64,000 nucleotides of DNA from Blastocladiella emersonii ATCC 22665 (lineage: Eukaryota > Fungi > Blastocladiomycota). How positions within the stretch are numbered: position 1 is the stretch's first letter; every line of letters starts with the position of its first letter. The notes under the pieces are model-generated. The model was not told the origin of the DNA and did no database searches. It worked only from the letters and a program-made list of their open reading frames with translations. A program made the translations under genes and the position numbers. The DNA lies in NCBI GenBank assembly GCA_025594325.1, contig JANHCV010000009.1, positions 806,001 through 870,000 of the forward strand. Reading direction: 5' to 3'. This document shows, one piece after another, positions 1 to 64,000 of this stretch.

Positions 1-1206
1 TGCGACCTGATCAACTCGCGTACGACCACTCAGCTTCAGCAGCAGGTCGACGAAAACGGCAACAACGTCCTCAAGGAGATCCTCAAGCAGCCCGGGCTCA
101 CGGTTATCGCGCCCGACAACCACACGCGCCACGCCTTCAACCTGCTCTACACGCGGCTCGCAGCAGCAAACCCGAACCGCATCGTGTTCTAGTTCAAGGG
201 CAACATCACGCGCCCGCGTGATAGGCGCCGCACGCGTGAACGTGTCGCTATCTGCGACAAGGACGTGTTCCGCCTTGGAGGAGAGCCAGAAACCACGACT
301 GAACTGCCGGCCATCCTCGAGCTCTTCGTCGGAATGGAGATGCGCGTCAAGACCAACCAGTGCGTAGCAAAGGGGTGCGCGAACGGTGCGGTTGGCGTCG
401 TGCACCACATCGACTGGAAGCCCGAGACCACGTTTACGCGAACCGCGTCCAACATGTACCGGCCATCCTGCGCTCCACTCAACGTGTGGATCGACCTGCC
501 CGACGCTCCTTGTGGCCCTCGCTTCCCGGGCATGCCGGCCGCGTGGCCTGACACGGTCATCCCGCTTGCCGTGGAGAAGAAGGACCTCCTGTACATGGCG
601 GGCGGTTCCCCGTCGCGAGAGCGGGTCGTCAGCACAACGGGGGATTCGCTCCCACTCTGTGTCAACAACACCAAGACCAACAGGAGCAAGTATCCTAATC
701 ATGCCGTCGCGCACATCGAGCAGTACCCGATGGTGCCAGCCTTCGCCATGATGGTCCACGGGGTTCAAGGCGTGACCAAGAACGCCATCGCCCTGGCAGC
801 TCCGCGTCCCGCGGGCATGGAGCGTCTCATCAGCGGCGCTTCCCTGTACGTGGCGTTATCGCGGCTTTGTCGCTCAAAGTACCTGTGGGTGCTTCAGCCG
901 ATCCCGAGAGCCGTGCTCAAGTCCATGAAGCCGGATCCACTCGCAGTGGCCGAGGACAACCGGCTCCAGATGCTCGACGAGCTGACCAAGACCGCTTTCG
1001 ATCAAGGTACAGCCATCGCGCCAGGCGACCCGCGCATCGCTAAACTCTTTGACGACGCGACTCTCTTCTCGCGCCAGCACGCGGCTGAGAAGATAGTCGC
1101 CAAGCGCGCGTCAGATGCTCTCAACGCAAGGTTTCGGCGATTGGCCAACAAACGTGCTGGAGGCGAGGACGGCTCACAGAACGCCAAGAAACAGAAAACA
1201 CAGTAG
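1..1206 (+). pseudogene. Helitron RepHel PIF1-like helicase, C-terminal part, with one in-frame stop
   Basis: Frame 1 reads TVIAPDNHTRHAFN (motif IV-like), LELFVGMEMRVKTN..GCANG, QYPMVPAFAMMVHGVQG (motif V-like) and LYVALSR (motif VI). In-frame TAG at 190-192. Confidence 0.8.
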
Positions 1207-1386
1207 AGTATTAACCTAGTGTATTCTATCATCTAATCCATCAATAGCACGATTTCCATAGCTCGATCACCTAAATCTCCTGTGCGGGACGCACGCGACA
1301 GCACCTCCACCACTCGTGCACCATACGTGGCGGGGGCTTAAGCCCTCGATTGAAAACCAAACGCGAAGCGTTTAGGTGCCTCAAGT
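1..1386 (+). mobile_element. 3' end of a Helitron (Helitron2/Helentron-like) element, truncated by the window start
   Basis: PIF1-type helicase C-terminus (next feature), then palindrome GGGCTTAAGCCC (1334-1345), hairpin AAACGC-GAA-GCGTTT (1359-1373) and 13 nt ending CAAGT (1386). The element ends at 54137 and 56973 have the same layout. Confidence 0.7.
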
Positions 1387-1554
1387 ATAATTAATACATC
1401 ATGCTTGCCCAGCCCGTTCGGAGCGGACGCGTCGTTCACGAGCACGAGGGCCACGTGGTGGAGGTCGAAGGAGCGTGGGACTCATCTTCCTCGCCGCTCC
1501 GCCCCGTTCGCCGCTCCCCGTTGAGCACTCCACTCCCATGTAACTGCCACCCCC

Positions 1555-3827
1555 ATGAATCGACACTCTATGCATTCTTCCGGACTCGCGGGCCTAGGCG
1601 CGCTGCCGACCGAGCTCGTTGGTTTGGTCGTTCAGCTCGCCCGCCCCAGGCTCGCGCTCTGCCTTGCGACTCGCGAGCTTTACGGATCAGCGCGCAACTC
1701 GCTGGTCAAGCGGCTTTGGCTTGATTACTTGCTTGAAGTTGGACCGTCCGAGGACGACCGGCTAACTTACGCCCAGGACGAGGCGCTACTCGTCACCGAC
1801 ATTGGTGCACTGCTGGAATCCGGAGCTGGAAATGCTGTCAATCGAATTGCACCGGGCGATCTCGACTTTGACCGTGTCACCTCGTTGTACACGATCCTCG
1901 CGGAGCGACTTGTACGCCTGGCTCGACCCGTCATCGAGTCCGAGTTTTTTCAGGAAGACGTCTTCTCCGAGGACTTGCGGGACTTGTACGTGGGCCGTGG
2001 CGAGGACGAAGTACTTTCGAGCAACGAACATCCGGTGCTTGCTCTGCTTCAACTCCTGGTCATCGTGGGATACCAGCTCGACGGCGAGTCGCTCAGCAAC
2101 TTGTTCCGCCACGTTTCGAGTCGGCTTCCCGCCGTCACGAACCTCATTTTGCCGTTCCGGGCTTATGCCTATCTCTCGCACTATTCTGCGGTCGTGTTCT
2201 GGCACGCCAACTTTGATCGCGAGCGCCAAATCGATCTCGCTGACTACCTCAGCTTTACTGCAATCATTTCGGGCAGCCCATCGTCCTTTCGCGCTATGCG
2301 GGCGTCAATCACGGACGACGGACCGTGGCTGGCCGACCTCATGAGCGAGTCGTCCTTTGCTATTTCCTTCCTCACCGCAACCAACAGCCCTGAGTGGAAG
2401 GCCTCGACTGACGACACGGCGCTGCTACTTGACTGCCTCATGCAAACAGGCTGGAAGGACTCGGATCTCTTGTTCAACGGAAAGCACCTCGTTGTGCATC
2501 TCTGCTTCAAGCCGCAGCTGCTCCAAAAGCTTTCGGCGCAAAGTCGCGAGCGCGCATTCGGCTCGGTTCGCGAAGCCGACCGCGCGTCAATCTTTTCGGA
2601 CCTCAATTCGGAGCGTGTACCGCGATCTGTCGACAACATTGCTGTCCTCGACGAGCTCAAGCTGCTCAACGTTGCAGCGTGGGGCCACATCATCTGCTGG
2701 GGTTTGCTCGACAGGAACGGTGACTTGCACGACTCGCCGTTGCTTTTTGTGGCGGCCGAACGCTTGGGGGACCGCTTCATCCCGGCCGTAGTCCAAGGTA
2801 CGTGACCTAAATCTCCTATCAGCTGCGCGAACTGACCCGCCCGGAACACCTAGCGTTTTCGGACTGTGCTCCTTCGCCAGACGGCTCGTTGCCTTTTCCC
2901 GAGCTTGCGCCTCAATCTATTATTGCATTTGCCTGTCACCTCATGGGTGAGGAGGCTGAGCTTCCGATCAAGCAATTTGCAATGTCTCTTGCCAACGTGG
3001 CTCGATGCGCTGTAAGTGGCCCACAGTGCGACGCGTCGAAACGATTTCTTGGCGCAGTTTTCTCCAGCACTAACATTTTGAGCCCACATGTCCTGCTCGG
3101 TCTTGCGGCCGCCTTTGTGACGCTGTACGACAGTGTCGCCTGCTCGGCACTCGCGTGGGTTCCAGTGGCCGTGTTCCGGCGGCCCGAATTACGTAAGCTT
3201 GCCCTCGAGTACTTCCGCGAGTCCGAAACCGTTTCGCTGTTCCTCGGCGCGATGATCCACGCACAGCTTACTTGCAGCGCTGGAAAGCACATCCTGCTAC
3301 GAAGCTTGGTCCTCGAGACGTGCGGCGAGTGCGAATTGTCAAAGCAGCGTGCCTGGGCCGATTCCGTCGCTGATCTCATTGTACTTGGGTTAAAGAACGT
3401 CATCCGCGATCTTCCGCAGTCGGCGGTGAACAAGCTGGTCAAGTTTTTGAACACGACCAAGGACCTGACGCATTTCGCGCCGTCCACTGATTGTTTCTCG
3501 CTGTGCCAGCCCGTTGAATATCCCCACCGCGAGCTACTCCAGATGCTCATTGACGCCGACTTGGACGGCCTCATTGACAGGCTGACGTTCCGTGCCGCGT
3601 CGGTCTCGCTTCCAATCGCGTTTTGGCGAGCCGTCCCTGGCGGTGCGCTTGATGGAGTGAAGGACGCCAAGTGGATCGCACGGTCGGTGCTGGGCGCTGA
3701 CCGCAACGGAATCGTCACAGCCATCGGGCCGCGCGAGACCATTCGTGAGCTTCAGCGTGTCGCCCCCGAGACCATGGCGTCCGACGAGTACAAGGATGCC
3801 GTTCTCGCGCTCATCCATGGTAGCTGA
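1555..3827 (+). CDS. F-box-like family protein, copy 1 (738 aa, intact; intron 2798-2853)
   Basis: N-terminal LGALPTELVGLVVQLARPRLALCLATRELY; C-terminal FWRAVPGGALDGVKDAKWIAR..TMASDEY. Intron GTACGT..ACTGAC..CTAG joins ORFs 1555-2805 and 2889-3827 in frame. Confidence 0.75.
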
Positions 3828-3932
3828 AGTCGCTCCTTTGACTTTGATTCTCCATGTCAATGAAGTCGCTCCTTTGACTTTGATTCTCCATGTCAATGAA
3901 GTCGCTCCTTTGACTTTGATTCTCCATGTCAA
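3825..3932. repeat. 3 exact tandem copies of a 36-bp unit starting at the stop codon of copy 1
   Basis: TGAAGTCGCTCCTTTGACTTTGATTCTCCATGTCAA x3, no spacers. Confidence 0.95.
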
Positions 3933-4363
3933 TGTAAGCCTCAGGGTAAGTGTCAATTTGATTTGAACTCTACACCGCTTTCTGTTTCTGAGGTTTGAAA
4001 ACGATTAATGCCTTGACAAGGCGCGTCGTTCAAGCGCACGTGCAGCTCTTGTCCAGCCCCAGCAAGCCTGCCGAAAGCTTCAGCTTGTGCGTTGTCGGAA
4101 CTGCTCATTCACGCCATGCGGACAGTGGACAACGATTGAGTTGAGGTGCCCCTCGACCGGCAAAAGCTCGTTTTGGGCGAGATTAAAATCGAGGCTACTA
4201 GCTGCCACATTGGTAACGCACCAGCGTGAGCGAGGTGCGAGTGGAGGGGAGAGTCGCGAGCGTCTCCGTGTGATCAGATCAGTGTGGCGCATCGCGTCCC
4301 ATCAGTCGGTTTTCCTCCACTCGCTGACCGCACTCAACGTAACTGAACGAAACCAGGCTCGCC

Positions 4364-6185
4364 TTAAACAAGGCCCGCCAATAAAATCATAATCATAATC
4401 GCAATCGTCAAATTAAATAAATCGCGTGGCCTCCAAGAAACGTTGGGACCCTCGTAATTGACCCGGACCACCCGCGCCCGCCCCGCCGCGCGGATCGCCT
4501 CCGCGCCTTGCTGCGTCATAAACGAAAAGCTCAAGTCTAGATCATGCAGCTTATCCTGTAACTGCTCTACGATGAGCACCGCGGTCGCATTCGAAATTCG
4601 GTTGTACTGTAAACTGAGCTGCCACAGCGATGCTGGAAACGTGGGCACAAGTTCGCGCATCATGTCGTCGTCGATGCGTGCATTGTCGAGCCGTAGCACC
4701 CTGAGCTGGCGCAGCAGGTTTGCGGCTACAACTCGCACGTCACTCGGTGCAAAAATGGCGTGCAGAAGGACGAGGGTGCGCAGAGAACGCGGAAGATGCT
4801 GCGCCAGGTCACTCAACGGGAACCCGCCGGCTTGTTCGCCGCGAAGCGTTAGGGACTCAAGTGTACTCGGGACCGCGTGGATCAGGGCAGTGCATGCGTC
4901 TGCATCAAGGTGAGGGACTTGGAGAGTCAAGGACTTGAGAGTCGGCGGAAGCTTGGAGACTAGGAGCTGAGCTTCTCCGCGAGCAACGGGAACATGCTCC
5001 AACGAGCGTCGCAGCTGCAGGAAATCTGGCGTGACTGTGCAGCGCTCCAGGTCATGGCAGTTAGTGCTCAGGCGAAGCAATGCGGGCGGGAGCGCGAAAG
5101 TAAAAGGCGAGTAGTCTGGATCTGTGCCGATCTGACTGTGCGTCAAAGTCAGCTGCTCGATCGAAGGGGGAAGATTTTGGCAAAGCAGGCTCAACCCGAT
5201 GCCCGACACTACGTTGCTGCCGATCGTGAGGCAGACGAGCCGTTGCGGAATTAACGGGGCCAGCAAGGCTAGTTCGGCATCATACAGACCAGCGACATCA
5301 CAATCGAGCGAGACGAGACTAGGCGGCAGCCGGCGAAAGAGCTCAACGGCGACTGCAATGGACATGTAGCTCGAAAGCAGCGTGAGATGCGTGAGATTTG
5401 GCGGTCACACAAAGCCGTCGAGCCGGTTACCAACATTGGGCGTATGCCAGAATTATGCGTTCGTGAGCTCGAAGCTTGTCATTGTGGCTGGGAATCGCAG
5501 TGCGCCAAAGCGAGCAAGATCGATAGTGCAGGATTGCAAGGTGAGCGAGACCAGGTTTGGGACAGGACTATCCATGGCCTTGTTCAACGCCTGGATTCCA
5601 GCAAGGCTGAGCGGTTCACGTTTGAACGTCCCTTCGGTCACCATGCCGCATTCGATCCCTGCTGCGGCGGCATGGATCCCCGTGTCCGTCGTCCGTGGTG
5701 CAAACTAACGCGTGCGGATTAGTGAGATCACGGTGAACTGCTTCAAAACCAACAACGACTCGTACCGCTTTGATGCCAGTGGCCCCAAAATGCCGCGCGT
5801 CCGCTCGAAATCCGAGCGCCGCGGCCACGGAGTCGCCCATGCCGGTCGGAATCATGTCAGCCGTCAGCACGCTTAAGTCCCGCCAACTTTCAAACAAAGG
5901 GAGTTGGTACGGCAGGATAGTGGCGTAACGGGCACCACGCGTGAACCCGGGCGGACAGCGCAGGGCGACGAGGATGTCAAGAAACTGAAGCTCAAAGTTG
6001 CCATACGCCCCTCGCACCATTCATGAGAAGCGGTGCTAGCGCGCGACGCAGCACGGCGCGATGGACGCGGAAAGGCTTCGCACGGGCAGGACGCGCGAGT
6101 GCTGCACGAGGCCGTCGATGTCGTAGTGGTCATGGTCGCGAACGGCGCGGACGAGGATGTCTTCAATGATGCTGTGGACTTTCAT
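4364..6185 (-). pseudogene. Leucine-rich-repeat (RNI-like, LPxxL-type) protein pseudogene with a divergent F-box-like N-terminus
   Basis: Repeats LPPSLVSL, LPPSIEQL, LPPTLKSL, LPRSLRTL, FPASLWQLSLQYNRI. In-frame stops at about 5453 (TAA) and 5405 (TGA) upstream of ORF 4364-5365, with further stops near 6021-6036 and a frameshift. N-terminus IIEDILVRAVRDHDHYDIDGLVQHSRV is homologous to the 63540 copy. Confidence 0.7.
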
Positions 6186-6431
6186 TTGGATAGCATTCAA
6201 GCCTAGCTGTAGCTGTTGGAAGGGCGAGGGGAACCAGCGACCTGGTGGTGGTGGTCTGAGCTTCGAGTGCATGCAAGACCTTCATGACCCTTGTACTTTT
6301 GCACTTGAGCTGTCCAGCTCGCGAATGCGCATCCACTCTGCCATCAAATAGCCTGAATGAATTGTCGACATCCAGTTCATGAGCGAGAATAGTTGCAAGT
6401 ATATATGCGTCACACGCGGCTCCCTTACCCA

Positions 6432-8459
6432 TTACACGACGAACCACTGGGTCTTGACCAGCTCCACGAGCTCCGCGAGGACCGCCTCGCCAGCGGCCTT
6501 GAGCGCGGCAATCTTCTGCGGCGCGGGCACCGCGTCGTCGCCGGCCCACGCCGTAGGCTGGGCGCTGTACCACTTGACCTTGGGCTCGGTGCCGGACGTG
6601 CGCAGCGTGAGGGTGCAGTCGAACAGCTTGACGTTCGCGTCGGCGGCCTTGGCCTTGAGGTGGTCGGGCGGCGTGAAGGTGAAGGTGATCATGTGCGAGC
6701 CGCGCGACGTGGGGAGGAGCGGGCGGTGGTCGGCCGTGGTCGAGTCCCAGCCGGCCGTCACGTCGCGGACGGCGGCGACGGCAAAGTCGCCGATGCGAGT
6801 CGGGTACGCGGGCGCGGGCTCGGCGCCGGCCAGGACGCGCGACCAGTCCTCGTTGGCGGCGAGCGCGGCCGCGGGGCGGATCTTGGCGAACATGGCGTCG
6901 ACGCGGGTCTTGTCGTGCTCGATGATGTACGCGTCGTTGGCGGCGAAGTAGCCGTACTTGACGTACAGGTGCTCGAGCCACTGGTACAGAGTGCCCGGGT
7001 GGGTCGCGTCCTCGGCGTGCGCGGCGGCGAGCCAGTGCGCGAGCTCGGCGAGGCAGACACCGGCCGAGACGCCGTCCTTGTCCTTGACGAGGGTGCCGCA
7101 CATGAACCCGATGGCCTGCTCGTAGGCGAACATGATGTGGTCGGCGCGGCCATCGGCGACCATGGCCATGGCGCGGTTGCCGAGCCACTTGAAGCCCGTC
7201 AGCGTCTCCTCGAAGGCGAGGCCCTCGATCTCGGCAAACTGCTTGATGAGCATCGACGAGACCGTGGTGGTCAGGCACGCGAGCTTGGCGCCCGGGTGCT
7301 TGGCGCGGAACCCGTGCAGCAGGAACGCCGCGAGCATGATGCCGATCTCGTTGCCCGAGAACACGTACCACCCCTGGTTCTCGGTGGCGGAAGCGAGGCG
7401 CTCGGCGACGGCGAGACGGTCGGCGTCCGGGTCGTTGGCGAGAATCACCGAGCAGTTGTGCGCGTCGGCGGCGGCCATGGCGAGGGCGAGCGCGCCCTTG
7501 CCCTCCTCGGGGTTCGGGAACTCGACGGTCGGGAAGGCCGGGTCCGGGTGGACCTGCTCGGGGGTGACGAAGAAGGGCGGGAGGCCGGCGTGGTCAAACG
7601 CGCGGCGGATGAAGGGCAGGCCGACGCCGTGCATGGCCGTGTAGCAGATGCGCACGAGCGTGGGCGAGTCCTCGGGGCGGCGCGTCACGGTCAGGGCGAG
7701 GTCGCGCACCTCGTCCATGTACGCGGCGACCATGCGCGCGGTCGGGTCCTCGACGAGCGGGCTGCCCTCGGCGAGCATACGGTCGACGAGCGACTCGTCC
7801 CAGACCCACGGGTCGAGGTTGTCGAGGATGGCGGCGGCGATGCCGGCGTCGACGGGCGGGATGATCTGGCTGCCGTTGGCCCAGTACAGCTTGTAGCCGT
7901 TGTCGGTCTTGGGGTTGTGCGAGGCGGTGATCATGATGCCGCAGCTGGCGCCGAGGTGGGTGATGCCGAAGGGGACCATGGGGGTGTGGACCAGGTTCGG
8001 GTAGAAGTAGACCTTGATGCCCTTGTGCAGGAACACGGCGGCGGTCAGGCGCGCGAAGCGGGCCGACGACAGGCTGCCGAAGGCGCGGTGGTCGTGGCCG
8101 AGCACGACGCTGCACTTGGTCGCGTCGCCGCCGTGCTGCGCGAGCAGGTACGCGACGAGGCCCTGCGTCGCCTGGATCACGGTCAGGTCGTTCATGCGCG
8201 AGAAGCCCGCCTCCATGCGCGCGCGAAGACCCGCCGTCCCGAACTCGATGCGCGACCCGAGCCGCGCCGTCAGCTCGGCCACGTCGTCCTTGGCGACGAG
8301 CGCCTCGATCTCCTTGCGCGTCGCCGGGTTCTAGAGGCACGGGAGGCGAGGGTGTGGCGTCAGCGACTTGGGCTCGTCGAGTGAGGGGCCTTGCAAGCGA
8401 GCACGGACGCGATCGAGGAGTAGCCACTCCTTGGCGAGAGCGTGGACGTCAGCAGTCAT
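6432..8459 (-). CDS. PGM2: Phosphoglucomutase-2/phosphopentomutase (alpha-D-phosphohexomutase); intron 8331-8408
   Basis: FGTAGLR, catalytic TASHNP, metal-binding DPDADR, TLTGFKW, LRTSGTEPKVK. Exon 1 MTADVHALAKEWLLLDR splices (GTCCGT..GCTGAC..CTAG) in frame to NPATRKEI. Confidence 0.93.
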
Positions 8460-8685
8460 GTTGATCCGTTTAGAGCAAAAGCTTTTGCAAGGGGAGCGGG
8501 AGAGAGGGATGGGCGCGGGGGTTAAGGCTCGAGCTTTATACCGGCGGGCGCCGACGCAAAAACGCAACACCGTGGCGCGGCGCCCAGCCACCCGTCACGT
8601 GGCGCAGAACCTTCCGCGACGCGCGACGCGTTTCCCGTCATCGTGACGCGTTTTTACGCTCTTCCCACTCAACCCGCCGACTGAA

Positions 8686-11095
8686 ATGCAACGCATAGAA
8701 AATCCAATGCAGCGCCACGACTCGGCGCATTCCATCAGCAACGGCAGCGCGTGCGCGCCGCCGTCCCTGGCCGACCTGCCGTTCGAAGTTCTCGGACCGC
8801 TCGTCAAGCTCGCACAACCGCGCCAGATTCTTTGTACGGCTTCGCGCGAAATCTACGAAATCACGCTCGATACGCACGTCAAGCGCGTCTGGGCGCACAC
8901 GCAACTGTGGTCCGCTGTCTGCCGCTTGAGCCAGCCCTACACGGGACCGTGCTCAATAGTGCCCAGCATCGCTTTCCTCTGCGGCATTCATGGACTCGAT
9001 GGCATCAAACAGCACCGTGGCCTTCTCTACCCGCTCTTCTCGGCTCACCTGCTCGACCGCGTGCAGCACGACCTGCGCGCCTGCGCTCAGGATCCCGGCG
9101 AACTGGCGCTTCGCGCGCGCTTCTTTTACCGGGAACAAGAGTCTGATGACGATTCTTGCGGACATAACTTCATACTCATCGCTGGTTGCCTGCGCTCGCC
9201 CATCTACTCGCAGATCCACCTCCTCGTCACCGCTTTCTTCGACATCGACTGCTCAAACGTGGCCGAGCTCATTCTCGAGGAAACCCACCGCCGTGCCCCG
9301 GCACTCCTGTCGATCGAGTCCGACGACTGGCTCTTCCGCCACCCGCCGCTCGACGGTTGGCCTGTGGAGGATCGCATCCGTTTTCCCAAGCCTATCTCGC
9401 TCTTCGACTACCTCGGCTTCATTTCGCTGTTCAAGTGGAACATGGCTGGCATCCGCATCCTCCTCAAGAGCCAGTACCGGTCTTACCTTTCTCCGTCGGC
9501 ACTCAAACCGGATCACGCTCGGTTCACGCTTCCGGCCATGGACGAGGCGGCGCTTGATGTGCACGACTACGTAACGGATCGCCTCGTGACATCTGCTCGT
9601 GGCGTGAGCCGCGATCGTTTGTCTTGCGGCTTCACCTGGCTCGTTGCCTGCGCTGCGACTCCCGTCTTGGACTTGATCGACCTGAGCAAGCTCTTGTCCG
9701 CTACATTTTCCCTGCCGTTGCAGATCGAGTTCCTGTTGCACTATCCCGATGAGATCCTCGGCCGTACCGGACCCAGTGCCCGCGCCCTGCTCATTTTCCT
9801 TCACTTCTACGACCCGAAGGAGCCGAAGCCGAACACTATCGGATTGGTTGAGGGCCGCGGGCCGCTCCTTACGGGTTACTGGGTGAAGGCGATTCGCTTT
9901 GCGCTCAAGTCCAAGTGCGATTTAAACGTGATGGTGCAGTCGCGAGACTTTGCGCGTCTCGCACCTCCCCTGCGCGATCTTCTTGTTGCATGTACGCCTC
10001 AATCTGTGGACTCGAACCATGTTGTTCTGAAGCTAACCCATCGTTCCCTCTCCGATCCTAGGCTTCCAGCGCTTCGTCGAGTGCCCATACAACAGCTTCG
10101 AGCACGCACGCGACATCTTCCTCTACGCGATCAAGCGCTTCCCGGACCTCGTGGATCGTCTCGCCGAGGCCATCTCACTCGATCAACTCACCACCGGCGT
10201 GGAATGGAAACCAACGGCGTGCGCACTCTCGCCCATCTTCGACAAGAACCGCGCCGCCGTCTCCATCTGGAGCGCGTGGGACATGTTCTGCTTCGGCACC
10301 GCTCTTCAGCGCCGGCTCGGCCCCGCGACGCCGACCGAGCACTTTATCGTCCCCTCGTGGCTCCTCGTCGTCGTACTGCGCCACCCGGCCACGCGTGACG
10401 CCGCGCTCGCGCTGATCCGCACTTCGAGCACCGCGGCCATGTACCTGTCCGCCATGGTCACGGCGCAGTGCAAGCTCGGCTGCGGTCCGGGCCGCGTCAC
10501 GGCCCCGCCGGGCACCACCGGCATCTGCAGCGCGTGGCATCTCAACTCGCAGCCCGTATGGTTCTCGATTATGTGCGAACTCCTCTCGTTGCTCATCGAA
10601 AACAGCGGCGGCACGTCGCCCGTCCACAAGCTGCACCCGACTGCGCGCACCGCGCTCGCGAACTTCATGACCTGGGTCTTCCGTCCGGTCCCCGCGTGGC
10701 TCACTGGCGACGTCGGTGGCCCCATCCAGTGCACCGCGGCGCACCCGCGGATCGAGTTTCCGACCCGCGAGCTCGTCCGGCTGCTCGCCGGCGTGGATGC
10801 GGCCGGGGTCCTCGAGGTGGTCCCCGCCGACGCCGTCGCGGCTATCCAGGACGGGTTCTGGTACGAGGTGCCGGACGGTGCGCTTGACGGGGTCCGCGAC
10901 GCGGCGTGGTTCGCTCGCGTGGCCGCGCCGATGATCGTCAAGGGCGCGGAGGAGGAGCTTGCGCAGTTGACGCGCGTTGCGCCGCTCACGACCGCCACGT
11001 CCGAGTACGCCGAAGAGGCGACACGGCTCGCGTTCGAGATGCGCAGGAAGGGGACTGGGTACTGGGGGTGTGGGACCGGCCGGTACAAGTGTTGA
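8686..11095 (+). CDS. F-box-like family protein, copy 2 (779 aa, intact; intron 9992-10061)
   Basis: SLADLPFEVLGPLVKLAQPRQILCTASREIY; C-terminal FWYEVPDGALDGVRDAAWFAR..TTATSEYA. Phase-1 intron GTACGC..GCTAAC..CTAG restores a single frame. Confidence 0.78.
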
Positions 11096-11350
11096 GGAAG
11101 GGGTAGAGGGGACTATTGCACACTCGTATACAAGTCGTTCACTTTGCACGCGCGTTCTCGTCCGAGGGGCTCAAGGGCGGAAGCGTGATAACAATGTCTC
11201 ACGGTCACATGATATCCAAACGCGTCCCTCGAGACGCATGGTTTTGCCGGAGATGCTTGAGTAGCGCAGCGATACATGCACGACTGACGAATTACCGGTA
11301 CGAAGCAAAAACTAAACTATTAACTATTAAACTAACATAATCGCCCGAGA

Positions 11351-12796
11351 TCAAACAAAGCGGGTCATCCAAACGAAGATCCTGGCCACCGCGTCATTGT
11401 ACTCGCGCGACGCGACGGTCTTGGGAGCGGCACGCTGGATCTCAAGCGCTGTATCGGGCCCGTTGTAAAGGCTTTTCGTTGCCGCCACGTCGATAGCGCG
11501 GGCCACCCACTGCGCGTTCTTGACGCCATCGAGCGCACCGGTAGGCACGGCCCGCCAGAAAGAAAGGGGAAGTGAAGACCCCCTCCAGGTGTTTCAGCCA
11601 GCAGTTGCGTCTCCCAGAGCGTCCAGAAGCGCAGAGAAGTCGGTTTGAATGAGAAGCTGGATCAGCTCGAGGTGAGGGTAGCGTAGCTTTCGGCACGGCG
11701 CACTGTCGTGATTGGATTGAGGCGGCGAAAAGTCCGAGAGCTGGCCGAGCCTGCAAGTCCGTTCAATGAAATGTCGCCCAGCGTCGACTGAAAGCTTGCG
11801 CAGGGCCTACGGGTCGAGGGCGAGCAGCTCACGAACAGTTTCAAATCAAACCTGCTGATCGGAAAGCTGGCATTTCCTGCAGATGGAATTTTCGTGAGAG
11901 GAAGGTGATATCTCGTGGCAACCAGCAAGGCGGGCCGCTTGAGCGTAAACCATCGTACCAAGGAATAGGTACACCGTGCCTTGGCTTTTCATCAGCGCAA
12001 GCGCACTGCTCGTTGAAGCCGTACGACGAGAGCTCGCGCAAAACGCCGATGATCGGCACGTTCCACGAAAAGACCGGAGTCAGGGCCAAAAAGTTGAGGA
12101 GACCAAGCGGGCGGACGTTCGCGTCGCCCTCCGTAGACCATGTGCTTGCGAATTCGGCAATTGCTTCGTAAGAAAAAATTTGAGAGGTTTGCCCAGTTGC
12201 TAACTGGGAGGCGAATGCGGAAGAGATCGGGAGCTGTCTGTGCGGCACTATTGAGAAGTCGGAGCGCGGACGGCGCACCAAGTCGGACGACGGCAAGGAC
12301 GAAAAGCTGGAAGAGGGACGCGATGGGAGCATCCTTGCAGCGGTGGTGGTGAACGCTGGCAATCGATTCTTTGAGCTGCTCGGACAGGGCTTCGATTGTC
12401 GAGTCAGAAGCGCGCAGAGCGAGCGAGGCCATCGGGAGAAGGTGGTTGCAGAATGCAGAGAAGAGCGACACGAGATGTTGATAGTTGGGATCGCCTGGCG
12501 CAACTCGACCCGAATCAAAGCCATATTCGAGGATAGCGCCGCTGTCGGACGTGAACCAGTCGGACTGCAAGTAAAATTTCAAGTAATTTGCAGGTACACC
12601 GTTGATAGTTTGAAGAAGCCACACACGCTTCACGGGGCTCACCCGCACGATGGCGTGAAGCTAGCTCGCGCGAAGCGGCGCAGACGGCAGGCCGGGACCG
12701 GGCAAGCTGCAGCACCTGGAGCATCAGCTCGCCAGGCAATTTGGAGAGGCTAGCAAGACGTTTGAGTTGCACCAAGTTATTTTCATTTGCTTTTAT
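11351..12796 (-). pseudogene. F-box-like family, copy 3 (ATG changed to ATA, frameshifts, internal deletion)
   Basis: IKANENNLVQLKRLASLSKLPGELMLQVLQLARSRPAVCAASREL, FTSDSGAILEYGF..VAPGDPNY and FWRAVPTGALDGVKNAQWVAR are spread over at least 3 frames; about 1.45 kb versus about 2.3 kb for intact copies. Confidence 0.8.
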
Positions 12797-14899
12797 TGTG
12801 GTCGTCGTGGTCAGCGCAGGCAAGCGAAAGGCAACGGGCGCGTCGCTTTGGACAGCAGCCCTTGTTGCGGCAAGCCGAGTTTCCCAGGTGCTGTCATGTG
12901 AGTGGCGCCCCGCGTCGCGAGCAGCTCTCCCCATTGCCAGTACCTCCACCACTCACTCCGTTCGGGTGTCAACTGTGCGGGGCTTTGCCCAACTGCCCTC
13001 TCGCCCGCGATCACCTGGCACGACAGACGCGCGATTGACGCGTGATGCAAGGAACTGCACGATTTATGAAGTGGAACACACGGAACTCGCTTCAGGTGTA
13101 GTAGCGCTGACTGATATCGTGCTTCGGATCCGCGTTACATGGAGGGACACGAGAGAAAGGGTCGCAACGCGTCAGTATCGCGCGTTGGAGCTGTCCCGAC
13201 ACGCCTATTTCTCTCGCTTTTGCTCGCCTTCCTGCTGTTGAGCTGGATTAAGTCGACTACGGACGGGACGGAGCAAACTGAAGGTTGCCAACCGGGTCGC
13301 TTTTACTTCCTTCACTTAGCGCGCGCTTCCAGCGACTCAACTTCCCCGTGGTCTCCCGCAACGCGACGAGCTTTCATTTAAGAGACCAGCCGACAATGTG
13401 ACCGTGTGCATCGCATGCCACAACCTAGATTTAGACCTCGAGCAAGTTTGGTTTCTCAGAAACGGACCAAGAGCGCTCAGATGAAGCGGGCCTACTGTGG
13501 AACGGTTGCGCAAGGTCGACGCGCGATAGGGCGGACCATGGGATGACGTTCGTTGCGACGTGGGACGCGTCAGCGCGAATCAACATCGTGTGCATCATGA
13601 TGCACGCATGGGCGGAGCGCTTCGTCTCGTTCGTCCCCACCTGGCAAAACTTGCCCATGCAGCAATACGTGGAACCTCAAGAACGGGAGGACTGTCAAGC
13701 TCGTGCTGACGCACGCCTGTTGGTGAGAAGCTGGCATCAGCGGCCGCGACGGCCTGCTCAGCCAACTTTCGCTCGCCTTCAGCTGCGCGGTGGTCGACGT
13801 GCACAAATTGCGTGGGAAGCATATCAACGATGTCGAACGTCATGATGATTCGCAGCGCGCATCAAATAGAGCTCGCCGACAAGGTGTTCTAGCGAGCCAA
13901 TAGCGCGTTCCGCCACCGGCCAGGTTGCAGCGATCATGAACAAAACCGGTGAGCAGCACAGCCGATGGAGCCGCGCATGCTTGCGCTGGAACGAAATCAG
14001 CTGCGCGCTCTGCTCGGAACATAGCTCGCACCTCATACCGCCGAGAAGGAGATATCGAGTAGCTACTCGCCGCGAGGGTTCACGCGGCTTCGTCGCTCCG
14101 CGTCGCTCACCGCAAAGTCCCGCGGCAAGTAACCAGGACGAGACGCGACGCGACGCTAGGCCTGGCGGGGACAACGGCAGTGTAGTAATAGCGGCGACGG
14201 CTGCGGCGCAGGAAGAGAGAGTCCATCAACAGCAGGGGAAGGATAAGGACACAATGAGCAAGAATTTCGAGCTTGGGTCACCTCAGGAGACAAGGCACTG
14301 CAAGCTCAGGCGACGTGAAAGGGTCCAACGGCATGCTTCTCTGCTCGCGAGCTCGCCTAAGCAGCGCTCCTGCAGTAGCAAGAACAGAGTGCGAAAGCGA
14401 TGCCAACGGAGCACTCAAGTCACCGGTCGAGCCGAGAACACCACGCTGCCGGACGAGGGCCACTAAAAGCGCTGAAGGAGAGACGGGACCAGCCTGCCGT
14501 CGAGTTCATGATTTATGAGATTCATTGCATAGAGTTATTCAGCTTCATTGAATAAGGAGAGCATACGGGAGGGGAGCAGAGCGGAAGCGAGAGCCGAAGC
14601 GAAGTGGCGTAACGCGACACAGGAGTGATGTCATTGGGAGCGACGTGATCTGGTCGCGTGACGAAACGAGAGCTTCAAGGTCGCAGCGCCTATGGCTTGG
14701 GCAAAGCCCCGCATATCCGTGTGGTATCTACATAAATGTATATAGACCGTCTGTCGTCACCAGCGGGAGCTCAAGGAGGGGTAACAACGCGGCACAAATC
14801 CAAGCGCAGAACGTTTGGCGACGCGCGGCGCGACGCGTTTCCCATCACCGCGACGCGTCCTCGCCCCTCGCTTTCCGCCCACCATCGTCGCCGACTACC

Positions 14900-17292
14900 A
14901 TGCATCATATAGAAAATCCAATGCAGCGCCACGACTCGGCGCATTCCGTCCCCAATGCCAGCGACACCGCGTGCGCGCCGCCGTCTCTGGCCGACCTGCC
15001 GTTCGAAGTTCTCGGGCCGCTCGTCAAGCTCGCACGGCCGCGCCAGATTCTCTGCACTTCCTCGCGCGAAATCTACGACATCACGCTCGATACACACGTC
15101 AAGCGCGTCTGGGTGCACACGCGGCTGCGGGCCGCGGCTCGCCACCTCTTGATTTCTTGCGAGCCCTACACGGGACCGTGCTCGCCAGTTCCCAGCGTCG
15201 CTCTTCTGTGCGGCGTGCACGGCATCGATGGAATCAAGCAGCACCGCGGTCTTCTATACCCGCTTATCTCGGCTCACCTGCTCGACCGCATGCAACGCGA
15301 CTTACGCGCTTGTGCCCAGGATCCCGGCGAGCTCTCGCTTCGCGCGCGGTTCTTTGACTGGGAGCAGGCTAGTAGTGGTTCCAAGGACAGCCCGCCGCCG
15401 CCTCGCCGCAGGCCCGGCCTCACCAAAATCATGGACATTGACGTGTGTCTGCGCTCGCCCGTGTACTCGCAGATCCACCTCCTCGTCACCGCTTTCTTCG
15501 ACATTAACTGTTCGAACGTCGCCGCGGTCATCTTGGAGGAAACCCATCGACGTGCGCCGGCACTCCTGCTGCTCGAGTGCAACAACTGGCTCGTCCGCCA
15601 CCCGCCGCCCGACGGCTGGCCCATGGGAACGCGTGTCCGCTTCCCCCAGCCCATCTCGCTCTTCGACTACCTCGGCTTCATTTCGCTGTTCAACTGGAGC
15701 TCGCGCGCCTTCGCCCTGCTCCGAAAGCCCCAGTTTCGAATCTACTTCGCTCCCACGGCACTCAATCCTGACCCTGCACGGTGGATGCTCCCGCGTGCGG
15801 CAAGCGGCGCGGGACCCGGTCACCTCGCTTCTCACTTCTTTGAGTCGACCACCAACGTCGTTCACGCTCGTCTGCGCGATGGATTTGACTGGCTCGTTGC
15901 GTGCGCCCCAAACTCCGTCTTGAACTTGATCGACATGGATCTCGCATTCCGCGTTGTTCTCCAGTGCCAAACGCGTGTCGACTTTCTGGTGCGGTACCCC
16001 GAATTCATCCTCGGCCGTTCAAACCACCGTGCTCGCTTGGTACTGCTCATCGACTACTTTTTTCACACCAAGGAGCGCGACCCCCGTGTCATCCAACTGC
16101 TCGAAAGCGACGGACGACTCAGCCCCAGGATTTGGGAAGAATGCCTTTTCCTTGGTTTTGAATGTCAACGGAACCACAACTTGATCTTGCAGTCGTCTGA
16201 GTTTGCTCGTCTCGGACCTCCCCCGCAGGACATGCTTGTCCAATGTACGTCAAAGCGATCAGGTTACCTCAATGAATCGTTGACGGATCCGCAATTCTAG
16301 GCTTTCGGCGCATAATGGCGAAACCATGTGGTCCTCACGTTGCAGCGCGCAACATCCTCGCTTGCGTGACCGAGCAGTATCCCGGCCTTGTTGAGCGCCT
16401 TGCTGCAACTGTTGGCCCAGAGCATCTCGTCACTAACATGTCGTCGAGTCTCATCAATTGCCGGATCGCCCCTCTTTTCCACAAAGTCGGCACCGCTTCC
16501 GCTGCTCACGTATGGGGCATGTTCCGCTTCGGCACCGCGCTCCAGCGCCGGCTCGGCACCATCACGCCGACCGAGCACTTTGTGGTCCCATCGTGGCTCC
16601 CCGTCATTGTGCTCCAGAACGCGGCCACGCGCGACGCCGCGCTCGAGCTGATCAGCAATTCATGCACCGCCGCCGTGTACTTGTCCGCCATTGTGACGGC
16701 GCAGTGCAAGCTTGGCTGCCTCCCGGGCTGCATCGATGCTCCGCCCAACACCAACATCTGCGGCGCGTGCTACATCACCTTGCAGCCGGCCTGGTTCGCG
16801 ACGATCCAGGACCTGCTCTCACTCCTTGATGCGCCTGTGCGCCAGATGCACCCGACCGCGCGGCGCGCCCTCGGCCTGTTCCTGACCTGGTCGTTCCACC
16901 CGGCGCGCACATGGCTCAACCCGCACGCGACGTGCACCGCGACGCACCCGCGGGTCGAGTTTTCGACTCGCAAGCTCGTTCGTCTTCTCGCGAGCATCGA
17001 TGCCGCTGCTCTCCTCAACGCGGTCCCTGCGACCCGGTGGGTCCAGGATGGTTTTTGGTACGAGGTGCCCGACGACGCGCTTGACGGCGCCCGCGACGCG
17101 GCGTGGTTTGCGCGAATGGCTGCGCCGATGATCGCCAAGGGCGCGGATGAGGAACTCGCCCAACTGACGCGTACCGCGCCGCGCACAACAGCTTCGTCCG
17201 AGTACGCCAAGGAGGCGGCGCGGCTTGCGTTTGATATGCGCAAGAAGGGGACCAAGTACTGGGCGTGCGCTACCGGCCGGTACCAGTGCTGA
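14900..17292 (+). CDS. F-box-like family protein, copy 4 (778 aa, intact; intron 16245-16300); closest paralog of copy 2
   Basis: MHHIENPMQRHDSAHS..SLADLPFEVLGPLVKLARPRQILC. Phase-1 intron GTACGT..CTAG in frame. C-terminal FWYEVPDDALDGARDAAW. 5' and 3' flanks resemble those of copy 2. Confidence 0.78.
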
Positions 17293-18495
17293 TGATGAAA
17301 GAGAGGAGACTATTGCACACTCGAATACAAAGCACTCACTTTGCGCGCGCGCGTTTTTGCCGCAAGGCTCAGTGTTAAAAGTGTCTCACGGTCACATGAT
17401 ATCCAAACGCGTCTCTCGACGCGTCGTTGATGCGCTGCAACGGCTCGAGAAGCGGAGCGAGATACAAATGTCTGTCGGTGATCGCCTCAAGGTTTATGTG
17501 CGAATACCGCCAAGCAAGAGTTGCTCAACCATAATCCATGTGACATACGGGATTCGAGCAGCTGAAAAAACTAGTGCATGTTAAAACAAATGATTCGAAT
17601 GGAAAATCAAACAAACCAACTTCCTGACTTTCAGCAGTTGTGGTGGATCGCGACCATCGCGTCCGCGTACTCACGGGAAGCAACCGTCTTAGGTGCGGCG
17701 CGGCGAAATTCGTCAACAATTGGACGAGCCATCGCGCGGTCCTGCGTCGCGACGTCAACCGCGCGCGCGATCCACTGCGCGTCCTTGACGCCATCAAGCG
17801 CTCCAGAGGGTGCGGCTCGCCAGAAGGAAACGGGAATCGGACATGTTCCCAACCGTGATCGTCAAGGAGATCCAGGCTGTGCAAGGTGGCGAGGTTTTCC
17901 AAGTCGAGGTCAATCGCTTGAGTGCATAGCGCGTTTGCAACAAAGTCGCGCTCCGTCTCGCCGATTCCGTGTGCCAGCCGCTGCGGCTCGAGTTGCGCCA
18001 ACTGGCAAAGCAGAGGAGGCTTGTCCAGGAGGTAAGTAATGAGATGCCTGCCGTCAAAGTGAACGCGGTTGCCAGTCCACGGCTCGTGCAGAAGCCACTG
18101 GAGCATCGTTGCCATGCTATCGGTGAGTTGATTGGTGAGCTCCACCTCGCGAATACTGCTGAGGAGTGCAGCTGAGAGATCTTGATTGGCAAATGTTTGG
18201 GCAAGCCAACGAGTGCTGAGCGCAGAGCAAAGAAGACCGCTCAATACGGAGACAATTGGGCAGTTCCAGAGAAACACCGCGTACCGTATTCCGCAACTTA
18301 CAAGAGAAACCACGCAGAACCGTAGGTGATGGATAAGCCACTTCACGTGATATTCGTAGACTAATAAAACCAAAACAAACGACCCGGTCTGAACCCCGCC
18401 TCTTCACGTCACGCCCGACCGGCAACTGATTTGGTCCACAGCGACGCTGTCGCCCTGTAACTCCACGCAATCTGCTCTACACACACTACTCTTTC

Positions 18496-19629
18496 ATGGA
18501 CGATGCAGCAGTCCTGGGCCAGGCGTTCCTCGGCCTCCAGCAGGAAGTCGATGTACTCCGCCAGCAGCTCGGGCAGCAGCAACAGCAGCAGCAACGACAG
18601 CAGCAGCAACATGAACAACAACAAGCAGAAGCTGATCCTGATGCGTCCTCCCCACTGGCGCCCTTGCACCGCGCGGACCCTCCACGCGGCAGGGCTCTCG
18701 CCAGCTGGTACGAGCGCGCCCGCGGCGGTCATGCCCCCACGCAGCCGCTTCTGGACTCCTTCATCGACAACCGCGCGGGTGGCCGCCTCCAGAACCACGG
18801 ATTCGGCCAGCAGTACCCCGCGCCTGATCATCCTCTCTTCAACTCGCTGTCCGAGATCGACGTCTTCGCCCGCGTCGGCTTCGAGGGCGCTTCCGGTACC
18901 GGCTGGACCCATGCTGTGGTCGAGAAGCGCCTGCGCGACTACCAGTCCGAGCTCAACCTCGGTGCTCGCGTCGCGCTACAGCAGCTGCACTACGCTCAAG
19001 AGCTTCTACGCCGCGTCGATCCAGACGGCTTCCGCCGCTGCTACGGCGACGCCGCCGGTGACGCGCTCGGTCCGGACGACCTCGCCGGCTTCGTCTACCC
19101 GCCCGAGCCCATGTTCGACGCCGACGGCCAGCCCGTCCTTGACGGGGCAGGCCAGCAGCTCATCGAGACGTACCCGCATCCCCCTCGTCTCGTCGCGACC
19201 CTCTGGGCCATGCACGATGCAGCGCGCGACCAGCTCGCGCACAACCGGCACCATTTCGGCCTTCTCGAAGCTGCGCGTCGCGACAACGTGGCCGCTGGCG
19301 CCCGCTTCCCGGCGGCGGTCGCCGAGTTCGTCCGCTCGGTCCCCAGCGACGGTGACCAGTTCCTCTTTGGTCCCAATGTCGAGCGCACCGTCGACGCCGC
19401 TCGCACTGTCCAGTCTACCGACGCTATCATCAAGCTCGCCAACAGGGCGGGAAACGCTTCGGGCGGCGACGTCAGTGGTCGTGGCGGCGCCGCATCTTCC
19501 CGAGGCGCCCCAGCCGCGCAGGGGCGCGGCCGGGGTCGCGGTGGCTTCCGCGGCCACCAGCAGCAGTACCAGCAACCTCAACAGCAGCAGCCTCAACAGC
19601 AGCCGCAGTCCAACCCGAAGCTCAACTAG
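18496..19629 (+). CDS. DIRS gag-like ORF1
   Basis: First ORF inside the left ITR, Gln-rich at both ends with an RGG-rich tail; overlaps the start of the RT frame, as is typical of DIRS. Confidence 0.65.
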   Translation: MDDAAVLGQAFLGLQQEVDVLRQQLGQQQQQQQRQQQQHEQQQAEADPDASSPLAPLHRADPPRGRALASWYERARGGHAPTQPLLDSFIDNRAGGRLQNHGFGQQYPAPDHPLFNSLSEIDVFARVGFEGASGTGWTHAVVEKRLRDYQSELNLGARVALQQLHYAQELLRRVDPDGFRRCYGDAAGDALGPDDLAGFVYPPEPMFDADGQPVLDGAGQQLIETYPHPPRLVATLWAMHDAARDQLAHNRHHFGLLEAARRDNVAAGARFPAAVAEFVRSVPSDGDQFLFGPNVERTVDAARTVQSTDAIIKLANRAGNASGGDVSGRGGAASSRGAPAAQGRGRGRGGFRGHQQQYQQPQQQQPQQQPQSNPKLN

Positions 19630-19718
19630 CGGCCGTTGCGACGGTCGCGCCGGCGGCCAGCTCCGAGGACGAGATCTTCCTGTCGACGCTCGCCAAGGGC
19701 ACGCGCTTCCCGTTCGAG

Positions 19719-21170
19719 GTGGTTGACACGTCCATGAGGGCGGACCAGTGGGCCTCGAGGACGACCAACGTCGAAGCGCGCAAGATGGCGACCGAGGGCG
19801 TCCGCCTGTCGTTCATGACGCCGCCGCCGGACCGTTCGGCGGCGCCGATGCGCGAGTTCCGCCACTCGGACGAGGACCTGGCCAAGATCACGCTGCAGAT
19901 CGACGAGCTCATCGCGACGGGGGCGGTGGAGCCGTGCCCGCGTCCGCGGTACCTGTCGTCGCCGTTCCTCGTCCGCCAGCCCGACAAGGACCGGCTCTGC
20001 TTCGACATGTCGGAGCTGTCCGAGCACCTGACGCGCGACTCGTTCAAGATGGAGTCGCTCGCGGTGGCGACGCCGATGCTGTCCAGGGGCTGCTACCTGG
20101 CCAAGCTCGACCTCAAGTCGGCGTACCACAGTGTGCCGGTGCACCCCGCGCACTGCGACTTCCTGGCCTTCAACTGGGCCGGTCGGACGTGGCGCTGGCG
20201 CGTCCTCCCGTTTGGTCTCGGGTCGGCGCCGCGCCTGTTCACCATGGTGATCCAGGGCGCGCTCCAGCCGTTGCGCGCGGCGGGGCACAAGTTCGTCCAG
20301 TACATCGACGACATTCTGGTGATCGGCGAGACGCCCGAGCAGGTGCGCGCGACTCTCGCCGCTCTCGCTCGCCAGCTGCTGGCTCTGGGCTACACCCTGA
20401 ACCTGACCAAGTCGTACCTCGTCCCCGCCCGCGTCCAGACGTTCCTCGGGTTCAAGATCAACACGACCAACATGACGCCGTCGCTCCCCAAGGAGAAGGT
20501 CCGCAAGATCGAGCGCGAGTGCTGCTCGCTGCTTGCGGCGGGTCGGTGCTCGGCGCGCCGGCTGGCAGCGGTCCTCGGCATGCTCAACTCGACGGCGCAG
20601 GGGTTCCGGCCGGCGCTGATCCAGCAGTGGTGGCTCCAGCGCTGCCTGTCATTTGGCCTCGCGCGCACGTTGTCGTGGGCGGCGACGATTCCGATCTCGC
20701 CGAGCGCCCGCGAGGAGCTGACGTGGTGGGTGACCAACGTTCGTCGCTGGAACGGTCGTTCGTTCATCCTGCCAACCGCGGCCATCGAGTTCACGACCAC
20801 GACGGACGCCAGCCAGACGGGCTGGGGGATCGTTTTCTCGGACGGCACAACGCAGGGGTCGTGGTCGCCGTGGGAGGCGGCGCAGTCGAGCAACTACCGC
20901 AAGCTCAAGACGATCCTGTTCGCCGTCAAGATCAAGTGCCGCGAGTGGTTGGGTTGGGCGGTGCGGCTCCGGTCCGACAACACGACGGCGATCGCCATGG
21001 TCAACAAGCAGGGCGGCACGGCGTCGCCCAAGCTGCTGGCGCTGGCCAAGGAGCTGTGGTCGCTCCTGCTCGAGTACAACATCCACCTGACGGCGTCGTT
21101 CATCAAGGGCGTCGAGAACGTGGCGGCGGACCGTGCGAGCCGGGTCCTCATTGATCGGCACCAGTACTAG
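19719..21170 (+). CDS. DIRS reverse transcriptase + RNase H
   Basis: KLDLKSAYHSV, LPFGLGSAPRLFT, YIDD; RNase H TDASQTGWG, SDNTTA..NKQGG, NVAADRASR. The second catalytic Glu position reads K (NYRKL). Confidence 0.93.
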   Translation: MVDTSMRADQWASRTTNVEARKMATEGVRLSFMTPPPDRSAAPMREFRHSDEDLAKITLQIDELIATGAVEPCPRPRYLSSPFLVRQPDKDRLCFDMSELSEHLTRDSFKMESLAVATPMLSRGCYLAKLDLKSAYHSVPVHPAHCDFLAFNWAGRTWRWRVLPFGLGSAPRLFTMVIQGALQPLRAAGHKFVQYIDDILVIGETPEQVRATLAALARQLLALGYTLNLTKSYLVPARVQTFLGFKINTTNMTPSLPKEKVRKIERECCSLLAAGRCSARRLAAVLGMLNSTAQGFRPALIQQWWLQRCLSFGLARTLSWAATIPISPSAREELTWWVTNVRRWNGRSFILPTAAIEFTTTTDASQTGWGIVFSDGTTQGSWSPWEAAQSSNYRKLKTILFAVKIKCREWLGWAVRLRSDNTTAIAMVNKQGGTASPKLLALAKELWSLLLEYNIHLTASFIKGVENVAADRASRVLIDRHQY

Positions 21171-21608
21171 CTGACGTCGGCGGCGTTCAAGCGCGCCATG
21201 GCGGCGCTGCGCGCGAGCCCGACGGTCGATCTGTTCGCCGACCGAGTCAACACGCAGCTCCCGGCCTACTACTCGCTGCAGCCGGATCCGCAAGCACTGG
21301 GCACCGACGCGTTCAAGTTCCAGTGGCTGAGGACGGGCGCGTACGCGTTTCCGCCGCCGAACCAGATCGCGCGGGTCGCCCAACGGGTGCGATCGGCGCG
21401 GATTCGCGATCTGATCCTCGTCACGCCGGCGTGGCGGTCGCAGCCGTGGTACCCGGCGCTGCTCCCGCTTGCGACGGCCAAGCCGCTGCACCTGCCTTCC
21501 AGCGCGGTGCTGCGGGAGTCGCCGACTACGCACCGTGTCCATCCATCGGCATCGGGTGTCTTCGTCTGGCGGCTACGACACGACGCGTGGCGCGACTCGA
21601 GCAGCTGA
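21171..21608 (+). CDS. DIRS N6-adenine methyltransferase-like (MT) domain, in frame with RT but after a TAG
   Basis: VDLFADRVN..YYS..ALGTDAF..W..AYAFPP..ILVTPAWRSQPWYP, the typical DIRS MT pattern; TAG at 21168-21170. Confidence 0.85.
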   Translation: MTSAAFKRAMAALRASPTVDLFADRVNTQLPAYYSLQPDPQALGTDAFKFQWLRTGAYAFPPPNQIARVAQRVRSARIRDLILVTPAWRSQPWYPALLPLATAKPLHLPSSAVLRESPTTHRVHPSASGVFVWRLRHDAWRDSSS

Positions 21609-21801
21609 GCTCGCCCAAAACGCGTCCCTCCTCGGCCCGCCGCGTGCTCCAGCTCCTCGCACTCGCGGTGCACCTGTTCCTCGTCCTCTGCCGCCCGTCC
21701 CGCACCATGGTCAAGATCGCGCTCCGCGGCCAAGTGGGACCGCCGCCGCGCGCCGCGTCCGCGGCGCCCGCGTGCTTGGGGTCGTGGCTACGGCACGAAA
21801 A

Positions 21802-21891
21802 ATCCATCACCTACGGTTCTGCGTGGTTTCTTGAGGCACCACCGCTAGAGCCACCGAAGGTGGCGTGTGGTGATGAAGGAAACCACGCAGA
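21802..21891. repeat. DIRS internal complementary region (ICR)
   Basis: Reverse complement of [right-ITR tail + right extension + first 29 nt of the left ITR]. Confidence 0.9.
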
Positions 21892-22282
21892 CCGGGCCCA
21901 CCCACGCGGCCGCAGCCGCGTCTCCTCTCCCTTTGTTTCTCTCATCCGGTCGGGCGTGCCGCTCGAGGCGGGGTTCAGACCGGGTCGTTTGTTTTGGTTT
22001 TATTAGTCTACGAATATCACGTGAAGTGGCTTATCCATCACCTACGGTTCTGCGTGGTTTCCTTCATCACCACACGCCACCTTCAGTGGCTCTAGCGGTG
22101 GTGCCTCAAGAAACGCGTCCGAACAAGGGTCACCCCACAGCGGATAAGCAATGTGGGATTTTGATCGGGTGAGTCGCCGGCGGGCACACGTGGGCCAGCG
22201 AGCACGCGCGAGCGCGCCACCTCTCGCCGTCCGCCGTCCCATTTTGTCTCTCCTCCCCTTCTTCCTCGAATAAACCTTCTCC

Positions 22283-22876
22283 ATGTTAGAAGCCAATGCA
22301 TTTCCTTCGAAGAGCCTGTCTCGGGGCCTCCAGCGACCGCTTGCGGCGACGCCCCTCGCCTATAAAGTGCCTGAGCCCCCGCGCCCACAACCCGCGGCAC
22401 CACTGCCTCGCCCAAGCCCTGAACCCGCACAACTATACACCATGTTCAACGTCCGCGGCGGCTACGACTACGACTCGCACCCCGCCGACCGCTTCCTGCG
22501 CTCCCCGACGGACTGGGACGGCGGCACGAGTCATCATCCCCCGCCCCAGCACCTTGACCGCGTCGCCGTCGATGTCGCTTCCTCCTATCGCCACCACCCG
22601 CCAAACCCTCCATACCCACCGCACTGGTCGCATCCACCCCAACACCGTCACCCGCCACCACAACGGCACGCGCAATCGTGGCCGGCCACGCCAGCGAACG
22701 CGTTCGTGCCCGCCGCCCCTGCCACCGCTCCCCGTCGTTCTTGGCGCTTGCACGACGGCACCGTTTCTGCCTCGGCCACGCCGGCGGCGCCGCTGCCTCA
22801 GCAACCCGGCTATGGCTACGACGGCGCGGCCACGCCGCTGCCGCACCATCACGGCGTCCGCCGCAGTGCGCGCTAG
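22283..22876 (+). CDS. Pro/His-rich hypothetical ORF inside the TIR element
   Basis: 197-aa ORF reading inward from the left TIR; no recognisable domain. Confidence 0.3.
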   Translation: MLEANAFPSKSLSRGLQRPLAATPLAYKVPEPPRPQPAAPLPRPSPEPAQLYTMFNVRGGYDYDSHPADRFLRSPTDWDGGTSHHPPPQHLDRVAVDVASSYRHHPPNPPYPPHWSHPPQHRHPPPQRHAQSWPATPANAFVPAAPATAPRRSWRLHDGTVSASATPAAPLPQQPGYGYDGAATPLPHHHGVRRSAR

Positions 22877-23718
22877 CACCCCGGCCTTGCGCGCACACAT
22901 CCCCTCATTGGCCTCCTGCACATCACCACCAGCACCTCGCCCTGGCCTCGTCGACCAACGCCCCGCCGCCTTCGCCATCGCCCCTCCACCTCCACTCTCC
23001 GCTGTCGCTGCAATACCCCGAACACGCTGCTGGCTCACACCAGCTGAGTCGGGCAAGTCCTCCTCCATGGAGAGCTCGAACGTAACGGGGTCGCCAATTC
23101 GCACAGCGCGGCCGCATGGGTCGTGCCTCGCGCACGAGTTGCCGTAGCGGCGGAGGAGCCACACGACGGTGAACAGGCCGCGGTTGGCGTGGTCGACAAA
23201 GTCGTGGTTCACCCGCATGATAGCAGAGTGCTGCGCGGGCGGGAGGTTGGGAAGCACGACGGGCGGTTCGGGCGCAGCGGGCGGGGGCGAGGGCGGAGGC
23301 GATGGCTGCGCGCGCCTCTTGCGCCTGGCCTTCGCCTTCTTGCCCGTGGCCGCGTCCCGATCTGCGCCTTTTTCGCTGCGGCTACGGGTCGCTGGCGCGG
23401 CGGCGGCACCCTCGGAAGGCGGGGAAGATGCGGCGGCGGCCGCGGCCGCAGAGGCAGCGGAAGCAGCAGCGGCGGCGCGGTTCGCAGCGATCCGCTTCGA
23501 GTGGCGGTGCTCGCTGGTGCCAGGCGGCGCGTGCGCTGCTGCGCGGGCGGGCGGGCCTCAGCGCCTGGTGCGGGCTTCACGTCATCAGGGTGCCCGCACG
23601 AGTGGCACGGGTCGGCGTGCTCCTTGCACAGGTCCTTGCGGCAGCGCTGACACTTCTCGTGGAAGTTGTTCGGGCAGTCGATAATGTCACACGAGAAGTC
23701 TATACCGTGATCAGCCAT
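22870..23718 (-). pseudogene. Cys/His zinc-finger-like ORF inside the TIR element, frameshifted
   Basis: MADHGIDFSCDIIDCPNNFHEKCQRCRKDLCKEHADPCHSCGH, then a frameshift near 23530 into an Ala-rich/basic linker and YGNSCARHDPCGRAVRIGDPVTF. The 3' end is approximate. Confidence 0.45.
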
Positions 23719-24912
23719 TTCATCGTCGTTCTACCAAATCATTCACTCTCGTGTGCGGGAGAAAGGATCGCAGCGGGCGGGACGGCGGACGGCGAGAGGT
23801 GGCGCGCTCGCTGGCCCACGTGTGCCCGCCGGCGACTCACCCGATCAAAATCCCACATTGCTTATCCGCTGTGGGGTGACCCTTGTTCGGACGCGTTTCT
23901 CTTGTAAGTTGCGGAATACGGTTCACACCAAGGAATTCCGTAAGGAGTAGAGGAGTGTCGTCCATGCCGTCCATCCAGCTGCTGGCATGTTCGTCGAAGA
24001 GGCACAAGGCCTCCTCCGTCAGGCATACCCATGATCGAATAGGCAGCCCAATACAAAATAGATCAGGTACCGCATGGTGCACAGCCTCCAATAAATGGGC
24101 AAGAGAGGGCGTGTCGAGCCGCGCGACGGCAAATACAACTAGCTGGAGCAGCGTTTCGACGGGCGATTCCGTGCATTGAAAGTGCCGGGGCTCGAAATTT
24201 GAGATATTAACGTCCTTGGCGAGAGCTGCCGGTCCGGTTCCGCGGGAGCGGATGGCCGCCAACGCCAGCGGCGAGATACGATCCACTGGCGCACTGTACA
24301 GAGACGTGACGTAAGCATAAGCAGCGTCACCGGGCTCGATCCGAAGCTTATCTTCGGCAAAGCCATAGTCGAGACGAGCGCCGCTGTCCGAGGTCATGAA
24401 CGTGTCAGCTGCCTCGTAAGCCCGCAGCCACCATTCTGGAGGACCGTGCGAGAGGACGTGTTCAACCCAAGAGCGCTTTACAAAAGCAGATTGCGTCAAG
24501 GCATGGAGCTCGCGCGTCGTGGCAGAAATGGCCGAGCGAGGACGGGCGAGCTGAAGGACCAGCGTCAGCGTCTCTGCCGGCATCGAGGCAAAGCCGGTGC
24601 GCTGGCCCCGTTGCAGTGAGTTGGATTCATTCGTTTCTTTCATGGTTGCTGTGAGCCCAGGGACGCAGCGCTCCGCCGCGGGAAACGGGCTCAGTAACCC
24701 CCAGAACCCCTGGTAACCCCGTTCGACTCACCAGCCACACCACGTTTCCGTCACGCGAGTGGCGCGGCGCGTCCCTCATCCTTGCCCGTCCCTCGTCCTT
24801 GCCCGAACCGTCGCCTCTCCGGCGTTCAGTAACCAGTTAAAAACAACGGCAAAGGGTCAACAAAAAAACATCAATGGATGAGGAACGACACAAACTTAAC
24901 GACCCCGGCGCC

Positions 24913-27302
24913 TCAAGCAGCGGCGCCACAGATCGCATCGATTGCTTCGGCGTACTCACGGGACGCGACGGTCTCAGGGGCGGCCCGATGAATTTCGCGG
25001 ACGATTTCGCGGCCCTCGGCGGAAAAGTTTCCCTCCACCACAATGACGGTCCGGGCAATCCACTGCGCGTCCTTGACGCCATCAAGTGCGCCCGATGGAA
25101 TGACTCGCCAGAACGAAAGCGAGATCGAAATTTCCGTCTCTGCGAGCCGTCCCGAAACGGCGTCGCCCATCGCATCGAGCAGCGCTGACAAGTCGGCGCG
25201 AATGAAAAGCTGGATCAGTTCTAGGTCCGGGTGGTGCAGCCGGTCGCATGCCACAGCGCACGTGCGAGCGTGATTAATGTTTTCAGCAGAGCGGCTGTCA
25301 AGGGTGGCGAGGAGCTCAAGGAGTTGCCGCGCAGCATCGAGTGGGAGTCGCCGTAGTGTGCACGGGTCAAAGGTGAGAAGTTTGCGGACGGTCTCGAGCC
25401 AAGCACGCTGCTCAAAGAGCTGGCAATTGTCGCAGGTCGTCTCACTGCCTGTAGAGAGCGAGAGCTTGTGGCAACCAGCAAGGCGGCTTACTTGAGCGTG
25501 AATCATCACACTAAGAAAGAGGTGAACTGTCCCATGGGCTTTCATGACTGCAAGCGCGTCGTCGTGGATTGCCGGGTCCTGCAGCGTAGCGACGAGAACC
25601 CACGCAAGCTCGGCAGCCAGTGAGCTCGAAATCTCGAGCACAGTCGCATTTGCAAGCAAGAACACGTCCCGGAGGTCCGCTTCGAGAGTGCTGGAGAATG
25701 TAGCCGCCAAAAGCCTGTACGAGTGAGGGTTATCGCACCGACGCTCGTGAATACAATTGTCCATGTCGCGGCCTTTCAGTTCGTCGCGCAAGAGTTTCCC
25801 GAATTTGATTATGAGACGGTCAGCTTTGGCAGGGCAATGTTTTCGCACGAAGGCGAGCACCAGTTGCAAGGTGATCTGCTGAGGGGAAATCTGGAGCGAG
25901 CGATGAAACACTAGGCGAGGGCGACACGTGTGAGTGTGCGTGTGCGTGATCGTTCAATTTAAATGATTTTCATCGAAACCGTACTGCGGGCGGCGAGGAC
26001 CCCGAGGTCAAAGCGGTCACCAATGAGCTCGACGGCGAGCGTTGCGATGAGACCACTTGACCCGCCACCGTCAGATTTGAGTGCAAGAAGCAGAACCTGT
26101 TCCCAACCATCACAATCGAGAAGGTCGAGGCTGTGCAATGTGGTGAGACTCTCCGAACTGAAGCCAATTGTACCGGCGCATAGCTCATTCGCAACAAAGT
26201 GGCGCTCCATCTCCCCGATTCCAACTGTCACGCGCTGCGGCTCAAGTTGAACCAGCTGGAAAAGAAGAGAGGGGTTGTACGCGAGGTAAGTGACGAGATG
26301 TCTGTTTCCAAAGCGGACACGGTTGCCGGTCCAAGACTCGTGGAGTAGCCACTGAAGCATTGTCAACATGTCGATGGTGACGGCGGGATCGAGATTGGTT
26401 CCGCGAATACTCTCAAGCAGGCCCACACTCATAGAAAACCTGTCGTTGAAAACTTGGGCAAGCCAGCGGCTGTCAAGCGAACCAGAAGGAAGGTCGCACA
26501 ATGTGCGCACAATTGGACGCTTCCAGAGAAACACCGCGTACACCCCAAGAAATTCTGCAAGCACTTGTGGGTTCGCATGCAAGTTGCCATAAACACTTTC
26601 CGCAGGGCCGTGAAACATATTGCCGGCCGCTTTTGTCAGGTGCGCCCAAGTTGAAATGTGCAACTTGATGCGAAAGAGTTCAGGGACCGCGCGGTTGGTG
26701 GTTTCCAGGAAGCGGGCAAAGGACGACGGATCCAGGCGCACGACAGCAAACACAAGGAGCTGGAGAAGCGTTTCGACGGGCCAATCCTTGCAATGGTAAT
26801 AGTCACCTTCGGAAAGGGACTCGTTAATGGTTTGGTCCATGTAGTTGGCGCCGGCAAGATCCAGCGCTGCAATTTCGCCTGAGCGAAAAGCCGCTGACGC
26901 CAGCGGTAAGATGTAGTCGAGAAGAGGAGTGTAGAGCGACACGACGTAATCGTACGCAACGTCACCAGGATTGACCTGATCCTTGTTGCCGGCGAAGCCG
27001 TACTCGAGAAGCGCGCCGCTGTCCGAGGTCAGGTACAAGGGGATTTGGCGCGTGCCCGTTTCGATGTAAGCTTGCATCCATTGCTTTGACAGGCCGTGCG
27101 CGAGGACGTGTTCAACCCAGGCACGCTTCACGAAAGTCGACTTGGTCAGAGCGTGAAGCTCGCGCGTTGCGGCCGAAATGATCGGCGAGGGTCGAGCGAG
27201 CTGGAGCACCACCGTCAGCGTTTCCACTGGCATTGTAGCGAGGCTGGTGCGTTGGTCACATTGCATGTAGTTCATTTCATTGGTTTCCATCATGGTGGTC
27301 AT
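24913..27302 (-). CDS. F-box-like family protein, copy 6 (771 aa, intact; intron 25911-25984)
   Basis: SLATMPVETLTVVLQLARPSPIISAATRELH; LTSDSGALLEYGF. Intron GTACGG..CTCAC..CTAG gives an in-frame join to ..FWRVIPSGALDGVKDAQWIAR..TVASREYA. Confidence 0.78.
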
Positions 27303-27503
27303 GGCTTCTCACGCGGGTTCAAGCAGTGAGCGCTTCGCTGTGGGAAGCGAGTTTGCGGGCGAGCTCACCAGCCACCTTCCCGTCAAGCACGCGAGTGGCG
27401 CGGCGCGTCGACCAAGCCAGTCTCCGCCGCTCGCGGTTGATTCAAACAGAGCTCGCATAGTAATAAAAAACAATGATATTAACAATCTCAGCGCGTCTGC
27501 CGC

Positions 27504-29861
27504 TTAATTTTCATCGTAAATCGCAGCGATCGCATCGGCGTACTCGCGGGACGCGACGGTCTTGGGGGCGGCCCAATAAATTTCGCTGACGGTCTCGCGT
27601 CCCTCAATGGGGGAGTTGATTTCCGCCACCATCATGGACTGGGCCACCCACTGCGCGTCCTTCACGCCATCGAGTGCGCCCGAGGGAACGGCGTGCCAAA
27701 CCGAGAGCGGGATCAAGGGCTTGTTCTCCGTTCGCAAGCCACCAGCAACCGCGTTGTCCAGAGCGTCAAGCAGCGCGGACAAGTCGGTGCGAATCAGAAG
27801 TGGATCGCATCAAAGTCCGGGTGTTCCAGATGGCCGCGCGCTGCCTCCCCCAAAAGGCTGTGACAGGGCGTCACGTCCGCGACCGTGTCAGCGCGGGCGA
27901 ACAGCTCAAGGAGATGTCTTGGAGCTTCAACTGGGAGGTGGCGCAGGGCTTTGGGATCGAGGGTCAGCAGCTCGCGGATAGTCTCGAGCCAAGCACGCTG
28001 TTCGAAAAGTTGGCATTCGTCGCAAGTCGTGTCGTTGAGCGGAGAGAGCGAGAGCTTGTGAATTCCAACAAGACGGACAGCTTGCGCGTAAACCATAGCG
28101 CCCAAAAAGTGGCCAACCGTTCCATCACCCTTCATTGCCTCAAGGACCTCGTCGCGAATCGCCTGGTCCTGCAGCACAGCAACAGGGATCCACGCGAGCG
28201 AGGCGCACGCGGAGGTCGGCAGCTGACGAACGGTCGCGTTTGCAAGCAGAAACACGTCGAAAAGATCGGCCTCGCGAGGTTGCTCGAAACAAGCCTGGAG
28301 GAAGGCGCAAGCGCTAGGGCTGACCAGCTCGCACGAACGAGGGTCGCTGCACGGCGGTTCGTGCGAACAAGGATTCAGGCCGCGCTCCTGGATCATGTCG
28401 CGCAGGACCGATGCGAATACACGGCTGAGGCGGGCCGCCTCGCTCGGGCGATGATGCCGCACAAAGGCGAGCAGATGTTGCGGCCGCGGACTGCGTCGAA
28501 GCCTCTCGAGTATCACCCGGAATGCTGGATGCAGTCAACGTGGTCAGTGACGAGTCAAGTCGACCGAGGCCATGCGAAACGGCGGACGTACCAAGCGCTG
28601 CGACATTGTCCAAGCGAGACCCAAGCAACTGGGCAGCGACCACAGCAAGCGGGCCGGCCGGTCCACCACGGGGATCCGTAAGTGCGTGAAGGAGAATATG
28701 AGACCAAGCGACGTCATCAATGAGTGTCAGTTGATCGAAAGCGGGCAAGTTGTCCAGAGCAACGTTAAAGTAGGCTTCGAATTCCCTGGCCAGAAAGTTG
28801 CGCCCCGAGCTCAAAATGGCATCAACGAGAGGTTTCGGCCCAAGCTCGAGCAAGCTTTGGAGATGGGGCAGGGGAGGCGCGAGGTGAAGAAAAATGTCCG
28901 GGTCATCAAAAAGCGGACGATGACGATGACGACTATCGACCCTAGACTCGTGAAACAGCCACCGAAGTGTCTCCGCAACGTCGCTGGTGCTAGCGCCATA
29001 ACTGTCCGCGTAGGAAATCTTGAGAAGGAGCAAGGAGGACAGGGCGTCGCGCTTGAAAGCCTCGTTGAGCCAGCGCACATCGAACCCGTATGACGAGAGC
29101 CCGCGCATCAGGTTTACAGTTGGCAGATTCCACACAAGGACCGAGAAAAGCGCGATAAAGTCGAGCAGTCCGAGGGAAGCACGGTCTGCACCAAGCTGGT
29201 TGATCCACGCGTGGGAGTATCCGAGGATCACATCGTCCGAGAGGAATGAAAGCTTGGCCCACGTCGCGATAGGAAGGCGAATGCGAAGGAGCCCAGGCGC
29301 TTCCGTTGCCGTGGTGTGAAGAAGCTGGAAGACGGACTCTGCATCGAGTCGGCCGGCAGCGAGAACAAGGAGCTGGAAGAACGACTCGATTGGGAATTCT
29401 TTGCATCGATGGTGTTGAGCGCTCTCAATCGACTCGCCAAGCTGTTCGGCCAAGGCGTCCACTCCATCGCCACTGGCGCGCAGGGCAAGCAGAGCCTTGG
29501 GCAGAAGGTAGGCGAACAGCACAGAGAAAAGAGACATCCGGTAGGGGTAGTTGAGGTCGCCCTGTGCGACGCGGCCCGACTCGCGAGGGAACTCAAGGAT
29601 CGCGCCAAAATCGGACGTGAACCGCGGGGACTGCGCGTACTGCTCGACGTATTGAGCCGGCAAGCCGATTTTCATGGTTTGGCAGATCCACGCGCGCTTC
29701 GCCGCGTTCGTCCGCGCAACAGCGTGAAGCTCGCGCGACGCGGCACAAGCGATCGGCCGGGACTTGGCGAGCTGCAACACCCGGATGAGCGTGTCCTCGG
29801 GCAGAGACGAGAGCGCGGTGCGGCCGCTCGGTTGCAGCAAGTCATTTCCATCCGTTTCCAT
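27504..29861 (-). pseudogene. F-box-like family, copy 7 (intron 28525-28591; 1-bp frameshift near 27800)
   Basis: ALSSLPEDTLIRVLQLAKSRPIACAASRELH with an in-frame phase-1 intron. A single missing base before ..LIRTDLSALLD shifts the terminal GALDGVKDAQW domain (could be a sequencing error). Confidence 0.78.
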
Positions 29862-30113
29862 AGTGGTTGCAGCCGCTGTGGGAGCGAGGGAGCGGCGAAG
29901 GTTGAGCTGGAAACGCGAAGGTGACCCAACGCGGACGCGTCTGACTCACGCGTCGCTCATCCCTCGCACACCCCACTAGCACCCCTGCTCGAACCAAGTC
30001 CCTCTGCTTGAGCAATCGCCGCCAAGTAATAATACATGAGCTTACATTAACATCCTCGCGTCCTCACGAGACGCCCACCACCGCCAAACCACCGCGACCC
30101 GTCCGCGCCCTTC

Positions 30114-31825
30114 TTACGCGCGATGCTCGTCGAGGTAGACACACACCGTCTTCTCCTCGGTGAAGAACTCAAGCGACGCGGGCCACCCCTCGCGGCCGGT
30201 GCCCGACGCCTTGACGCCGCCGAACGGCATGTTGAGGCTGCGGACCATCCAGCAGTTGACCCAGACGGTGCCCGCATGGATCCGCGCGGCAACGCGGTGC
30301 GCGGTGCGGACGTTCTCGGTCCAGACGCACGCCGCGAGACCGTACTTGGTCCCGTTGGCCCAGGCGACGGCCTGGTCCTCGTCGTCAAAGGGGGTGATGC
30401 CGACGACGGGCCCGAAGATCTCCTCCTGCATGCACCGCGCGGTGGGCGAGAGGCCCGTGACGATGGTGGGCGCGACGTAGTACCCGCCCTCGAGCCCGGG
30501 CACCGTGACGCGGCCGCCGCCGGTGCGGATCTCGCCGCCCTCGTCGCGCGCGAGCTGGATGTACCCGAGCACCTTGTCCATGTGCTCCTGGGAGACGAGC
30601 GCGCCGAGGTTGGTCTCGGGGTCGCGCGGGTCGCCGACGCGCAGGAGCTTGACCTTGGCGACGAGCCGGTCGACGAACTCGGCGTAGATGGACCGGTGCA
30701 CAAAGATGCGGGACGTGCACAGGCAGATCTCGCCCTGGTTGCGGAACGCCGAGTTGACGCAGGTCGCGACGGCACGGTCGAGGTTCGCGTCGGCGAACAC
30801 GAGGGCCGCGTTCTTGCCGCCGAGCTCGAGCGAGAGCTTCTTGAACATGGGCGCGGCCATCGCGGCGATGCGCGCGCCCGTGACGGTGCCGCCCGTGAAG
30901 GAGATGAGCGGGACGCCCGGGTGCGCGACGAGCGGGGCGCCGGCGCGCGGGCCGTCGCCGAACACCATGTTGACGACGCCCGGCGGCAGGCCGACCTCGG
31001 TCAGCACCGTGCACAGCAGGTACGCCGTGTGCGACGTGAACTCGGATGGCTTGCACACGCACGTGTTGCCCGCTACGAGTTCGTGGAGCGTCAGTTGCTG
31101 GTCCGGGAGGGGGATCGGGTCGGGAACGTACTGGCGATGCACGGCGCAATCTTCCACGTCAGGAGGTACAACGGGAGGTCTACACACCACCACACTCGTT
31201 AGTCCGACATCAACATTCTAGCCAGTACCACAAACGTACTCCACGGACTAATCAACGCCGCAACACCCACCGGCTCGCGCCGCACATAGTTGAGCGCATG
31301 CACCGGCGCTCCATCAATCTCATTCGCCTTGGAGCTCTCGTGGAGCACCGCCGACGCAAAGAACTTGAAGTTATGCACGGCGCGCGGGATATCCACCGAC
31401 CGCGCGAGCGAGACGGGCTTCCCCTGGTCGGCGCTCTCGGCGGCGGCAAACTCGTCGAGGCGCGCCTCAATCGCAGCCGCGATGCGCGCCAGATACGCCG
31501 AACGCGCCGCGCGCGGCGTGCGCGACCACGACGGGAACGCGGCGGTCGCCGCGGACACGGCGGCGTCGATGTCGCGCGAGTCCGAGTTGGGGACTTGTAC
31601 GTGCGGCTACGGACCGGAGCGGGTGCGTGAGCAGGCGTGCGTGACGGTTGGCTTAGCGGGCGTGTGTACCTCGCCAGTCGACGGGTTCACGGCGACGATG
31701 AACGGCGCTGCGGTGGCCTTGCCGTCGGCGACGCCCGCGGGGTCGACGAAGGCGCCGTTGATGTAGTTCTGCAGCCGCAGCGGGGCGGCCGCGGCGGGCG
31801 GCGAGGATCCATTGGCGTTCATCAT
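30114..31825 (-). CDS. ALDH8A1: Aldehyde dehydrogenase, ALDH8A1/2-aminomuconic semialdehyde dehydrogenase-like; introns 31607-31669, 31180-31239, 31073-31131
   Basis: Spliced protein has LQNYING, ISPWNLPLYLLTWKIAP, KPSE, FTGG, LELGGKN, catalytic NQGEICLC and EEIFGPV. Confidence 0.88.
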
Positions 31826-32024
31826 GTTACAGCGCTTCGTTCGTTGCGGGGAGCGAGAGCGAGAGCGGTCGGCGGAGCGAAGCGGGGAACTTGACCCTCA
31901 GCGGCGATCCCCAACGCACACGTGCAGCGCCACACTCCCGAACGCGAAACGCGACGCGACTCTGACGGTAGAACAAGTGCATGCATATTCATAAAAGCAA
32001 CCCCACCACAACACCCTCACACGC

Positions 32025-35000
32025 TCACGCCTCGTTATCCGCGGGCGCCGCCGGCCCGAGGACCAGGCCCGCCGGGCCGTCGTCGTCGACGCGCAGGAGG
32101 TCGCGCTCGAGGTCGCGCTCGATGTCCATGTCGTCCTGGTCAATGGCCGCCGCCGCTGCCGGCGTCGAGTCCTTGACGACGACTATCATGTCGTTGTCGG
32201 GGAGCGACGGACCGAGGACGGGCGACCCGCCGATCCCGAGGTCGCGGGCGAGCTTGCTCTTCTCGGACAGCGACTCGATGGTGTTGAACCCGACCGTCGT
32301 CGTCGTCGTCGTAGTCGGGGCCGCGGTACTGATGAGCGAGGACCCGGCGCCGCTGAACGGGACGAGGGCGCCCGCCGACGACGACGCGCGGCTGGCACTG
32401 CCGAACCCGGACGACGAGCCGCCCGAGAGCCACGACGCGCGCTTGTTAGCGGAGCTGCCCCACCCGTCCTCGGGGTCCTGCTCCGTGAGGTCGCGGATCT
32501 TGGCCTCGTCGGTGACGGGGGCGACAGGTTCGGGGATCGCGCAGTGGACGCCGCCGCGGCGGCGGTAGAAGAGGACGTACGACGCGCGCGTGATGACGTC
32601 GTCGGCCGACACGGGCGAGACGCGCGAGTCGTCGAACTCGTACCACTGGTGATCCCCGAGACTATGCGCGTACGCCGTGTAGTGCCCGCCGCCGATCCCG
32701 CCGTAGTGGTTGGTGACCGCGTACAGCTCGTACACGCCGTCGCCCTCGGCGAGCGCGGGGTCGAGCGCGCGCCCGTGCAGGTCGAGGACGCGCGGGCAGT
32801 CGACGAGCACGTCGATCTTCTCGCGCCGGTACCGCCCGCCCTGCCCGAACCGCTTGAGGGCGACCACGAGCACCTGCGGCAGCCGCCACAGGTCCACCTT
32901 CTTGCTCGCCTCGCGGTGCTCCTTGCACTTGCGGCAGTACACGGGGTCCGACGCGCCCAGGTGCTCGTCCGCGACGAAGGCGTCAAGGCACTGGTCGAGC
33001 GTGTACGCGTCGGGCTTGGTCGACGCGCCGAGCTTGGGCGCGTTGATGGCGCCGCCGTCGAGCGTCTTGGACCACAGCGCGGTACCTGTGAACGCCGGCG
33101 CGGCGGGGGCCGCGGACTCGGCGTCGGCCGTCGCGGGCGCTGCGGGCGCGGCGTCGTCGAGCGACGTGGCGGCCCACGGATCCACGCTCGTGTCGGCAGC
33201 CGCCGCGGTCGCGGCCGGGGTCTCGGCCATCTCGACGTCGCCCGACGTCGACGGGCCGAGGTTCTCGCTGCTGTTCCCGAGAAGGACCGCGGTACTCGAC
33301 GCGGCCGAGACGAACCCGAGGCTCGTACTACTACTCGACCCCACCCCCGCAACCGGCCGCGCACCGAACGCCGCCGCCTTCTTCTCCTCGGCGAACGCGA
33401 CCTCGGCAACACTCTCGTCCCAGACAACGTTGATGGACTGGAGCGGCGCGATCGCGGCGCCGGCGACGAGATCCGTAGCCGTAGCGCGGTACGTGCGTCC
33501 GGCGGGCGCGGCCTGGACCTTGACGAACTGGGCGACGTCCGCGTCCGGGTGCGCGGCGCGGTACGCGTCCCACGGGAACGTGGTCCACCGCTTCATGGTG
33601 GCGACGATGGCTGCGTGCGCCTGCGCCGGGTCGAAGGGCGTGCGGAAGAAGGCGAGCGTCGGCTCGCCAAAGTCGGTGGCCGAAGGGCCGCGGCGGTAGG
33701 ACGGGTAGAAGGACGTGGTGGTGGAGGTGCTGGAGGAGGTGGAGGACTCGGCCTCGAAGGCGGCGGCCGCGGCGAACGACAGCTTCGAGTGGCACAGGAA
33801 CACGGGGACGAACTTGGCGGGCTCCTCGGCCTCCTTGGGCGCGGCGGTGGGCGCCGGGGTCTCGGCAGCGTCGGCGGTGGCAGGCGCCGAGTCGACCTGC
33901 ATCGGCGACGCGGACCCGTTCTCGACCTCGGTGACGGGGGCTGGGGTCTCGGCCATGACCTGGTCGGCAGTCTCGCCAGCGGGCTTCTCATCCTCCTCCT
34001 TCTCAACCGCGGGCACAACCGCCGCGATCTCGCCACACATCGGGTACCCAGCGGGCACCTCGCCGTCGGGCGGGAGCTCGAGGACGAGGATGACGTCTCC
34101 TGCGGCGATTTCGGCGACGGGCTCGAGGTCGCGGTAGACGCGGTGGATCTTGTGGTTCCAGACCTCGACGACGGCGGCGCGCGGCGTCGCCTCCCCCTCG
34201 GCGCCCGTCGCAAACACGTGCTTGGCGACCGTGGACGCGAGCTCGCCCATCCCGCCATCGCGCTTGACGTACGCGACGGTGCGTACGGGTAGGCGGTTGG
34301 GGTCGAGCGGGATGGCGATGACGCGGACGGGCGCGAGTGCGGCCTCGCACGGGATCGGCAGCGTGAGGACCATGAAGGGGTCGAAGGTGACAGAGACGCC
34401 GCCGCACGTGGCGCACTGGACGCGCGACTTGTACTGGCCCTGGAACAGGTCGACGATGATCGAGTCGTTGCGCGCGCGGTGGCCGGCCCACTGCTCGGCG
34501 GCGACCTCGGCGTCGGGCCGGCCGTCGTCGTCCTTGGCCTCGATGTACGGCTTGGACCGGACGCGGTTGAGGTCCTCGTGGAGCCCGTCGAGGAGGAACC
34601 CGAGGAGTTCCTGCGAGTCGTGCTGCGCGTACCCCGAGAACTGGGGCGCGAACTGGGCCATGGCGGCCTTGAAGTGGCGCGGCGCGATCGAGCGGTCGGT
34701 CGAGGGGGTCCACATGGCCTTCATGAGGGCCGCGTACGCCTTGGACATGGCGCCCTGGGTGCCGAGCGGGTTGTCCGGGTTCACCTCGTGCACCCACGCG
34801 CCGCGGTTGAAGTAGTCGAGGTTCAGGAACGGCGTGTTGGACATGCACTGCAGCGCCGAGTTCATGAAGCACGTGTTGCCGAGGTTCTGCAGGCCCTTGA
34901 GCCCCGCGGCGACCGTCGGCAGCTGCGCGCGGCGCTCGGCGGCGAGGGCGGCCGCGGCCGACGACGACGAGGACGGGCCCGCCGAGGAGGAGGAGGTATA

Positions 35001-36161
35001 GGACGTGGTGTGGAACATGGACGCGTTGGACGGGCCCGAGTTGAACCGCGACGCCGCGGCAGCTGCAGCCGCCGACGTGTTGGACGCAGCGGACGCGTCG
35101 CCGATGAGCGTGTATCCGGGCGGCGAGGTGGGCGAGGCGGGGAAGAAGGCGGCAGCGGCAGCGGCGGCGGACGCGGACATGGACCCGAGTGTCGGCGCGT
35201 TGCGCGCGTCGGAGAACATGTCGTCGCTATCGTCGCCGTCGTCAAAGTTGGTGTAGAGCGAGCGGCTGGCGAACGTCGGGTTGTTGGAGATAGTCACCGA
35301 CTGGCCGAACGGATCATCCTCATCCTCGTCGTCGTTCAGCGCGGCGGGACACAGCGCGCCGGCGCGCGTGGTGACGTGGCTGAGCGAGTCGTGGCCGCCG
35401 TGCGTCGTCTCGAAGGCGATCGACTGCTTCCACAAGCGCACGCTGTGTGGGTGCGTGGTCGTGGCGGCGTGGAGGACGGCGCGGGCGACGTGGACGGCGC
35501 TGCGCTCGATGCACAGCTCCGCGTCGGCCGACAGCTCGTCCTCGGACAGGCCCGCGTCGCCGACGGCGTGCTGCGCGACGAGCGACGCGACGAGCACGCT
35601 GACAAAGTGGCGCTCGACGAAGACGGCGGTTGCGAGCCAGTCGTCGCGGCCGAGCGCGGTGGCGCCGCGCGTCGTGATGGCGGCGGCGACGAGCGAGGAG
35701 ACGCGGTCGCGGTCGGCGAGCGTCGCGGCGGACCCGGCGGCGCGGTGCGCGACGGACGCGCCGGCGAGCAGCACGAGGTGCGGCATCGGGAGCAGCGGGT
35801 CGGTGGCGACGAGCGACTTGGCGAGCTCGACGGCGTCGTCGGGCGCGTCGAGCAGGGCGAGCACGCGGTCGGTCGCGGCCTTGGTGGCGGGCGCGAGCTG
35901 GGCGATATCGTCGCCGGCGGCCCACAGGATCGAGTGGCCTGCCGCGGCGGCTGAAGACACGAGCAGGTGCATGGCGTCGTCGTCGGCCATTTCGGTGGCC
36001 GCGGACGAGGCAGGCGAGGCGGAGCGCACGGGCGACGCGGCGAGCGAGACGGACCCCTGGTGCGGCGCGTAGTGCGGCGAGCGCATGGCCGGGATCGCGA
36101 CGGCGGGGGTGGCGGGCGACGCGAGCTCGCCCGGCAGGAAGCGGACCTCGGGCGACGACAT
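32025..36161 (-). CDS. Ubiquitin-specific protease (USP4/11/15/Ubp12-like catalytic domain) with a HAT/TPR-like N-terminus
   Basis: Cys box GLQNLGNTCFMNSALQC, QHDSQELL..LLDGLHEDLN, CxxC pairs, LPQVLVVALKRF, His box NHYGGIGGGHYTAYA..WYEFDDS..YVLFYRRR. Single ORF; start MSSPEV at 36161 is assumed. Confidence 0.9.
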   Translation of the reverse strand: MSSPEVRFLPGELASPATPAVAIPAMRSPHYAPHQGSVSLAASPVRSASPASSAATEMADDDAMHLLVSSAAAAGHSILWAAGDDIAQLAPATKAATDRVLALLDAPDDAVELAKSLVATDPLLPMPHLVLLAGASVAHRAAGSAATLADRDRVSSLVAAAITTRGATALGRDDWLATAVFVERHFVSVLVASLVAQHAVGDAGLSEDELSADAELCIERSAVHVARAVLHAATTTHPHSVRLWKQSIAFETTHGGHDSLSHVTTRAGALCPAALNDDEDEDDPFGQSVTISNNPTFASRSLYTNFDDGDDSDDMFSDARNAPTLGSMSASAAAAAAAFFPASPTSPPGYTLIGDASAASNTSAAAAAAASRFNSGPSNASMFHTTSYTSSSSAGPSSSSSAAAALAAERRAQLPTVAAGLKGLQNLGNTCFMNSALQCMSNTPFLNLDYFNRGAWVHEVNPDNPLGTQGAMSKAYAALMKAMWTPSTDRSIAPRHFKAAMAQFAPQFSGYAQHDSQELLGFLLDGLHEDLNRVRSKPYIEAKDDDGRPDAEVAAEQWAGHRARNDSIIVDLFQGQYKSRVQCATCGGVSVTFDPFMVLTLPIPCEAALAPVRVIAIPLDPNRLPVRTVAYVKRDGGMGELASTVAKHVFATGAEGEATPRAAVVEVWNHKIHRVYRDLEPVAEIAAGDVILVLELPPDGEVPAGYPMCGEIAAVVPAVEKEEDEKPAGETADQVMAETPAPVTEVENGSASPMQVDSAPATADAAETPAPTAAPKEAEEPAKFVPVFLCHSKLSFAAAAAFEAESSTSSSTSTTTSFYPSYRRGPSATDFGEPTLAFFRTPFDPAQAHAAIVATMKRWTTFPWDAYRAAHPDADVAQFVKVQAAPAGRTYRATATDLVAGAAIAPLQSINVVWDESVAEVAFAEEKKAAAFGARPVAGVGSSSSTSLGFVSAASSTAVLLGNSSENLGPSTSGDVEMAETPAATAAAADTSVDPWAATSLDDAAPAAPATADAESAAPAAPAFTGTALWSKTLDGGAINAPKLGASTKPDAYTLDQCLDAFVADEHLGASDPVYCRKCKEHREASKKVDLWRLPQVLVVALKRFGQGGRYRREKIDVLVDCPRVLDLHGRALDPALAEGDGVYELYAVTNHYGGIGGGHYTAYAHSLGDHQWYEFDDSRVSPVSADDVITRASYVLFYRRRGGVHCAIPEPVAPVTDEAKIRDLTEQDPEDGWGSSANKRASWLSGGSSSGFGSASRASSSAGALVPFSGAGSSLISTAAPTTTTTTTVGFNTIESLSEKSKLARDLGIGGSPVLGPSLPDNDMIVVVKDSTPAAAAAIDQDDMDIERDLERDLLRVDDDGPAGLVLGPAAPADNEA

Positions 36162-36952
36162 GGCCGTGGGCGGCGAGGGCGCGGGGCGCGCGGGCGAGTG
36201 CGGGGGCGAGGGACCGTCCATGTGCGTGTGCGTCCGCTTCATGCGTGTCTGTGACCGGGTGTGAGCGATCACCAAGGGGGTGCCGGGCAGGCCAGGCGTA
36301 CCACAGCGGGCGCGGGCGGGGGAGCGCGGGGCCGGGCGGTGGACGCAGCGGGCGGGGGCGCGGTGCAGCAAGTCGCGGGCCGCCGATCTCGTCGTGGGCG
36401 GGCGGGCGTCGGCGCGGAGGGGCGGCGCGGTCGGCAGCGGCGGTGGCTGGGCGGGCGGACCGGAGAACGCGCTGGCAACGACTCGGCGCGCGTCGGGTGA
36501 CTTCACGCGACGGGCCCATGACCGCGATAACAGGTTTTCCGGGGACCGCTCGCCGGACTCTGCGCCGCGGCGACCGCCGCCTTTGGCCGGCGCGGAGGGG
36601 AGATGTGATCCACCTCGACCTTCGCGTACGTGGCGCCGCCCTGCACTCGCTCCCACTCCCCGCAACGGCATGGGCGCCCCGCCGCCGCCCTAAAGAACCG
36701 CGGATCGCGCTGGATGGATGGATCTCATGGACTCGCGCTGCGCTCGCCGTACCATGCCTGGGCGCCACACGCCGACTCGGCCGCTACTCGGCTCGGTGAT
36801 CGCTGAATGACGCGCGACCCATCTTGGTGGGGTCCATCCGTCCAGCCGACCCACACCCGCCCGCGTGCCGCCACCCTCCGCCAAAGAACCCCTGTGCGAT
36901 CCGCATCTCACCCTCCCTCCCTCCCCCCTCCGCGCAGGTCATCCACTCCATC

Positions 36953-38200
36953 ATGTCCAAGAAGCTCAAGGGAACCAAGCTCAGCGCCGCCGAGTTCCTC
37001 TCGTCCGAGAACTCGTGGGCCGACGACGAGCACGACCTCCCCTCGTCGCTGCCCGGCGCGCCCATCGCGCTCCCGTCCGCGCCCGGCGCTCTCGCCGCCG
37101 AGGGCGGTCCCGCGCGCCCGCAGAAGCCCCTTCCCACGGGCCCGCCCTACACGGCGTTCGTCGGCAACCTGTCGTACGAGGTGGACGACGACACGCTCGG
37201 CTCCTTCTTCTACGAGGTCGGCCAGTGCGAGATCGTCCAGCCGCGCGTCGTGCGCGACCGCGAGTCGGGCCAGCCCAAGGGGTTCGGGTACATTGAGTTT
37301 GCCGACATCGAGTCGCTCAAGCGCGCCCTCGCTCTCGACGGCTTCGAGGTCATTGACCGCCAGATCCGCGTCGACGTCGCCGACACCACCCAGTCCGCGT
37401 CCGGCGCCTCGCGCAACCGGTCCGGCTTCGGCGGGTTCTCGGGCGGCGCGGAGATGCGCGAGGAGCGCGCTGCGGGCGCCATCAACTGGCGCCGCGAGGC
37501 CCCCGTCGATTTCGTCCCTGCCCAGCAGTCGGGCTTCGGCGGCCCGCGCCGCGGCGGGTTCGGCGACCGCGCTGAGCGCCCCGCCGGCGGGTTCGGCTCC
37601 GACCGCCCGCCCCGCGAGGACCGCCCCAACCCCTTCGACAATTTCTCGCGCCCCGCCCCCGCTGCCCCCGTCGAGCGCAAGAAGCTTGACCTCGCCCCGC
37701 GCACCAAGCCCGTCGAGGCCCCCAAGCCCGTCGCCGCTCCCGCCCCCGCCGCCGCTGCTGAGCCCGCCGCTGCCGCCGCCCCGGCCCCCGAGCAGCCCGC
37801 CAAGAAGAAGTTCAACCCGTTCGGCGCCGCCAAGCCCGTCGACACCCAGTCCAAGCTGCTCGACGTCGAGAAGAAGCTGGCCCAGACCAAGATCGCCGAG
37901 CCCGCCGCCGCCGCCGGTTCGGAGGAGAAGCCCGCGTCCCCCGCCGGCTCCGCGTCCAGCCCGACCGACCGCACCCGCTCGCCCGGCCCGCGCGGCGCCC
38001 CTGGTGCTCGTGGCGCCCGCGACTCGGCGACCCGCGGCCGCGGCGGCGCCCATGGCCTGCCCGAGCGCAAGGCCACCTACGGCTGGGGCAAGTCGGCCCG
38101 CGAGATGAAGGCCGCGAAGGAGGACGAGCAGCCGCGCGCCAAGTCGCCCGCGCCCCGCGCCAAGTCCGGCACCCGTGCCAAGTCGCCCAAGCCCGAGTAA
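36953..38200 (+). CDS. TIF3: Translation initiation factor eIF4B-like RRM protein
   Basis: SWADDE motif, PPYTAFVGNLSY, RESGQPKGFGYIEF, RQIRVDVA, followed by RGG/DRP-rich repeats and KFNPFGAAKPVDT. Confidence 0.85.
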   Translation: MSKKLKGTKLSAAEFLSSENSWADDEHDLPSSLPGAPIALPSAPGALAAEGGPARPQKPLPTGPPYTAFVGNLSYEVDDDTLGSFFYEVGQCEIVQPRVVRDRESGQPKGFGYIEFADIESLKRALALDGFEVIDRQIRVDVADTTQSASGASRNRSGFGGFSGGAEMREERAAGAINWRREAPVDFVPAQQSGFGGPRRGGFGDRAERPAGGFGSDRPPREDRPNPFDNFSRPAPAAPVERKKLDLAPRTKPVEAPKPVAAPAPAAAAEPAAAAAPAPEQPAKKKFNPFGAAKPVDTQSKLLDVEKKLAQTKIAEPAAAAGSEEKPASPAGSASSPTDRTRSPGPRGAPGARGARDSATRGRGGAHGLPERKATYGWGKSAREMKAAKEDEQPRAKSPAPRAKSGTRAKSPKPE

Positions 38201-38376
38201 GTTGCTCGTTGGAGTGACTGCGCTCTGATGAGCGTTTTTGATCCTCGCTTCCACTGTCCCCACCCTCCCTCTGCCGCCCTCGCCACGCATGTTTGTGTTC
38301 TTCCCTCCTCGTATTATCTTAACTTTCTTCTCCCCTCAGACTGATTGGATGGTCAAAACTGCTCGGGATACGACAT

Positions 38377-39535
38377 TCAGCGGATGTTGGACAGTTCCAG
38401 CTTCTCAAAGTGGCGCCGCGCGCTCGCGATGTTGGCCAGGGCCGCGCGGGATTCTACACTCGCTCGCTCGCGTCAGTCGCGCGTCCCCACCCTCTCGCAC
38501 ACCCGCAAAACGTACGAATGGTCGGATCGGACACGATCATCATCATGTACGTGTTGGCCGTGAGCGTGTCGAGGTACACCGAGAACGCGGCGTGGCGGAC
38601 CTCCATGGCCGAGAACTGGGCCTGGGCCTTGACACACGACAGCTTGAACTGCTTGATGATGTTGCTGATTTTCTCGAACCGGTGCGAGTCGAGGACCGAG
38701 GGCCCGAACCGCGACACGTGCGAGATGACGAGAAAAGTGGCCTTCTCGAACAGGATGATCTCGTCGGCGTCGGTCGCGGCACAGAACTTGTCGAGGTTGG
38801 CCTCGAGCAGCTTCACGTTCGGGATCAGCGCGTACACGATCGACGACCACGCCTGGTACAGGGTCTCGTCCCAGATCGACGTCTGGAAGCACAGCGGCTG
38901 CAGCGGGTGCGAGCGAGACATGATCTGGTTCACGCGGTCCTCGAAGATCTAACAAGGGGGGTGCTTCGTGTCAGCGGGAGTCGCGAAACGGCGAAACGAG
39001 AACGTACGCGGTCGCGCATGTCCTCCTGGACCAAGTCCATCTTGTGGACGAGGCAGAACACCTTGGCGTCCTTGGAGTTCTGCTTGATGGCGTCGATGCA
39101 CGACTGAAAGTAGTCGAAGTCGCGCTCCAGCTCGCGCGACTCGACGTCGAAAATGTAGATGAGCACCTCGACGTTGCGGAAAATGTGGTCGCGCTGCGAC
39201 GTGAAGTAGTTTTCCATGAACGAGTCCTGCCTACACACGTGCGCAGTGGTTCAGCGCGCTGGCGACGTGGTGGTAAGAGTGTGCGTAGCGCCGTACCCTC
39301 CGCAGTCCCACAGGTTGAGCACCAGGTTGCCGAGGAACCGCACGCTCGCGTGCTCGACCTCGACTACACATCACCATAGCGTAAGCCTTCGCGCCACCCA
39401 ACTCATCCCCCCAAAAGGCGTACTCGTGGCGCCCAACCGGCGCGTGTCACGGGCAATGTAGTTGGCAAAGATGATGGAGCGCATCGACGTCTTGCCGCTC
39501 CCGCTCTTGCCCATCAGGAGGACCTTTTTCTTCAT
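38377..39535 (-). CDS. GTR1: Rag GTPase Gtr1/RagA-B (4 introns)
   Basis: [70 protein letters not shown]; GT-AG introns restore the frame. Confidence 0.95.
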
Positions 39536-39739
39536 GTTGCACGCAGTGCGTTCGTGTTCCGTGTGCTCCTCGAGAGACTTGTGGGGAGAGAGTCGGGCGG
39601 AGCGGCTCGTTGTTCAAGAAGGGGCGGCGGAGGCGTCGCGTGACGGCCGTGTGGCGGATCGGGCGACGTGTTTGGCGACGCGTCTTGCCCGCTCGCTTCC
39701 TCTCCTCTTCTTCCCTAGCAACGACCCGCCCATGTAACC

Positions 39740-40362
39740 ATGCCAACCTCCACACCAAAACCCACGACCCCCAGCACCCCGCGCCGCGGCGCCGCCGGCG
39801 TGACCTCCGCCGCCCCGCCCGCGTCGGCCGTCCCCGACAGCGTCGCCGAGCAGCTCAAGGTCACGCAGGCGTACCTGGACCAGCACCAGGTGGTTCCCGT
39901 GCTGCACCGGCTTGTCGAGCTGCTCGTGTACCACCAGCCCGACAACCCGCGCGCGTTCATGGCGCGGCACCTGCGCGACCTGCACGCGGTGCGGACCGCG
40001 GGCGGGACCAGTGCCGCAGTCGCGGGGAAGGCGCCAGGTTTGGCGTTGTTCACGCGCGAGAATCTGGTCAATGTGTTCAAGATCTACGACGCCGCGGGGA
40101 GTGGGGTCCTGAATCAGAAGCAGTTTGCGGAGGGTACGCCGGGGCGAGGGGTGGGAAGGCGGAGTTGCTGATGGCCGTGGTGGGTGTAGCGATGGCGTTT
40201 CTCGGCATCAAGAAGGCCACGGTGCCCAAGCTCGACTCGATTCCGACCGACTACTTTGTCCAAGAAGCGTACGTCTTGCCGTATCCTCAACTCCGCGCCG
40301 CCGTAGTTGACGCGCCGAGCTGCGGTAGAGAGCGAGCGCTCAACAACAACGTGTCCATTTGA
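39740..40362 (+). CDS. EFCAB10: EFCAB10-like protein (RIIa/Dpy-30-type dimerisation domain + EF-hand); 2 introns
   Basis: AYLDQHQVVPVLHRLVELLVYHQPDNPRAFM and LFTRENLVNVFKIYDAAGSGVLNQKQFAE. Confidence 0.65.
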
Positions 40363-40385
40363 CCCTGCTCCACATACACCCACTT

Positions 40386-41177
40386 CTACTTGCCCCCTCC
40401 GCGACGGAACATGGCGCGCACCGGCTGCACCGTGCGGTCGATGACGCGCGCGAGGCCCGGCGTCATCCACACGCTACAAACCACGGCGTCAGTCCTGATC
40501 TCGCCCGCTCGAGTCCTCCCGACCCGCGTACCTCGCCGCGATCCGCACGGGCAGCAGCACCTTGACCAGCGCGTACGCAGCGACCAGGTGGAGCATCACA
40601 CGCGAGTCGGGCTGCACGTCCCAGTTGTAGTACTTGACGACGCGCTGGATGCGCGCGTTCGACTCTGCGACGTGCGGTGTGAGCATCGGCGGCGTATGCG
40701 GCAGGAGGTCGCGCGTACCCTCGAGAATCGACTCGGGGAACGGGATCTGCACGCCCGACCAGTCGATGGCGTAGTAGAACAGGCCAATCGGGAGGACCGC
40801 CGTCGCTTCGTGCAGGATCAGGAACGCTGAGGGTCGGCGAGGGTGGATTAGTCGACGTGGATGGCTGGCGCTGTGGCCGTCGTCGTACCCGTCCTACACG
40901 TCCCAGAGCGTCAGTGTCACCACGACGACAGCGACGTGCCCGAACGGCGTACACGTGGCTCCCCGGCTTGTCCTTGAACTACTCGGCCGCACCACCGTCA
41001 GCATCGCATCTCGATCCGGGCCACGGCCGTCTCGCGCACCTGCCCAGCGTACTTGCGCCATCCCTTGGGCGTCGCTGCCGCCGTCGTCGTCGTGGTCCCT
41101 GACGTCGACGTCCACCTCCGCGCGCAGCCGCTGCCAGCGCGATGCACCAAGTTCCGGATCGAGTACATGCGATACAT
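40386..41177 (-). CDS. MRX11: FLILHELTA-domain mitochondrial protein (Mrx11-like), multi-exon with a 5-nt microexon
   Basis: Spliced KYAGQ|FKDKPGSHV|TA|FLILHEATAVLPIGLFY..AAYALVKVLLPVRIAAS.VWMTP. Confidence 0.75.
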
Positions 41178-41199
41178 CTTCGTACCCTCACCTACTGCA

Positions 41200-41822
41200 A
41201 TGAACCCACCGCCCACCATCGACCCAACGCTCGTCGACGCCCTGGTCCGGTCGCCCGCATGGACCACGAAACCCGCCGCCTTGTTCTCGCCCGCGGTCCT
41301 CGCGCGCGCCATGGCCGGCGAGGGGCCCGCTGACGCTGACGCCGGCGAACCGGCCGAGCCGGCCCCGATGATCTCGGCCGAGACGCGCGCGATGCACCTC
41401 CCGGCCTCGCACACGCTGGTGCGCGCGACGGCCGCCGCGATTGTGGCGAACGCGGCGGCGTTCACCGCGGCGTACCCGGGCAAGGTGCACGCGTGGACGC
41501 AGGCGAAGCCGGCGCAGCTCACGAGCGACCGGCCGGTCGGTGGGACGGCGCGGCGTGCGGGGGAGCGGGCGAAGCGGGTCAATGAGGTACGCTCGGCGGA
41601 TGTGACGAGGGACGTGGGCGGAGATCTGACGGCGACCGTGTGTAGCACGTCAAGCGCGGGGTGCAGGTGCAGGCGACGCTGCGGCGCGTCGACGCGGAGC
41701 GGGCGCGGCTCGCCAAGGAGTTCAAGACGGCGGCGCCAGCCGAGGACGAGGAAGGGGCGCGGCGCAAGTCCCGGCGTCGCTCGTCCAAGGGCCGGCGGCG
41801 GAGCAAGCGTGGTGTGCAGTGA
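41200..41822 (+). CDS. Hypothetical protein with a basic C-terminal tail; intron 41587-41645
   Basis: GC3-rich codons; in-frame GTACGC..TGTAG intron; no recognisable domain. Confidence 0.5.
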
Positions 41823-41879
41823 AGAGCGATACGATAAACAGCTGAACTACGACGACAACAACAAAGCACCACCGCGGAC

Positions 41880-43181
41880 TTAATTCTTGGCGCCGCGCGG
41901 GGGTGGCGGGAACTTCAATGGGGCCTCGAGGGTGACGCGGGACGAGCGGGACGCGAGGTCCGCGGTGCCCATCTGGGCGAGCTGGGCCGCCGACAGACTG
42001 GTGGCCTTGCACCCCATGGAGCAGGCGAGGAGGGCAATGTTCTTGGGCGCGGTCGCAAAGTCCTTGGCGACGTCGGCCGTCGACAGCTGGAACGACTGCA
42101 GGTGCAGGAGCGCCGCGAGGGCAAAGCACTGGACGCGGGTCTTGGCGCGCGGCGTCATGGCGTACTTGACACGCGTGCCGGAGACGGCCACCTTGTCGGC
42201 AAAGGCGCGCTGCAGCTCGAGCGCCATGTTGGCGGGCGCGCGCAGGCTCGACGCGAGCGCCGACAGGGACTTGAGGTCGCGGTCCGACACCTGCGCCATG
42301 CGCGTCAGGAGGACGGCGAGGAGGGACAGCGACGCGCGCAGCGTGTCGCGCTTGCCGTTCGCCTTCTTCTTGACGACGAGCGTCTTGAGCTCGCGCTCGG
42401 CGTACGTCTGGCGAGCACCAGCGGCGGTCTCGCCTTCGGGCGCGCCGATGCCCAGCTCGGCCAGCATCTCGTCGACCTGGGCCTGGTTCTTGGCGGCGAA
42501 CACGGCCTTGCACCACTCGTCGAGCAGGCGGCGGAGCGCGCCGGGGAACAGCGACGCGACCGGGTAGATCTCAGCAACATCATCCGTCGTGATATCGTAC
42601 GGCGGGAGCGGGTTATCGAGCTCGGCGTCGGCCGCGAGCTCCTCGGCGGTCGGGATGAACTCGAGCGACTCGGTGACGTTGGCCTGGAGCTCGCCCGCGG
42701 CGACATCGAGGGCGTCGGCGTTGATCCGGTTCTTCTCGATAGCGCGGATCGCCGTCTTGGCCTTCTTGTTCCCGAACGCCTCGCCGAGGGCGTTGCGCGC
42801 GGCGACGATGCGCGACTTGTCGACGCGCTCGGCGGCCGTCGCCACCACGGTCTTGTACTTGGGCTCGACGTGGACGACGGGCGAGGGGACCAGACGCACG
42901 CGGCCCGTCTTGCGGTTCACCAGGCCGACCATGTACTGCGCGGCGCCCTCGGTGCCCGTCGGCTCGCTGAAGCTGTCGCCGTACAGCTGCACCGTGTGCG
43001 TCTCGGACGCCACCACGCGGTGCGCCGCGCGCGCCGTCTTGGCCGGCGCCGTCGAGCGGTACACGGAGAAGGGCGTCGTGGAGGCGGGCGTCACGCCGCC
43101 CAGCGTCGCGAGGAGCGGGCCGGACACGCCGGCGGCGTCGGACGCGGCGTCGACTTCGAGCTCGATGATCTTGCGCTTCAT
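41880..43181 (-). CDS. RPA49: RNA polymerase I A49/PAF53-like subunit
   Basis: YMVGLVNRKTG, ARNALGEAFGNKKAKTAI..EKNRI, LPPYD..AEIYP, ALLHLQSF..DVAKDF..MGCK..TLEAPLKFP. Confidence 0.85.
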   Translation of the reverse strand: MKRKIIELEVDAASDAAGVSGPLLATLGGVTPASTTPFSVYRSTAPAKTARAAHRVVASETHTVQLYGDSFSEPTGTEGAAQYMVGLVNRKTGRVRLVPSPVVHVEPKYKTVVATAAERVDKSRIVAARNALGEAFGNKKAKTAIRAIEKNRINADALDVAAGELQANVTESLEFIPTAEELAADAELDNPLPPYDITTDDVAEIYPVASLFPGALRRLLDEWCKAVFAAKNQAQVDEMLAELGIGAPEGETAAGARQTYAERELKTLVVKKKANGKRDTLRASLSLLAVLLTRMAQVSDRDLKSLSALASSLRAPANMALELQRAFADKVAVSGTRVKYAMTPRAKTRVQCFALAALLHLQSFQLSTADVAKDFATAPKNIALLACSMGCKATSLSAAQLAQMGTADLASRSSRVTLEAPLKFPPPPRGAKN

Positions 43182-43435
43182 GGTGTTTTGGGTGGGGTGG
43201 GTACGTCGTTGCGCGCGCCTGGGTTTCCTCGGCCGCGGCCCGCCGTGTGCGAAGGCGGGAGCGGAGCAACAGCGGTGGTGGTGCGACTGCATCAGGTGAC
43301 GGGGCGTGACACATCTCCATCGCCTGAACGCGTCGATCTCGCAACTCTGCCTTTCGCGAGGCGCCACTCCCTCCGCCCTCCCCTCCCTCCCATCACTTGC
43401 CACTCACACTACCTGCAACGCACCAACCACCCGCA

Positions 43436-43836
43436 ATGCTCAACTGCAAGTGCGCGTGCGGGACGAACACGACGATCGTGCCGATCCCGTCGTGCCCGCA
43501 GTGCAAGATCAGCCTGTGCCTGGCGGTGGCCGCGGGCAACAACGCGAGCTTACCGTCGCGGCCCGAGTTCCGGTGTGCGCCGACCGCGGACACGGCGCTC
43601 GACGCGCTGTGTTTCGACCGCGAGTCGCGCAAGGACGAGCTGCTCGTGTCCACGTTCCTGATCGTACTGCTCGGGCTCGTCGTGTCGGCCACGTTCAAGC
43701 CGTGCTTGACGTCGATGTGGAACAAGCTGCGCGGAGTACGGTTTGTCGTGGGTGTGGTTAGTGTGAGGGATGCTGACTTGAAGGAGTGTAGCAACGGATC
43801 CACTCGGCCTACTCGCGCTTCCTCGACTCGGACTGA
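43436..43836 (+). CDS. Small Cys-rich protein with one C-terminal TM helix (114 aa; intron 43736-43791)
   Basis: CKCACGTNTTIVPIPSCPQCKISLC..CFDRESRKDELLVSTFLIVLLGLVVSATFKP; resembles a conserved small fungal membrane family. Confidence 0.6.
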
Positions 43837-43999
43837 CCGACCTCGCCGCGCCTCTCCCTCCCGCCATCAACCGTGTACATATATCGATCCAGTTGCAAAC
43901 GACGACGACGTGAACGAGTTTCCATTATGTGTGTGCGAGTGCCAAAAACGACGACTGAAAAACCAACAAAAAGAGAGTGTGCAATGCGATACCCGAACC

Positions 44000-46900
44000 T
44001 CAATACGTGATGGCACCGCTCGTGATCAGGTCGACGAGGTACTCGATCGACACAATCTCGCCCTTGATGTCCTGCCCGCCGACGTGCAGCTCGCGCACCA
44101 CCGCCACCATGAACGCCTGCGTCATGTCCTCGAACTGCAGGATCACGTTGCTACACAAACGTCGGGTCAGTCTTGCTGCCTCACTTCGCACCACCACGCG
44201 TAACGTACTCCTGGTCGCGAATCGCCCGCGCCGCCTGCCCGTACGGGGAGATGACCGAGATGAGCACCTCGTTCGAGACCCCCGCGGGGATGTCGCGGAA
44301 CACCACGTACTTGAGCCGCTCGCTCTCGAGCGCCACGGGGTCGCTGAGGATCGCCGGCGGGCTCGGCGCGCGCACGGGTTCGGGCACCGGCACGGCCGCG
44401 GACTCGACCTCGGCCTTGACCGTCGCCGCCTCGGGCATCGGCTCCTCGACGGGCTGCTGCGACCCGCCACTGCCGCCGCCGAGCGTGAGCAGCGCCTCGG
44501 CCGTGTCCATGGGGCTGCCGGCGGCAGCGACACCGTCGCCGGCCGCGGCGACCGCGGGCGCACCAGACGATGTTGGCGCGGCGGAAGTCGAAGAAGCCGG
44601 AGTGTCGAGCTCGGCCGTCGCCATGGCCGCGAGACTCGCGAGACTCGGCGGCTCGGCGGCCGCGTCGGCCGCGGGCTTGGCCGTTGCCACCGCCGCATGC
44701 TCGGCGGCCGGGCTCTTCATGACGACCTCGGCGCTGGCCTCGCCCGCCGCCTCCTCGCCACCGGACGGCGTGGCCGGGGCCTCGGCGTCGGGCAGCTCGC
44801 CGGCCTCGAGGTCCGAGTCGTCGACGGCGGCAGCGGGCGCGGAGGACGCGAACGCGGACGCCGTGGTCTCGGAAGCGGGGTCCGACGACGCGGGCTTGGT
44901 GGGCGCGGCGGACGCCTTAGCCGCGGCCGCCTGCGCGGCCGCCTTGGCCGCCGTGATGGCGCTGACGGCGGGCGCGGCGCCGACAAACTGCTTGCGGACG
45001 GGGCCGAGCGGGAACACGCGCGGGTTCTGGATCGGGGAGTCGAGCGGGAGGCTGGGCGTCGAGCTACCGCCCATCCCGCCGTTCGCGGCTGCGGCGGCCG
45101 CGAGACTCGCTGCCGAGGGACCGGCGGCCATAGCCGCAGCGATGGCCGCCGCCGAGGCGGGGGTCGGGATCGCGCTGGACGCGCCGGGCGACGAGAAGAC
45201 GGACGGTCCGTCGCGGTCGCGGCCGCCGGGTGCGCCGGGCCAGCCGGGCGTGGACCAGTTGAACCGTGCGTACGGCGAGGTGAAGTCGGACCGGGTCGCG
45301 CCGCCGCCGCCCGTGGCGGCGTTGATGAGGGCCATGGACCCGGAGGGCCCCGCGGCGATGGCCTTGGTGAGGGAGACGCCGGCGAGGCACGCCTCGAGGA
45401 GGTCGGGGCGGGAGCAGAACACGTCGACGTTCGGGATGCGCTGGACCTTGAGCAGCGACCCGTGGAAGTCGTACCCCTCGAGGTCCTCGGCGCGCAGCGA
45501 CGGGTCGTCGGCCATGGAGATGAACGCGTAGCACTGGCGGTCGTGGCGGCGGAAGTGCCAGTCGACGTAGTGCACGTAGCCCTTGGTCGCAAACACCTGG
45601 CGCAGGAGGGCGACGCGCGGGCCCGTGGGCGGGATGTTGGTGACGATGAACACGACGGGCGCGCGCACCGCCACAAACTCCATGTCCTGGACGTCGAGCG
45701 CCTCGATGGCGAGCGGGCGGCCGTCGAGGATCACGCCGCGCAGACCCATCATGCGGCGCGTCGACTGCGAGTTGCGCACCAGGTCGAGGATCGCCGACGC
45801 CGTGCGCTCGGTGCGGATCTCGGGCATCTCCCAGTGCAGGAACTTGACCTCGCCCGCCTGGCTGAACAGCCCGCGCAGCGTCTGCGAGTACGTCTTGGAC
45901 GCCGGGATGTTGGAGATGCGGAACCGCGCAATGTGCGCCGCGTTGAACCGCGCCGACGCGTTGGGCGACGGCGCCCGCGGCGCGCCGTACATGATGGGCG
46001 CCGGGCCGCCGGGCCCACCACCGCCGTGGCCGCCGTGCACGCTGTGCGTGGGGCTCATGACGGGACCCGCCATGCCGCCGCCGCCGCCCATGGGACCCAT
46101 ACCCGCGTGCGGCGAGCCCGGGTGCGCGTGCGGGTACCCGTGCGGGACGTGCGGGTGGCCGTGCGGGTTGTGCTGCGCGAACGGGTAGATTTGCTGGTGG
46201 AGCTGGTGGTTCGGGGCGGCGTGCGGGGGTCCGTGCTGCGGGTGGCCGTGGCGGCCGCGGTCGTACTCGTCGCCGGCCTCGCTGGCCGCGTACTCGCCGC
46301 CGTACCGACGCTGGCGGTCCTCGCGCGTCTCGCGCACCTCCTCCGAGTACTTGGCCGCGCGCTCCAGGCCCTTGAGCGACTCCTCGCGGATCGCCACCTC
46401 CTCCATGGGCTTGTACAGCTACAAATCCCGCGAGAGGTCAGCGGTGCTCGGACGAGGACGGTCGAGCGAGAGAAGCGTACCCGAAGCACCTTGCCGTAAA
46501 AGGTGCGCTCACGCAGCATGCGGGCGCGCTCACCGTGGGTGTGGTTCGGGTCGCGGACCTCGACAAAGGCAAAGTTCATCATGTAGGCGGGGTCGTCGGG
46601 GTCCTTGTTCCAGCGGCAGTAGGTCACGTTGAGGCCGACGGCGCGGAAAAAGTCGCCGAGCCGGTGGCGGTACTCGGCGTCGTCGGGCAGGTTCTTGACG
46701 CAGTACACGTGGGTGCCGTTGGGCTCGCGCTCGCGCTAAGTGGGGAGCGAGTTGGTCAGCTTGAGAGCACGAATTTCGGACAAAAAAAAAGACGTACGGT
46801 GCCGGTCAGGTACACGTCGAGGTCATCGTAGCGCAACCGCTTGTGGCCGGCGTCGTCGGCGTGGCCGAGCTCGGACCCGGCGCGCTTGAGCCCCGTCGAG

Positions 46901-47620
46901 TAGCCGGGCGGCGGCGGCGGCGGGAGGTTGCCCGAGGACGAGTTTGCGCTGGGCGAGTGGAGCGAGCCCCAGGCCCCGGGGTACGCCGCCGCCGACGAGT
47001 TGGCGCCGGCACCGGCGGGGCCCGTGGCGGTGCTGCTCGAGGCGACCGACGGCGGGCCAGCGACGCGCGGGAACATGCCGAGCGACTGCGACGTGAAGGC
47101 GTTGGCGGCGGACACGGCGCCCGTCGACTTGGGGGTATCGGTGCCCGCGGCGGCGGCGGCGGGGTTGGAGGCAGTCGGTGCCGTGGCGGGGCGAGCGGCA
47201 GCAGCGGGGGCGGTAGGGTCCACGGCCATTTCGTCGTCGGCCGACGTCGGGGTCGCGTCAATGATCACGTCGTCGTTCGAGGCGGGCGCCATGGGCTCGG
47301 TCTTGATGACGACGGGCGCGGCGGCGGCAGCCGCAGCGGGGCGCGCGGGGCGCGACGGGACGGGCGAGTTGGCGGGGAGGGTGCGGGCGACGGCGCCAGC
47401 GGCGCGGATCTGCTCCTCGAGCAGCTGCGGCAGGCGCATGGCGAAGCGGATCAGGGTGAGCGAGGCGGGGCGCAGCGGCAGCGGCGACACGAGAGCGCTG
47501 ACGAGCGGCATGGTCCCGCCGGCGCTGTCGAACCACGGGCTGTCGATCTCGAAGGTCGGCGGGTCCGTGCCCGGGACGTGCCGGATCCGGAGATTGATGG
47601 AGTACTGCGGGGTGGAGGAG
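44000..47620 (-). CDS. Large multi-exon RNA-binding protein with four divergent RRMs and low-complexity linkers (5' end uncertain)
   Basis: RRM-like segments YCVKNLP..FAFVEV, FRISNIP, FIVTNIP..YAFISM, YVVFRDIP..VILQF; several GT-AG introns. Confidence 0.6.
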
Positions 47621-48403
47621 GGTGAGGGTTAGTGTCGTTACATCGTGCGCTGCGAGGAGCAAGGGCGGTTTCAGGGGCGGAATGCATGGAGCACAAATCA
47701 GCAGGTGAAGTGGGTGGGCAAGCGGCGGCGGCAGCAGCGGGCACCACCGGAGCCGCGGAGCGCAAGCGCATCAGCGTCCACCAGGGCGTCCGCGCACGCG
47801 CGCACGCTTGCCCACGGGCGGCAGCAGCAGGTCGCCGAGTCCCGCCAGCTGCCCGCCGCGTCCGTCGTCAATCCATCGCGCTGGCCGGCGCGCGAACCGG
47901 CCAGCATCATTCGAATCCATCGTGCGGGGGCGAGCCGCCACCGCCGTCGTCGCCGTCGCCGTCGCCGCGCGCGCTCCATGCATGGGAGTTGGGGTGGGAG
48001 GGCGGGAATACATTGGCTTACATGCCTCGGGCTCTTGCATCGAGTCAAGGTGATCTTATCCGTGGTGTCCGGTCGGTCCGAGGGGCGCTCGAGCGGGACA
48101 GCGGGAGGGAACGAGGGGAGAAGAGGAGGCTGAGGAGAGAGAGACGCGTGCGGCGGGAGCGGGAGCGGCGCGCGGCGCGGCCGGCCGAGGGAACGCTCTC
48201 TCCCGGCGCAACGGGTGGGAACCCGCCCGACACGGCCGCGCAAGCCCCGTCTCGCACCATCAGCTGACGCCACGTGGCGTGCTCGCGACGCGTTTCTCTT
48301 CTCCGGGTCGCTCGCGGAGGCTCAAAGCAGCATGAAAACGGTCAAATTCACAGCGTGGGATACGGGAGCCACCAGGGTCCCGAGCGGGCCGGCGCCACGG
48401 CGC

Positions 48404-50213
<1,810 letters not shown>

Positions 50214-50256
50214 TCTGTTGGGTCGAAAAGATTGACTATCACATACATGCTCCTTA

Positions 50257-50311
50257 TTTGTCTCGTTCATCTGTCTCGTTCATTTGTCTCGTTCATTTGT
50301 CTCGTTCATTT
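50257..50311. repeat. 13-bp tandem repeat x4
   Basis: TTTGTCTCGTTCA-type unit, four copies, one with a substitution. Confidence 0.85.
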
Positions 50312-50453
50312 GAGCCGACCTTCGCGGACCTGGCGCGTCAAACCTCCCGCCACGTGAGCGGCGCATCGCGTCTTGCTACGGAGCATAATGTAGTCCGAGT
50401 TAGAGAGATCTAGCAACGCCGCTTGTATGCACAAAACCGATCTCGACATTTCA

Positions 50454-53400
50454 TTAAAGCTCCTCAATCCGCGAGTCCACGTCCTCGTCCACGCCACTCG
50501 CCGCGCGCGCTGCGGCCGCGGCTGCCGCGCCCTGGGTGTGGGGCGGCACGACCGCGACCTGCTGGGCGGCGGGCATGTCCATGGCGGGCTTCCAGCTCTC
50601 GTCCCTGTCCTGGGTCGGGTACAGCTGGACGACCGAGCACCGCGTGAGCTTGGGCTTGAGCTGCTTGAAGAAGGCGGTGTCGAACCCGTGCTCGTTCGGC
50701 ACGTCCTCGCACGGCGCCGACTTGGCGGCGGAGCGGAGGTACTCGAAGATGTCGGTCATGAACGGCTCGGGTTTGCGGAGCCGGTGCACGATGCTGCGGC
50801 CCGCGCTGTGGCGCACCGTGCACTTGGTCGCGATCTGCGCGAGGAGGCGCGCGGTCGCGGGGTCGGCGCGGCGGTTGCTGTGGTGCTCCGGGCTCAGGAT
50901 GTAGCTGCAGTCGAGGACGGGCGTGTACCCGCGCGACGCGTCGGCGGGCGGGATCACGGACAGGCGGTTGAACAGGATCACGGCGGCGATCTTGCCCGAC
51001 TCGGCGGTGACCAGCTCGAGGACGCGGGTGCCCGACCACACGGCCTCGAAGAGCGAGCCGACCGCGGTCATCACGTTGAGCGTCTGCATGAGGGCAAAGT
51101 GGGCGCCCTTCGGCGCCCGCTTGGCCATGTCGCTGATAGCCTGCGAGGTTTCGACGGACCCGACGCGCAGGACCGTGTCGATGCCCGCGTACTGCGCCGA
51201 CGTGACGCCGAGGTTGTTGGGCTTGTACACGTCCGAGTAGTCGGCGACGTTGGCGATGAGCGGCCAGACGCTGAACATGGGCGAGACGGGCGCGAGGTAC
51301 CGGTGCATGACGAGCTGGACGCGGTTGTGCGGGTGCACGGCGAGCGCGTTGATCTCCTTGAGCAGCGCGGGCCCGCACGGCATCTGGAACGCCTGGACCT
51401 TCTTCTTGCTGCCGGTGCCGTACTCGACCATGATGGCGCCGACGCTCTTCTGCCGCGTCGCGAGGTCGCACCCCTTGAGCGAGTCGATGTCGCTGATGCG
51501 GGCGCGCGGGATCGCGAGAACGATGTGGATCTCGTCCTTGTGCTCGGCCGCATGCACCACGGGCAGGTCGCGGTGCGGGCTGAGCACCGTCGGCTGCGAC
51601 GGCGACGGCGCGTTGAACCGCGTCACGTTCGGGAAGTAGACGATGCCCGAGTACACGCCGGCGCGCGCGTTGACGGGGACCAGCTCGGTCGCGATCGACG
51701 CGAGCACGACGGGCGTGTTGGCGCCGCGCGGCAGCGACTGGTGCAGGCCGCACACGAACCGGACGCGCGGGCAGCTCGCCGTCGGCAAAGTCCTCGACGA
51801 TGTACTGCGGGACGTAGGTCGCGACGCGGAGCTGTTTGCCGTCGTTGATCGCCTTGGTCGTGAAGCTGCGGAACTGGTGCACGATCCCGCCGTGGTTGAT
51901 CTCGAGCACCATGAGCGAGAGCGGCGCCGCGGTGCGCGCGGCGTCGAGAGCGGCCGTGTCGAGCTTGCCCTCGATGCGGCACACGTCCGTCGCGTACCCG
52001 ACGCCGTCGGCGACGGGGAACCCGTACAGCATGCCCTGCGCCTGCAGTTCAGCGAAGCTCGAGGTCACGACCGCGCTGTCGCGCAGCGCGTCCCACAGCT
52101 CGGGCATCGCGGGCCACGGGGCGGACATGAGGAAGTCGGCGCCGGTCCACGTCAGGCGACTCGAGGCCAGGGCAAAGCCGATCAGCTTGATGAGCAGCGC
52201 CGCAGTCGCGTGCGAGCCGGCTATAGTCGTATCACCTGTTAGTACAGACTCGAGCTCGTAGATCAAGTCAGGATTGCAGCGTACCGTGACGGCCAGCCAT
52301 AGCAACCGAGTCGGGCCCGAGAAGCAGCTCGGCGCACCGGACGAGCGCGTTGATGAGGAACGGCGACTCGCGCAGAGCGATCGGGACCGTGGGCGCCGCG
52401 AGCTTGTAGAAGGTAAACTCCTGGCGGCCCTTGGCGCTGCCCTCGCGGATGCTCATGGTCTGCTCGGCGCACCACGCGAACTGCGTCGTGTGCGTCGACC
52501 AGTGGTCGTGGTGCGGGCGGTCGTACAGGTTGACGCCGAGGAGCGTCGGCAGGACCTCGAGCGGCAGGCCCATGGTGCGGTGCAGGAACGCAAGGCGGGT
52601 CTTGGCGATGGACGTCATGTGCGAGGTCGCGGTGCAGATCAGCGAGCGCTCCGAGTCCCAATTGGTGGTGAGCAGCGGCGACGCGTGGACGAGAACGTTG
52701 AGCATGCCGCACGAGTCAATGATCGAGCCCGTCTGCACGACGTTAAACCACAGCGGAAGCACGCGGTCCGTCTCGATGGCCGCGTAGCTGGTCTGGCCCG
52801 CGGTCTGCATCGCGACCAGGTTCTCCATGACCGACAGCGGGTGGCCGCCGATCACGCCGATGCGGCACCGGAATTGCGCGCGCGGCGGCGGCAGCGGCAG
52901 CTTGGGCCACGCGGCGACGGGCGGGTAGGTCCCCGAGAGGGGCGTCGCGGTGGCACCCGACCCGAACACGTCGACGAGCGTGAGGACCCAGCGCTCGAGG
53001 TCGCGCGTCATGAAGCCGCGGAAGTCCTCGAACGGATCGAGGTGGAACGCGTCGAGCGGCGTCATGCCGAGCGGGCTAGTGAAGCGGACGTTGCCGGGCT
53101 CGCCGCCGGGGACGGTGACGAGCATGGTCGGGTTGATCGCCAGCGCCGTGGGCTTGGGGACGCCGCCGTAGTCGGGAAAGAACACGACGTCGGCGATGGC
53201 CGCTTGCAGGTCGCGCTCGAGGTTTGGGGGATCGCCGTTGCGGTGCAGCTTGGACCCGTTTTCGTTCAAAAGGCGGTGCAGGACCCTGTTGAAGGCAGTG
53301 TAGGCGTGCAGCTGGATGCCGGGGCCACCCTTGGCGTGCACGGTCGAGTAGAAGCCGTTGCGCTCACAGGAAAACTTGACGGGCGATCAGGTAACGGCGA

Positions 53401-54046
53401 GCCACGACTCCCAGCACGCGCGGACGCCGCGGCGCGTCGAGTCGTCGAGGATGCGGACCTGGGCGTCGGGCGCGGTCCAGTCGGCGGCAAGGCACGCGCG
53501 CATGTGGGTGGTCCAGAACCCGCGCGTCGCCGGGTCGAGGAACTGCGAGTAGGCGAGCTGGCCGATGTGCCGCGTCAGCGCCGTGACGGCGGCGCGGTCG
53601 GCGAGCTCGGTCTGCGCCACGGCGTGCAGCATGAGCAGATTGCGCGCGAGCACCTCGAAGTGCGTGTCGCTCAGCACAAAGTCGAGGTTGGCGGTGCCGT
53701 ACTTGCGCTTGGCCTCGCCGACCGTGTGTGCCACGTCGCGCAGGTCGCCGCACTCGAAGACGAACGCGCCGAGCCGCTTGTTCTCGCGCGGGTTGTGGAA
53801 GACGAACAGATCGCGCGCGAACGACCGGCCGAATGGCAGGTACGGGTCCGTCTCGCCGTCGAGCGCAAGCGTCGCGCTCGTCTGCGTCGCCGGCGGCATG
53901 TCGGTCGAGGGGGCGGGCGGCTGCATGACCGAGGGCGACGGGGACGGCGAGGGCGACGGATCGTCGTGGGCGGCAGCAGGAGCGGCGGCGGCCCCGCGGG
54001 GCGCCTCGCGCGAAGTCTTGGACGACTTTCCCTTCTTCTGCTTCAT
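50454..54046 (-). pseudogene. DUF4470-domain protein, disrupted by one in-frame TGA and one frameshift; intron 52236-52284
   Basis: FECGDLRDV..LDFVLSDTHFEVLARNLLML is the DUF4470-type pattern. TGA at 53387-53389 is in frame with the next ORF; frameshift near 51770. Confidence 0.62.
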
Positions 54047-54619
54047 GATCGTGCGATTCGCTAACTGAGCAAGGAGAGAGAGAGAGAACTTTGACGGACG
54101 TCGACCTGTCACGCGACGTTGACCGCGCGCCGGAGCATTTGCCGTCACACAGCCTTCGGCTGGCACCGGCGCAGGGCTTTGCCCTTTCGCCCTTGCCTTT
54201 GGCCGTCCTCGCCTCGCGTTCGCTTCCCCTCTTCAGCGTTCATGAGTGTAAGTCGGCGATGAACACCTTTTCAGTTGCGCACACTTTTCTGATTCCGGCT
54301 CGCATCCTCGGGAAAATACTTGCGAGATAGACGCGTTACCTGCGTCCAAGTTGACCACGTTGCGCAGCGCGTGCACCTCCTGGCGCATCAGCGAGCGCTT
54401 GCCGATCTTGACCTCACCCGCGGACGCAAGCACGCTGATGTGCAGGTTGCGCGTGATCGCGAGGTCGATGAAGCGTTGTTGTAGCCAGACAGCGTCGCCG
54501 TCGCCTCGTTAGGTTGGTAATCAACGCCGCAGCCGCTCATGTTCATGATCCTGCAGAACGCACAGTGCACGGGCGGCACCGACGGCAACGCGTGCATCGT
54601 CCGCGTTATTGTCGGCAGC

Positions 54620-55770
54620 CAGCGCCGCCTCGTTGGATTGAAGTTCAGCGTCGCCTCGTTGCGTCGATAAAAGCGTCGCCGTGTTGGGCTGAAGACCAGC
54701 GTCGCCTCGTTGCGTTGATGATCAGCGTTACCCTGTCGAGTTGGTGGCCAGCGTCGCCTCGTCGCGTCTATGATCAGGTTTGCCTTGTTGGGTTGATAAC
54801 CAGCGTCGCCTTGTTGCGTAGATGACCAGCGTCGCCTCGTTGCATCCATGACCAGCGTCGTCTTGTTGGGTTGATGCCAGCGTCACCTTGTCGAGTTGAT
54901 AGTCAGCGTTGCCTTGTTGTGCTGGCGACCAGCGTCGCATTGCTGCGTTGATGTCCAACGTCGCCTCGTTCCGTGAATGTCTAGCGTCGCCTCGTTACGT
55001 CAATGTTCATCGCCACCTCGTTACTTCAATGTTCAGCGTCGCCTCTGTTACGCGTCGTTCATGCGGTGGTGATCGGGGCGATCGTCCACCTGATCTCGCG
55101 TGTTCTCGCCCGCAACCGCCTCTTCCGCCCCGCCGCGACCCCGCGGCGGCGCTCCCGCTTTTGTCATCAGCTCTCCCTCACCCAGCCCTGGTTCGGGGCC
55201 GAGGCAGGAATACACAACCCTGACTAGCTGTATCGTGTCTCCTCGAGTCCCCTCCTTCGCCACTCAACAGCCTCCTTGCGTTGATGACCATCGTTGCCTC
55301 GTTAAGTTGCGGATCAACGTTGCCTTGTTGCGTTGATAGTCAGCGTCGCCTCCTTACGTCAATGTTCAGCGTCGCCTCGTTGGGTCGTGATCAGCGTCGC
55401 CTTGTTCCATTGATGATCAGCGTCGGCTCGTTGCATCGATGACCAGCGTCGGCTCGTTGCATCGATGACCAGCGTCGGCTCGTTGCATCGATGACCAGCG
55501 TCGGCTCGTTGCATCGATGACCAGCGTTGGCTCGTTGCATCGATGACCAGCGTCGGCTCGTTGCATCGATGACCAGCGTCGGCTCGTTGCATCGATGACC
55601 AGCGTGGGCTCGTTGCATCGATGACCAGCGTCGCCTCGTTAAGTTGAAGTTCAGCGTCGCCTCGTTGCGTCGTGATCAGCGTCGCCTTGTTGAGTTTGTG
55701 GTCAGCGTCGCCTTGTTGCATCCATGACCAGCGTCGCCTCTTGCGTTGATCATCAGCGTCGCCTTGCCGC
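54620..55770. repeat. 26-27-bp minisatellite (core CAGCGTCGCCTCGTTG), with a homogeneous block of 8 x 26 bp at 55415-55622
   Basis: GACCAGCGTCGGCTCGTTGCATCGAT x8 plus many degenerate units; non-repeat gap at about 55050-55270. Confidence 0.92.
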
Positions 55771-56249
55771 GCAGCACTAATTGGAGCCAAGAGGAGGATT
55801 GAGTGCTGCGCTTGAGAGTCAACAAGCAAACAAGGTGAGTTAGCTCGGGTTACGCTCAGATTGTCATTGCGAAAGTATTGCGTTCCTGTCGAGTTTCTGC
55901 CCCAGCATATGGTTGCTCATCTCCATCGCGACACGATCAAGGCAAGGATCAGGGGCTGCGACTCAACTCAGCCGCGCTGCTGCTGCTGTTGCCGCATAAC
56001 ATGCTGCGCAGAGCGACAGTGACAAGGTAACACGTAAGGTGAACCGCCGCCTTGGCTCAGCTGCAAAGTTCACTTTGTAAGGAAGCTAAATGAGGTACAG
56101 TCGCCAACTTGGCGCGGATGCGGCTGAAGTCGCACAGCAACCAAGAATCGTCATTGAAACATTAAGTAGCAACAACAGAGTACATATTTGTTGCGGGTTG
56201 ACTTTTGTCAAGCGAGGGCGCGCGAGGGAGAAAGGGCGAGGGGACGCGT

Positions 56250-56791
56250 TCAGCCACTCACGTGACATGATGAGGCAAGCCCAAATGTGACGATCAACGC
56301 CAGACCCGGTGGCGGAGCAGGCGGAGGTACGGTTGCAGATGCGGTAGGCGGAGGTGCAGGACCAGAAGCCGAAAGCGAGCTGGGTGCGACCGTTGAGGAC
56401 GAGGTGGTTGAAGGAGGTGCAGCGCTTACATGCGCGTTGAACGGTGGCACGCGCGCTGGAAGTTCAGAGCGGTCGTTGGATTGTTGTTGATGAGGGCGAG
56501 GCGTAGAGCTGAGAGAGAGGACGGGTCGCGCTAAACTGCGGTGGTCAGCGACAGCGAAGCGAGCAGTCCATGGTATGCGTCGATCAGCTCATGGAGCTTC
56601 TTTCTGACAGACTCAGGGGCGCGTGTATGAGCAGAATGTTGAGCGGGCCAGGCGGCAGCGTGTCGAGCGGCAGCAGCGCGGTGGCCGTGCGACGCGAAGG
56701 TGGCGTAGTTGCTCGAGTCGAGGCACAGCCAGTCGACGAGGCGGTCACACTCCTCCGCAGTCCACCTTGTCCGACTGTCGCGTTGCGGCAT
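56250..56791 (-). pseudogene. Myb/SANT-like (trihelix-type) ORF, copy in element B
   Basis: RWTAEECDRLVDWL..NYATF..RAPESVRKKLHELIDAY; TAG at 56531-56533. Confidence 0.55.
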
Positions 56792-57188
56792 GTTACAGCC
56801 GCTCAAATTTTCGTTTCGTGGAGGAGAAGCGGAGGGCGCTCGGGCGCCCGACCTGAAGTCGCGAGCAAGCCGCAAAACGCGTTCAGCCACAGTCACGTGA
56901 CATGTATGACTTGATGAAACCAAGTGAAATCCGCCAAAAGCACGTGACTCAGGACAGAGACGCGAAGGGGTCATTTGCCGTCACACAGCCTTCGGCTGGC
57001 ACCGGCGCAGGGCTTTGCCCTTCGCCCTTGCCCTTGCCCATCGTCGCCCAACGCTCCCACTCGCTCGCTCAGTTCTCGTTGTTTTTGAGCTCGAGCTCAC
57101 TCAAACTCCATGCAAACTATTTAAGAATGAACACAGACGCGATATTTATGTTTGAGAAAGAAAACTACAGGCCGACGCGACCGATACT

Positions 57189-59853
57189 TTAGGCCGAGTC
57201 GTTGGGGTGAGCACGCTTGGCGGGCAGCTCGAGGTCGGCGTCCGTTGACTGCTCCTCCTCGGCCGAGCGCTTGCGGTGGCGAGCTATAGTGATTCGTCGT
57301 TCGTTTGGTTAGCACATGGCCCGCTACTCGCTTCGACACGACCAGACAAGAAGACCATGTCCGAGTTGAGCAGCTTGCCGCCGTTCCACACATACAGCTC
57401 GAGCGAGTCGCGCGGGTTGGGCATCAGCGTGAAGAAGATGTGCGGGAGGCCGAGCGTGAGGATATAGGCGAAGACGTTGTCGGAGAACACCTTGCGCTCG
57501 CCGTTGGAGAACCACTGCTTCTTGGCCACGCCCTTGATGGCATGCACCGTGCCCTGCTGGTCGGGGCTGAGCGGCAGCACAACGCCCGACTCGGCCGTCT
57601 TGCGTGCCTTCTGCATGCGCTCGATGACGACGTCAAGATCTTTTTCGGTGACGCTCGCGACACACTTGATGTCCTGCGGCGCGACACGTTGCTGGAGGTA
57701 CGCGCCGTTCATGAACTTGGAATAGAGTGTAGTGGATTGAGCAGAATGATTGTATATTGGGAACAACGAGAGGAACACCGCCGCGCGCAACGCGTGACCC
57801 CGCCCATCCCAGGTCGGCCACCCCTGTACCCATCCGCCCCCCGCCGCGATGGCGAGCGCGGTGGTGTGGACAGCTTGTCGAAGACGACGAGGATGAAGTC
57901 GTTGTCGCGCGAGAACCGGTGGGTCGAGACGCGGAGCAGGTGCTGGATCAGGCCGAGAATCGAGAAGCGGTTCTTGCAGTCCCGGTCATGAAGACCGCCG
58001 CGGCCGAACGGGAACAGGTGGACGAAGAGGAGGGCGAGCCAGTCCTGGTCGTGCAGGTCGGCGTACTTGTTGGGGTGGCGGATCGCGAGGATCGGCGAGT
58101 CGTTGAGCAGCTCGGCAGGCGGCGTTGCGGCGCCGTGAGCCGCAGTCGTGGAGCCCTGGGCGGCGACGGCGGCGGCGGCGGCGGTCAGCTGGTTGCCGAG
58201 ATACTGCTGTACCACGTACATCGCGTCGGCGATGGCCTTGGCGTGGCCGCTGCGCTTGTCCGAGCGTTTTTCGGCCTCAGAATCGGGTGGCGCGGCGGCT
58301 GCGGCGGGCGCGGCGGCGGGCGCCGCGGCGGTGGCGGTTGACTCGAGATCTGACGCGTCGCCGTCATCGTCGTCCGAGCCTGACTCGGAGTTGGAGTCGT
58401 CGACGGCCGGGTGGCAGCCGTGACGAGTCAAGTGGTCACGACAGTGGTGGAGATGGTCGACATGGTCGTTGGACGCCGCGTAGCCATAGGCCGTGGGCAA
58501 CTCAACTGGGCGTGGCGCGGCCGTTGCACCAAGTGCGACGTCGCCGCCGCCGTCACCCGCAATTGAGCCCGCCGCGTTGTCGAGCGCGTCCGCGTCGCTG
58601 TCTCGGCTGCCGCCCTTGAGCGACTTAAGGAACTCCTGCTTGGCCTCGCGGGCGGCCTCGAACTCGTTCTCGGGCGCGTCCTGGACAACGATGCCCGACA
58701 CGAACTCGTGCACCGTCACCTCGGCGTCGTGCGGGTCCATCTGGGCCTGCTTCTCGACGAGCGTGGCGTTGGCGACGTCGCACGTTGCGTCCGCGGCCTT
58801 GGCGGCGAGATCCTTGGTCGCGGGCTGGGTGCCGTCGTAGGCCTCAGTGAAGAGCTTGTCGTTGATGGACTCAAGCGCATCGAACGACTTCTCGCACAGC
58901 GCGTTGTCCTGGTACAGCGGGTTGAACTTGAGCAGCTTCTCGACGGCCGCGCGGACCCTTTCCGCGTCGCAGCCGTACTTTTTGCGCAGCACGGCCTGCT
59001 GCCCGTCGGTGAGCGTGGACGTGAAGACGACCTGGAACTCCTTGAGGCCGTCAACGAACGGCAGCACCTTGACGAACGCGGGGCCCGCCGTGCCGTCGTG
59101 GATGTGGATGTGCGATGTGAGCGCCTTGCCGGTGCCGCCCGCAACGACGCAGGTGATGGCGTTCATGTAGAACAACGAGATGACGCGGAGCTCGGAGAAG
59201 GTGAGGATGTCGATCTCGTCAATCGAGCCCGTCATGTTCCCATCGGCGAGGGCCCAGTCGGGCGGGCGCAGGTCGAGGTTAGCGCCGCCGTCATGGCTCT
59301 CGAGCTTGCGCTGGATGTCGCGGAGGTGCTTGAGCGTGTCCTTTTTGAAAAAGGCGGCGATGACAACGCCGTCAGGATCGCGAACGACGCCGCGCGGGGA
59401 GAGCGCGAGGAGCGTCACGTTGACGTCCTTGAACTCAGGCGGCGGGAACAGCGAGTCGACGCGGTACTGCGCGGCGAGATCAGGGGGCACGTCTTTGGGC
59501 ACGGCGAGCACCGCGGCCATGGCCGCCCACGGGAACTCAGCGACCTCGAGGCGCTCGACCTCGTTGCCGAAGCACAGCTTGTCCGTGACGACGCAAACGT
59601 GCCCGCCCATGGCCTCGGCGTGCTCCTCGCGGTACTCGTTGATGATGCGCATGCGGTTCTTGTTGGTGAGGCCGGGGACGCACAGGTCGACGAGCAGGCG
59701 CGCAAGGCGCGCCGCGTGGAGGTACTGCGACTTGGCCTCGTCGCGTTTGCGCTGGCGATAGCGACGGGTATCGTCGCGATGGTGCTCAACGTACTCGAGA
59801 TCCACGCGCTGCTTCTGGTGCCGCTTGTCCGAGTACTCGCGCTCCTGCTGCAA
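57189..59853 (-). pseudogene. Helitron RepHel N-terminal part (DUF6570-like + helitron_like_N) joined to a short C-terminal tail
   Basis: PPDWALADGNMTG..LTFSELRVIS..LTSHIHI; LLFVHLFPFGRGG..LIQHLL..RFSRDNDFILVVFD; ILTLGLPHIFFTLMP. Frame breaks near 57870 and 57290; no HUH/Y2 or helicase motifs. Confidence 0.82.
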
Positions 59854-60069
59854 ACGCTCGTTGTGGGACGGGGCGGGCTTGAGCTAGGGCGACTCCATTC
59901 CAGGAACAGGCTAGAGGGGAAGCGGATCTGTAAGAACGTGAAATTGCGACGCAGCAGGTGTTACTTCGCCAAAGAGTACCTTTGGCGGTGGCAACTCCCA
60001 TTGAAATGGATCCGAGGCAAAGGGCCGCCCGTACACCGCAGGGTCTACGCAAAGAACTCGGAAGCCACG

Positions 60070-60641
60070 TTAGACGCGATTCGAGCAGGCAGGCCTTGCG
60101 TGGCAAAACGTACCCAATCGAACAGGCGCGTCAAACGTGTCAATCGATGCAGGACCCGGTGGCGGAGCAGGCGGAGGTGCGGTTGCAGATGCGGTAGTCG
60201 GAGGTGCAGGACCAGAAGCCGAAAGCGAGCTGGGTGCAACCGTTGAGGACAAGGTGGTTGAAGTAAGTGCAGTGCTTACATGCGCGCTGAACGGTGGCAC
60301 GCGTGTTGAAAGTTCAGAGCGGTGGTAGGGTCTCTGTTGATGAGGGCGAGCCACAGGGCTGAGAGAGAGGATGGGTCGCGCAGATCTGCGGCGGACAGCA
60401 ACAGCGACGCGAGCAGTCCATGGTATGCGTCGATCAGCTCATGGAGCTTCTTTCTGACAGACTCAGGGGCGCGTGTATGAGCAGAATGCTGAGCGAGCCA
60501 GGCGGCAGCGTGTCGAGCGGCAGCAGCGCGGTGGCCGTGCGACGCGAAGGTGGCGTAGTTGCTCGAGTCGAGGCACAGCTAGTCGACGAGGCGGTCACAC
60601 TCCTCCGCAGTCCACCTTGGCCGACTGTCGTGTTGCGGCAT
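60070..60641 (-). pseudogene. Myb/SANT-like ORF, copy in element A
   Basis: Homolog of 56250-56791 at an offset of 3850 bp; TGG to TAG at 60579-60581. Confidence 0.55.
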
Positions 60642-61076
60642 GTTACAGCCGCTCAAGCTTTCGTTTCGTGGAGGAGAAGTGGAGTGCGCAACGTCGCTCG
60701 AGCCGAAGTCGCGAGCAAGCCGCAAAACGCGTTCAGCCACAGTCACGTGACATGTACGACGTGATGAAACCAAGTGAAATCCGTCAAGAGCACGTGACTC
60801 AGGACAGACTTTCGAAGAGGTCACCCAATATTTCAGGGCAAAGCCCTGCACCCAATATTTCAGGGCAAAGCCCTGCAAACCGATCCAACCTCATGCAAAT
60901 TAATTAGACTTGGTCCACAAACGCTTCGCTCATGGTTTTCAAATCGAGGGCCAAGGCCCGCTCCACCTGGGGCGCTTGAGCCGTGCAGGAGCGCGCTCGT
61001 ACTAACGATGGATCAGGCGCATATTGGACGGGTAATGCGCTTCGCCGCGGTGGCAGCACTCGTCCTCAAAATTGGG

Positions 61077-61256
61077 GAACGGCGCGACGCGGAACGGCGC
61101 GACGCAGAACGGCGCGACGCAGAACGGCGCGACGCAGAACGGCGCGACGCAGAACGGCGCGACGCAGAACGGCGCGACGCAGAACGGCGCGACGCAGAAC
61201 GGCGCGACGCAGAACGGCGCGTGGCCCGTCGCCGCGTGGCCCGTCGCCGCGTGGCA
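61077..61256. repeat. 15-bp tandem repeat (GGCGCGACGCAGAAC x9) followed by a second 15-bp unit x2
   Basis: Direct reading of 61081-61215, then (TGGCCCGTCGCCGCG)x2. Confidence 0.95.
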
Positions 61257-63539
61257 GTCGTCCTCAATGTCAACATGATTCACGGACACTCGCGCGCCTT
61301 CTAAGCGACGTAAGGAGATGAAGAACTGGTGGATGAGAAAAGCAAGACGCGCCTACGGACGTCGCAGCCGCAAACGTGTGGACGGTCACGGAGTCGTTGA
61401 ACGCGGCGGCGATCCACATGCAGACGTCGAGGACGTCGTCGCGGACAAGCGAACAGCGCGAGAATCGAGGTCGTTGGCGAGCGTCGCGGGATCCGTGGTG
61501 TCGGAGCCCGAGATCGCAGCCGCTGCGACGGGCAACAGGCACCGGACAACGGCGGCCGCTGGCATGCGGTCGACGAAGTGGTGCGAGTCGGTGAGGTCCG
61601 CGAGGCGCACGGTCACATCCCCGAGCAGAAACGTGGGGAGCTGCAGCGCGACGAACGGCAGTAACCGCCAGACGACTTTCGCGCGGGAAACGCCGTCAGA
61701 GACCAGCTGTCAGCGCGAACAGCGACAGCACGGACGTCCTTCGTGTAGAGTACACACGCCGAGCGATTTCGTAGGGCGGTCAGCGAGGTGGTAGCGACGC
61801 GGCCGGCACCACGGGGCAACGGTGCGACGGCGCGACAAGAGAGGTGGCCGACACATGGCGGATTGCCGCCGTCAAGCAGACGGATGGCGGATAGGGCTCC
61901 CGGCGCGCATGTTTCGTGTCACCGTTCAAATCAGACGTCAGGCCGTGATGAAGAGAGAGGAATAGCGGGCCCATCGTTGAGGCCGGCTTGAATACACGCA
62001 GCTCGGTAGCACACTCGAGGTGTGTTTTGCTTAGGGAGAGTAACGGCTATCAAAACTCGCGAGTCGGTGCGGACGGCCGCACGGAGCCTCGCGAGCCAGG
62101 CGTTTCACGCGTTCTAACTTACACGGGCTGACCAACCCCGCGTGATTTACTCAGTTCATCAACTTAGATCAATTCGCTCCAACGTGTTGCAGTCGTTGCT
62201 GCTTCGGAGAGACGCGTCGCGAGGCAGTCCAGCAACTGAAACGCGTCGACGCGACCAATCATGTGAGCACGCGCGACGCGTCGCGCATCCCAGCGTGGGC
62301 CGCCAGCAACTCTTCCTTGACGGATATCGATATATTTAATGAGCAGCCACTTGGTGCAAACTCAGATGGACTAAGGGTCCCACGCTACCAACTTGCTGAA
62401 GCTTGTTCACGATTCGTTGCCTAGAGCGCAACCTACGGCGAGTACGAGGAAGTTTGACTTGGCTTCCCCTAAGCTTCAAGCAACTCAGATTCCCGGCCAC
62501 ATGCTCGGCCTAGTTTGCTCGAACTTGGACCCAGTGAGGGTGAAGTCAGCTCAAGCTCAGCCTCACCTTGGACCGCACCAGCCTCAAGCTTGAGCGAGCT
62601 AACGAAAATTCGATGACGTCTCAGCCCTAGCTTGTTCATTCTCGGCCGAACTCCAGCCACTTTTCCAGCTTTCCCAACTGCTGCGAGATCGAGGGGCTGG
62701 CTGGGATGGCAATGAATTCGTTGCTCATCAAGGTCTCGCCAGTTTAAGTCATGTTTTCGTTTATTATTTTCAAAAGTCCCTCGTGAACATGTTCCTCATG
62801 GTCCTGAACACTGACTGAAACGAGATTTGGAGCGACACATGCGGGCGTCCTTCAACGTGTGAAGCCGAGAATGGCGCGCAGGACCTCAGGCTAGCAACGT
62901 CAGTTTGCCGCAGGCCTGTTCGCTTGATCGCAGGACGTCCTGTGGGATTTTCTCCCCCGCTTGATGCCATAAAGTTGAGTAGACCCACGAAAGAAACGAT
63001 GTGTACGCTAAAACTCGACTCGATGCTACCGAGCTGCCGCGGCACCGCCTCGGGCGTCTGATCCAGCTCACACATGGTGCCGCTCAACCCCTTCCACGGC
63101 ATTCCCTCACGCGACGTTTTTCGCAATCATGACGGGACATTCACCTCGACGCCGCGCCGCGCTCTGTGGGTTCTACGTCCTGCGCGCCGTTGCTTGAACG
63201 ATTGCCGATACTCGGCGCAGGGATTTGGTCGCCACCATGAGCTACTTGCTCATTTATGTCCGCCCCAGAGTCGTTCCTTGATATGTTTGTTCATGTGGGC
63301 CCGGATTGTTGCGTCTAATCTTGCGTGAAGAGTAAGCGTTAAGTGGTGGGATGGAGGGATATCTGGTCTTCAGCCCCCCGTGAGACAGTTTGAGACGCGT
63401 TGCGATATCATGTGAGCGTCTCGTGGCGTGGCTGAGCACCTTTTCGCCCGCGCTCTCGCCGACCTCGAGCGACGCCGTCCCGTCCCGAGTTCCCTCCTCC
63501 CCCACTCAACCGACGCACCGCCGTCGCAACGTAAAATCC

Positions 63540-64000
63540 ATGCAAAAGCTCGAGACGCTCAACATCCCCAAGGTGATCCACCGTGTTTTATGTTATGCCG
63601 TGGACTTGCACGACGACCCGGACGACTTGACCGGCCTGCTGGCCTGCTGCAGTACTCGAGCGTGATGCTGCAGCGGCTAATCCCGGGCGTGCAGCGCGCT
63701 ATTGTTCGGCGCTGCCCTCAACTCTCCTTGTTCGAGGCGACCGTGCAGGGCGACATCCTCCTTTCCTAGTCGTCTTGGTACCCTCCATCTGAACTCGAAT
63801 TCCATCAACTCGTCCGTCCTTGCTCGCATTTCTGTGCAGCTTCCTCCAGCTCTCGGACACCTCTACATTGAGCGCAACGCATTTGCTGCGGCCATAGAGG
63901 ACCAGCAGTACTGGGTGCTCCCTCACGAGCTGCAGAGCCTTATTCTGGCCCACGAAAAACTTTGGCTTCGCAGCACCAGATCGCTGGCTGCGGCGCTCGT
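63540..64000 (+). pseudogene. F-box-like/LRR (LPxxL) pseudogene, 5' part; paralog of 4364-6185
   Basis: IPKVIHRVLCYAVDLHDDPDDLTGLL[QYSSV]; an 8-bp duplication GGCCTGCT (63633-63648) and a further frameshift near 63765; LGTLHLNSNSI..LPPALGHLYIERN..LPHELQSLIL. Confidence 0.62.

Follow-up and report, generated by a model that had tools for sequence, protein, structure and literature searches.

A Ubp12/USP4/USP15-Type Deubiquitinase of Blastocladiella emersonii in Which a PRP6-Derived HAT-Repeat Module Appears to Replace DUSP-UBL

Introduction

Deubiquitinases of the USP4/USP15 type are defined by a DUSP-UBL targeting module, and the animal enzymes regulate the stability of the U4/U6.U5 tri-snRNP via SART3. 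USP4 and USP15 reach PRP3 and PRP31 through the HAT repeats of SART3, which are bound by the DUSP-UBL of the enzyme (PMC4914101, PMC5416801). Within the tri-snRNP itself, U4/U6 and U5 are bridged by the TPR/HAT domain of PRP6 (PMC11102862), which makes contacts with PRP31, PRP4K, SNU66, CypH, and others (PMC11102862, PMC11208138, PMC6274647). The contact with Brr2 is made by PRP6 residues 272–373 (PMC6274647), outside the piece that concerns us here. In the structural literature on the tri-snRNP we did not find a residue-level partner of PRP6 410–607, and a literature search did not turn up a description of an architecture in which a PRP6 module is combined with a USP.

Here, we analyze a stretch of 64,000 nucleotides from Blastocladiella emersonii ATCC 22665 (assembly GCA_025594325.1, whose accession prefix links it to the genome paper PMC9730499; contig JANHCV010000009.1, positions 806,001 to 870,000; "the window"), which encodes a protein that we call HAT-USP. 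B. emersonii is a water mould-like fungus. In common with USP4, USP11, and USP15 of animals and Ubp12 of fungi, HAT-USP has the catalytic domain with its large insert, the Cys, His, and Asp motifs, and the zinc-ribbon cysteines; unlike these enzymes, it has no detectable DUSP or UBL and carries a PRP6-derived HAT module instead. With PRP6/Prp1 (U5 snRNP 102K) it shares one stretch of the HAT array (human residues ∼481–607), including near-invariant residues and the fold, but the fragment is fused to an enzyme, comes without PRP1_N and without the other HAT repeats, and sits on long branches. A further known parallel is the SART3/Prp24–USP4/USP15 system, in which a HAT-repeat domain is likewise paired with an enzyme of the USP4/15 type and which in animals acts on the tri-snRNP. 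In that system, however, the HAT domain belongs to SART3, a separate adaptor to which the enzyme binds through its DUSP-UBL, whereas here the HAT piece lies in cis, comes from PRP6 and not from SART3, and the SART3-binding DUSP-UBL is gone.

Results

One Reading Frame Spans the Module, the Linker, and the Catalytic Domain

On the minus strand, the list of open reading frames contains a single stop-free ORF at 32025..36671 that holds both the PRP6-like segment and the USP domain. The annotated product begins with the Met codon at 36242, has no intron, and matches the translated ORF residue for residue. The original prediction had been that one such frame joins a helical N-terminal segment to a USP4/11/15-type domain, and the ORF, the AF2 models, and the PDB matches described below all agree with it. 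The locus is laid out as follows.

32025..36242, minus strand: complete HAT-USP (P0001) coding sequence, one exon that encodes 1405 aa, with the stop codon at 32025-32027
35901..36242, minus strand: N-terminal Ala/Pro/Ser-rich tail, aa 1-114, assigned from composition and predicted to be disordered (AF2 pLDDT 33-52, no strands)
35337..35900, minus strand: PRP6-derived HAT-repeat module, aa 115-302, assigned from phmmer, alignment, AF2, and Foldseek, with the strongest PRP6 homology at 35340-35708
34905..35336, minus strand: linker, aa 303-446, acidic and then Ala/Ser-rich, low-complexity, assigned from composition (AF2 pLDDT 35-54, no beta strands)
32523..34904, minus strand: catalytic domain of the USP4/11/15/Ubp12 type, interrupted by a large insert, assigned from Pfam, PDB matches, motifs, and tree
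32028..32522, minus strand: low-complexity C-terminal tail, aa 1241-1405, assigned from composition
36953..38200, plus strand: gene for an RRM protein, divergent from the USP gene, taken from the called genes and used as a synteny marker together with a GTPase gene beyond it

The DNA of the window is ∼70% G+C, and several ORFs of >400 aa overlap the HAT-USP ORF in other frames, so an open frame alone is little evidence of coding. Coding was instead checked from the base composition of codon positions (GC3 and GC2) along the frame of the ORF. In this frame, GC3 stays at 0.82–1.00 from ∼36200 to the stop codon, and the pattern fades upstream of ∼36350. The PRP6-like segment, read in its own frame, has a GC3 of 0.96–1.00 and a GC2 of 0.46–0.62, a low GC2 being found in the catalytic domain as well, and the in-frame GC3 of the linker is 0.88–0.98. 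Because the in-frame GC3 signal is continuous, at 0.88–1.00 from the module to the USP domain, the module, the linker, and the catalytic domain lie in one coding frame under one codon-bias regime; this pattern suggests that the three are likely made as a single polypeptide.

A 694-nt contig from an independent short-read assembly spans 34960–35653 with zero differences from the window, and these DNA contigs lend modest support to the continuity of the assembly. The sequencing runs listed for the source sample were three in number, all of DNA. The remaining short-read contig matches, mostly 20–28 nt long and of low complexity, were taken as spurious together with the "joints" that they produced.

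The Catalytic Domain Is of the Ubp12/USP4/USP15 Type

Pfam recognizes UCH in HAT-USP with an E value of 3.9e-67, and the 254 matched profile positions are spread over 777 residues owing to the large insert, in which Pfam finds only a weak match to USP7_C2 (E 0.23). The nearest solved structures in the PDB are those of USP15, USP4, and USP11, with E values of 1e-117 to 3e-102. The catalytic and zinc-ribbon motifs are all present.

34857-34895, minus strand: Cys box, intact
34404-34415 and 32925-32936, minus strand: CxxC pairs, both intact, which supply the zinc-ribbon cysteines
32673-32690, minus strand: His box, intact
32628-32642, minus strand: Asp box, intact

Among the best 120 USP matches, the nearest database relatives are fungal Ubp12 and animal USP4/15, and almost all of them contain a DUSP domain (PF06337). 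The fungal Ubp12 relatives bear names that associate them with the COP9 signalosome (CSN) and not with the spliceosome. In a maximum-likelihood tree, HAT-USP falls inside the fungal Ubp12 clade with a support of 100/99, on a long branch of 2.09 whose placement within the clade is not settled; a clade that unites the B. emersonii protein with its counterpart from Sorochytrium, described below, is not rejected (p-AU 0.39). No second protein from B. emersonii or Sorochytrium is present among these 120 matches, which hints, without amounting to proof, that HAT-USP may be the only Ubp12-type gene of its genome.

DUSP and UBL Are Not Detected Ahead of the Catalytic Domain

The absence of a DUSP domain had been predicted from the reading of the letters, and it holds: Pfam does not find DUSP in HAT-USP even at E ≤ 10, while as a control a scan of the same kind finds it at E 2.5e-17 in a relative from Paraphysoderma. 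An AF2 model of aa 1–460 contains one folded domain, at ∼aa 120–305, with no beta strands and with flanks at pLDDT 33–54. A cryptic DUSP, the outcome that would have counted against the original prediction, is ruled out by the Pfam scan together with this model, which contains no alpha/beta domain. Neither Pfam nor the model of aa 1–460 reveals a UBL ahead of the catalytic domain, the flanks in that model being covered by almost no aligned sequences. We note that DUSP is likewise missing from several further Ubp12-type proteins of fungi, whose N-termini are short and have no replacement domain. The N-terminus of the Ubp12 family thus appears, from these sequences, to be evolutionarily plastic, with recurrent loss of DUSP in fungi.

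The N-Terminal Module Matches One Segment of PRP6

When the 320 aa encoded by 36161 → 35200 are searched with phmmer, PRP6 is the sole match in the PDB. The match to human PRP6 covers residues 481–607 (E 4.6e-12) and corresponds to 35340–35708 of the window. This stretch of PRP6 scores 31.7 bits, and the remaining HAT repeats of PRP6 score 0.3–6 bits. An exhaustive phmmer search of 1.84 billion representatives returned 47 matches. Two of these are HAT-USP and a protein of 356 aa (P0002), and nearly all of the other 45 fall at the homologous position of PRP6, which is ∼430–600 in the full-length (∼900-aa) ones. The names of ten matches were looked up: four are PRP6/PRP1, one is a fungal (Piptocephalis) protein without a name, and five are nameless. 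A chance similarity of the generic TPR/HAT kind was considered and is ruled out by the concentration of the matches at one position of PRP6. Some of the matches reach back to query residue ∼100, or ∼35870 in the window, so that the interval originally proposed, 35340–35870, is a good fit; the expectation that a PDB search would return PRP6 was likewise borne out. Taken together, the searches support derivation of the segment from PRP6 specifically, as opposed to HAT proteins in general.

An alignment of the module with 26 segments of PRP6 leads in the same direction. The module retains near-invariant PRP6 residues (the retention at conserved versus variable PRP6 columns is no clean test of selection), and the motif spacing of the PRP6/Prp1 HAT repeats given in the original prediction agrees with the alignment. 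The homology to PRP6 ends exactly at the "CP" motif, where the acidic linker starts. The identity between the module and PRP6 proteins is 19–27%, as compared with 41% among PRP6 proteins themselves, and some strictly conserved PRP6 residues have been lost. In size, the module amounts to ∼190 of the ∼940 residues of PRP6, about a fifth, and has none of the other HAT repeats. No Pfam match to PRP1_N (PF06424) is found in the HAT-USP protein. Pfam TPR_14 scores 18.6 bits on the module, below its cutoff of 23.5; the helical-hairpin fold and the HAT motif are present in the AF2 model and the alignment. A search of NCBIfam, which is oriented toward prokaryotes, gave no match.

AF2 predicts the module to be all-helical, with 12–13 helices, a pLDDT of 84.8, and a pTM of 0.78; by position, the pLDDT is 69 in the block 121–130 and then 83–97 from about residue 130. 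A Foldseek search of the PDB with this model returns PRP6 chains of human spliceosome structures as the top eight matches, at a TMq of 0.50–0.62 as against ≤0.35 for other TPR proteins, a PRP6-likeness that is partly built in because the AF2 input alignment consists mostly of PRP6 segments.

We infer that a separate full-length PRP6 is encoded elsewhere in the B. emersonii genome because that genome has 19,375 annotated introns (PMC9730499).

The Fusion Recurs at a Syntenic Locus in Sorochytrium

A 1097-aa protein of Sorochytrium milnesiophthora (P0068) has the same architecture, with the module at aa 1–205 followed by UCH and without DUSP. Its module matches that of B. emersonii at E 5e-11 and human PRP6 at E 1e-19 across all 205 residues, reaching back to ∼410. 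Against PRP6 representatives it scores up to 72 bits, and the HAT protein that comes next trails PRP6 by 9 orders of magnitude. The Sorochytrium locus reads GTPase(+)-RRM(-)-USP(+), with a GTPase of the Gtr1/RagA type, in the same order and orientation as in the B. emersonii window, and tblastn between the two loci shows the neighbors to be 37–81% identical at the protein level. From the shared gene order and the similar neighbors, the two HAT-USP genes are positional orthologues. The Sorochytrium module and USP lie in different predicted exons, and their join rests on predicted introns; in B. emersonii, by contrast, both are in one uninterrupted frame.

The nearest relative of the B. emersonii module is the 356-aa protein P0002 (E 2e-15), whose organism (GCA_002102555.1/MCFL01) we take to be Catenaria anguillulae; the B. 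emersonii genome paper cites an assembly of C. anguillulae by the BioProject number PRJNA330705 only (PMC9730499). In Catenaria, the module is encoded by a spliced, stand-alone gene that ends in a stop codon, and it has a similar tail, acidic and Ser-rich. No USP is found within 8 kb of this gene, so the module can occur separately from the enzyme. A direct search with the Catenaria module against PRP6 gives no match. In a tree of modules, all three lie on the same side of a branch supported at 85/76; their neighbors are fungal PRP6 sequences, their branches are long, and those of B. emersonii and Catenaria are sisters (99/94). The alignment places the boundaries of the PRP6 segment at the same points in all three genera.

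Paraphysoderma sedebokerense, another blastoclad, has a canonical DUSP-(UBL)-USP, which is the ancestral form. The Paraphysoderma DUSP-USP locus and the window have no neighbors in common and are non-syntenic. Among the other relatives examined, a PRP6-type N-terminus on a USP was seen only in Sorochytrium, and word-based searches for further fusions with the N-termini of P0001 and P0068 gave the query itself and one PRP6. As to the suggestion that zoosporic fungi be examined for the same fusion, it is present in Sorochytrium, the module is separate in Catenaria, and Paraphysoderma retains DUSP. Because the same fusion is found at a syntenic locus in a second genus, the swap is real; on sequence grounds, it is a lineage-specific domain exchange conserved within Blastocladiomycota and not a product of chance or of annotation. 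The notion of a captured PRP6-derived module, also part of the original prediction, draws its support from this recurrence and from the homology to PRP6.

Discussion

The explanation that we favor, with reasonable though far from complete confidence, is that a fragment of PRP6 was exchanged for the DUSP-UBL in an orthologue of Ubp12/USP4/USP15 and now works as a new targeting domain. Its parts differ in strength. The architecture itself, a HAT module replacing DUSP-UBL, is very probably correct. An internal piece of PRP6, made up of some five or six helical hairpins and corresponding roughly to human residues 410/480–607, would have been duplicated and would have become the only folded N-terminal domain at the place where the relatives have DUSP-UBL. 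The polypeptide would then run from a disordered tail through the HAT module and a flexible linker to a USP domain with intact catalytic motifs. The simplest history would be that the Ubp12 gene captured the fragment once, in an ancestor shared by Sorochytrium, Catenaria, and Blastocladiella, after which DUSP-UBL would have been replaced, the module would have evolved fast, and the module and the USP would later have separated (or the module been duplicated) in Catenaria.

Because DUSP-UBL is the adaptor-binding, targeting part of USP4/15, the module that has taken its place may well be a targeting domain that acts through a protein–protein interaction. What it would target is much more tentative. 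The best single candidate, though less likely than not, is a ligand that the central HAT repeats of PRP6 naturally bind in the U4/U6.U5 tri-snRNP, and docking there would carry the enzyme to tri-snRNP proteins that are ubiquitinated, with no need of an adaptor such as SART3. That the module specifically docks at the tri-snRNP site of the central PRP6 HAT repeats, or competes with PRP6 for it, is slightly more doubtful still.

That the scaffold was kept and the partner changed has about the same likelihood as docking at the tri-snRNP. Here the module would be translated and would keep its HAT scaffold but would bind a nonspliceosomal partner or itself; the COP9 signalosome, another client of Ubp12, or dimerization are examples, and the PRP6 ancestry would then be silent on function. 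In the modules of B. emersonii and Catenaria, the long branches and the several PRP6-invariant residues that have been lost fit such a change, as do the divergence of the Catenaria copy beyond recognition as PRP6 by direct search, the CSN-associated names of the Ubp12 relatives in fungi, and the plasticity of an N-terminus from which DUSP has repeatedly been lost without replacement. Against it, the resemblance to PRP6 remains strong in the Sorochytrium module (E 1e-19), the boundaries of the PRP6 segment are unchanged in three genera, and a role at the tri-snRNP is documented for the parent subfamily in animals (PMC4914101, PMC5416801). The fast divergence of the module fits both possibilities, a new partner no less than the old one.

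It is improbable that the module is a decaying relic, that is, a partial duplicate of PRP6 in the 5′ region that either is left untranslated, with translation starting farther downstream from a Met within the linker, or persists as an inert appendage. Long stop-free frames are common at 70% GC, those of >400 aa overlapping in other frames being a case in point, and a relic would diverge fast, as this module has. Yet the composition of its frame is that of coding sequence, with GC3 at 0.96–1.00 and GC2 as low as in the catalytic domain, structural HAT residues are kept in three genera, the AF2 fold is confidently predicted, the architecture is conserved at the syntenic Sorochytrium locus, and the stand-alone Catenaria gene is intact and spliced. 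Least probable of all is an artefact in which two neighboring genes were annotated as one or were joined by mis-assembly, for even though the Catenaria module gene ends in a stop codon with no USP within 8 kb and the Sorochytrium gene model needs predicted introns, B. emersonii has no in-frame stop between module and USP and a coding bias that is continuous over the linker, an independent short-read contig covers 34960–35653 without a difference, and the same order and strand recur at the syntenic locus.

If we return to the exchange of a PRP6 fragment for DUSP-UBL as the preferred explanation, what it adds to the picture of USP4/USP15-type enzymes is a lineage of fungi in which this replacement has lasted long enough to be found in at least two genera. 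Should the fragment still bind the neighbors of PRP6, it would offer a simple way to test how reversible ubiquitination is directed to the spliceosome, and it would speak for an ancient origin of the connection between the two. If docking at the tri-snRNP is true, HAT-USP would be the first deubiquitinase of the spliceosome that needs no adaptor and has its targeting domain in cis. The gene would then be a Rosetta-stone fusion, the link between USP4/15 and the tri-snRNP would be older than animals, and the stand-alone module of Catenaria would be a split version that acts in trans. Should the fragment not bind the neighbors of PRP6, the protein would still be a clean case of a piece of a core splicing factor reused as the targeting domain of an enzyme. 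In either case, the module displays both fusion and fission, being fused to the USP in Blastocladiella and Sorochytrium and separate from it in Catenaria.

Genomic Context of the Module-USP Fusion

The USP gene that carries the PRP6-derived module has two neighbors on one side in the window:

36953-38200 (+), RRM-protein gene, divergent from the USP gene
about 38377-39242 (-), Gtr1/RagA-type small GTPase gene, beyond the RRM-protein gene

Both genes are found in the same order and orientation at L003, the Sorochytrium milnesiophthora locus with the module-USP fusion, and the GTPase/RRM/USP arrangement is microsynteny between blastoclad genera. The downstream neighbors are not common to the two, being an aldehyde dehydrogenase in the B. 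emersonii window and a cation ATPase in Sorochytrium. The module also occurs by itself:

L002:8001-9213 (contig MCFL01000040.1, which we take to be Catenaria anguillulae), stand-alone spliced gene for the PRP6-derived module, 356 aa

The product has an acidic, Ser-rich tail. The gene encodes no USP. Its location among BTB- and ankyrin-domain genes suggests either that the fused gene was split or that a copy of it was moved here.

Loss of the DUSP domain (or truncation of gene models) is repeated in early-diverging fungi. A Pfam DUSP domain was not found in eight Ubp12-type relatives from Mucorales and Coemansia (P0054, P0058, P0065, P0069, P0079, P0102, P0127, and P0155), whose N-termini ahead of the catalytic domain are only 27-187 residues long and hold no replacement domain.

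At 2.09 changes per column, the branch leading to the B. emersonii protein as a whole is very long, and the protein's composition is deviant. An insert of about 490 aa, mostly low-complexity Ala/Pro/Glu/Ser, separates two CxxC pairs within its catalytic domain:

32523-34904 (-), USP catalytic domain with internal insert

Three ORFs overlap the USP gene:

35320-36768 (-), in another frame
34479-35954 (+), on the opposite strand
32544-34292 (+), on the opposite strand

Their 480-580 aa translations are Arg/Gly/Pro-rich, and they resemble by-products of 70% G+C rather than genes. DNA contigs compared with window 34890-36800 gave many matches of 20-28 nt and, from unrelated long contigs, apparent "joints" at 34912-35652. 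Both are most likely GC-rich low-complexity cross-matches rather than structural variants.
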